A DNA stretch of 40,930 bases, from contig JAMCXO010000022.1 in the NCBI GenBank assembly GCA_023473545.1, forward strand, positions 1 to 40,930. Reading direction: 5' to 3'. Shown here piece by piece: positions 1 through 40,930 of this stretch. Each line of letters opens with the position of its first letter. Positions within the stretch are counted from its first letter, which is position 1. Source of the stretch: Patescibacteria group bacterium (GTDB lineage Bacteria > Patescibacteriota > Microgenomatia > Levybacterales > UBA12049). The notes below the pieces were generated by a model. It saw only the letters and a list, made by a program, of their open reading frames with translations, ran no database searches and was not told the DNA's origin. A program made the position numbers and the translations under genes.

Positions 1-808
1 GGCTTCTGGGCAGGCCTGTCTCCACATCCCTGCCCCGCACAATCGCCATCCTCTCGGCCTTAGAACTATTCTCTTCATCTGTTTTTGATTTCTCTTCGTT
101 TGTTTTTAACCCTTTACTCTTTGCTTTTTTATACGCGCTTCCTATCTTAATCTTTAAATCTTCGGCGCTTGTTTCCCCGATTATTAAACCATGCCGAAGC
201 CTTAGATAATGAATAATTGATTTATCCATCTCGTCTCCCGCAACCTTTAAAGACTTGCTAACCACAATCCCACCCAAGGAGATAACCGCGATCTCGGTTG
301 TTCCCCCGCCAACATCAATAATCATCATGCCGGTTGGCTGAAAAACCGAAACCCCTTCTCCAATCGCGGCGGCCATTGGCTCTTCGATAAGATACGATGT
401 CCTTGCCCCGGCAGACAAAGCGGCCTCCCAAACCGCTCTGCGCTCAACCTCGGTAACGGAGGAAGGTATGCCTATCACCACCCTTGGCCTTGCCCACAAG
501 GACAATAATTTCCCGGAAATCTCATGCACCTTTTGAATATAATAGGCAATCATGGATGCTGTCGCGTCAAAATCCGCTATTACTCCGTTTCTTAAGGGAC
601 GGATTGTAACAAGGGAGGAAGGGGTTTTACCCAGCATCTTCTTTGCCTCCGATCCTATGGCGATCAGCTTTTTATCCCTCTTATGCATCGTAACAATCGA
701 AGGTTCCCTTATCACAATGCCCTTGCCCCTTATCCAAACCAGGGTGTTGGCCGTGCCGAGATCTATGCCAATGTCATGGGAAAAAAGAGAGAAGAATTTA
801 TCAAGCAT
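1..808 (-). CDS. mreB: Rod shape-determining protein MreB (3' end runs off the window)
   Basis: Manual translation of the reverse strand from ATG 808 gives MLDKFFSLFSHDIGIDLGTANTLV...EPS...RPLRNGVIADF...IEEPMAAAIG...DVGGGTTEIAVISLGG...AGDEMD. Not in the ORF track because it has no stop inside the window. Confidence 0.97.
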   Translation of the reverse strand, partial: MLDKFFSLFSHDIGIDLGTANTLVWIRGKGIVIREPSIVTMHKRDKKLIAIGSEAKKMLGKTPSSLVTIRPLRNGVIADFDATASMIAYYIQKVHEISGKLLSLWARPRVVIGIPSSVTEVERRAVWEAALSAGARTSYLIEEPMAAAIGEGVSVFQPTGMMIIDVGGGTTEIAVISLGGIVVSKSLKVAGDEMDKSIIHYLRLRHGLIIGETSAEDLKIKIGSAYKKAKSKGLKTNEEKSKTDEENSSKAERMAIVRGRDVETGLPRS

Positions 809-895
809 AGTAACCAATACCGCAGTATTCTAATTATTCTAGCATCTTGCCCGCGCTTTGCCAATATGCTAGGATTAAAAATACTTAAGCCAAAA

Positions 896-980
896 GAGCG
901 AGTGAATAATTTTTTTGAGGATGAATGTTTGACCCGCCGCAGGCGGGGAGTTACACCCGCAAAAAAAATTGTTCACGAGC
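896..980 (+). repeat. Dispersed hairpin element, copy 1 (GAGCGAGTGAATAA...TTGTTCACGAGC)
   Basis: Arms gtgaataattttttt / aaaaaaaattgttcac pair, with inner hairpin cccgcc-gca-ggcggg. Homologous to the reverse complement of 8284-8371. Confidence 0.75.
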
Positions 981-993
981 AAAAAAGCAAAAT

Positions 994-3396
994 ATGCTAA
1001 AAATATGTAATAAGATCATAGAATACTCCTTTTATATCCTTTTCCTCTTTGTGCCCTTAGCTTTCGCGAGCATGACTTCCGAGCTTTTTGAGTTTAACAA
1101 GATGTGGCTTACTTTTATTCTGACAATTATCATAACCGGGGCATGGCTGTCTAAAATGGTTATACGCAAAAGGCTGATACTTCAAAGAACGCCTCTTGAT
1201 ATTCCAATTCTTCTTTTTCTGGCTTCTCAGATAATCTCCACTTTTCATTCGCTTGACACCCATGTCTCTTTGTGGGGCTATTATTCAAGATTTAACGGCG
1301 GACTTCTGTCAATTATAAGCTATATACTTCTCTACTACGCGTTTGTCAGTAATTTTGCCTATGAAGGGACAGGCCAAGCAACCACCGGCGCGGTGCGGAT
1401 TATTCCGATGGCTAAGCGGCTTCTTAAAATAAGCCTTATCTCAGGGTTAATCGTTGCCCTCTGGGGACTTCCCTCCCATTTTGGCTACGACCCCACCTGT
1501 CTTCTCTTTAGGGGAACCTTTGATGTGTCATGCTGGACAAGCGCTTTCCAGCCAAAGATCCGTATCTTCTCAACATTGGGCCAGCCCGACTGGCTGGCCG
1601 CCTACTTGGCGATTTTAATTCCGATCTCGATCATCTTATTTATCCAGAAAACTCAGACAGATCAGCAAATCGGAAAACCAGACTCTCCGAAAAACCGGAA
1701 TTCCGGCGCTCTGATTATTCCGATTCTCCGAGTTTTCCGAAATCCAATTTCTATTTTCTATCTTCTGCTGTCATTTCTTTTCTATCTCGATCTTATCTTT
1801 ACCGGCTCAAAATCAGGCTTTCTGGGCTTCTGGACTTCGATAATCGTCTTTGCCGTCTATCTGCTTTTTGTTTATGGCAAAAAACGGATCCGAAGCTCCA
1901 TCCTGGCAGTTTTAATCATCTTAGCCGGTTTATCTATTGTTACTTTTATCGCCGGCCAGCCGTTTCCGAATCTTAATAAGTTCACCCTTTCCGGCATAGC
2001 GGCCCGTCTTTCCGAAAAACCAACCGCCGCGAGCCAGCAGCCGGCGGCTGTCCACTCCGGGGAGCTGGGCGGAACCGATTCGGGCAAGATACGCCTTATC
2101 GTTTGGAAAGGCGCCTTAGATATCTGGCGCCACAACCCAATCTTTGGCACCGGGGTCGAAACCTTTGCCTTTGCCTATTACCAATATAAACCTAAGGCGC
2201 ATAACCTCACGTCCGAATGGGATTTTCTATACAATAAGGCTCATAACGAATACCTTAATTATCTGGCAACGACAGGCGCTTTTGGGCTGGGAACATATTT
2301 GTTAATGATAGGCTGGTTCTTGTTTATCAGCCTTTCTCCTGCCGCGCCGAACCTGTTCGCCTCCCTGAGAAGCGGGTTGAAAAATCTAAGCCAAACAGGA
2401 TCCCGAAACAAGCTGGGGATAACAGAAAATACCGGGATAACAGAGAATAACATTTTGGGCTTTTCTCTTATAGCCTCCTATATCTCGATCCTTACCACAA
2501 ACTTCTTCGGTTTCTCGGTTGTCATCACCAACATTTATTTATTTATGATTCCCGGTTTTGTCTTTGTACTTCTTGGTATTCTCCCCGGCCACGGATCCGG
2601 CAGCGGATTACCGCATCGGGAAAGAGAGGGGCAAAAAAATCCAGCCCCTAAAAAACCCGGCCAAAACACTTCTCTTCTCCAAGAGTTTTTAATTCTAATT
2701 ATCGCGGCTGTGGGGCTCTATTTTATCTGGTCTCTTGCTGTATTCTGGGTAGCGGACACAAACTATGCCATGGGGTATAACCTGGACCATGCCAATGAGT
2801 ACCAAAGAGCCTATCCTTTACTGCGGACTGCTGTCTCCCAAAGGCCGGGTGAGCCTGTTTTTCAAGACGAGCTTTCCCAAAACGAAGCAACCCTTGCCCT
2901 ATTATCGGCCGAAAACAAACAGGCAACCCAGGCCGCGCTCCTTGCCAAATCCGCCATCGAGGCAAGCAGCAATGTTATTAAAAAGCATCCTAATGATGTG
3001 GTGTTTTGGAAAAACAGAACCCGGGTTTTTTACATTCTAAGCCGGCTTAATCCCGCCTATCTTGCAACCGCTCTCGAGAGTCTAAAAAAGGCCTACGCCC
3101 TTGCCCCAACCGATGTTAAGGTGTCTTATGATCTTGGGGTTTTATACGGCCAGGAAGGAAATGACAAAAAGGCTGTCGCGTTTCTCGAACATACTATTTA
3201 TATAAAGCCTGATTATACCAATGCCTATTACGCCCTGGGTCTTTTTTATCACGACATGGCGCTTGATAAAAAAGGCAGGGTGGTAAACAGAGCTCTTCAG
3301 AACAAAGCGGTTGCCCAAATGAAGAAAATTTTGACTAAGCTGGCCCCGGGCGATGTCCAGGCCGAAAAAACCCTTAGGCAGTGGCAGAATCAATAA
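994..3396 (+). CDS. O-antigen ligase (Wzy_C)-like polytopic membrane protein with C-terminal TPR region
   Basis: Many TM segments. Motifs ELFEFNKM, STLGQPDWLA, RLIVWKGALDIWRHNPIFGTGVETF and KAHNEYL, followed by TPR-like helices. Start moved to ATG 994 because the 925 extension lies inside the hairpin repeat. Confidence 0.85.
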   Translation: MLKICNKIIEYSFYILFLFVPLAFASMTSELFEFNKMWLTFILTIIITGAWLSKMVIRKRLILQRTPLDIPILLFLASQIISTFHSLDTHVSLWGYYSRFNGGLLSIISYILLYYAFVSNFAYEGTGQATTGAVRIIPMAKRLLKISLISGLIVALWGLPSHFGYDPTCLLFRGTFDVSCWTSAFQPKIRIFSTLGQPDWLAAYLAILIPISIILFIQKTQTDQQIGKPDSPKNRNSGALIIPILRVFRNPISIFYLLLSFLFYLDLIFTGSKSGFLGFWTSIIVFAVYLLFVYGKKRIRSSILAVLIILAGLSIVTFIAGQPFPNLNKFTLSGIAARLSEKPTAASQQPAAVHSGELGGTDSGKIRLIVWKGALDIWRHNPIFGTGVETFAFAYYQYKPKAHNLTSEWDFLYNKAHNEYLNYLATTGAFGLGTYLLMIGWFLFISLSPAAPNLFASLRSGLKNLSQTGSRNKLGITENTGITENNILGFSLIASYISILTTNFFGFSVVITNIYLFMIPGFVFVLLGILPGHGSGSGLPHREREGQKNPAPKKPGQNTSLLQEFLILIIAAVGLYFIWSLAVFWVADTNYAMGYNLDHANEYQRAYPLLRTAVSQRPGEPVFQDELSQNEATLALLSAENKQATQAALLAKSAIEASSNVIKKHPNDVVFWKNRTRVFYILSRLNPAYLATALESLKKAYALAPTDVKVSYDLGVLYGQEGNDKKAVAFLEHTIYIKPDYTNAYYALGLFYHDMALDKKGRVVNRALQNKAVAQMKKILTKLAPGDVQAEKTLRQWQNQ

Positions 3397-3455
3397 TCAA
3401 GACCCCTACCTCAATTCTCTTGGCCTTGAAGGCTTATCAATGCTATAATAATCCC

Positions 3456-3998
3456 ATGCTTTCTATTGTTAAGGCACCTAATCCCATCCTGTCCCAAATC
3501 GCCAAAAAGGTAAACACGATCACCCCCGAAACAAAAACCCTAATCAAAGAGATGAAAGAAACGCTTTTGCAAACGCGCGATCCGCAGGGCGTGGGCCTGG
3601 CGGCGCCCCAGGTAAACAAAGGCCTAAATCTGTTTATCGCCAAGCCAACGGACAAATCCCCTATTCTTACTTTTATTAACCCTGTCATTAAAAAAAATAT
3701 CGCTCAAAAAAACCGGGGAAAACAGAAGGCATCGGGCAAACTTGAGGGCTGCTTGTCTCTGCCCTCCATCTGGGGAGAGGTACAAAGAAGCCCCCAGGTA
3801 GTCGTATCGTATCTGGATGAGCTGGGCGTTTGCCACAAACGGAAATTCTTAGGCCTTTTGGCCATCATCGTCCAACACGAAATAGATCATCTAAACGGCA
3901 TACTGTTCCCAAGGCGGGTTTTGGAACAAAAGGGCAAACTTTACAAATCCCATAAAAACCCCCAGGGCGGGGAGGAGTTCGAGGAAATAGAAATATGA
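3456..3998 (+). CDS. def: Peptide deformylase
   Basis: Motifs GVGLAAPQ, EGCLS and QHEIDHLNG. Start placed at ATG 3456, 6 nt after TGCTATAAT (3441-3449). Confidence 0.97.
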   Translation: MLSIVKAPNPILSQIAKKVNTITPETKTLIKEMKETLLQTRDPQGVGLAAPQVNKGLNLFIAKPTDKSPILTFINPVIKKNIAQKNRGKQKASGKLEGCLSLPSIWGEVQRSPQVVVSYLDELGVCHKRKFLGLLAIIVQHEIDHLNGILFPRRVLEQKGKLYKSHKNPQGGEEFEEIEI

Positions 3999-4007
3999 GA
4001 TAATCTT

Positions 4008-4850
4008 ATGAAACTTGTTTTCTTCGGTTCGTCAAAATATGTTCTCCCTGTTATTGAAAAACTGCGTGATAATTTTGAACTAACACTTGTTGTTACGACC
4101 GAAAGACTGACTACCGATGCCATTTCCGCCTATTGCTTGAAGCACAAAATCCCCTATTTCCGCACGTCTTCTCTTTCCGATCCAAATCTTAAATCCTTAA
4201 TCTTAGGTCTTAATTCCTCAATCGGCGTGGTGGCGGACTTTGGCTTGATAATCCCAAAACCTATTCTGGATATTTTTCCAAAGGGAATTTTGAACATCCA
4301 CCCCTCTCTTCTGCCCAAATACCGGGGACCAACCCCTGTCCAGTCGGCGATTTTAAACGGCGACAGGGAAACAGGCGTCAGCGTTATTAAGCTCGACAAA
4401 GAGGTTGATCACGGACCAATTCTTAACCGGCAGAAAGAGCCGATTTTTGAGGATGACACCGCCGAAAGCCTTTACCTGCGCCTCTTTACCCTCGGCGCAA
4501 AGATACTGCCTCAAACTATTAACAAGTATGTCAAAGGAGAACTTAGACTATCAGAGCAAGACCACGCCGGCGCCACCTTTACCAAACGCCTTACGCGCCA
4601 GGACGGCTATCTTAATCTCTGTTCATTGGAAATTGAAAATTGTAAATTGAAAATTGACCGCATGATAAAGGCCTATTATCCCTGGCCCGGGGTCTGGACT
4701 AAGTTAAGAATTAAGAATAAGGAATTAAGAATCAAGTTTCTGCCGGGAGAAAAAATCCAGGTTGAGGGCGGAAAGCCAATGTCTTATAAAGATTTTATCA
4801 ACGGATACCCGGAAGGAAAAGAAGTATTGAAAAAACTAAGTCCATACTGA
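4008..4850 (+). CDS. fmt: Methionyl-tRNA formyltransferase
   Basis: MKLVFFGS, NIHPSLLPKYRGPTP, DHGPI and AYYPWPG. Directly follows def. Confidence 0.96.
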   Translation: MKLVFFGSSKYVLPVIEKLRDNFELTLVVTTERLTTDAISAYCLKHKIPYFRTSSLSDPNLKSLILGLNSSIGVVADFGLIIPKPILDIFPKGILNIHPSLLPKYRGPTPVQSAILNGDRETGVSVIKLDKEVDHGPILNRQKEPIFEDDTAESLYLRLFTLGAKILPQTINKYVKGELRLSEQDHAGATFTKRLTRQDGYLNLCSLEIENCKLKIDRMIKAYYPWPGVWTKLRIKNKELRIKFLPGEKIQVEGGKPMSYKDFINGYPEGKEVLKKLSPY

Positions 4851-4892
4851 TTCCGCCTATTTCCTATCTTGGAGGCGAAAACGGTGCAAACT

Positions 4893-5630
4893 TCAACTAT
4901 CTATCTTAACTCCATCCGCATTTAAGGCGGAGAAAGACGTAATATGTTCCTCTCTTATCGTATGTCCAAGATTTTTTGCTTTTGATCTTAAGTCGCTAGC
5001 GATTATTTCATTATCCGCAGTTATATGAATTTCAACAGGAGTAACTTCTATACCTGCATTCTCTATACCTGCTATTTTAAGCGGATTATTTGTCAAGAGT
5101 CTTACCGACTTAATTCCGGTATGACTAAGCATTTCTCCCGCAATTGTAAAATCTCGAACTTCCGAAGGATAACCAGCCTCTTTATATGCTCTATCTGTAT
5201 CAATTCTTTCTCCTGTTTGTGAATCTCTTTTCTGTTCTATTTTTCCGTTTTTCCAACCAAACATACCATTTAGCTGAGCCATTTTCCCCGCGATTCCGGT
5301 TCCTCTACCTTCTTGATCCAGATATAATATAACTCCCCGGCCTTCTTCCTGAATTAACTTCATTGCTTCATGGAGTTCTTTTCTGCACTCGCAGTTAACT
5401 GCATGATAAACCTCATTTGTTCTACAGGAAGAGTGCATTCTTACAAGTAAATTTCTACCGTCTCCTAAAGACCCATCTGCGATATTTCCAAACACGAGCA
5501 TTTCATGATGACTTCCATTAGTATAATCGCCAAAGACAATATATGTCCAATCACCAAACTCTGTAGGCAATGGTGCCCTTCCAAGTTCTTCGACTATTGA
5601 TTGTTTCTCTTTTTTCAGCACCCGTTTCAT
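4893..5630 (-). CDS. ribA: GTP cyclohydrolase II-like protein (true start possibly 5755, across a G8 frameshift)
   Basis: LPTEFG, RMHSSCRTNEVYHAVNCEC (three Zn Cys), YLDQEGRGTG, RDFTIAGEML, VRLLTNNPLK and C-terminal LGH. Confidence 0.88.
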   Translation of the reverse strand: MKRVLKKEKQSIVEELGRAPLPTEFGDWTYIVFGDYTNGSHHEMLVFGNIADGSLGDGRNLLVRMHSSCRTNEVYHAVNCECRKELHEAMKLIQEEGRGVILYLDQEGRGTGIAGKMAQLNGMFGWKNGKIEQKRDSQTGERIDTDRAYKEAGYPSEVRDFTIAGEMLSHTGIKSVRLLTNNPLKIAGIENAGIEVTPVEIHITADNEIIASDLRSKAKNLGHTIREEHITSFSALNADGVKIDS

Positions 5631-5760
5631 TTCTTGCTCTATAATCCAAGGCTCTCTCCACTCTCGCTGCCTTAAATATTGAATCTTTTCAAGTAATGAT
5701 CCCCCCCCACTTGTTCCTCTTTTAATATTCCTTGCTGATCTATCTCATGGCTCATTTTTT

Positions 5761-6030
5761 TTATAACTGTGAATGGAACAGTTTTGAAGTTGCACCTCTA
5801 GTCCCTTTATTCTTAAAATTACTTCTAACAGTTCTTAAACACTTCGTGCAAAGCCTAACTCTTTTCATTACTCCGTTAATTGGCATTTTTGCCCAATGCA
5901 GATTAGGTTTAAATATTTTTTGAGTTACAGGTGCCTTTTTTTTCCATCTGCCGCCCGCCACCCCCGGATGATGGGTGTGGCTTCTGCCAACCATTCTTCC
6001 CTTGTCGCAAATAAAGCATTTCATCGCCAT
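5761..6030 (-). CDS. rpmB: 50S ribosomal protein L28 (Zn-ribbon type)
   Basis: MAMKCFICDKG...FKPNL...VRLCTKCLR. Basic and about 89 aa. Confidence 0.93.
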   Translation of the reverse strand: MAMKCFICDKGRMVGRSHTHHPGVAGGRWKKKAPVTQKIFKPNLHWAKMPINGVMKRVRLCTKCLRTVRSNFKNKGTRGATSKLFHSQL

Positions 6031-6079
6031 AGACAATTTTCCTTTTTTTCATTATACTGGAAAAGGAGAATTTTTACAA

Positions 6080-6730
6080 ATGTCAGTCTCGCTTTTTATC
6101 GGTTTAGTTATTCTTGTTTACTCCGCCATCTTGCATGAAGTCGCCCACGGCTTTGTGGCGGATAAACTGGGCGACCCAACCGCCCGTCTTGCCGGAAGAT
6201 TAACCCTTAACCCCAAAAACCATATTGATCCGATGATGAGTATCGCCCTGCCCTTGCTTTTGATTCTCTCCCACTCCCCGGTTGTCTTTGGCGCCGCCAA
6301 GCCGGTGCCGGTTGACTATTTTAACCTTAAAGAAGGCAGAAAAGACATTGCCCTTGTTTCCCTGGCCGGGCCTCTGACCAATGTTTTGCTGGCAGTTGCC
6401 GCTTCTATTCTTATCCGGGTGTTTTCTGTGCCGTTTATCGAAGCGGTGATTCCTTCTTTCCTGTCTTTGATTATCTATTTTCTATTGTCCAGCATCATAA
6501 CCTATAATCTCCTCCTGGCGATTTTCAATCTTATTCCAATCCCCCCTCTTGACGGCTCAAAGGTCTTTGCCCTTCTCTTGCCCGAGGAGGAGGCAAACAT
6601 CTATCTTTCCATCGGCTCTGTCGGCATGTTTATTCTCTTTTTCCTTCTCCTTTTTCCCCTCGGCGGATTTTCTCTGGGCAGCTTTATCTTTAACCTTACA
6701 GATTTTGCCCGCGGCCTTCTTATTCCCTAA
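6080..6730 (+). CDS. Site-2 protease (M50 family) membrane zinc metalloprotease
   Basis: HEVAH, GDPTARLAGRLTLNP, AGPLTN and FNLIPIPPLDG. ATG 6080 follows AAGGAG. Confidence 0.93.
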   Translation: MSVSLFIGLVILVYSAILHEVAHGFVADKLGDPTARLAGRLTLNPKNHIDPMMSIALPLLLILSHSPVVFGAAKPVPVDYFNLKEGRKDIALVSLAGPLTNVLLAVAASILIRVFSVPFIEAVIPSFLSLIIYFLLSSIITYNLLLAIFNLIPIPPLDGSKVFALLLPEEEANIYLSIGSVGMFILFFLLLFPLGGFSLGSFIFNLTDFARGLLIP

Positions 6731-6824
6731 AACGTCTTCTGCCCGGGTCTTTCTATTGACTATTTAATTAAAAGCTGATAATATATCCTATAGGATAAGA
6801 TTTCGGATCTATAATTTTCGAGCT

Positions 6825-7433
6825 ATGTCATACCTGGAAACCAAACCCCGAATAACCGGAAAAAAACCAAAGGACACGCAGACATCGGCAGTCTCGGAAG
6901 CGCCTGGAGAAACAAGGAGATTCTCGGAAAGCGCCCGGGAATATCTTTTGAGCGAAGGCTACCTTATTTATGAATTAACAGGTCAGTCAATCGAAGACTT
7001 ACGGAAAAAAGAATCTTTAGAAATAAACCAGCATCTGGATTTAAGCGTTGCTAATTTTGAAAAACTATCCTCAATGCGCTCGGAGGTTGCCATAAATCCC
7101 AATAATTTTCTTATGCAGGTGAGCAATAATAAGACTTTGCCGGAGCAGGAAATAATGATAAAAGCCTTCTCGGAAAAGCTAAAAACGGAAGTTAGAGATG
7201 TTGAAGCAGTTATGGGACAGGTTCCCGATTACGCGGAGCTGTGGTTTAAATACAAAAGAGAAACAGGCGGGTGTTTATTAGGCCAGAGATTCGGCAGAAC
7301 AAAAACCCCAAGCGGAATATACTCTAACGCCGATGTCGGTGCCGACCATCGCGGTTTTGTTATTTCATTTTCGAACACTAATGATAGCTCCGAAGACCTC
7401 TACGCAGGAGTCCTGCTTGTACCGGCGGCATAA
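6825..7433 (+). CDS. Hypothetical protein
   Basis: 202-aa ORF with an upstream TTGACT-N17-TAATAT promoter (about 6757-6785). No recognisable motif. Confidence 0.75.
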   Translation: MSYLETKPRITGKKPKDTQTSAVSEAPGETRRFSESAREYLLSEGYLIYELTGQSIEDLRKKESLEINQHLDLSVANFEKLSSMRSEVAINPNNFLMQVSNNKTLPEQEIMIKAFSEKLKTEVRDVEAVMGQVPDYAELWFKYKRETGGCLLGQRFGRTKTPSGIYSNADVGADHRGFVISFSNTNDSSEDLYAGVLLVPAA

Positions 7434-7438
7434 AACGA

Positions 7439-7467
7439 TTGACATAAATATCCTGTAGTGCTATAAT
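7439..7467 (+). promoter_or_regulatory. Consensus sigma70 promoter
   Basis: TTGACA (7439-7444), 17-nt spacer, TG-C-TATAAT (7462-7467). ATG is 8 nt downstream. Confidence 0.85.
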
Positions 7468-7475
7468 CAGCCCAT

Positions 7476-8192
7476 ATGAACAAAGAAAGGCCATATTATC
7501 ATCCCGATCCTAGAAGAACTGTGCGAAACAGATCTTATCATCCCCGCGGGGAACCTAAGCTTACCCGAAGAGATTTTTCCGAAACGCTTGCCAAAACGAC
7601 TATTGTATTAGCGGGAGTTACGGCTCTCGCGGCGACCATCGCGAAATTAATAAATTTGCCCGATCAGTTGGAAGATCTTGAAACTAGAATAAAAATTGAC
7701 AACCTGGAACACCCGAAAGCAGGATCTTATCTTGTCCGGAATAAGGAAAACGGACGATGGGAAATCTCCGATAAGCCAGGTCCTGTAGAAAGGGGCAGGC
7801 TAACCCCGGCGACCAATGCAACCGGACAGCTCCTTAACAAAGGAAATATTCCCATAAGAAATAATTATCCTGTACTAGGTTTTAACGAAACAAACCTAAA
7901 GCCGAATCCTGCCAACCAGGATATTTATTATATAACCGTGGTTGGAGACCCCTATCCCTCTTCCGATGAGAACGGAAAACCAGGAGATATACCGATATAT
8001 AATCATGGCGTACTGGCAAAAAATCCTAAAGGTATTTGGGCGAAATTGGTAACCGAAGACGGACTGCCTGCAGACATAGACGGCCGGGCGTTAATACCCA
8101 CTAAAGAAAACCCTCATCCAGAACCTCTTTTTGTGGCGATGAATTTTGTAGGCCCGCGTCCCCCATCCCCTGCCGGATCCCCGGCCAAATAA
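7476..8192 (+). CDS. Hypothetical exported/membrane-anchored protein with twin-arginine-like motif
   Basis: TRRDF followed by hydrophobic TTIVLAGVTALAATIA. Pro-rich remainder. Confidence 0.75.
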   Translation: MNKERPYYHPDPRRTVRNRSYHPRGEPKLTRRDFSETLAKTTIVLAGVTALAATIAKLINLPDQLEDLETRIKIDNLEHPKAGSYLVRNKENGRWEISDKPGPVERGRLTPATNATGQLLNKGNIPIRNNYPVLGFNETNLKPNPANQDIYYITVVGDPYPSSDENGKPGDIPIYNHGVLAKNPKGIWAKLVTEDGLPADIDGRALIPTKENPHPEPLFVAMNFVGPRPPSPAGSPAK

Positions 8193-8235
8193 TTTCCATC
8201 AATCCCATCAAAAGGCCTTTTTAATGGACGGAATA

Positions 8236-8405
8236 ACCTTATCCCGTAATGGGTCAGGATTTAGCAAAAATGGTTAACCTATCGCTCGTGAACAAAAATT
8301 TTTCTGTCCTTCACAACTCGCTCATACTTCGCTCAAACAATCTCAGGCCAAAAAATTTTATTCACTCGCTCTCTTTGTCAATTCCTGAACGGGTACCTTA
8401 TCCCG
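8236..8405 (-). repeat. Dispersed hairpin element, copy 2, with MITE-like flanks
   Basis: Core 8284-8371 is the reverse-complement homologue of 896-980. It is flanked by imperfect inverted repeats (tcaggatttagcaaa / tttgtcaattcctga) and an 11-bp direct repeat accttatcccg (8236-8246, 8395-8405). Confidence 0.7.
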
Positions 8406-8498
8406 ATTTGCTTTTTTTCGTTTTTTGTGATATATGTCTTCTGATTTATATAAACCTATAGTTTTCTATTCTGGTTTAGGGGTTTATGACCTATTTAT

Positions 8499-9959
8499 AT
8501 GAATTCATTAATCGAGTCCCGAGATAAAGGATTTTTAGCGCAGTCTAAAGAAAGACCTATAGACGAAGGGTCGAGACGGAGGCTCTTAAAAATAATGCTT
8601 GCGGGAGGATTAACTTTAGGAGAAACAATGATCCATCCTGCGTCCGCCCGGGCAAGGGAGCTTTATGTTTTTCCCGGCACCCCGGAAAACAACCCTTTTT
8701 ACATGATTCCCGAAACAGCCGAAACAAGAGCCTTTTTGCGAAACTACGGGCAGAAATACGGCCTAAGCTGTGAGATCGCCTCGTTAAAAATGTGTCTTGG
8801 GATCCTGGGAACGGAAATTTCCGAAGATTATTTATTAAACGCGATGCCGAAAAACCCGGATCCAAACAAGGGCATACGGGGAAATGAAAGATTAAACGGT
8901 CAGACAACAGAAAACTACGGCATCTTGGCAAAAGGGGTTAAAGAGTTTCTTAATAACGGCGGGGGGTTTCGCTATAACAATGCTACCTTTAAAGGAATAG
9001 CCATACCTGTTATGGACCAAAACGGACAAATTGATTTAAATCCCATGATCAACGCCTTATCCAGAGGAACACCGCTGATGGTCTGGGCAACCGGAGGGCT
9101 TGTTGACACCTGGAAGGCGGAGTTTTATCTCCCCCAAGGAGGCTATCTTCGTCTTCCGGCAGATGAACACTGTATTCTTATTGACGGATATAATCCGGAA
9201 ACGCAAAAATTCAGGGTAAGAGATCCCTGGAAAAGCATACCCGGCGTGCCAAGACCAGGCACGATTGAAGAATATCCCGACACGGCAAAACTTCTAAATG
9301 CCATGTCTTATTATGAACAACCTGTCCTGGCGGTTGAGGCGCTTGACTGCCCGGTCCCCCTGGGCCATTTTTATAAATCGCAGGATTCGGAATCGGAAGA
9401 AGGATTTATTATTCCCTCCCAAATACTCGGACAATATCAGTCTCTCGGAGGAAAAGGCGTTTTGGGAGGCCCGATAAGCCGGCTGTCAAAAAGCGGCAGG
9501 AACTATCCGTATCTTTACCAGTTAACCGAGCGGGGTGTGTTGCAGTATAATCCGGGTAATAATTCCCTGGCATTGGCAAACACCCTGGATATCTTTTCAG
9601 AGAACGGATGGGACTGGTATCTTAGGTTTGTTAATAAAATTCCGCGGCCGATTGGAGAGGACGGCTCTCACGGAGATTATGCCAAAGCCAAAAAAATCCG
9701 TCTTGGCTGGCTGACAGATAACGCCATAGAAAAAGCTTATTTAGGGAAAACGGAAAATCAAGAACTTCTTGGGCTTCCCGCCTCGTTCCCGCAAATAATC
9801 GGGGAACAGATTGTCCAGCGATTTCAAAGAGGAGCTATTAGCTATAAAGAGGGAAAAATAAGTTTTGTCTGGGGAAGCGAACTGATAAGAAATGTCGGGT
9901 TGTTTCCGGGCATAAATTACCGGCCCGAGTCGCTCTTCTCGGCGCTTGTCAGGCAATAA
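8499..9959 (+). CDS. C39-like cysteine peptidase with twin-arginine-like leader and C-terminal LGFP-like repeats
   Basis: SRRRLL plus hydrophobic stretch. Catalytic-type motifs GLSCEIASL, EHCILIDGY and VRDPW. C-terminal YQSLGGKGVLGGPIS and LLGLPAS...QRFQRG. Confidence 0.75.
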   Translation: MNSLIESRDKGFLAQSKERPIDEGSRRRLLKIMLAGGLTLGETMIHPASARARELYVFPGTPENNPFYMIPETAETRAFLRNYGQKYGLSCEIASLKMCLGILGTEISEDYLLNAMPKNPDPNKGIRGNERLNGQTTENYGILAKGVKEFLNNGGGFRYNNATFKGIAIPVMDQNGQIDLNPMINALSRGTPLMVWATGGLVDTWKAEFYLPQGGYLRLPADEHCILIDGYNPETQKFRVRDPWKSIPGVPRPGTIEEYPDTAKLLNAMSYYEQPVLAVEALDCPVPLGHFYKSQDSESEEGFIIPSQILGQYQSLGGKGVLGGPISRLSKSGRNYPYLYQLTERGVLQYNPGNNSLALANTLDIFSENGWDWYLRFVNKIPRPIGEDGSHGDYAKAKKIRLGWLTDNAIEKAYLGKTENQELLGLPASFPQIIGEQIVQRFQRGAISYKEGKISFVWGSELIRNVGLFPGINYRPESLFSALVRQ

Positions 9960-9960
9960 C

Positions 9961-10743
9961 TTAGTAGGTTTCGTAGTAAATAACAACGCTAACCCTAACC
10001 GTATTCTGTCCGGGCGTTACATTAGTTTGCGGTGCCCCCCTTTGCCCGGCTGAATTGTAGGCCCCGCCCATCATGGGAAACGGCCTTGGCATATTCGAGG
10101 TTTGAACCACGTTTACTATTTTCCCCAAATTTATCCCCGAGGCGCTGGAAAGGTTGCGGGCTTTTTCCTTGGCATTGGCAACTGCCTGGCGCATTGCCTT
10201 ATCTTCGAGAGCCTTCTCAAGCCCTTTTGAAAAGGCAAAGCTTATCCCGCCGACAAGGTTTGCCCCATCCGAGACCGCAACGTCTATAACCTTATTTACT
10301 TTATCAATAGGCGTTACCTTAATTTCGAGGTTCTCCGAAACAGTATAGCCTGCTATATTCCCTCCTCCTCTTACCGGAATCATGGATTGATAAACCGGCG
10401 GATAATTCGGGTAAAGGGAATAATTCACGGTCTTGATGTCCTCCGGGGCGATTCCAAGTTTTTTAATGTCCTTTATAATTTTGCCGGAAACCCCGTTTGT
10501 CCTGCTTTGCGCCTCACTTACCGTGGCGGAAGTTTGGCTAATGCCCAAATCAACAACCGCCGTATCGGGAACCGCGCCTGCCGTCCCTTCTCCGCGCGCG
10601 GAAAAAAGGTCTGTTTTGGCAGTTTGAACGCTTCTTATAAAAAACGGTATGGGCCCCGCCAGCCTTGTATACAAGAAAAAGGCTACGAAAAGTACAGCTA
10701 TCGTAACAACAGGAGTTTTAAATTCTTGGTAAAACCGCCTCAC
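9961..10743 (-). CDS. SIMPL (DUF541) domain protein
   Basis: N-terminal TM, GEGTAGAVPDTAVVDLG, IKTVNYSLYPNY, AVANAKEKARNL and PGQNTV. Confidence 0.9.
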   Translation of the reverse strand: MRRFYQEFKTPVVTIAVLFVAFFLYTRLAGPIPFFIRSVQTAKTDLFSARGEGTAGAVPDTAVVDLGISQTSATVSEAQSRTNGVSGKIIKDIKKLGIAPEDIKTVNYSLYPNYPPVYQSMIPVRGGGNIAGYTVSENLEIKVTPIDKVNKVIDVAVSDGANLVGGISFAFSKGLEKALEDKAMRQAVANAKEKARNLSSASGINLGKIVNVVQTSNMPRPFPMMGGAYNSAGQRGAPQTNVTPGQNTVRVSVVIYYETY

Positions 10744-10781
10744 ATAACCATCCTAGTTTAAAGATGGGCCATTTGTCAAGG

Positions 10782-12551
10782 TTAATAAATCTCGAACGAC
10801 TCCAGTAGCTTTCTGTTGCCTTCGACCTGATAGCGCAGGAGAGACGAATAAATGCCTTTTTTCTTCGCCAGTTCCCGGGGCGGTCCGCTGTCAACGATTG
10901 TTCCCTTGTCAATCACCAAAATCTTCTCAACATTTTGAATAGTCGTAAAGCGATGGGCAATAATAATAACCAGTCTATCCTTCATTAAATTTTGCAGCGC
11001 GTCTTGGACCTCTTTTTCGGATTTCGCGTCAAGAGAAGAGGTTGCCTCATCCAGGATAAGAATCGGCGCGTCTTTTAAAATAGCCCGGGCGATTTGGATG
11101 CGCTGTTTTTGCCCGCCCGAAAGCCGCACTCCCCGTTCCCCGACCCGGCTCCTGATTCCACTAGGCAGTCTCTGAACAAAATCAAAGGCATTGGCAAGCT
11201 TGAGGGCCGAAATTATCTTTTCTTTGCTTGCGTCGGGATTTCCATAGGCGACATTCTCTTTAACGGTTGAGGAAAACAGCTCATTTTCCTGGAAAACCAG
11301 GGCTATATTATGCCTGATATACCTTGCTTCCAGATTTTTATAATCTTCGTTTTTCAGATAGATCGCGCCCTCGGATGGTTCATAAAACTTTAACAGCAGA
11401 TTAACAATCGTTGTTTTGCCGGCGCCGCTATGGCCAACCAAAGCGACTTTTTCTTTGCTCCGAATGGAGAAGGAAACATTTTTTAAGACATTTTCCGAAT
11501 TCTCGTAACGAAACGACACGTCTCTAAACCGGATTGTCGGGTTCTTAGCGCGTTCTAACGGGGTTTGGATTTTGTAATTTTCTTTTGAAGGAAGGCGCAG
11601 GATCTCAAAATACTCTTTTGAACCGCTTTCTGCCATCTGGATTTGGGTGAGGATAAACGACATGGCAAAAAGAGGGATTCGCGCCTGGTTCACCAGCTGC
11701 AAGATCAAGACCATTTCCCCAATTGACAAATGTCCCTTAAAGGTGCTGTAGAAAACGACAAGGTTAATGACAAACAAAATGATGTTAAGCGACAAGCCTC
11801 TAAAAAAGTCAAAAACATGATAGGTTGTGCTTTGTTTCGCGTAAATCCGGTTTATTTCGGTCAGATTTCGCGACAATGTTTTAAATTCCTGAATTTCGCT
11901 GATAAAACCCTTCACCAGGGGCATGTTGGCAATTACTTCCTGAATCCGTCCGCGGCTGGCGTCCTCAATCTGGTTTTTTTTGACCTCTTCCCTGCCCCAG
12001 CGAACGGTTGAATAATACGAAAGCACCAAATAAACAGGAAACAAAATAAAAGTAAATAGCGCGATTGGAATATTGTAGTGCGCCAAAACCAAAATAGTGA
12101 AAATGCTCTGGAGAAATGTCGGCAGGATAAAATTTGAGACCGCATTTAAGAATGTTTGAATGCTCTGAATGCCGCGGGCCAGCTGATTGACGATTTTTCC
12201 CGAGACACTTGAATCAAAATACGACTGAGGAAGAGTAAGCACCTTATCATAGAATTTTTCGGTGAGGAATTGCCGCAGTCTGCCAGCAAAATGATCCCCG
12301 ATCCGGCCGCTCACCGTGTTTAAAATAAGACTCAAAAGGTTCGCGCCAAAGGCGATAAAGATTAAAAGAATAAGCCTCTGCGCGTTACCGCCTTTGTGCC
12401 CAATCTGCGCGACGATTTGATCAACAATGGATTTGGATAAAATCGGCGCCACCAGCGCCAGGGCGGAAGAGACAAGGATTAAACCGGATAAAATCCAAAC
12501 CAAATAGCGCAGGGGCTTTGAGATACGGATAATATTAGCAATATTCCTCAT
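10782..12551 (-). CDS. ABC transporter, fused permease/ATP-binding (MsbA-like exporter)
   Basis: N-terminal TMD, Walker A GHSGAGKT, signature LSGGQKQR, Walker B ILILDEATS and IAHR switch. Confidence 0.95.
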   Translation of the reverse strand: MRNIANIIRISKPLRYLVWILSGLILVSSALALVAPILSKSIVDQIVAQIGHKGGNAQRLILLIFIAFGANLLSLILNTVSGRIGDHFAGRLRQFLTEKFYDKVLTLPQSYFDSSVSGKIVNQLARGIQSIQTFLNAVSNFILPTFLQSIFTILVLAHYNIPIALFTFILFPVYLVLSYYSTVRWGREEVKKNQIEDASRGRIQEVIANMPLVKGFISEIQEFKTLSRNLTEINRIYAKQSTTYHVFDFFRGLSLNIILFVINLVVFYSTFKGHLSIGEMVLILQLVNQARIPLFAMSFILTQIQMAESGSKEYFEILRLPSKENYKIQTPLERAKNPTIRFRDVSFRYENSENVLKNVSFSIRSKEKVALVGHSGAGKTTIVNLLLKFYEPSEGAIYLKNEDYKNLEARYIRHNIALVFQENELFSSTVKENVAYGNPDASKEKIISALKLANAFDFVQRLPSGIRSRVGERGVRLSGGQKQRIQIARAILKDAPILILDEATSSLDAKSEKEVQDALQNLMKDRLVIIIAHRFTTIQNVEKILVIDKGTIVDSGPPRELAKKKGIYSSLLRYQVEGNRKLLESFEIY

Positions 12552-12633
12552 TAATACATTATACAGGAAGATATATATCTTAAAACCGCACTGCTTGACT
12601 CTTTACTATCCGGTAGCGTAAAATTAGTTATAT

Positions 12634-12891
12634 ATGAAAAGAGTTTTTGTGAATAAGTATATCGCGGCTGACCCAAGCATTTGTCATGGGAAACCCACCT
12701 TTGCGGGAACACGTATTATGGTGTGGCAGGTTTTGGAAATGCTTGCCGCAGGAGAGACGGAAAACGGTATTATCAAGGCATTCCCCAGTTTAAGCAAGAA
12801 GCACCTAAAGGCTGCTTTAGACTATGCCAGTTCTCTAACCCGGGAAAGCTATGTCATCATCAACACACAAGCCCCAATTTCTCCTCGATGA
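12634..12891 (+). CDS. DUF433 family antitoxin
   Basis: DPSICHGKPTFAGTRI...AALDYA signature. Confidence 0.9.
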   Translation: MKRVFVNKYIAADPSICHGKPTFAGTRIMVWQVLEMLAAGETENGIIKAFPSLSKKHLKAALDYASSLTRESYVIINTQAPISPR

Positions 12892-13228
12892 GAATGTGCG
12901 AAAAGAGCTCTTTACATTTCTTAAAGAGATGGGAATTCCTGTTAGAGTTGCTCCAAAAGGCGCCTCGGATGAAACGCTGGCCAAAATTTCTTACAAAGAA
13001 AAATGTGTTATCATCACCAATGACGCAGATTTCAGCGAATACTCCGAGAATGCTATATTTGCTGTGGTGTGGTTAAGAATTCCCCAGAGCGATCCACAGT
13101 CATTGCTTAAAATGTTTGCTCAACTTCTTAAAAAATGCGGGGTTTTCAAAGGAAAACTTATTATTTTAGAAAGAAATACATGGAAAGATTGGCCTCTTTC
13201 CCGGGATGAGGCGTTGGGAAAGAAATAA
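12851..13228 (+). CDS. DUF5615 family PIN-like toxin
   Basis: FLLDENV, SDE and IITNDADF. Overlaps the DUF433 gene in the usual pairing. Confidence 0.88.
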   Translation: MSSSTHKPQFLLDENVRKELFTFLKEMGIPVRVAPKGASDETLAKISYKEKCVIITNDADFSEYSENAIFAVVWLRIPQSDPQSLLKMFAQLLKKCGVFKGKLIILERNTWKDWPLSRDEALGKK

Positions 13229-13338
13229 TCCTTGCTTTTAAGGATACGGCGCTACAAAAAAGAGCGGGGGCTTGACAGGCAGAGAAGAAAAGTAGTTAGA
13301 TAAAGAGGATAGGAAAGTAAAAAGAAAAAGCAAAGACT

Positions 13339-14001
13339 ATGCAGGAAGAATATCAAAACCCAAGCCTTCAGAATCAAGCCCAAGATCGGCAAGTACCTTT
13401 AGATGTTGGTTCAGGGGTACCTGCTGGTTCCCAATCTAATGTTAATCCCAATGGGGAAAAGAAAGGATTGGTTTCAAAGATCCTCTCCGTCTTTGAGGTT
13501 GGGCTGTTTGAGATTGTCTTTGTTGCCGTTACCCTTTGCCTTTTCTTTTTTATCCTTAACTACTTTAACCTTATCAGGTTATGGCAGATCTATCCTAAAG
13601 AGCTTGGGTTTCTGCCCCACAGGCCTTACCAAAGCCAGACAGACCTTACTGTTAATACAGCCGATGTCTTGAAGGGCAGGCGTTTTACCTCGCCTATTTA
13701 CCTGACTGATCCATCTGTTGACATGGCGGGAGTATCCTATGCCCTAACAGGTTCCGTGGCTTTTATTGAAAAATTAAAAAACGAGGATGCCTGGAGACTT
13801 ATTTTCAAAAGCAGGGCAGGCAATATCCTGCCCCAGGATCTTTTCACTCTTCTTCCAACAACGCCTATCTTCGCCTCCATGTCTTCCGCGGCCGCCGCCT
13901 TAAAACCCCCTGATCTTAAAAAGAACGATAAAATAACTATTTACTACTGGTGGGATCTTAAAACAGAACAGGGATCAATAACCTCCATAAGAAAACTGTA
14001 G
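13339..14001 (+). CDS. Hypothetical single-pass membrane protein
   Basis: 220-aa ORF with one TM (LFEIVFVAVTLCLFFFILNYF) and a beta-rich C-terminus. Confidence 0.75.
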   Translation: MQEEYQNPSLQNQAQDRQVPLDVGSGVPAGSQSNVNPNGEKKGLVSKILSVFEVGLFEIVFVAVTLCLFFFILNYFNLIRLWQIYPKELGFLPHRPYQSQTDLTVNTADVLKGRRFTSPIYLTDPSVDMAGVSYALTGSVAFIEKLKNEDAWRLIFKSRAGNILPQDLFTLLPTTPIFASMSSAAAALKPPDLKKNDKITIYYWWDLKTEQGSITSIRKL

Positions 14002-14147
14002 AAAGGGAAAGCGGGATTTTTTATAAGACCCTATTTCGGTTTAAGAATGTTTGAGACTGAAGAGCGTATGAAGCCAGATATCTTATAGTGTTTTAACCCT
14101 TGCTTTTTCCTTCCCTTTGTGGTAAATAGAGCTCATAGTTGTTTTTT

Positions 14148-15704
14148 ATGAGATCCCTAGCAGAATCCGGGAATACAGGAACGATGCAGGCTGAAGAAGC
14201 CTTAAACTCTTCTACTACAAGAAGGGGATTTCTGGGACAGGCGGCAGGGATAATAACAGGGATGACTATTGGAAAAGAGCTTGCCTTCCTGGAAGAAAAG
14301 ATTTCCGCCGGGAAAGTTTCCCTGGCTTCCTCTAAACCTTCCCCAAGAAGAGATGTTTTTGAAACCGCACTAAAAACCATTAATCCCCTGGAAGCCAAAG
14401 CGGTTAAAGCACAGCAGAACACCCTGGCTAATGGCAGAGCCCTGCCTGAGTCAGCGATTGACACGGAACAAGACCCTGCAATGACCAGCCTTATGAAGGC
14501 CTACGCTTACGAGAAACTAGGTGCTCCCGGCACCACGGGATACCGCGTTTCTGATGCCTGGAAGGGAAAGGACGGATTCTGGTACCAAGCCTACCAAGGC
14601 GCGATCTTACAAACCCCTGATAAGAATACCCCTCCTGTCCTCTGGAACCCCCTTGATCAGATGCATGAATACGGTCTTGACCCAATGCTTGACAACGGCA
14701 GTTTAGGGGTAACAATTCCTCCCATGGAGGATTTCAATGACGGAGTTCCCCCCGGCCATACCCAGGAATCCTTTGATATTCGTGTCCAGCACTTCAATGT
14801 CCCCCCAAACATTGTTTCCTTTGTCGAGAACCTTCGCAAAACATTTGAAACAGGGGTCTTTACCTCCCACGGCAAAGACTATGGTCCCTACGTTGTCTGG
14901 AGAACCGAGCGTATGGCCTTTCAGCTCTGGAAGGTTGACAGCCCCGCCTCTGGGGCTAAAGCAGGTGATATTGAAAGAATCCTCGCGGGAGACGCCGCCA
15001 AAAAAGCAGGCCTTGTCCCCGGGCAAGTCCAGCTTGCCTCTCCTGACCTCATCCCCCCAACCGGTCTGGGAGGAGGAAACACGGAAACTCCCCCTGCCTT
15101 CCAACCGGAATACGGGGACATTCAGAAAGACGGCTGGCAAATCATTAATCATGGCACAAAGCATGGCTTTAGCATTAACCCTCAGGCACAAGCGGAGCTT
15201 ACGGCCATTGCCCGCAAATACGAACCAAACCATAAACCAGTCCTTTTTGAGACCTATGATGACTGGCAGACTGTTCCGGAGCTTTTGGTAAAAGGTATTC
15301 AACCAGATGGAAGTTCAGTGTCATCAGAGCCTGTTTTTAATTATCTAGACGAGTATGGTAATATACAAGGCTTAACCTATTTTGCTTACACCAGGTATTT
15401 CGAACAAAATGGAATTATCCGCTATATCCTGGGATTTTCTCCTAAAATGACAGACAGTGTTCTATATGCCAACCCCCTTCTTTTTAACTACCCATACATA
15501 CATATTATAGATAACCCAACCTACGCTAAGGAAAGAAGAGACAGTATATCAAAGGAAACTTTTGCTTTTATCGCAGCTCTTATTGAATTTGATAATACCT
15601 TGCCGCCGACATGGCCATATTATATAAAAGACAACGTAGGTCATACAAAATATAACCCTGATGTACAAAGCCTCATTGATCAGGTACCCCTGCGTGTCCA
15701 TTGA
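14148..15704 (+). CDS. Hypothetical exported protein with twin-arginine-like leader and LGFP-like domain
   Basis: TRRGFLGQAAG. Central domain aligns by eye with the C-terminal domain of 8499-9959. Start at ATG 14148 or 14184. Confidence 0.75.
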   Translation: MRSLAESGNTGTMQAEEALNSSTTRRGFLGQAAGIITGMTIGKELAFLEEKISAGKVSLASSKPSPRRDVFETALKTINPLEAKAVKAQQNTLANGRALPESAIDTEQDPAMTSLMKAYAYEKLGAPGTTGYRVSDAWKGKDGFWYQAYQGAILQTPDKNTPPVLWNPLDQMHEYGLDPMLDNGSLGVTIPPMEDFNDGVPPGHTQESFDIRVQHFNVPPNIVSFVENLRKTFETGVFTSHGKDYGPYVVWRTERMAFQLWKVDSPASGAKAGDIERILAGDAAKKAGLVPGQVQLASPDLIPPTGLGGGNTETPPAFQPEYGDIQKDGWQIINHGTKHGFSINPQAQAELTAIARKYEPNHKPVLFETYDDWQTVPELLVKGIQPDGSSVSSEPVFNYLDEYGNIQGLTYFAYTRYFEQNGIIRYILGFSPKMTDSVLYANPLLFNYPYIHIIDNPTYAKERRDSISKETFAFIAALIEFDNTLPPTWPYYIKDNVGHTKYNPDVQSLIDQVPLRVH

Positions 15705-15736
15705 CAAGATAGATATAATATTAGAATAATAAAGGA

Positions 15737-18700
15737 GTGAGAAATAGTTATTTTTTCCCTCTTGTATTTTTATTCCTCAGCTCCTTAGCTTTATTTGTCC
15801 TTCTGAAAAAACCGCTTTCAGTTTTTGCCACGTCCTCATCGTCATGGTGTCCTAAAACCGCAAACTGCTACCCGGGTTGCGATAATGTTCCGCTATATAC
15901 AGGCAGCGGGTATGTCTGTGATAAGCCGGGCGATTGCGGCAGCATGAACACGATCTGTGACTATATCGGAATCAATGGATGCGGTTGTTCACAGACAGCC
16001 TGGTGCGGAGGCCCTGATCCTAACTCTTGTCAGGGAGTACTAACCTGCACTCCTAACTGTAATGGAACAATTAACGGCGAAACCTATCATTATGTACAGT
16101 GTGTTCCAGGATCTTCTTGTACAGGGCCCGCAGACGGAAACGGGTGCGCTTATTGTCAAACTGATTTTTATCCACGGTGTAATCCTGATGGAAGCTGTTC
16201 AAATATAGAGTGTACTACTCCTGGAATAGGAGAATGTGGATCATTTCCTAATCCCTGTGGTACCTTTGGAGATTTAATGTCCTGTCCCCAGCCCACCCCC
16301 ACCACCGTCCCCACGGCCGTTCCAACCGCCCCTCCCAGCTGCACTGTTGTCAAGACTTATCCTCAGTGTGGGGGAACCTGTAATGGAACAAGCTATTCCT
16401 CTAGCGATACGGTTATGACAACCCAGTCTTCCTGCAGTAATGGAACAACCCAATATTCCTGTACCGACCTGGGAACCTTGCCCGGGCAGTGTGGTAACCC
16501 TTCCGGTGGCCCTCCAAGTTTTTCCTGCGCCTGGTGCGCGGGGCCTGACCAGTGCAGCAAGTCAGGCGGCACAGCTGTTCCGGACAGCTCTTGTAATCCC
16601 CCTTACTGTTGCCAACCTAACGGAGGAGGCAAAGTCGATGTCCCCTGCGGCAATCCCTCCAACTCTCAAACCCTCACGGTTAACTCCAGCAATGGCGGGG
16701 GTTCCTGCACCTTGACTATTACCAGCGTGGGATATAACAATGGCTACAACAACACGTACGGGCCTGACATGGGAATGAGCTACTGGCAGCCTGGCAGTCA
16801 GTCTTTAGCTAACAATCCACTCCCCTCCACCCCTCTCTTAGCAAACATGGCGGGCAGTTCCGAACAGCTTTGGAGATCTGCTACCGAATGCAATACTTCC
16901 CAAGACGTTGGTTGCAACAGCTGCGGTTACAAGGCGGGGGGGCACCATAACTGTAATGAGAGCAACCAGATGGGGGGCTTTGCCGTCATGGACTTTGAGA
17001 ACATGTGGGCATACACCTCTTCTCTTTTAACCATCCAGACAGAGATTCAGAAGTATACCTATGACCAGGGACAGCCAGGGAAGAAAAACGCTGGCTATAT
17101 TATCCAGTCTGATACCCCGGGCTGCACCATCAACCTTCAAAACGCACCTGTTGACTGTTCAAATACCACCATCTCCCAGAATAATGGCGGGATGACTTCT
17201 CTTACCACGGAATGGTGGAGCGGAGGTAACGATGCCTGCTACGTCTACTACCAACCTACCTCAGGCCCCCCCTACTCCGAAACCCATTCCTTTTCTCTGC
17301 ACTACTGCGGTAATGGGGTCTGCGAGTGCGGGGAGCAGGGAACAAATCCTTCCGGTTCTAACTACTGTCCCCAGGACTGTCCTCCTCCAACCTATTCTAT
17401 CTCAGGCTTTGTGTTTGTTGACTATAACCATGACGGACAGGAAATTTCTCCTGATACCAACTACACAGGGGGCAACGCGGTCATTCAGCTGAGGGGAACC
17501 AAAACAGAAACTGTAAACGCTGATGCAAGCGGCAACTATACCTTTGGCAGCCTCCCCAACGGGTTCTATACCATTACCCTGGTTGACCCCCCTGGATATA
17601 CCAGCAGTTACCCTGGCTCCAATGATCCAAGAAGTGTAAGTATCAATAACGCTGATGTAACAAACCAGTATATAGCCATGACTCCTTTGTACTCAATCTC
17701 TGGCACCGTGTTTGTGGATACCAACAAGGATCATAAGTTCTCTTTCGCAAGCGGGGACACCTCTTATTCAGGGGCAGTGGTGGATCTTTCAACAGGGGCG
17801 CAAACAACCTCTGGCTCATATAATCCCAATCCTCCCTACGGCAACTATCTGTTCAGTAACCTTCTAAGCGGCACATACCAGGTACATCTTGATTCTCTTC
17901 CCCCTGGCTATGAGGCAACCTATCCTTTGATAGGAGCGGGCAATCCGTATTTCATTAACCTGGGAATAAATACCTCCCCATCCTGTTCCCTAATCCCTGA
18001 CTCTCCAGAATCATCGGATTCTCCTCCTCAGAGTCCCTGCTATACGGGGAGTATAAGGGGGGCTGACTTTGGCATCACCAACTCCATCCCCTGGTATCAG
18101 TGCGTTGGGGCTGAGTGCAACTTTGACAGCTCATCGGAGATTATCCCATCTAATGGCAGTGTTCTGGATAGCTGCAGCGCCAAGGGATACGCCATTGGCT
18201 CCAATGATACCAGTCAAAGCCCAGGGGTTTACCTTGATGAGCCCCCTAATCCTTTAAGCGCTGTCTCCTCAGAGGGCTGGATTGCCAACCCCTATACCTT
18301 TACCCCCAAAACAGCCGGGGTGATAAGGACTGCCTATGCGTATATAGGGACAACGCTTAGCCAATCCAATATCAACACCCAGAACGGTTCACTGGTTGAG
18401 CTGTCGGGGAATGATTCAAGCGGTAATCCCTACTGCTCAAACAATGATCTTTTAAACTGCACCCTTGAAGCCAGTCTTCCCAACGGGGTATATATAGCCA
18501 ATCTGCCTGATAGCGCCAATCCTGCTTTTCATTATCCCAATGACACCTTTGATCCAACAGCCAATGACTTTGTTCTCAACAGCTACACCTTTCCCCCAAA
18601 CAAGAACTATGTCATCCTGGTCAACGGTAACCTTTATCTAAACGGCAATATCCTTGTTCCCAACGGCTCAACCGTAACCTTCTACGTTAAGGGGAGTATT

Positions 18701-19090
18701 GTGGTTAGTCCTAATGTCGGGGAGTCAAACCCCTCTGTCTGCAAGCCCTCAACAGTACCAGGGGGTATTTCAACGGGATGCGATATGGAGGGATTCTACA
18801 GCTCTGATAATTCCTTCATCATCCAGAACAACCAGCTGGCAGACAGCACCAATGACTGTGCCCAAAACCCTCCCAACAATACCGACAAACAGCTGAATAT
18901 AGCAGGGGCGGTGGTGATTAACGCCTCTGACACACCCGGAGGGCCAACCTCCATTGACAACCAAAGGGATCTGTGCGGGAATGATCTAAAATGTCCCACC
19001 TACACCATTACCGAGAGGCCTGATATGATCCTTAACGCCCCCCAGCTCATAAAGCACCCTAACTTTGTCTGGCAGGAGGTGGCTCCGTAA
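15737..19090 (+). CDS. Large Cys-rich secreted/surface protein with two SdrD-B/Cna-B-like domains
   Basis: Signal peptide ending VFA, Cys-rich N-terminal half, PTPT linker, repeats YSISGFVFVDYNHDG and YSISGTVFVDTNKDH, C-terminal beta-rich domain ending WQEVAP. Confidence 0.82.
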   Translation: MRNSYFFPLVFLFLSSLALFVLLKKPLSVFATSSSSWCPKTANCYPGCDNVPLYTGSGYVCDKPGDCGSMNTICDYIGINGCGCSQTAWCGGPDPNSCQGVLTCTPNCNGTINGETYHYVQCVPGSSCTGPADGNGCAYCQTDFYPRCNPDGSCSNIECTTPGIGECGSFPNPCGTFGDLMSCPQPTPTTVPTAVPTAPPSCTVVKTYPQCGGTCNGTSYSSSDTVMTTQSSCSNGTTQYSCTDLGTLPGQCGNPSGGPPSFSCAWCAGPDQCSKSGGTAVPDSSCNPPYCCQPNGGGKVDVPCGNPSNSQTLTVNSSNGGGSCTLTITSVGYNNGYNNTYGPDMGMSYWQPGSQSLANNPLPSTPLLANMAGSSEQLWRSATECNTSQDVGCNSCGYKAGGHHNCNESNQMGGFAVMDFENMWAYTSSLLTIQTEIQKYTYDQGQPGKKNAGYIIQSDTPGCTINLQNAPVDCSNTTISQNNGGMTSLTTEWWSGGNDACYVYYQPTSGPPYSETHSFSLHYCGNGVCECGEQGTNPSGSNYCPQDCPPPTYSISGFVFVDYNHDGQEISPDTNYTGGNAVIQLRGTKTETVNADASGNYTFGSLPNGFYTITLVDPPGYTSSYPGSNDPRSVSINNADVTNQYIAMTPLYSISGTVFVDTNKDHKFSFASGDTSYSGAVVDLSTGAQTTSGSYNPNPPYGNYLFSNLLSGTYQVHLDSLPPGYEATYPLIGAGNPYFINLGINTSPSCSLIPDSPESSDSPPQSPCYTGSIRGADFGITNSIPWYQCVGAECNFDSSSEIIPSNGSVLDSCSAKGYAIGSNDTSQSPGVYLDEPPNPLSAVSSEGWIANPYTFTPKTAGVIRTAYAYIGTTLSQSNINTQNGSLVELSGNDSSGNPYCSNNDLLNCTLEASLPNGVYIANLPDSANPAFHYPNDTFDPTANDFVLNSYTFPPNKNYVILVNGNLYLNGNILVPNGSTVTFYVKGSIVVSPNVGESNPSVCKPSTVPGGISTGCDMEGFYSSDNSFIIQNNQLADSTNDCAQNPPNNTDKQLNIAGAVVINASDTPGGPTSIDNQRDLCGNDLKCPTYTITERPDMILNAPQLIKHPNFVWQEVAP

Positions 19091-19145
19091 GGGGGGGTAG
19101 ATTTGCTTTTTGGCAATTATTGTGATATATAAAAATTAATTAACA

Positions 19146-19260
19146 ACAAGGTCTGGGGTTTCGATCCTGGTTTATCAAGGGAATCACGGTGAAATTCCGT
19201 GGCTGTGCCGCAACTGTTAAAGTCAGACTACTTGAGCCTTGTCTTACCTTCGAGCAAAGG
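19146..19260 (+). ncRNA. Cobalamin riboswitch, compact (class II-like) aptamer with P13
   Basis: AAGGGAA, then cacGG-TGAAATT-CCgtg T-loop hairpin, then tgCCGCAACTGT and AAGTCAG. Closing helix acaagg(19146-19151)/ccttgt(19237-19242). P13 cctt-cgagca-aagg has a loop complementary to L5 ugccg with one bulged A. Confidence 0.88.
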
Positions 19261-19282
19261 AAAAAGTAGATTTTTTTAACTT

Positions 19283-19312
19283 AACCTTCTCGCTCGGGAA
19301 GGTTTTTATTTT
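19283..19312 (+). terminator. Intrinsic terminator, expression platform of the riboswitch
   Basis: Stem aaccttctc(19283-19291)/gggaaggtt(19296-19304) followed by a U-rich tract. cgagcaaagg (19251-19260) can alternatively pair with cctt...gctcg as an antiterminator. Confidence 0.8.
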
Positions 19313-19338
19313 CTAATCCTTCGCTCGATCATAAAACT

Positions 19339-20895
19339 ATGATTGCGGAAGCGCCAAGATTTATCGCTAACCAAGAACCGGAGGGGCATTCCGTCCAAAC
19401 GAATGACTTTGATATCGAAGAATCCCGAAGGCTAAAAAGCTCTTTAGAACAAAAGGTTGGCTGGGGGTATAATGTTTTGGCCGAAGTTGATATCCTCCTG
19501 GGGTCTTTGCGAAAATCTCCTTCTTCGGGAATTGACCCGGCGGCAAAAGAGTACGTGCTCGAAAATGAATTAACAGCCGCCTGCGAAGCAGTGGAGAGCG
19601 GCCGCTACCTCTGGTCATCGTACAGACCCTGGGACGCGAAAGCCGGGGAATTTAAGGCATTCGGCACCTCATTTATCGGACTCTTACGATCAGGCGTTGC
19701 CGATATGGAAAAAAAAGTGCGTCAGGAAGAACGCGAAGAATATGAATTTGAATTAAAGCGAAGGTCCATAGAGCTTGCCGTAGAGCAGGAGCTCACCCGT
19801 TTATACGCTAATGGAGAGCGCGGCAGGATGTTTCTTACCATCTCTGCCTATCCCGAAGAGGTTTCGGAAGAGATAGCCGCCGGTTTAGGCTATAAACCGG
19901 AAGACAGATTAGCCAAACTGCGTTTTGAGGTTTTCGCCAAAGGCGTCTTTGCCGAAGATGTCAGACAAACCGTCGAATTAAGCGTTGCCAATGGCTCGGT
20001 GCGGGTTTTTCAAAAATTGGCTTTAGATCTTGGCGAAAACCCTTCGGATTTTCCGGATTCAGCAAGCCTTCTGGCAAGGCCTATCAGCCTTGGAGACCCT
20101 TCGAATTATCTGGATAAGATAACAGCTATTGCGCAAAGATATGACCGGCTCCTGGAAAACGAAGACCCAACCTCGTCTTATTTTTGCGGACAAAAAGTCA
20201 AGACTAAGAATTACGAAGAAATTATCGCCAGGCAGCGCTTTGTCAGAGAAAAAGGCAAGGAGCTGGTCGAAAAACTATATAATCTGGACATGGAATTGGC
20301 CGAAAGCCTAAACCAAGAAAAGCCAACCCCGCCAATAGAAGATTCCATCCGCTACTGGTTGGTTACTAAAGACGGAAACAACCGGTACCTGCTCTCGGAA
20401 GAAGAACGGGGGGTTTTGGAAGAGGTAACTAAAAATAATATTTTATCGAGAACCGCCGCCTTTATCCTCAAGAAAAACGAATTAGTCCGCATGTGGTCGG
20501 TTATGGCCTGCCTTATTAACGAAGAGAAAGCCAAGAAGCTCTTTGGGGAAGAAAAAGTTATCCGCATTCAAAACATGATGAAAGAGACAGCTGTTCCAAC
20601 CCAAATGCAATATTATCTTGATCAAATGATCGCTTACGCCAACCCTCAATTTATTGCCTGCGGAGGATTAGTTAATTCCTTTGGCGCGGGACCCGGTTTG
20701 CCAAATAGCGCAAAAGGCCTTTTCCAAAGCCCCCTGTCTCAAGTCAAAGAGAGCAGGTACCGGTTGTTTTCACAAGCCGAATCTCGTATTTTATGCTGTA
20801 CCTGCCCTTATTGCAAGCAGGAGGTTGAGGCTGTTATTAAAGACGGGTCTATTACCTGTCCAAAATGTAACAAAAGTGTTTCTTGGCAGAATTAG
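19339..20895 (+). CDS. Hypothetical soluble protein with C-terminal Zn ribbon, downstream of the cobalamin riboswitch
   Basis: 518-aa, Glu-rich and helical. No signal peptide or TM. IACGG, then CCTCPYC...CPKC. Confidence 0.85.
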   Translation: MIAEAPRFIANQEPEGHSVQTNDFDIEESRRLKSSLEQKVGWGYNVLAEVDILLGSLRKSPSSGIDPAAKEYVLENELTAACEAVESGRYLWSSYRPWDAKAGEFKAFGTSFIGLLRSGVADMEKKVRQEEREEYEFELKRRSIELAVEQELTRLYANGERGRMFLTISAYPEEVSEEIAAGLGYKPEDRLAKLRFEVFAKGVFAEDVRQTVELSVANGSVRVFQKLALDLGENPSDFPDSASLLARPISLGDPSNYLDKITAIAQRYDRLLENEDPTSSYFCGQKVKTKNYEEIIARQRFVREKGKELVEKLYNLDMELAESLNQEKPTPPIEDSIRYWLVTKDGNNRYLLSEEERGVLEEVTKNNILSRTAAFILKKNELVRMWSVMACLINEEKAKKLFGEEKVIRIQNMMKETAVPTQMQYYLDQMIAYANPQFIACGGLVNSFGAGPGLPNSAKGLFQSPLSQVKESRYRLFSQAESRILCCTCPYCKQEVEAVIKDGSITCPKCNKSVSWQN

Positions 20896-20897
20896 AA

Positions 20898-21488
20898 CTA
20901 ACCGCCAGTCTTCCAAATTGTTTCTTTTTTGCCTTCCTGGTAATTAGCAAAACGGGCCATGGTAAACAAAAGATCGGAAAGACGGTTAAAGTATTCCAGG
21001 ATTTCAGCCCGCACGTTTTCTTCATTACGCAGGGCGACAATGTTTCGCTCCGCCCTTCGGCATACTGTTCGGCTTAGATGCAGAAGAGCTCCCAGCCTCC
21101 CTCCTCCCGGCAGAATAAAATTATGGAGTTCCGGCATTTTCCCTGTCATTTGGTCAATCTCTCTTTCAAATTCCCCAACATGTTTTACTACTTCTGATAG
21201 GTATTCTTTTTCCGCTTTCCGATGACGAGGAATATCTGTTGGGTTTGCCAGCATTGAGCCTATTTCTAGCAAATCGCTTTGAATCATTTGCAACTCAACC
21301 CGCAATCTTTCTTTAACCTTTTGCGTTTTGAGTTTTGAATCTTGAATCTCCGCCGCCGCAAGGCCAATCAGCGAATCCAATTCATCAACAGTCCCGTACG
21401 CGTTTACGCGAAGATTGGCTTTTGAAACTCTTTTTCCGCCAAAAAGCGATGTTTCCCCTTTATCTCCTTTTCTGGTATAAATCGGCAT
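20898..21488 (-). CDS. pduO: ATP:cob(I)alamin adenosyltransferase, PduO type
   Basis: IYTRKGDKGET, YGTVDEL, FILPGG, RTVCRRAER and NRLSDLLF. Coupled to nrdJ by a TAATG overlap at 21486-21490. Confidence 0.95.
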   Translation of the reverse strand: MPIYTRKGDKGETSLFGGKRVSKANLRVNAYGTVDELDSLIGLAAAEIQDSKLKTQKVKERLRVELQMIQSDLLEIGSMLANPTDIPRHRKAEKEYLSEVVKHVGEFEREIDQMTGKMPELHNFILPGGGRLGALLHLSRTVCRRAERNIVALRNEENVRAEILEYFNRLSDLLFTMARFANYQEGKKETIWKTGG

Positions 21489-24400
21489 TAACATTCGCTG
21501 TATCCGCAGCTATAGCATTTCCGGCAGCCTTCCTCATAGGCAAAGCTAACTGTTCCGCAGGAAGGACAGATGTCAAAAAGTCCGGTCGAGGATGAATCAT
21601 CTTTTATTTTAAGCGCCAGCTGGTTAACATGAACTTCGTCTGATGGTTTATTTTCTTCTTTAGAAAATCCGTTTGATAAATCAGCCGAAGGACTCCTGTC
21701 TTCAACCTGTCCGTTAACGGCAAACCCCATATGCGCCGCGAGCACTTTGGCAACCGCGTCGGGCAGGGATCTAACCTTATTTACGCCAAATCCAACACTT
21801 CTTGCCCCTCCGATTCCGACAAGCTGGGCTACAATCTGGCGCACCTTTTCCCGTTGGGTTACCCCCGCGTTAAGCTGAAGAGAAAGAGAAATCATCCTGC
21901 CCAGCCCCTCCGCCATCGCGCCAACATCGGATCCTGATTTGCCCACTGTTATAAACATTTCCGAAGGCTCCGTCCTGTCGCTTTGATGATTTATGGAAAT
22001 ATAGGTTATGCCCATTGGCGTCTTGACTTTATAGGTTACCCCTTCCAGTTTTTCCGGGCGAGGCAAAACAGCCACCATGGGCAAAGCGGGCTGGGTAACC
22101 TCTTCTTTCTCTTTCTTCTCCTTTGCCGAATCCACTCTTTCCAAAACACCCTGACGCGATCCGTCACGCATATAGGTAATACCCTTTAATCCCATATCGT
22201 AGGCAAGCATGTAGAGCGTCTTGACGTCATCAACCGTATGGCTGTTAGGCGCGTTAACGGTTTTGGAGATTGACGAATCAATATACTCCTGGGCTATTGC
22301 CTGAACCCTGGCGTGATCCAAAGGCGTCAGATCGTTGGCGGAGGCAAAGTAGTCAGGCTTTTCTTCGTTGGGATGATCCTTAAGCCACTGCTCATAAAGA
22401 TAATGATAAACTATTTCCTCTCCGCCCCTCCAGCGTCTAAGAAACTTAAATTCATAAACAGGCTCTATGCCGGAGGTAACCCCGGAAACAAGAGAGGTGG
22501 TGCCGGTTGGGGCAATGGTTAATAAAACCGCGTTTCTGATGCCTTGTTTTCTAATCTTGTCCCGAAGTTTTTCCGGCAGGGCTTTTACGTGATAGCCCTC
22601 CAGGTATTTTTCCGGGGCGAACTTTGGAAAAGAGCCCTTCTCTTTGGCAATATCCGAAGACGCTTCGTAGGCGCTGTCCCTAAGGGTTTCGAAAATCTTG
22701 TGAAGAACCGGCTCGCATTCTTTGGAGCCGTATCTGATTTTCATTTTAATAAGCGCGTCCCCCAAACCCATAATGCCAAGGCCCTGGCGCCGGATTTCCT
22801 TGGAACGCTTTTCATTCTCTTTAAAGAAATAATAAGTTTGGTCAATCACGTTATCTAAAAACCTAACCGCCGTGGCCACATCTTTGCTAAAGTTTTTATA
22901 ATCAAACTCTCCGTTTTTAACATAAGCTGCCAGATTCATCGCTCCAAGATTGCAAACCGCCCAGCCCGAAAGCGGCTGCTCCCCGCACCCCCTGGAGACA
23001 ACTCCTTCGGCAATCCAGGTGTCCGAAATCGGCTCATGCAGATCATAAACCGTCTCAATTCCATCCTGCTCAACCGAGACAATCTTAGCAAGCCAGGTGT
23101 TACCGGTTAATGCAAAATCTTTTTGGGCAATTCTTAGCTTTTTTTGTTTATCCGGATGGGAAAGACCGATCCTTTCGGCAAACACCTTCATACCGGCTCC
23201 GGAGACAATAACCTCATACTGTCTGTGCTTAGAATAAATAATTCTATCGCCGATATGCCCGTTTGCTACTTTCTTGACTTTTACAATTCGCCCATGGATA
23301 CCAAAAGACAAAAGAATGCGGCGGATATCCAAGGCTAAATGTTGGCTGGTTGTTTTAAATCTCAGGAAAGGGTGGGTACTTGAAAGATTAATATTGCCAT
23401 CTGTCGAGAAAAGTCCGTCAAGAAGCCCTGCCAAGAAACGCCTGTTGGTATTTTGATACGCGAGGGGAATCCTTTTTTCAAAAGAATAGGAGGGGGCAAG
23501 AAGAGACTCTCTGACCATAAGCGCTGTGCCGTTTATTCCCCGCATGGTAAGATTAGCAGAGCGGCTATTTTGTGCCGCGTCAAGGCTTACTCTTGATCCT
23601 GTCATCTCAAGGGTTTCACGCACTAAAGAAATCCAATCCTTCTCATCCGTGTTAACGGCGAGCTTCACAACATTTCTGCTTAGAATTTTTTCCGTAATGC
23701 ATCCGTCTCCCAAAAGAATTCCCACCAAGAACCCGTAATCTCTGTCATTCCAACCCTTTGGCAAGCCGGAAACCTTGTTTTCGGGCATAAGGGTTGGGGC
23801 GATACGCACCATATCTCCTGCTTCAAGCTCCGCCAAACTTAACGGCGTAAATCTTTTATTGGCAGCATTTTTTGCTCTATCTTTATGCTTAATTGCGTGG
23901 AACTGATGAGCGGCTGTTGCGCGAAGCTCTGCTCCATCGGAAAGTTTTACCCGAAAAACCGGCTTATTCTCATAAGTCTCAACCTTATCAACCTTACCGC
24001 TGCCAAGTACCGTTGCTATTCTTTCTCCTTCCTGGATTGAATCCGCTCTTTTCCATCCATCCTTGGTGGCAACCAGAGTATCGCCTGTCAGGCAGGGATT
24101 TGTCGCGATCAGCTTCTCGAAATAAAAAGTGTTGCTTCTTTTATTCGACCTTTCCAGGAAGTGAAGCCCCGGCTCCGCGGATCTCCAGGCGGCCGTGCAG
24201 ATTAAATCCCAAAGGTATCTTGCCTTGACAGTCTTATAGACCTTGACTTTGCCGCCGATCTTGCGCCACTCGTCAATCTCCCCGTTCCACTTTTTATCAT
24301 ACCTCGGATCATCCAGGTCAGGATAAATAAGCTGCCAGTCCTGATCATTTTTCACCGCTTCCATAAAGGAATCGGAAACGCAAACCGACAAATTCGCTCC

Positions 24401-24970
24401 GTTAATTTTCGAAAGGTCATCTTTAACGGTAATAAATTCTTCGATATCCGGATGCCAGTCCCAAAGCATAATCATCGTTGCCCCCCTCCGGCTGCCGCCC
24501 TGCTGCACAATGTCGTGGGTGGCAACGGAAAAAAGCTCAGCCCAGTTAACAGGACCCGAAGAAGTGCCGTTGACTTTTTTGACACGGGCGCCTCTGGGAC
24601 GAAGAGAAGAAAGATTTAATCCCACTCCGCCCGAGCGGGACTGGATTTCAACCAGCTGTCTTAATGCCTCAAGGATCCCATCCCTTGAATCTTTAGGAGA
24701 CGGAATAACAAAACAGTTAAAATAGGTTACCTCATAAGCTGTGCCTGCCCCGGATAAGATACGGCCCCCGGGAACAAACTTAAATCCCTCCATTACCCTA
24801 TAAAATTCTTTTTCCCAGAAGGAGCGCGCGTTTTCCTTTTCGTTTTTAGCGATCCCCCCGGCAACCCTTTTCCACATCTCTTCTGGCGTATGCTCAACAA
24901 GCCCTCCGTCCTCATCTTTAAGGGCGTAGCGATCCAGGAATACTTTTTCTCTTATGCCGTCAAATTTCAT
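21488..24970 (-). CDS. nrdJ: Adenosylcobalamin-dependent (class II) ribonucleotide reductase, intein-containing, with TSCPD domain and Zn-ribbon tail
   Basis: PGGRIL, NCFV, GGVG, QGGSRRGA, TNP|CGEQPL split by an intein, CNLG, IAPTGT and C-terminal CPSC...CYSCGYSEC. No beta-subunit gene nearby; PduO is adjacent. Confidence 0.95.
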   Translation of the reverse strand: MKFDGIREKVFLDRYALKDEDGGLVEHTPEEMWKRVAGGIAKNEKENARSFWEKEFYRVMEGFKFVPGGRILSGAGTAYEVTYFNCFVIPSPKDSRDGILEALRQLVEIQSRSGGVGLNLSSLRPRGARVKKVNGTSSGPVNWAELFSVATHDIVQQGGSRRGATMIMLWDWHPDIEEFITVKDDLSKINGANLSVCVSDSFMEAVKNDQDWQLIYPDLDDPRYDKKWNGEIDEWRKIGGKVKVYKTVKARYLWDLICTAAWRSAEPGLHFLERSNKRSNTFYFEKLIATNPCLTGDTLVATKDGWKRADSIQEGERIATVLGSGKVDKVETYENKPVFRVKLSDGAELRATAAHQFHAIKHKDRAKNAANKRFTPLSLAELEAGDMVRIAPTLMPENKVSGLPKGWNDRDYGFLVGILLGDGCITEKILSRNVVKLAVNTDEKDWISLVRETLEMTGSRVSLDAAQNSRSANLTMRGINGTALMVRESLLAPSYSFEKRIPLAYQNTNRRFLAGLLDGLFSTDGNINLSSTHPFLRFKTTSQHLALDIRRILLSFGIHGRIVKVKKVANGHIGDRIIYSKHRQYEVIVSGAGMKVFAERIGLSHPDKQKKLRIAQKDFALTGNTWLAKIVSVEQDGIETVYDLHEPISDTWIAEGVVSRGCGEQPLSGWAVCNLGAMNLAAYVKNGEFDYKNFSKDVATAVRFLDNVIDQTYYFFKENEKRSKEIRRQGLGIMGLGDALIKMKIRYGSKECEPVLHKIFETLRDSAYEASSDIAKEKGSFPKFAPEKYLEGYHVKALPEKLRDKIRKQGIRNAVLLTIAPTGTTSLVSGVTSGIEPVYEFKFLRRWRGGEEIVYHYLYEQWLKDHPNEEKPDYFASANDLTPLDHARVQAIAQEYIDSSISKTVNAPNSHTVDDVKTLYMLAYDMGLKGITYMRDGSRQGVLERVDSAKEKKEKEEVTQPALPMVAVLPRPEKLEGVTYKVKTPMGITYISINHQSDRTEPSEMFITVGKSGSDVGAMAEGLGRMISLSLQLNAGVTQREKVRQIVAQLVGIGGARSVGFGVNKVRSLPDAVAKVLAAHMGFAVNGQVEDRSPSADLSNGFSKEENKPSDEVHVNQLALKIKDDSSSTGLFDICPSCGTVSFAYEEGCRKCYSCGYSEC
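22988..24094 (-). mobile_element. Intein (369 aa) with LAGLIDADG homing endonuclease and atypical C-terminus (...VVSRG)
   Basis: Block A CLTGDTLV, block B ATAAHQF, DOD motifs LVGILLGDG and LLDGLFSTDG, block F VYDL. Removing residues 293-661 restores ATNP-CGEQPL. Confidence 0.93.
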
Positions 24971-24983
24971 AATAAATTAAAAA

Positions 24984-25433
24984 TTACTTTATCAATCTCC
25001 TTACCTCTTTTTCAAAATCTTCTATATCAACAAACCGCTTAAAAACGCTTGAAAATCTGATATAGGCTACCTTATCTATTTTTTTTAATCTTGCCGCCAC
25101 CAGACTGCCTATTTTTTTACTTTCAACCTCTATGCCGGACTCCTGCCTTAAATCCTTTTCCGTCTCCGTTGCGATCTTTTCTATGGTATCCGCCGGAACC
25201 GTTGTTTTTTCGCATGCCTTAATGATGCCTTCTTTTAATTTTTCCCGGCTGAATCTCTCTCTTTTTCCGTCTTTTTTTATGACAATCAGATTAGCGTTCT
25301 CAATCCTCTCGTAGGTCGTAAACCGCTTCTGGCATTTTAAACAAGCCCTTCTCCGGCGTATCGTTTCTAAATCCTCGCTGTCTCTTGTTTCCACAACCTC
25401 GGTTTCCAAATTTAAGCAGAAAGGACACTTCAT
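24984..25433 (-). CDS. nrdR: Transcriptional repressor NrdR
   Basis: MKCPFC...IRRRRACLKCQKRFTTYE, ATP cone VIKKDGKRE and DKVAYIRFSSV. Confidence 0.98.
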   Translation of the reverse strand: MKCPFCLNLETEVVETRDSEDLETIRRRRACLKCQKRFTTYERIENANLIVIKKDGKRERFSREKLKEGIIKACEKTTVPADTIEKIATETEKDLRQESGIEVESKKIGSLVAARLKKIDKVAYIRFSSVFKRFVDIEDFEKEVRRLIK

Positions 25434-25563
25434 AAAAATTCAAAAATCAAAAGTTAAAAGTTAAAATTACAGGTCAAAATTCAAAAGTTTTAAAATGCGA
25501 AGACTGAACTTTTTACTTTTGAATTGTGTCTTTGATTTTTGCATTTTGACTTTTGAGTTTTTT
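25434..25563. repeat. Inverted heptamer-array hairpin element (TCAAAAG-type arm / CTTTTGA-type arm) in the nrdR leader
   Basis: tcaaaaa tcaaaag ttaaaag ttaaaat...tcaaaat tcaaaag, then cttttga...ttttgca ttttgac ttttgag. Homologous to the reverse complement of 38807-38921. Confidence 0.8.
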
Positions 25564-25614
25564 CTCTATATCTAGCGCAAAAATAATCTTATGCCACTAA
25601 ATCTATTGTGTCAA
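25564..25614 (-). promoter_or_regulatory. Tandem NrdR boxes overlapping the nrdR-nrdJ-pduO promoter
   Basis: CTCTATATCTAGCG (25564-25577) and CACTAAATCTATTG (25595-25608) are 31 bp apart, typical of NrdR-box pairs. Minus-strand promoter TTGACA(25614-25609)-N17-TAAGAT(25591-25586). Confidence 0.85.
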
Positions 25615-25731
25615 CTAGAAATTTCTGTATCAAAAATGGTCAATGATGCCTTCTTGCCTCAAATTGAGGGCAGAGGAAAATTGCAATTTTAAAACGAACA
25701 ATTATTTAAATCTTTCCGCTAATTTTGTATT

Positions 25732-26274
25732 CTATTTACGAATGATTGACTTAAGCATATTTCTAAAGTTAATCATTCTCTGCTGGTCTTTGGCAAATTC
25801 CGCCTTAAGATTTTTAGATGATTTGGCGGAAATACCGCTAATCACTTCCTGCTGTTTCATCGAGGAAAGAATCATTTTATTAACCAGGCTCTTTGTGTCC
25901 TCTCCTTGTTTTCTTGCCTCTCTTAAGGAGGAGATTGCCTGGTCAAGATAGTTTTCGCCTTTGGATATGGTGGTTTCCGCTAGTTGGAATTCTCCTTTTC
26001 GGGAAAGATATAGTCCCGCGTTAGTCCTTTTTTCCGATTGAAGAAGGTTAAATTCCGTCTTTTTAAGGGAATCGGAGATCAAAAAACCCACTATTCTGTC
26101 TCTGATCATCTTTAAAAAGTACAATGGATTATCGGGCAAAAGGCCGGGATAGGGCAGCTGATAATCTATCTTATGTCCGTTAAAAGAAGCACCTGCCTTA
26201 TCCTGACTAAAGGCTTGAGGCATAACCAAGACGGTTAACAAGAAAAAGGTTGCTATGACTAAAGTTTTTTTCAT
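25732..26274 (-). CDS. DUF5667-like exported helical protein
   Basis: Signal peptide followed by YQLPYPGLLPDNPLYFLKMIRD. Confidence 0.75.
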   Translation of the reverse strand: MKKTLVIATFFLLTVLVMPQAFSQDKAGASFNGHKIDYQLPYPGLLPDNPLYFLKMIRDRIVGFLISDSLKKTEFNLLQSEKRTNAGLYLSRKGEFQLAETTISKGENYLDQAISSLREARKQGEDTKSLVNKMILSSMKQQEVISGISAKSSKNLKAEFAKDQQRMINFRNMLKSIIRK

Positions 26275-26328
26275 TGTTATAGATCAATCTATTAAATCTT
26301 AGGCCATAAACCGCCTATCGTCAATACC

Positions 26329-27597
26329 CTATCTCTCGGCTACCGCATTTAGCCAATCGCTCTCCAGCCTATCAAATTTATTGGTAAAAGACAATTTGCC
26401 ATATTCTCCCTGGTACTCTCCCATGTTTCCCGCTATGGAAATTTTATTAAAACCTGATTCTTTTAAGGCTTGGAGAAGGATACGATCTGTTATGTAATGA
26501 ATTTTTATTGTTGTTATACCTTTAAAGATCCAATTTTCTCCGTCACTATCAAATATTACCGTGTGGTGAAAAAGAATATTGCCTGCTTTCCTGTCAAAAA
26601 ACTCCATAAGCAAATGTTCTTTCTCATCGTTAGTCCTTGATTTTTGTATCTTAAAATTTAAGAGTCTATCTTTTTTAATCAAAAGCTTCTCAAGATTAAG
26701 AGTCTGAATAATAAATATTCCGTTTTTCTTATCTAGCAACTGATATATCTGTTTAAACAATGTTTTTAGCGATACAGGAATATAAGGCAGAGAATTACCC
26801 ATACATATTGCCGCATCAAATTTCCTACTGATTTTATCAGAAAAGTTAGTAAAATCGGTCAGCATAAAATCAACTCTCTTTTTATACTGGCTAGCTAGCT
26901 TATTCCTTTCTTTATTTGCGATATCAACCATAATCTCATTGTGATCTAATCCTAAAATCTTATAATTTGTCTTCTTAGCTAACTCTAACGTATATCTTCC
27001 GGTCCATACTCCAATATCCAATATTGACTGTGCATTATTAGTTTTTAGCAGATTTAAAAGCACAGGAAATTCATAATTTAGACGCTTTCCCCAGTTAACC
27101 ATCAAATTGTAATAACGCGCAACAAAACTGGCATAGCTTTGTGTCTCCAATTTAGGGAGCTCATTTTTTATAAGTTGCCTAAAGATATCTCCTTGCGAAA
27201 CAATGCCTAAAAGGTGACCTTTCGCATCAATAACAGGAAGCCTGCTAACACGATTTATAAGCATTTTTGATTGCGCCTCCATAAGAGAAACATTAGGAGA
27301 TACGCTAATTACCTGTTCGTTCATCAATTCTTTAATAGACATGTCAAAGATGTTTTTTAGGTTGTGCTCCATCGCTTCGAAGCTCTTGGCATGCACATAG
27401 TCTTCTATCAAATCCTGCATAGAAGGATAAAGTTTTATGAGAATATCTTGTTCCGTGACTATGCCAATCAGTTTTCCACCTTTAACAACAGGAACCCCTG
27501 ATATGCCCAAGTTAAAAATAATTCTGGCAACCTCCTTTATCTTTTGATCAGGAGAGACAGTTACTACTGTTTTCTGCATTATTTCCAGGAGTTTCAT
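26329..27597 (-). CDS. CBS-domain pair fused to a class I SAM-dependent methyltransferase
   Basis: ISGVPVV...GIVTEQDI and VSRLPVID...GIVSQGDI. MTase motifs ILDIGVWTG, ILGLD and FDAAICMGNSLPYI. Confidence 0.88.
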   Translation of the reverse strand: MKLLEIMQKTVVTVSPDQKIKEVARIIFNLGISGVPVVKGGKLIGIVTEQDILIKLYPSMQDLIEDYVHAKSFEAMEHNLKNIFDMSIKELMNEQVISVSPNVSLMEAQSKMLINRVSRLPVIDAKGHLLGIVSQGDIFRQLIKNELPKLETQSYASFVARYYNLMVNWGKRLNYEFPVLLNLLKTNNAQSILDIGVWTGRYTLELAKKTNYKILGLDHNEIMVDIANKERNKLASQYKKRVDFMLTDFTNFSDKISRKFDAAICMGNSLPYIPVSLKTLFKQIYQLLDKKNGIFIIQTLNLEKLLIKKDRLLNFKIQKSRTNDEKEHLLMEFFDRKAGNILFHHTVIFDSDGENWIFKGITTIKIHYITDRILLQALKESGFNKISIAGNMGEYQGEYGKLSFTNKFDRLESDWLNAVAER

Positions 27598-27606
27598 ATA
27601 GTTTTA

Positions 27607-28359
27607 TTATGCAGCTATTTTAAGATTCTCGCAAGGCGCAATCCTAGGATTTACCGTCTTTTTCCTTTTATAAAATTCAGGGGTCTCACGAAGATATATT
27701 GCGTCTCTATCGGTCTTTATTCCTCTTTTTTCAGCATACTCAGGCCAATGCGGAACGCTAGGCACAATCTGGAAACCTAATCCTCTAAAGAATTGATAAT
27801 TTCTGCTCCAAGATCCGGCACGCTCATCGCTCATTACCCAAGCTCGGACTTCCCTTGCGCCTTTACCGCCATAACCCCTATGTCGATAAAATGCATACTC
27901 TAAAGCAGTTGCAACCAATGTGGTCCCTACACCACATCTTTGGCTTTCAGGCCTAACAATCAACCGTTCTAAAGATGCTATGCCCGATGCTAAGTCCACA
28001 GATGGGTCGCCTCGCCATCGTAATGTCTCTACTCCTAATAATTCCCCCAAAGGATTAACTGCCGCCAAAGGTGTTATTTTTTTTGGCTCACCAGAGTTTG
28101 TGTAATAATTCCACAGCTCAACGCAACAAGCCGACACCTCATTCGTATCTGCCCAATTCTTCGGTAAGCTAGGTACAGGATCTAGATGTTTTCTTATTTC
28201 TGGATCAGCTGCAATCCATTTCAAAATATGCTGCATATCACCAAGTTCTATGCTTCTAACTTCTGCAACCCTAGACCTTTCCTGTCTTTCCTGTTCTGTT
28301 GGCCTTCGAGGAAAAATAGCCTTAAATGAACCCCTAAACTCCTCAATAAACCTGCTCAT
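27607..28359 (-). CDS. GNAT family N-acetyltransferase
   Basis: LIVRPESQRCGVGTTL (motif A) and FFRGLGF (motif B). Confidence 0.85.
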   Translation of the reverse strand: MSRFIEEFRGSFKAIFPRRPTEQERQERSRVAEVRSIELGDMQHILKWIAADPEIRKHLDPVPSLPKNWADTNEVSACCVELWNYYTNSGEPKKITPLAAVNPLGELLGVETLRWRGDPSVDLASGIASLERLIVRPESQRCGVGTTLVATALEYAFYRHRGYGGKGAREVRAWVMSDERAGSWSRNYQFFRGLGFQIVPSVPHWPEYAEKRGIKTDRDAIYLRETPEFYKRKKTVNPRIAPCENLKIAA

Positions 28360-28419
28360 AAGAAATTACGTAGATAAAGTTAAGGCATTATATTATAATG
28401 GTATAGGCTTGTCAAAAAT

Positions 28420-28833
28420 ATGAATAAACCCTTAATGCTCATCTTTGGTGCTACCTTTCTTTGGGGACTTTGGGCATTCTTTGCCAAAATCGCATCAGAT
28501 AAAATCGGTGTGCAAGCCAGTTTATGGGATTCCATTACCTTAATCTTCGCGATTATTATTTATTTAGGCTTAACCAAGGAGCTTTCTAATCTAAAGGCTG
28601 ACAAATTCGGCATTACAATGGCTCTTCTGGCAGGACTGTGTGCGGGAGTAGCCTCTGTTTTCTTTTTTATTGTTATACAAAAAAAACCCGCTGGAATAGT
28701 TATTACATTAAGTTCCTTGTATCCAATTATCACTATACTGCTCTCGCTAGTCTTTCTTAAAGAAAACCTAACTTTAAATAAAATATTGGGTTTTATCTTT
28801 GCGTTTATTGCTATCTTTCTTTTGAATCTTTAA
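28420..28833 (+). CDS. EamA/DMT family small transporter (single repeat)
   Basis: 137 aa with about 5 TMs. WGLWAFFAK and SLYPIITILLSLVFLKENLT...ILG. Confidence 0.88.
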   Translation: MNKPLMLIFGATFLWGLWAFFAKIASDKIGVQASLWDSITLIFAIIIYLGLTKELSNLKADKFGITMALLAGLCAGVASVFFFIVIQKKPAGIVITLSSLYPIITILLSLVFLKENLTLNKILGFIFAFIAIFLLNL

Positions 28834-29413
28834 TCCCCAGCTCCTCAAGCACTATCTTTAATGTTTCATCTTGGTTGTGGGAATAGGTATTTATGACCAA
28901 ATCGTAATATTTTTTGTCCCAGTAAACCCATTCTTGATTTCCGTTTGCGTATATTCTCCTCCACTTGTCCAAATCATTTTTTTCTCTCTCAAAAACCTCC
29001 TCCTTTGCCTGTTCAACCGATATGCGCTCCCTGTTAACAAGCCTGTCTATGCGTATCTGTGTCTGATCATTTCCCTGGGGATCATCACAGACAACGCCTA
29101 TTTTAAACACGCCGTCTATGCCCTGGGCATTAAAACCCGCCAGTTTTGTTTCAAGAATAATATTCTTCCCATTTTCAAGTATTCTTTTAAGCGAAGCGTC
29201 AAAATCCTCATCGTTCTTGTCGGGACGAAGATTTGTGTCTTTCTCCGAAAGCCCAAGCTTGGCACGCAAAGCCTCCCAAAAAACCTCTCCCCCTTCAATA
29301 TGACGCCAGCCCAGGTGAAGAGCTAACTTATGGGCAAGGGTCGTAGATCCTGAGGCAATCCTGCCTGATACGGTTATAATTTTAATTCCAGGAAGATCAA
29401 TTGGACTATCCAT
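28811..29413 (-). CDS. cmk: Cytidylate kinase-like (archaeal-type) P-loop kinase
   Basis: ITVSGRIASGSTT, ILETKLAG, RIDRLVNRE, REKND and YDLVINT. Confidence 0.75.
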   Translation of the reverse strand: MDSPIDLPGIKIITVSGRIASGSTTLAHKLALHLGWRHIEGGEVFWEALRAKLGLSEKDTNLRPDKNDEDFDASLKRILENGKNIILETKLAGFNAQGIDGVFKIGVVCDDPQGNDQTQIRIDRLVNRERISVEQAKEEVFEREKNDLDKWRRIYANGNQEWVYWDKKYYDLVINTYSHNQDETLKIVLEELGIKDSKER

Positions 29414-29477
29414 AAATGCTAGATGCTACTGATTCTCTTTATTTAACAATTTTACAATCAAAACACACAATAATCCT

Positions 29478-30557
29478 TCACTTTCCTACCATTATAACCT
29501 CTTCCACCAGCCGGTTGGCATATCCCCACTCGTTATCATACCAGGCGACAATCTTAGCCAAATTACCGCCAACCACTTTTGTTAAAGAGAGATCCGCGAT
29601 TGAGGAATGGGAATTGCCTACTATATCGGATGAAACAAGCGGGTCCTCCGTTACCGCGAATATGCCTTTGTAAACAGGATTTTCCGCTTCTTTTTTTAAA
29701 ACTCCATTGACCTCATCGGCAGTGGTCTCTTTTTTCAAAAGAAAGGTAAAATCCGACAATGAGCCAACTGCCACGGGAACCCTAATTGATAATCCGGCAA
29801 AGATGCCTGCTAATTCCGGCACCGCTTCGGACGCGGCAATGGTTGCGCCGGTTGATGTGGGAATAATATTTTGAGCAGCCGATCTTGCCCTTCTGTAATC
29901 TTTGTGCCCCCCATCCTGGAGTCTCTGATCCGAAGTGTATCCGTGAATAGTGGTCATCATCGCCTTTTCAACGCCAAAATGATCAACCATGATTTTGGCA
30001 ACAGGGGCTATGCAATTGGTTGTGCAGGAGGCATTGTTTATCAGGGCCTCGCCCTGATATTTTTCATCGTTGACCGACAGAACATAGGTTGTTACGTTGC
30101 CGCCTTTAACCGGTGCGGACAAAACAACCTTTTTGGCCCCGGCTTCAAGATGAAGCTTTAACTTATCCTCTGTTCTGAAATGCCCGGTTGATTCAATAAC
30201 CACGTCCACCCCCAAATCCTGCCAGGGCAGAAGACTCGGATCCTTCTGGGAAAAAACAGGAATCTCTTTTTCATCAATAATTAAACTCCCAATATAATCG
30301 TCTCTATTTTGAACATTTGGAATTTGTCCGCCTGAATTTGATTTGAGATTTGAAATTTGAGATTTGAAATTTAAGGCATGATTCTGAAGCATGCCATATG
30401 AAGAATCATATTCAAGAAGATACATCCAGCCTTTAATATCGGTTGAGGAACCGGCGTTGATGGCAACCACCTCTATTTCGGATAGATGTTTTTCCAGAAT
30501 CACCCGATGCGCTACCCTTCCGATTCTTCCGTAACCATTAATCGCCGCCCTTATCAT
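29478..30557 (-). CDS. gap: Type I glyceraldehyde-3-phosphate dehydrogenase
   Basis: INGYGRIGR, NASCTTNC, IIPTSTGA and WYDNEWGY. Confidence 0.98.
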   Translation of the reverse strand: MIRAAINGYGRIGRVAHRVILEKHLSEIEVVAINAGSSTDIKGWMYLLEYDSSYGMLQNHALNFKSQISNLKSNSGGQIPNVQNRDDYIGSLIIDEKEIPVFSQKDPSLLPWQDLGVDVVIESTGHFRTEDKLKLHLEAGAKKVVLSAPVKGGNVTTYVLSVNDEKYQGEALINNASCTTNCIAPVAKIMVDHFGVEKAMMTTIHGYTSDQRLQDGGHKDYRRARSAAQNIIPTSTGATIAASEAVPELAGIFAGLSIRVPVAVGSLSDFTFLLKKETTADEVNGVLKKEAENPVYKGIFAVTEDPLVSSDIVGNSHSSIADLSLTKVVGGNLAKIVAWYDNEWGYANRLVEEVIMVGK

Positions 30558-30621
30558 AGTTTTAGTATAAAAGTTTAACCGGATTTTAGCAAGAGAGAAT
30601 CCACCCGCAGAAAAACAGTTT

Positions 30622-31782
30622 TTATTTTACAAGGGCCGCAAGTCCCGGCAGTTTTTCGCCCGATAGAAATGAAAGCATTGCGCCCCCTCCGGTTGAGACA
30701 AAATTAAATTTATCAATCAAGCCGATTTTTCTCAAAAACTCTGTTGTGTCCCCGCCGCCGACTACTGAATAAGCACTGCCCTTGATAACCGCCTCGGCGA
30801 TTCTCCGCGAGGCATGATTCAAATCGTCTTCATCCAACTTTTGACTTTTGACTTTTGACTTTTGACTTATCTTTCCCATTGTTCCATTCCAAACAACTGT
30901 TTTCGCCCGATCAATAACCTCGATAAAATTTACAATGCTGTTTTCCAAAATCCCTGTCCCCTCGGGGTTTAAATCGGCAACCAAAAGAAGGGCATTTGCT
31001 TTACTCTTTTGATGCTCGAGCCGGATAAAGGTCTTCGACTCCTCGGCTATTTTCCCTCCAACCAAAACATAATCCGCCAGGCCGTACATTTTTATAACCA
31101 AAGGAAGTTTGGTTTCTATCTTTTTCCCGCCGATAACAACAGCCAGCGGTCTTTGGGGATTTTTAATAACCGAGTCTAAACGCGAAACCTCCTCTTCCAA
31201 ATGAAAACCGGCAAAACAGGGCAGAAGTTTCGGCACACCGACTATCGAAGCATGAACCCTATGACAAACCGAAAACGCGTCGTTCACATAAATATCCGCC
31301 AGGCCTGCCAGTTTTTTGGCAAAATCAGGGTCATTCTCTTCCTCTCCTCTATAAAATCTTAGATTCTCAAGCAAAAATAGCCGAGTACCAATCTCCCAGC
31401 CAGCAAACTCTCCCAATTTCTTAAATCTTAAATCATAAACCTTAAATCTATCCGCCAACCACTTTGCCACCGGCTCCAAACTAAACTGTTTATTTTCTCT
31501 GGACATTTGAAATTTGATATTCTTGTCCTGAGCTTGTCGAATGGATGATATTTGATATTCCGGGCGCGGTCGTCCGAGATGCCCTCCGATAATAACCTTT
31601 GTCTTATTCCCAAGAAGAAAGTTTAAAGTTTCCAGTCCCGCTTTAAGCCTCGCATCGTCCTCTATTTTGTACTTTTGACTTTTTACTTTTGACTTTTGAC
31701 TTATCATTGGTACATCCAGATCCAACCTTAAAAAAACCGTCTTTCCTTTAACATCGGCTCTTTTAGCAACAGGCAAATTCAT
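30622..31782 (-). CDS. pgk: Phosphoglycerate kinase
   Basis: HLGRP, LLENLRF, YVNDAF...HR.HAS, WNG.MG, VGGGDT and STGGGA...LPG. Confidence 0.96.
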   Translation of the reverse strand: MNLPVAKRADVKGKTVFLRLDLDVPMISQKSKVKSQKYKIEDDARLKAGLETLNFLLGNKTKVIIGGHLGRPRPEYQISSIRQAQDKNIKFQMSRENKQFSLEPVAKWLADRFKVYDLRFKKLGEFAGWEIGTRLFLLENLRFYRGEEENDPDFAKKLAGLADIYVNDAFSVCHRVHASIVGVPKLLPCFAGFHLEEEVSRLDSVIKNPQRPLAVVIGGKKIETKLPLVIKMYGLADYVLVGGKIAEESKTFIRLEHQKSKANALLLVADLNPEGTGILENSIVNFIEVIDRAKTVVWNGTMGKISQKSKVKSQKLDEDDLNHASRRIAEAVIKGSAYSVVGGGDTTEFLRKIGLIDKFNFVSTGGGAMLSFLSGEKLPGLAALVK

Positions 31783-31783
31783 A

Positions 31784-32185
31784 TTAGTTTCTTAACTTTT
31801 CAGGGTCAAATAAACGAAGACCGGGAATTTTAGCAAAATCTTTTTTATTGTTGGTCGCTAACTTAGCATTAAGATAGATTGCGGTTGAGGCGATAATCAA
31901 ATCCGCCAGACTTGCCCCTGATGTATACATCTTTCGTCGTAAAATCATACCTAAAATATAGGCAATCTCTTCATTTAAGTCTTGTGTTTGAAACCATGAT
32001 AGATACTTTTTTGACTCCTTTTCACCCAGCTCTGTTTCCGCTTTCTTATCGTTGAGATACTCTGCAATAACAATCGTTGGCACCACTAATCTTACATCCT
32101 CTAATTGAAGAAAAAGCTTAACCCACGGAGCAAAACCATATATATTATCAATAAGAATATCCGTATCTAAAACAATTATCTTCAC
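31784..32185 (-). CDS. VapC-like PIN-domain toxin
   Basis: LDTDIL, VIAE, ADLIIASTA and TNNKKDF. Confidence 0.92.
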   Translation of the reverse strand: MKIIVLDTDILIDNIYGFAPWVKLFLQLEDVRLVVPTIVIAEYLNDKKAETELGEKESKKYLSWFQTQDLNEEIAYILGMILRRKMYTSGASLADLIIASTAIYLNAKLATNNKKDFAKIPGLRLFDPEKLRN

Positions 32186-32478
32186 GTAATTATACCTTTG
32201 GAGAGATTTTCAAGATATTTACGTTCTTTTTTCTTCCAGGCGGGAGCATCAAGCACCGACCAATATTTTCTCTTCTTGTATTTGCCAAAAACTCTCCGTA
32301 ACTTAGCCAGCGTCTCCTCTATTTCTTCTGCTGTTGGCCTTTTTCGCGCTTCCGGAATAATTCTCACGCTTCCCGCATGTTCTTTTTCCACAATAAACTC
32401 CTCGCCTTTAAAAATAACAGCGTTGAGAATCTCAAAAAAATTATTCCTTGCCTTGGTTGCGGAGATGATATTTTTCAT
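32182..32478 (-). CDS. Phd/YefM family antitoxin
   Basis: ISATKARNNFFEILNAV...EEFIVEK. 4-nt overlap with the PIN gene. Confidence 0.9.
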   Translation of the reverse strand: MKNIISATKARNNFFEILNAVIFKGEEFIVEKEHAGSVRIIPEARKRPTAEEIEETLAKLRRVFGKYKKRKYWSVLDAPAWKKKERKYLENLSKGIIT

Positions 32479-32487
32479 AACAGATTA

Positions 32488-32516
32488 AGTGTACATAATG
32501 TACATCGCATTGTCAA
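32488..32516 (-). promoter_or_regulatory. TA promoter with a double TGTACA operator
   Basis: Minus-strand TTGACA(32516-32511)-N17-TACACT(32493-32488). Palindromes TGTACA at 32490-32495 and 32499-32504. Confidence 0.75.
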
Positions 32517-33557
32517 TCAGTTGGTAAACTCCTGGCAAAACATTTCTCCATATATTCCCCCGTCAATTACCCCGATTCCTACCCTGCCAAAATTGACAGA
32601 GAGAATGTTTGCCCTGTGCCCGGGACTCTTCATCAAACCCTGCATGGCCAACTCCACGTTTGGCGCAAAGGCAAGGTTTTCCCCCGCGTAGGTAAAGGAA
32701 ATATCCGCCTCGCCCATTCTGTCAAACGGACTTAGCCCCTCCGGTGTGTAATGAGAAAAATAGCCCCTTTTAAACATGTCCTCGCAATGGGCCCTGGCAA
32801 CAGCCTGAAGCCTGGCATCAAGGCTTAACGGCTGAATATTTCTTGATGTTCTTTGGGCATTAACCATGCTAAACATTTTCCGCTCCGAAGCATAATCAAT
32901 ATGAAAATTAGAGGTTTTAAACGAAAGCTTTATCAGTTCGTTGCTTTTTGGTTCAACTGTTAAAAAATTCAGCGTCTCATCCAAACCCTTGCCAAAAACG
33001 TTTCTTAAATCCTGTTCAACGCCCTGCGTATTAATCAAAAGACTGCTGCCTATTTTTGATTTATAGATTGTCTGCTTTAGAAACGGAGAAAACGGAAGCG
33101 CGACTATTAAGGTTAAGAGAAAAGAGACAAGAACAGCCGAGGAAATCAACGCAGGCACTATGCCTAAAAAATGATTTACGCGGACAAAAAATAAACCCGG
33201 CCTGCTAAGGGATAGGTTTTGAACTTTTGAAGCGTAGAATGGTCTGGCCACTTTTACGAATAAGCTATTAATAATCATTTCTGCCAGAATAGCCGCAATA
33301 AAAAATCCAAGCGCGTTGGCAAAACCCGAAGGCATCAGGACAAGAGAGGAGAGAAGCTTGCCGAAAAAAGAATAAAACTTAAGTCCGACCAAAAACGAAG
33401 TAACAAAACCTATCAGGTCAATCAAGGATAAGACAAATCCCCGTTCAAAGCCTTCAAAGGCATAGAACAGAAATACAATGATAATAATAAAGTCAAGCCA
33501 ATTAAAAACGGTATATATCCTATGTATTGAATCAAGAAACGGCAAAAGAATATGCAT
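32517..33557 (-). CDS. CvpA family membrane domain fused to CAP/SCP (YkwD-like) domain
   Basis: NWLDFIII...GFERGF at the N-terminus. VNAQR, AHCEDM...YFSH, GENLA and SPGHRANIL at the C-terminus. Start put at ATG 33557, 7 nt after TGCTATAAT. Confidence 0.88.
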   Translation of the reverse strand: MHILLPFLDSIHRIYTVFNWLDFIIIIVFLFYAFEGFERGFVLSLIDLIGFVTSFLVGLKFYSFFGKLLSSLVLMPSGFANALGFFIAAILAEMIINSLFVKVARPFYASKVQNLSLSRPGLFFVRVNHFLGIVPALISSAVLVSFLLTLIVALPFSPFLKQTIYKSKIGSSLLINTQGVEQDLRNVFGKGLDETLNFLTVEPKSNELIKLSFKTSNFHIDYASERKMFSMVNAQRTSRNIQPLSLDARLQAVARAHCEDMFKRGYFSHYTPEGLSPFDRMGEADISFTYAGENLAFAPNVELAMQGLMKSPGHRANILSVNFGRVGIGVIDGGIYGEMFCQEFTN

Positions 33558-33652
33558 GTTAATCATTATAGCATTACTTAATCGCTCTTTCGCGGAAATA
33601 GTTATATTTAACCTTTGTTGTAACAAAATCCGTCAAATGCTATGATAGGTGG

Positions 33653-35815
33653 ATGAAAAAGATCCTCAAGGGACATCAACGGGTCTTCGGATTAATAGCA
33701 AGATATTGGCCAGTTCTAAGCATTCTGGTTGTTTTAATAGGGCTTTTTTATTACTATATCCTTTCGGATCTTCCCTCCCCAACCAAACTGGCAAGTCAAA
33801 ATATTTCTCAGTCAACTGAAATTTTTGATCGAAACGGAAAGCTTCTTTACACCATTTACGCTCAAAAAAACCAAACCTTTATTCCTTTATCCGAAATTCC
33901 CAAAAGCCTCCAGGAAGCAACCATTGCCATCGAAGACAAAGACTTTTACCACCATGGGGCAATAGATCTCAAAGGCATATTAAGAGCAGCCTTTGCCATA
34001 ATCTTCCATCATCAGATACAGGGAGGATCAACCCTTACCCAGCAATTAGTCAAAAACTCGCTGCTTAATCCCCAGCAGACCATCGTGAGAAAATTAAGAG
34101 AAATAATTCTCTCATTTGTAACCGAGGCCCTTTATTCTAAAAATAAAATTCTTGAGATGTATCTTAACCAGATCCCCTATGGCGGGACAGCCTGGGGAAT
34201 AGAAGCGGCGTCAGAGACTTATTTCGGCGAACACGCCAAGAATTTAGATTTGGCACAGTCCGCCCTGCTGGCAGGACTGCCGGAGGCGCCAAGTGCATTT
34301 TCTCCTTTTGGCTCTCATCCTGAACTGGCGAAGGCAAGACAGGAAGAGGTGCTTAAAAAAATGTATGAACAGCATTATATCAGCAAAAACCAGATGCAAA
34401 AAGCGGAGGAAGAAAAACTTAACTATAAATCCTTGGGGAATAACATTAAGGCTCCCCATTTTGTTCTTTACGTAAAAGATCTTTTGGTAAAAAAGTACGG
34501 GGAAAGAATGGTTGAGGAGGGAGGGTTAAAAGTAACAACCTCTCTTGATTTATCTATTCAGGACTTTGCCCAAAAAGAGGTAGCAAACCAAATTGCCCAT
34601 CTCAAAGGATATCATGTTACAAACGGAGCCGCCCTGGTAACCGATCCCGCAACAGGCGAAATCCTGGCCATGGTCGGTTCAAGGAATTATTTTGATAGAA
34701 AAATAGACGGCAATGTCAACGTAACCCTTGCCCGCAGACAGCCTGGTTCGTCAATTAAGCCCATCAACTACGCCGTGGGGCTTTTGAACGGATATACCGC
34801 GGCAACCCCGTTCGTGGATGAACCCATCTGTTTTCCAAATCCCGGACGCGCGTCTTACTGCCCCGGCAACTACGATCATAAATGGCATGGGGTTGTTCAA
34901 ATGCGTTTTGCCCTTGCCAACTCTATTAATATTCCGGCTGTAAAAATGCTTAAACTAAATGGGGTTAAGGCAATGATTGCCACCGCATCTGCCATGGGAA
35001 TAACCACGTTCACCAATCCTAACCGATACGGCCTCTCGCTTACCCTGGGAGGCGCGGAAGTAACCATGCTCGATATGGCCACGGCCTATGGTGTTTTTGC
35101 CAACGAAGGCTACAGGGTTAATTTGCATCCTGTCTTAAAAGTTATGGATTCAAAAGGAAACATCCTTCAGCAGTATAATCCGCCCCAAAGTCCGATTTTC
35201 GGCAAAAAGATTTTAACATCCGGGGTTGCCTATATCATCTCAAACATTTTAGCCGATAATAACGCCAGATCCATGGAATTCGGCACCAATTCTCCGCTTT
35301 TCATACCGGGGCACACCGTTTCGGTCAAAACCGGCACCACCAATGATTTTCGCGATAATTGGACAATCGGCTATACTCCAAAATACGTAGTTGCGGTTTG
35401 GGTGGGCAATGACGACGATTCGCCAATGCAGGGACTGGTCTCCGGTATAACAGGGGCAGCGCCTATCTGGCACGGCATTATGGCGCATCTGTTAGACGAC
35501 AGGCCATCGGAAAGCTTAGCCCGCCCGGGAGACATCGTACAGAAAAAAATCTGCGCTACATCCGGACTTCTGCCCCCGCCGCCCGGTACACCAAACCGCT
35601 GTCCGACAAGATTTGAATATTTTATAAAAGGAACGGAGCCAAAAACCATTGATCCCGGAGCGCAAAAGGTTTGGATTGATAAAACAACCAATGACCTGGC
35701 AAAACCGGGACAAACAAATAATCTTGAACTGAAAGATGAAATCGTTGTCCAGGATCCTACCGGAGACAGGTTTTGCCTTACCTGCCCCCACCCCACGCCT
35801 ACCCCGCAACCCTAA
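33653..35815 (+). CDS. Class A penicillin-binding protein (PBP1A family), copy 1
   Basis: TM, GT motifs IEDKDF and GGSTLTQQL, TP motifs QPGSSIK, NSIN and KTGT. Confidence 0.96.
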   Translation: MKKILKGHQRVFGLIARYWPVLSILVVLIGLFYYYILSDLPSPTKLASQNISQSTEIFDRNGKLLYTIYAQKNQTFIPLSEIPKSLQEATIAIEDKDFYHHGAIDLKGILRAAFAIIFHHQIQGGSTLTQQLVKNSLLNPQQTIVRKLREIILSFVTEALYSKNKILEMYLNQIPYGGTAWGIEAASETYFGEHAKNLDLAQSALLAGLPEAPSAFSPFGSHPELAKARQEEVLKKMYEQHYISKNQMQKAEEEKLNYKSLGNNIKAPHFVLYVKDLLVKKYGERMVEEGGLKVTTSLDLSIQDFAQKEVANQIAHLKGYHVTNGAALVTDPATGEILAMVGSRNYFDRKIDGNVNVTLARRQPGSSIKPINYAVGLLNGYTAATPFVDEPICFPNPGRASYCPGNYDHKWHGVVQMRFALANSINIPAVKMLKLNGVKAMIATASAMGITTFTNPNRYGLSLTLGGAEVTMLDMATAYGVFANEGYRVNLHPVLKVMDSKGNILQQYNPPQSPIFGKKILTSGVAYIISNILADNNARSMEFGTNSPLFIPGHTVSVKTGTTNDFRDNWTIGYTPKYVVAVWVGNDDDSPMQGLVSGITGAAPIWHGIMAHLLDDRPSESLARPGDIVQKKICATSGLLPPPPGTPNRCPTRFEYFIKGTEPKTIDPGAQKVWIDKTTNDLAKPGQTNNLELKDEIVVQDPTGDRFCLTCPHPTPTPQP

Positions 35816-35888
35816 AATCAACCTTTCTATTTAATCTTGCCTATAGTATAATAGGCTTATTCCCTGCCTCTTTTTAGATCTTAAAGCT

Positions 35889-38168
35889 ATGTCTGATATT
35901 CTATTTTTGGTCGTTAAAATTCTTACGGCTATAGGAGATGCCGTAATTTTTATAGCGGGCTTTTTTATAAAAAAAATAATCGGGGTGTTCAAGATGCTCT
36001 TAAAATTCACAAAAGCAACCCTTGGCAGCCTCCGGAATTTGGCAGGCATAATCTCTCAAAAACTACCGGCAAATATAGCCTTAAACATCAAAAAGAAATT
36101 GTCCAAACCGTTTCCCAAAAAGCGGCTTAGAAAAAAGCGGGAAATCTATAGCTTAAAAAAAGCCGCCCGGTCTTTTAGCTTTATCGCTAAGCTTAGGTAT
36201 TTCATCTTGGGTTTTCTGTTTTCTTTCCTGTTCATATTTATTCCACTCTTATCCCTTATCTTTATCCAAGAGCTTCCCAGTCCGAGAAGCCTTTCCTTAA
36301 GACAAATTCCCCAAACAACCAAAATCTACGACCGAAACGGAATTCTTTTGTATCAGATTTACGCTAATCAAAACAGAACCCTTGTGCCTCTAAGCGTAAT
36401 TCCGGCCTATCTTAAGCAGGCAACGATTGCCATTGAGGATAAAAATTTTTACCATAACCCGGGGGTTGATTTCGCGGCCATCATAAGGGCTGCCATAAAT
36501 GACCTGGAGGGAAAAAGCCTGGAAGGAGGATCAACCCTTACCCAGCAATTAATAAAATCTTCCCTTTTAACGCCTAAAACCAATATGATGAGAAAAATAA
36601 AAGAAGCGATACTGGCTTTATGGGCGGAAAAAATATACACCAAGAATCAAATACTTGAAATGTACTTTAATCAGATTCCGTACGGAGGAACTGCTTGGGG
36701 GGTTCAGGCCGCGGCGCAAACCTATTTCGGCAAAAATGTAAAAGATTTAGATCTTGCCCAATCTGCTTTCTTAGCCGGCATGCCAAGGGCGCCAACCTTA
36801 TACTCGCCCTTCGGACAAACGCCAACGCTTTGGAAGAGACGCCAAAAAGAGGTGCTCGACAGAATGGCTGCCCTAAAATACATAACCAAACAGCAGGAAA
36901 AAAAAGCGCTTTCGGAAAAGCTGACATTTAGGCAGCCGGAAAACCCGATACGCGCTCCGCACTTCTCCATGTACATCAAGGACCTTCTGATAAAAAAGTA
37001 TGGTCTGCCAATGGTTGAGAAAGGAGGATTAAAGGTTGTTACAAGCCTTGATCTTAAACTGCAGGACAAGGCACAGGAAATTGTTTCAAAGGAGGTTGCC
37101 AAAGATAATTACCTAAATCTCACTAACGGCGCTGCACTTATTACGAATCCCGAAAATGGTGATATTCTGGCAATGGTGGGAAGCCATGATTATAACGACC
37201 CAAACGGGGGGCAGGTAAATGTTACCACCTCTTTCAGACAGCCGGGCTCCTCCATAAAAGCGGTCATGTATTCAGCGGCTCTTTCCGACGGATTTACCGC
37301 GGCTACCATCCTTAACGACTCGCCGGTTACCTATTTTTCTCCCGGAGCGCCTCCCTACTCCCCTGTTAATTATGATCACAGGTTCCACGGAAAGGTTTCC
37401 TTAAGAATAGCATTCGCTAATTCCTTTAACGTGCCCGCTGTTAAAACGCTAAACCGAATCGGCATTCCTGCCATGGTTGCCATGGCCAAAAAAATGGGCA
37501 TCAAAAGCTGGGGGAATCCTAAACAATACGGTCTGTCTCTAACCCTTGGCGCCGCGGATGTTACCATGCTTGATATGGCAAATGTCTACGATACCCTGGC
37601 TAACCAAGGCGTAAGGGTGAGTCTTAATCCGCTTCTTAAGGTAACGGATGCCAGAGGCGATGTTTTGGAAGAAAAGGCTGCGGGTAAGTTCTCCAACAAG
37701 ACCTGGCCGTGGGCGCAAAATCAAAATCCGGGAAAACGCGTGCTTGATCCGGGGGTTGCCTTTATCATCTCTAATATTCTGGCTGATAATAACGCCAGAT
37801 CCGAAGAATTTGGATTAAACTCTCCCCTTTTTATTCCAGGACACACCGTTTCGGTTAAAACCGGCACATCGGATAACATAAGGGACAACTGGACAATCGG
37901 CTATACCCCTAACTGGGTTGTAACAGTCTGGGTGGGAAATGATAACAACTCGCCAATGCAGGGACTGGTCTCCGGTATAACAGGGGCAGCACCTATCTGG
38001 CATAGCATTATGGCCTATCTGCTGAATATTAAACCGGAAAAACCCATTCCCGTCCCGTCCGATGTAATAGAAAAGCCTTGTCTTGGCAGAATGGAATATT
38101 TTATCAGGGGAACGGAAAATTCCGTCAACTGCGCCTATATCGCTCCGACCCCAAGCCCACAAAAGTAA
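35889..38168 (+). CDS. Class A penicillin-binding protein (PBP1A family), copy 2, with basic N-terminal extension
   Basis: IEDKNF, GGSTLTQQL, QPGSSIK, NSFN and KTGT. Confidence 0.96.
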   Translation: MSDILFLVVKILTAIGDAVIFIAGFFIKKIIGVFKMLLKFTKATLGSLRNLAGIISQKLPANIALNIKKKLSKPFPKKRLRKKREIYSLKKAARSFSFIAKLRYFILGFLFSFLFIFIPLLSLIFIQELPSPRSLSLRQIPQTTKIYDRNGILLYQIYANQNRTLVPLSVIPAYLKQATIAIEDKNFYHNPGVDFAAIIRAAINDLEGKSLEGGSTLTQQLIKSSLLTPKTNMMRKIKEAILALWAEKIYTKNQILEMYFNQIPYGGTAWGVQAAAQTYFGKNVKDLDLAQSAFLAGMPRAPTLYSPFGQTPTLWKRRQKEVLDRMAALKYITKQQEKKALSEKLTFRQPENPIRAPHFSMYIKDLLIKKYGLPMVEKGGLKVVTSLDLKLQDKAQEIVSKEVAKDNYLNLTNGAALITNPENGDILAMVGSHDYNDPNGGQVNVTTSFRQPGSSIKAVMYSAALSDGFTAATILNDSPVTYFSPGAPPYSPVNYDHRFHGKVSLRIAFANSFNVPAVKTLNRIGIPAMVAMAKKMGIKSWGNPKQYGLSLTLGAADVTMLDMANVYDTLANQGVRVSLNPLLKVTDARGDVLEEKAAGKFSNKTWPWAQNQNPGKRVLDPGVAFIISNILADNNARSEEFGLNSPLFIPGHTVSVKTGTSDNIRDNWTIGYTPNWVVTVWVGNDNNSPMQGLVSGITGAAPIWHSIMAYLLNIKPEKPIPVPSDVIEKPCLGRMEYFIRGTENSVNCAYIAPTPSPQK

Positions 38169-38173
38169 CAGCT

Positions 38174-38806
38174 CTACTCCTTAAAAAGATCCAAAAGAAG
38201 ATCATATTGCCTTCGCGGATTATCGGAGGCAAAAATAAAGCTGTTGCTTACAAATCTTTGCGCGCCGAAGGACTTTGCCTCTAAAATGGTTTTATCATTA
38301 ATACCTCCGTCTATTTCAATCGGTATCCAGGTTTTATCCTTAACCGACAAAATTTTCTTAGCATATTCATCAACAAATTCCTGATGGGAAAATCCGGCGT
38401 CTATACTCATTACTAAAAGATTGTCCAGATCCGCAAGATCAACTCTAATATTTTCTAATGGAGTTTTTCCGTCCAGAGCCAACCCCACCTCTCCCAGTAA
38501 CTGTCCCTTGGCGATAAACTCGGCCTGGTCGGACATTCTTTCAACATGACCTATAAACCTTCTAAAACCGGCCATAAAGAATGAGTCAAGGTATTGAATC
38601 GGTTCATCAACCATCATATGAAGTTCTAAAAAAACCTTGCTTGAGTATTTTTTAAAAGGGCCTGGATCCAAAAAAGTGGTGTTTGGCGCAAAAACTCCGT
38701 CTATTATATCTATATGGACACTCTTGGCAAAAGGCAAAACCTGCTCTATTTTCCGCTCTATCTTGCTCCAATCTTTTTCTAGAATACCGGGAATAACTTC
38801 AAACAT
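38174..38806 (-). CDS. rpe: Ribulose-phosphate 3-epimerase
   Basis: HIDIIDG.F, ELHMMV, VMS..AGF..Q and IEIDGGIN. Confidence 0.93.
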   Translation of the reverse strand: MFEVIPGILEKDWSKIERKIEQVLPFAKSVHIDIIDGVFAPNTTFLDPGPFKKYSSKVFLELHMMVDEPIQYLDSFFMAGFRRFIGHVERMSDQAEFIAKGQLLGEVGLALDGKTPLENIRVDLADLDNLLVMSIDAGFSHQEFVDEYAKKILSVKDKTWIPIEIDGGINDKTILEAKSFGAQRFVSNSFIFASDNPRRQYDLLLDLFKE

Positions 38807-38921
38807 AAAACAAATTCAAAATGCAAAACTACAATTCAAAAGCAAAAAGTTAGGATTTGTGCATTTTTAAACTTTTGACTTTTTACTCGAAATTTTGACT
38901 TTTAAATTTTAACTTTTGACT
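38807..38921. repeat. Inverted heptamer-array hairpin element, second copy, overlapping the rpiB 3' end
   Basis: Its reverse complement tcaaaagtttaaaaatgc...aactttttgcttttgaattgtag.ttttgcattttga matches about 25481-25550. Confidence 0.75.
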
Positions 38922-39368
38922 TTCTTCTATCTTCTTTATTTTCTCAATTCTTCTCTTGTGTCTCTCTTCATTGGAAAATGGGATTTTAAGGAAAAGTTCT
39001 ATTGCCCTAAGCGCTGTTTTTTTATCGGTGAATCTTGCTCCTACAGATAACATATTCGCGTCGTTGTGCGTACGGAAAAACTTAACCATAGACGTATCGC
39101 TGCCAAAAAAAACAGAGCAGCGGATATTTTTATATTTATTTGCGACAATTGCCTCTCCCTGGCCGGAGCCGCCAAAGATTATGCCAAGATCCCCAAGTGA
39201 TCGGGAAACCTTTTGTGCCGCTTTTGATATTAAATCCGGGTAATCATCGTCCTTGTTAAAAGAAAACGCGCCGCAATCCTCAACCTCATATCCCTTTTCC
39301 GCAAGATGATTCTTTACCCTTTCTTTTAACTCAAATCCGGCGTGGTCCGCGGCAAGGTATATTTTCAT
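38883..39368 (-). CDS. rpiB: Ribose-5-phosphate isomerase B
   Basis: ADHAGFELK, DDYPD, GGSGQGE (Glu-type active site), HNDAN and RHKRRI. Confidence 0.95.
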   Translation of the reverse strand: MKIYLAADHAGFELKERVKNHLAEKGYEVEDCGAFSFNKDDDYPDLISKAAQKVSRSLGDLGIIFGGSGQGEAIVANKYKNIRCSVFFGSDTSMVKFFRTHNDANMLSVGARFTDKKTALRAIELFLKIPFSNEERHKRRIEKIKKIEESQKLKFKSQNFE

Positions 39369-40288
39369 CTGCCCTCCATTCCTTTCTTAAAGAGGGTGTA
39401 AAAATGGATAAAGTTAGCGGCAATTTGATCTGCCGCCTCTTCTTCCGAAATTCTCTGATCTCTAAAAGAAACAAGCGGTTCCCAGAAAACCGTTCTGCCC
39501 ACGGCAAAACCAATAACCCCGGGAACCCCCGCGGCCTCATAAATCCATTTCTCAACCTGGGAAGGCTTGGCTCCCCTTCCCAAAACAACTACCCCGACAT
39601 CATTTCCGCCGTCTGCTTTAGCTTGGTTTACCAACTTTTGGTAACTATCTCTTGTCTCCATGCCCTCCATTTTCCAGACATCCGGCTCAATCCCTGCCTC
39701 TTGAAATTCCGAAACCACGTCAATGGCCAAAGACGGCCTTGTGTTTCTGTCGTAAAGACTTTTATCCCCGTTAGCTTTTTTTAGCTCTCCTTCCGTTGGT
39801 TCTATCAAAACCTCAACCAAAAATTTATAGCCCTGGCCATGACAGAACTCGCTCAAGATCTTAAGTTTTTGTCTCTGTCTATCTTTTAAATCCTGCGGAT
39901 CCTCAGGGTTATACCGCACCAATGCCTTGGCAAAATCAGGATTAAATTTTTTTATATGTTCTCCAAAATCACTTCCATACTCAAGAGCAAACTCTTTCTG
40001 TCCGCTTTTTTCAACCGTTAAAAGCGTGATTATACCCGAAGAAACCGCATCCTTTAATATCTCTTCTCCAAACTGCTCATCAACTAAAATTGCCGCATCT
40101 TCTTTTTTAATGGTTTTTTCAATTGCTTTTTTAAACCCTTCATAAATTATCCGCTTTAGCCCTTTTATCGTCCGTGTTTCCTCGTTGGTTGGAGGTCTTC
40201 CATCAATCCCAAACATTCCCTTCATAAAAGTTGACCGATGGTCAAAGGGAAGAATAAAAAGAAACTTATTATAGCCTAAATTATTCAT
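39365..40288 (-). CDS. DUF2090 class I aldolase-like protein
   Basis: LFILPFDHR, ILVDEQFG, KALVRYNP, PDVWKMEG, VLGRG and GFAVGRTVF. Start at ATG 40288 (ATGA overlap with the pfkB stop). Confidence 0.88.
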   Translation of the reverse strand: MNNLGYNKFLFILPFDHRSTFMKGMFGIDGRPPTNEETRTIKGLKRIIYEGFKKAIEKTIKKEDAAILVDEQFGEEILKDAVSSGIITLLTVEKSGQKEFALEYGSDFGEHIKKFNPDFAKALVRYNPEDPQDLKDRQRQKLKILSEFCHGQGYKFLVEVLIEPTEGELKKANGDKSLYDRNTRPSLAIDVVSEFQEAGIEPDVWKMEGMETRDSYQKLVNQAKADGGNDVGVVVLGRGAKPSQVEKWIYEAAGVPGVIGFAVGRTVFWEPLVSFRDQRISEEEAADQIAANFIHFYTLFKKGMEGR

Positions 40289-40930
40289 TGCAAGATCTTC
40301 TCTATTTCTTGTCTGGTTAAAAGTCCGGGAGTTGAACCTATCTGTCCGATAACAGATCTGGCGTTTTCCCCTCCCCACCTCATTGCCTCGTTAAAATCTT
40401 TGCCTAATAATACCGCTGATAAAAATCCCGAGGCAAAAGCGTCGCCCGCCCCTGTTCTTTCAACGATTTGAATTTCTTCCTGTGAAGATACTGCGCTCAT
40501 CTGCCCATTCTCATCAATTAGAAAAGCTCCTCTGTCCCCGTCTGTTAAAACAACTGTTTTGGGACCGATTTTCCTGACTTCTTTAAGAATAGTCTCTGTT
40601 TGAACCCTGTACTCATCATCACCCGAAGCTTTCTCAAAAACAAGTTGGGCAATTTTCATTCCCTCTTCTTTATTGATAAACAAGATCTCTGTTTTCTCAA
40701 GCACATTTTTAAAACTTTCAGCTCCCTTCGCAAGCTGCAGGGTTCCCGGGTTAAACGCAAGTTTAATATTATTTTCGCTAATATAATCCAAGGTTTTTTT
40801 ATAAGCATCTTCCCACCTATTCCCCATTGAAGTTAGATAAATCCAAGAAGTTTTAACATTCTCAAAAGAAAAATCGTGAGTCCTCTCTGCGTGCTCTTCG
40901 AAAATTGTTCTGTCCTTCCTGTAGTTAATG
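40285..40930 (-). CDS. PfkB family carbohydrate kinase (5' end outside the window)
   Basis: The frame stays open to the window end (INYRKDRTIF...WIYLTSMG). Motifs FNPG, INKEE, VLTDG and ERTGAGDAFASGF. Confidence 0.93.
   Translation of the reverse strand, partial: INYRKDRTIFEEHAERTHDFSFENVKTSWIYLTSMGNRWEDAYKKTLDYISENNIKLAFNPGTLQLAKGAESFKNVLEKTEILFINKEEGMKIAQLVFEKASGDDEYRVQTETILKEVRKIGPKTVVLTDGDRGAFLIDENGQMSAVSSQEEIQIVERTGAGDAFASGFLSAVLLGKDFNEAMRWGGENARSVIGQIGSTPGLLTRQEIEKILQ

What the first reader, a model, noticed from the sequence alone, without database searches (positions are those of the whole stretch)
22985..24094. RNR intein that ends in Gly and lacks the whole Asn-cyclisation apparatus
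Seen: the intein ends VYDLHEPISDTWIAEGVVSRG|CGEQ (codons tcc agg ggg tgc). Established: inteins release themselves by cyclising a terminal Asn (rarely Gln/Asp), aided by the penultimate His and block-F His, and the +1 Cys here is the RNR thiyl-radical cysteine. Terminal Asn, penultimate His and the usual block-F His are all replaced, while Cys1, TxxH, block-F Asp, both LAGLIDADG motifs and the host operon look intact. HN to RG needs several substitutions, so a single error is unlikely. Inference: an undescribed splicing chemistry (perhaps using the His-Glu in LHEP or the Arg), conditional control of RNR, or a parasite that inactivates NrdJ.
Basis: partly seen in the sequence, partly recalled or inferred. 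Interest (0 to 1): 0.88.

Follow-up and report, generated by a model that had tools for sequence, protein, structure and literature searches.

The report
Glycine-ending intein family in NrdJ
A self-splicing protein insert in this bacterium's only enzyme for making DNA building blocks ends in glycine instead of the asparagine that known inteins use to cut themselves free, and the same odd ending is kept in many relatives, which points to an undescribed way of finishing protein splicing.

Summary
The class II ribonucleotide reductase gene nrdJ (21488..24970, minus strand) carries a 369-residue intein (22988..24094) between Pro and the thiyl-radical Cys. It reads TNP|CLTGDTLV...SDTWIAEGVVSRG|CGEQ.

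It is not a singleton. Of 206 full-length inteins recovered at this site, 181 end in Gly, 16 in Asn, 7 in Asp and 2 in Gln. The Gly-ending inteins form one clade, next to the Asp-ending ones. All 181 have Asp at block F position 13, where canonical inteins usually have the His that activates the terminal Asn. The Asp-ending relatives have Leu there.

Several results indicate a working intein:
- The intein is under purifying selection (dN/dS about 0.07).
- Its identity to relatives exceeds that of its exteins, which suggests horizontal transfer.
- It persists as 143- and 154-residue mini-inteins without the endonuclease.
- It sits in the only RNR gene found in 6 of 7 carrier genomes.

Best reading: a working intein whose C-terminal cut uses the cross-strand Asp358 carboxylate instead of cyclisation of the last residue. 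This is inferred, not shown.

Nine full-text searches and two reviews list only Asn, Gln and Asp endings. I rate it a new mechanistic variant of a known kind, of high interest, awaiting biochemistry.

The parts
21488..24970 (-). nrdJ precursor ORF (1160 aa): class II, B12-dependent ribonucleotide reductase with one intein, a TSCPD domain and a C-terminal Cys-rich tail
24095..24970 (-). N-extein (aa 1-292), ending ...FEKLIATNP
   Evidence: intein-less orthologues read ATNPCGEQ
22988..24094 (-). Intein, 369 aa (precursor aa 293-661): HINT splicing domain split by a LAGLIDADG homing endonuclease domain
   Evidence: TIGR01445 28.3 bits; AF2 pLDDT 94.4; Foldseek PI-SceI 1.4e-19, PI-PfuI 3.6e-17
24092..24094 (-). 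Cys1, the intein N-terminal nucleophile (C in 206 of 206 aligned inteins)
23906..23917 (-). Block B T60-A-A-H63 (T 177 and S 4 of 181 in the Gly-type, T in all 25 others; H invariant)
23978..23980 (-). Glu39, a Gly-type-specific residue (E in 170 of 181; Tyr in the Asp-type, Phe in 14 of 16 Asn-type)
23897..23899 (-). His66, specific to the crown Gly-type (H in 164 of 181; Lys/Arg in the Asp-type and Lys in the basal Gly-type)
23804..23806 (-). Arg97, specific to the crown Gly-type (R in 165 of 181)
23699..23734 (-). LAGLIDADG motif 1 (GFLVGILLGDGC)
23393..23437 (-). LAGLIDADG motif 2 (FLAGLLDGLFSTDGN)
23042..23044 (-). Asp351 = block F:4 Asp (D in 181 of 181 Gly-type, 7 of 7 Asp-type, 16 of 16 Asn-type)
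23021..23023 (-). Asp358 = block F:13, the position of the canonical His. D in 181 of 181 Gly-type, L in 7 of 7 Asp-type. Proposed catalytic carboxylate for the C-terminal cut.
   Evidence: aligns with the His of PHNF in 1mi8
22988..22993 (-). Arg368-Gly369, the last two intein residues (G in 181 of 181; R 155, Q 18, V 7, L 1)
22985..22987 (-). +1 Cys (precursor C662): the C-extein nucleophile, and the Cys of the NPCGE motif of NrdJ (its thiyl-radical role is recalled knowledge)
21488..22987 (-). C-extein (aa 662-1160 plus stop), CGEQPLSGWAVCNLGA...
24984..25433 (-). nrdR (Zn-ribbon plus ATP-cone repressor), upstream in the same orientation
20898..21494 (-). PduO-type cob(I)alamin adenosyltransferase, downstream and overlapping the nrdJ stop region; it makes the NrdJ cofactor
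   Evidence: PF01923, 1.8e-58

Best explanation
This is a functional, mobile, bifunctional intein (HINT plus LAGLIDADG) in the NP|CGE active-site loop of NrdJ. It belongs to a large and previously uncatalogued clade, here called the Gly-type. This clade has given up the cyclising last residue.

Steps 1 and 2 of splicing look canonical class 1 chemistry: an N-S acyl shift at Pro-Cys1, then transfer of the N-extein to Cys+1. Cys1, block B T..H, block F:4 Asp and +1 Cys are all retained.

Step 3, cutting the Gly369-Cys+1 bond, cannot use succinimide, glutarimide or anhydride formation by the last residue. I propose that the invariant Asp358 does it. Asp358 sits at block F:13, directly across the final beta-hairpin from residue 369. 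Its carboxylate occupies the space freed by Gly.

Asp358 could act in either of two ways:
- It attacks the Gly369 carbonyl and forms a transient inter-residue mixed anhydride. This would be a side-chain-transplanted version of what the sister Asp-ending inteins do with their own last residue.
- It acts as a general base for water.

The freed Cys+1 amine then completes the S-N shift.

Shown: the anatomy, the family-wide invariance, the phylogenetic position, selection, mobility and the sole-RNR context.

Inferred: that the intein splices, and the role of Asp358.
For: (1) The ending is family-wide.
- 118 of the 119 other proteins listed in the near-relative search show ...G|CGE at the same site.
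- Of 206 full-length same-site inteins (60 of 266 proteins were dropped as partial matches), 181 end in Gly, 16 in Asn, 7 in Asp and 2 in Gln.
- Of the 150 best 50%-identity cluster representatives, 76 are D...G|C, 7 are L...D|C, 33 end in Asn, 6 end in Gln and 28 have no matched C-end.

(2) Position 358 is Asp in 181 of 181 Gly-type inteins and Leu in 7 of 7 Asp-type. Among the 16 Asn-type it is most often His (8), then Asn (4) and Ser (2). Position 369 is Gly in 181 of 181. Gly uses GGA 19, GGG 11, GGT 9 and GGC 6; Asp uses GAT 26 and GAC 19; Arg368 uses six codons. Selection therefore acts on the amino acids.

(3) Asp358 aligns with the F:13 His of a solved canonical intein (PHNF of 1mi8). 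A review states that His F:13 acts directly on Asn G:7 (PMC4031507, section 6, read). The AF2 model (pLDDT 94.4) has strands 360-362 and 365-368 around a 363-364 turn. That register places 358 opposite 369.

(4) In the tree (98 rows, last four columns removed) the Gly-type is one side of a single branch (73 rows, SH-aLRT 94). It is joined to six Asp-type rows at 95 and to the seventh at 92. The basal Gly-type lineage keeps the Asp-type residues at positions 66 and 97 (Lys; Leu or Val) and has Gln at 368, not the crown Arg, but already has Asp358 and Gly369.

(5) Signs of function:
- Intein dN/dS is 0.066 and 0.074. Extein dN is 0.22-0.25 with saturated dS.
- Intein identity exceeds extein identity in two comparisons, 80 vs 70% and 65 vs 32%. 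This indicates horizontal spread.
- Mini-inteins of 143 and 154 aa without an endonuclease keep TDTW...SRG|C. L144 keeps all six Gly-type residues inside an uninterrupted NrdJ reading frame that runs to the end of the locus.

(6) The host gene matters.
- G000 (81% complete) and G228 (95%) have this nrdJ as their only PF02867 hit, and neither has NrdD. NrdB was searched only in G000 and not found.
- G401-G404 likewise have a single RNR locus and no NrdD.
- Same-family genomes G106 (100% complete) and G328 (99%) rely on an intein-less nrdJ alone.

(7) The fold is a bona fide intein endonuclease: PI-SceI 1.4e-19 and PI-PfuI 3.6e-17 by Foldseek, and 1dq3 2.5e-16 by profile search.
Against: - No biochemical evidence of splicing exists for any member. 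All carriers named by their sources are metagenome-assembled genomes.
- The Asp358/Gly369 association arose once on the tree. The covariation is therefore one evolutionary event and not a statistical proof of coupling. What counts is its later invariance.
- I could not obtain model coordinates. The 358-369 contact is inferred from hairpin register and from the literature on F:13, and was not measured.
- Asp at F:13 also occurs in one canonical HN-ending intein at another RNR site (P0193). Asp there is therefore not diagnostic by itself.
- Sequence cannot distinguish a nucleophilic from a general-base role.
- Glu39 is also nearly specific to the clade (170 of 181) and might be the real catalyst or a co-catalyst.
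- Completeness is 81% for G000 and is not given for G401-G405. CPR bacteria might salvage deoxynucleosides, which weakens the 'must splice' argument. G405 has a second RNR contig.
- The tree is a 'quick' search. Support for Gly-type monophyly is 94 and is not starred.
Confidence: 0.6

Rival explanations
1. The intein splices, but the C-terminal cut works by an N-S acyl shift at the Gly369-Cys+1 bond itself, as at the Hedgehog Gly|Cys junction. The Cys+1 amine is freed and captures the N-extein thioester. The intein remains as a Gly thioester, which is then hydrolysed or captured by Cys1. Capture by Cys1 would release a circular intein.
For: - Gly is strictly invariant before Cys (181 of 181), not merely a small residue.
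- In Hedgehog processing the Cys attacks the carbonyl of the preceding Gly (PMC3207474, passages seen).
- The +1 residue is Cys in all 206 inteins.
- From recall, not from any call: Gly-Cys is the usual context of intein and Hedgehog N-S shifts.
Against: - The Cys+1 thiol would have to serve two roles.
- No second TxxH-like motif is seen near the C-junction.
- This model does not explain why Asp358 is invariant, or why the sister clade carries the Asp on the last residue instead.
- +1 Cys is dictated by the host active site, so its invariance carries no information.
Confidence: 0.15
2. The intein needs a factor acting in trans to be released. Candidates are a host protease or thiol, the B12 cofactor, or the extein residues Asn-3 and Glu+3 of the NrdJ active site. 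Alternatively it splices only under certain conditions such as redox state, which would make it a switch on RNR activity.
For: - The intein sits in the catalytic NPCGE loop, so the invariant extein residues Asn and Glu are at hand.
- Cys1 and Cys+1 could form a disulfide. This is an inference.
- All Gly-type inteins seen are confined to this one site.
Against: - The intein has moved between very different hosts. Intein identity is 65% against 32% for the exteins. Carriers include Patescibacteria, Chloroflexi, Acidobacteria (Blastocatellia), Nitrospinota and Poribacteria by source names, plus IMG/VR viral contigs. That is hard to reconcile with a dedicated host factor.
- No conserved partner gene was looked for or seen.
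- Help from extein residues is compatible with the main model and is not a rival to it.
Confidence: 0.1
3. The intein is dead or does not splice. In that case NrdJ is inactivated, or works with the insert in place, and the cells live on salvaged deoxynucleosides.
For: - No residue able to cyclise is present.
- G000 is only 81% complete.
- CPR bacteria are thought to depend on hosts (recalled knowledge).
Against: - The exteins and the intein are both under strong purifying selection.
- The catalytic motifs are intact.
- The clade holds at least 76 clusters at 50% identity, with Gly369 and Asp358 invariant.
- Endonuclease-free mini-inteins keep the splicing-domain residues.
- Tandem arrangements exist in which a canonical intein uses the Gly-type Cys1 as its +1 residue.
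- A 369-residue insert at the tip of the active-site loop cannot plausibly be tolerated. This is an inference.
Confidence: 0.04
4. The ending is a sequencing or assembly error, or the intein boundaries have been misread.
For: None found.
Against: - The same ending occurs in independent assemblies from many sources, and all four Gly codons are used.
- The sequence is collinear with HN|C inteins at the same site, with an identical 21-residue spacing from VYD to the end.
- Intein-less alleles fix the insert at exactly 369 residues.
Confidence: 0.01

Closest known systems
Asp-ending ribonucleotide reductase inteins. These are the 'L...[F/L]D|C' group found here (P0150, P0166, P0172, P0174, P0192, P0194, P0240). 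The published example is the Chy RIR1 intein of Amitai, Dassa and Pietrokovski 2004 (J Biol Chem 279:3121). That paper is not held. I saw it only as a citation in PMC4031507 and PMC4760082, and its content is recalled.
   Same: - Same insertion site (NP|C[GSA]E).
- Same architecture.
- TW in block F, Ser at G:5, no His at F:13 or G:6.
- They are the nearest relatives of the Gly-type on the tree.
- Both lack Asn.
- From recall of the 2004 abstract: the Asp-ending intein splices, and its Asp-to-Ala mutant still showed C-terminal cleavage that cyclisation cannot explain. That would foreshadow the Gly-type chemistry.
   Different: - The Asp-type keeps a cyclisable last residue and has Leu at F:13.
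- The Gly-type has Gly last and Asp at F:13, and usually Arg instead of Phe or Leu at G:6. Glu39, His66 and Arg97 replace Tyr, Lys/Arg and Leu/Ala/Val.
- I did not test whether Chy RIR1 itself belongs to the Asp-type group found here.
Canonical class 1 inteins at the same NrdJ site (VHN|CGEQ, for example P0195, P0206, P0234)
   Same: Homologous and collinear. Cys1, TxxH, F:4 Asp and +1 Cys are shared, as are the LAGLIDADG endonuclease and the target site.
   Different: They have His or Asn at F:13, His at G:6 and Asn at G:7. The NCBIfam N-terminal splicing-region model hits the window intein (28.3 bits, cut-off 24.5), but no C-terminal splicing-region model appears at E up to 1.
Solved intein homing endonucleases: PI-PfuI (1dq3, from a Pyrococcus RNR), PI-SceI (1ef0, 1vde) and TliVMA (7qsu)
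   Same: Overall two-domain fold. Foldseek gives E 1.4e-19 to 3.6e-17 with TM 0.62-0.68. 1dq3 is the best PDB sequence-profile hit at 2.5e-16.
   Different: 11-13% identity. From recall, all of them end in Asn. A single-sequence phmmer search of the PDB gave no hit at E 0.01.
Hedgehog/Hog autoprocessing domains (Gly|Cys junction)
   Same: A HINT fold that works at a Gly-Cys peptide bond through an N-S acyl shift (PMC3207474, passages seen).
   Different: In Hedgehog the Gly|Cys bond is at the N-terminus of the HINT domain and the thioester is resolved by cholesterol. Here it is at the C-terminus. This is a resemblance only, and membership is not claimed.

Membership tests
Intein (HINT splicing domain with LAGLIDADG endonuclease) | In-frame insert in a conserved host protein, absent from orthologues, with precise boundaries | tested here: met
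   Intein-less orthologues read ATNPCGEQ. The insert is exactly 369 aa.
Intein (HINT splicing domain with LAGLIDADG endonuclease) | HINT fold interrupted by a homing endonuclease domain | tested here: met
   AF2 pLDDT 94.4. Foldseek finds PI-SceI, TliVMA and PI-PfuI at E 1e-19 to 1e-17. PF14528 1.5e-14.
Class 1 (standard) intein | N-terminal Cys, Ser or Thr nucleophile | tested here: met
   Cys1 in 206 of 206. TIGR01445 intein_Nterm 28.3 bits against a cut-off of 24.5.
Class 1 (standard) intein | Block B Thr-x-x-His | tested here: met
   T60 and H63. His is invariant. Thr is T in 177 and S in 4 of 181 Gly-type, and T in all 25 others.
Class 1 (standard) intein | Block F:4 Asp | tested here: met
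   D351 in 181 of 181.
Class 1 (standard) intein | +1 Cys, Ser or Thr on the C-extein | tested here: met
   C370 in 206 of 206.
Class 1 (standard) intein | C-terminal Asn (rarely Gln or Asp) that cyclises to cut the C-terminal junction | tested here: not met
   Gly369 in 181 of 181 members of the clade. The reviews list only Asn, Gln and Asp (PMC4031507 section 6; PMC2807308 passages).
Class 1 (standard) intein | Assisting His at F:13 and penultimate His at G:6 (common, not obligatory) | tested here: not met
   Asp358 and Arg368. The F:13 assignment rests on alignment to 1mi8.
Class 1 (standard) intein | Demonstrated protein splicing | not testable with these tools
   Only indirect evidence is available: selection, sole RNR, mini-inteins.
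Class 3 inteins (WCT triplet, block F Cys nucleophile, no Cys1) | No N-terminal nucleophile; Cys at F:4 | tested here: not met
   Cys1 is present and F:4 is Asp. A subclade has Cys at position 354 (33 of 181), but that is not F:4.
Asp-ending RIR1 inteins | Terminal Asp | tested here: not met
   The terminal residue is Gly. The Asp-type is the neighbouring group on the tree.
Class II ribonucleotide reductase (NrdJ) host | RNR barrel and alpha domains, the NPCGE loop, the flanking redox Cys residues, and a B12 context | tested here: met
   PF02867 4.2e-122 and PF00317 1.1e-18. The exteins join to give NPCGE. FNCF and AVCNLG are present. A PduO adenosyltransferase and nrdR are adjacent.

The most novel reading that the evidence does not exclude
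Gly-type inteins are a fourth mechanistic class of protein splicing. In it the C-terminal peptide bond is cut without any cyclisation of the last residue. An internal carboxylate (Asp at block F:13), placed across the final hairpin from an obligatory terminal Gly, attacks or activates water at the Gly-Cys bond. In effect a catalytic side chain has moved from one strand to its neighbour during evolution, in the order Asn, then Asp, then Gly plus Asp in trans. If the attack is nucleophilic, the excised intein is transiently a lariat closed by an anhydride. The family would also give protein engineers a C-terminal cleavage module with different pH and sequence rules.
Probability: 0.5. Interest if true: 0.88.

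Novelty: new variant of a known kind. Interest (0 to 1): 0.82.

Why it matters
In every textbook and review account I could read, step 3 of protein splicing is cyclisation of the intein's last residue, which is Asn or exceptionally Gln or Asp.

This work finds a large, old, mobile and evidently selected clade that has a side-chain-less Gly in that position. It holds at least 76 clusters at 50% identity, spans several bacterial phyla and also occurs on contigs of the IMG/VR viral collection. The clade shows that the step can be done another way, and it names a concrete candidate residue (Asp F:13) to test.

It would also bear on an old puzzle, which I recall but could not read: C-terminal cleavage by an Ala mutant of the Asp-ending Chy RIR1 intein.

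It offers small natural mini-inteins (143-154 aa) for biochemistry and possibly for new self-cleaving tags.

For genome annotation, intein finders that require a terminal Asn, or the C-terminal splicing-region model, may miss or mis-delimit these elements. Many of them are labelled 'hypothetical protein' in the source records.

Tried and rejected
- The first AF2 run used 7 sequences and gave pLDDT 31-36 over residues 340-370. It was discarded. A 44-sequence alignment gave 94.4.
- Model coordinates are not exposed, and /data holds only FASTA files. I could not measure the Asp358-Gly369 distance or see where Glu39, His66 and Arg97 lie.
- Single-sequence phmmer of the intein against PDB sequences gave 0 hits at E 0.01. 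A profile search was needed.
- dN/dS for the exteins could not be computed because dS was saturated in every extein pair. Only two intein pairs gave finite values.
- The genome-contig scan with the single protein found only 5 close relatives, all MAGs. No cultured carrier was identified.
- The listing of cluster members gave no organism names for the proteins from the three largest contigs.
- The phylum sample found the intein in only 2 of 401 Patescibacteria genomes, G000 included. I could not centre a search on Chloroflexota, where many carriers lie.
- Amitai et al. 2004 is not held. Paper supplements are closed and were not asked for. InBase-derived tables in supplements, for example those of PMC2807308, might list endings I could not see.
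- The idea that the insert starts after the first Cys (LTGD...SRGC) was rejected. Collinear relatives at the same site end HN|C.
- The metagenome and viral scans used Gly-type-derived patterns (TA[AT]HQFH and others). Their 53 RG|C of 61 junctions is a biased sample and is not used as a frequency.
Full report
**What is in the window**

The minus-strand ORF 21488..24970 encodes a 1160-aa class II ribonucleotide reductase. Pfam finds the following:
- Ribonuc_red_lgC, 4.2e-122.
- Ribonuc_red_lgN.
- TSCPD.
- LAGLIDADG_3, 1.5e-14.
- A sub-threshold Intein_splicing match.

Residues 293-661 (window 22988..24094) are an insert that reads CLTGDTLV...VYDLHEPISDTWIAEGVVSRG. It is followed by CGEQPL. Otherwise the description is exact, down to the codons tcc agg ggg tgc.

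Two genomes of the same family (G106, 100% complete; G328, 99%) carry intein-less nrdJ genes of 805 and 802 aa. These read ...FERLIATNPCGEQPLSAWAVCNLGA.... This fixes the insert at exactly 369 residues between Pro and the Cys of the NPCGE loop.

The gene lies between nrdR and a PduO-type cobalamin adenosyltransferase.

**It is an intein by fold and by N-terminal chemistry**

With a 44-sequence alignment, AlphaFold2 gives a confident model (mean pLDDT 94.4, pTM 0.93). A first attempt with 7 sequences was poor at the C-terminus.

Foldseek places the model with intein homing endonucleases:
- PI-SceI, 1.4e-19.
- TliVMA, 9.9e-19.
- PI-PfuI, 3.6e-17.

A profile search of PDB sequences gives PI-PfuI (1dq3) as the best hit, at 2.5e-16.

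The NCBIfam N-terminal splicing-region model hits above its cut-off (28.3 against 24.5 bits). No C-terminal splicing-region model appears even at E up to 1.

Cys1, block B Thr60..His63, block F:4 Asp351 and +1 Cys are all present.

**The Gly ending is a family trait, not an accident**

A word-indexed search restricted to the intein region returned 374 proteins. Of the 119 listed besides the query, 118 show an intein at the same site ending ...G|CGE. The endings are mostly SRG, with a few SVG, NRG, NQG, QRG and QVG.

An exhaustive HMMER search of 1.84 billion cluster representatives gave 2720 hits. The 150 best break down as follows:

| Ending | Count |
| --- | --- |
| Asp at F:13, Gly last, Cys +1 | 76 |
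| Leu at F:13, Asp last | 7 |
| Asn last | 33 |
| Gln last | 6 |
| No matched C-end | 28 |

Pooling both searches, and keeping only proteins in which the whole intein was matched, leaves 206 of 266 proteins. The other 60 were dropped as partial. Of the 206, 181 end in Gly (RG 155, QG 18, VG 7, LG 1), 16 in Asn, 7 in Asp and 2 in Gln.

Source names place the carriers as follows:
- Levybacteria, Daviesbacteria and other Patescibacteria.
- Chloroflexi/Anaerolineae.
- Blastocatellia.
- Nitrospinota.
- Poribacteria.

Three contigs of the IMG/VR viral collection also carry the Gly-type.

Within Patescibacteria the intein is sporadic, as expected of a mobile element. It was found in 2 of 401 sampled genomes, G000 included.

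**What co-varies with the Gly**

The 206 sequences were aligned. The 21 residues from VYD to the end are collinear in all types:

| Type | Block F/G stretch |
| --- | --- |
| Canonical | VYDLTEPxTHSFIANGxVVHN |
| Asp-type | VFDVHEPETLTWVTNGYVSFD |
| Gly-type | VYDLYEPxSDTWITEGYVSRG |

Position 358 is Asp in 181 of 181 Gly-type and Leu in 7 of 7 Asp-type. Among the 16 Asn-type it is most often His (8), then Asn (4) and Ser (2).

This position is block F:13. The profile alignment to the solved Ssp DnaB mini-intein (1mi8) pairs it with the His of PHNF.

A review I read states that His F:13 raises the nucleophilicity of the terminal Asn G:7 and stabilises the tetrahedral intermediate. It also states that the only known replacements of Asn G:7 are Asp and Gln (PMC4031507, section 6). 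PMC2807308 says the same for the 450 inteins of InBase in 2009 (passages).

Other Gly-type-specific residues are Glu39 (170 of 181), His66 (164), Arg97 (165) and Arg368 (155). The earliest-branching Gly-type lineage (P0188, P0189, P0201) still has Lys66 and Leu or Val at 97 as in the Asp-type, and Gln at 368, not the crown Arg. It already has Glu39, Asp358 and Gly369. Only Asp358 and Gly369 are invariant, so these two define the type.

- His353 is Tyr in 138, His in 26 and Phe in 16.
- Glu354 is Cys in 33.

Codon use shows that selection acts at the amino-acid level. Gly369 uses GGA 19, GGG 11, GGT 9 and GGC 6. Asp358 uses GAT 26 and GAC 19. Arg368 uses six codons. These counts come from 45 distinct DNA versions.

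**Phylogeny**

A maximum-likelihood tree was built from 98 inteins: the full-length representatives plus a few near relatives. The last four columns were removed so that the trait does not drive the tree.
- The Gly-type falls on one side of a single branch (73 rows, SH-aLRT 94).
- It is joined to six Asp-type rows at 95, and to the seventh at 92.
- The Asn and Gln types lie outside.

If the tree is rooted among the canonical inteins, the order is Asn, then Asp, then Gly.

This was a 'quick' search, and the 94 is below the star threshold. Because the Gly-type arose once, the perfect Asp358/Gly369 association is one event and not a statistical demonstration of coupling. The argument rests on the invariance that followed, across branches of 0.2 to more than 1 substitution per site.

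**Signs that it works**

1. Selection. Intein dN/dS is 0.066 (window against L002) and 0.074 (L003 against L004). For the exteins, dN is 0.22-0.25 and dS is saturated.

2. Mobility. The intein is more similar than its exteins in two comparisons: window against L002 (80 vs 70%) and window against L005 (65 vs 32%).

3. Mini-inteins. Two metagenomic nrdJ genes carry 154-aa and 143-aa versions with no endonuclease, and both still end TDTW...SRG|C. The L144 copy keeps Glu39, His66, Arg97, Asp358, Arg368 and Gly369. It sits in an uninterrupted NrdJ reading frame that runs to the end of the locus, in a high-GC organism. Homing cannot maintain these residues, so selection for removal from the host protein is the only evident reason for them.

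4. Essentiality.
   - In G000 (81% complete) this is the only PF02867 match, and there is no NrdD or NrdB.
   - G228 (95% complete) has a Gly-type nrdJ as its only RNR.
   - G401-G404, reached through loci L002-L005, have one RNR locus each and no NrdD.
   - G405 has a second RNR contig.
   - In all, 6 of 7 carrier genomes examined show no alternative RNR. The caveat is that completeness is unknown for four of them.

5. Tandem inteins. In three proteins a canonical Asn-ending intein lies immediately upstream at the same site. It uses the Gly-type intein's Cys1 as its +1 residue.

**Mechanism**

Steps 1 and 2 can be canonical. For step 3 the last residue has no side chain, so no imide or anhydride can form from it.

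The model's strands 360-362 and 365-368 flank a two-residue turn at 363-364. Extending that hairpin register places residue 358 directly across from residue 369. This agrees with the documented F:13-G:7 interaction.

My best explanation is that the carboxylate carried on the last residue in the sister clade has been moved to the neighbouring strand. Gly at 369 makes room for it. Asp358 then does one of two things:
- It attacks the Gly369 carbonyl, giving an inter-residue mixed anhydride that is later hydrolysed.
- It activates water.

This is an inference. I could not access model coordinates, and no biochemistry exists.

The main rival is an N-S acyl shift at the Gly-Cys+1 bond, as in Hedgehog. 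It would explain why Gly is obligatory, but not why Asp358 is invariant.

The remaining rivals, with the evidence on each, are listed under Rival explanations:
- A factor acting in trans.
- Conditional splicing.
- A dead intein.
- An artefact.

**Is it known?**

Nine full-text searches found no paper describing an intein that ends in Gly or lacks a cyclisable terminus. Passages or sections read in five papers gave the same result.

The closest published case is recalled and was not read, because the paper is not held. Amitai et al. 2004 showed that a Gln-ending intein and an Asp-ending RNR intein (Chy RIR1) splice. As I recall the abstract, an Ala substitution of the terminal Asp still gave C-terminal cleavage that cyclisation cannot explain.

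The library lacks most subscription journals, and supplements were closed. Prior mention therefore cannot be excluded. All carriers named by their sources are MAGs, which may be why curated intein collections lack them.

**Verdict**

I rate it a new mechanistic variant of a known kind, with interest 0.82. Confidence is about 0.85-0.9 that this is a functional, conserved family that does not cyclise its last residue. Confidence in the full statement, including the role of Asp358, is about 0.6.

Noticed in passing
window 19162..19241 (+) and ORF 19339..20895 (+): An AdoCbl-II riboswitch (RF01689, 48.4 bits, E 7e-9) lies directly upstream of a 518-aa ORF. The ORF has no Pfam match and has a C-terminal CxxC...CxxC tail. 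It is convergent with the B12-dependent nrdR-nrdJ-pduO operon. It may be an unknown protein for acquiring or handling cobalamin.
   Followed up: partly
P0147 (about aa 343-1061), P0179 (about 553-1166), P0232 (about 314-988): Tandem inteins occupy one insertion site. A canonical intein ending ...GN or ...SN follows TNP or CNP directly. Its +1 residue is the Cys1 of a Gly-type intein, which in turn ends ...RG|CGE. No extein residue separates the two inteins.
   Followed up: partly
L143:1501-1965 and L144:1501-1932: Natural Gly-type mini-inteins of 154 and 143 aa lack the LAGLIDADG domain. L144 lies in a high-GC nrdJ that is otherwise intact. They are convenient subjects for biochemistry.
   Followed up: partly
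L012/L138 (the same 340-kb contig), L013, L014: Gly-type nrdJ inteins occur on contigs of the IMG/VR viral collection. I did not check whether these contigs are truly viral.
   Followed up: no
Gly-type subclade, for example P0135, P0151, P0159 (intein position 354): 33 of 181 Gly-type inteins have Cys instead of Glu at position 354 (VYDLYCE.SDTW). They usually also have Gln at position 367 and a CVAEGTLVNT N-terminus. This extra Cys lies three residues after the F:4 Asp, and its role is unknown.
   Followed up: no
L005 / G404:C13:13151-15848: In this carrier the RNR barrel match is split into two adjacent pieces (profile positions 1-398 and 398-523), and the longest ORF is 896 aa. This suggests a frameshift, a second interruption or a split gene downstream of the intein.
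   Followed up: no
window 26329..27597 (-) and 25732..26274 (-): Upstream of nrdR lie a fusion protein with tandem CBS domains and a SAM methyltransferase domain (422 aa), and a DUF5667 protein with what looks by eye like an N-terminal signal sequence.
   Followed up: no
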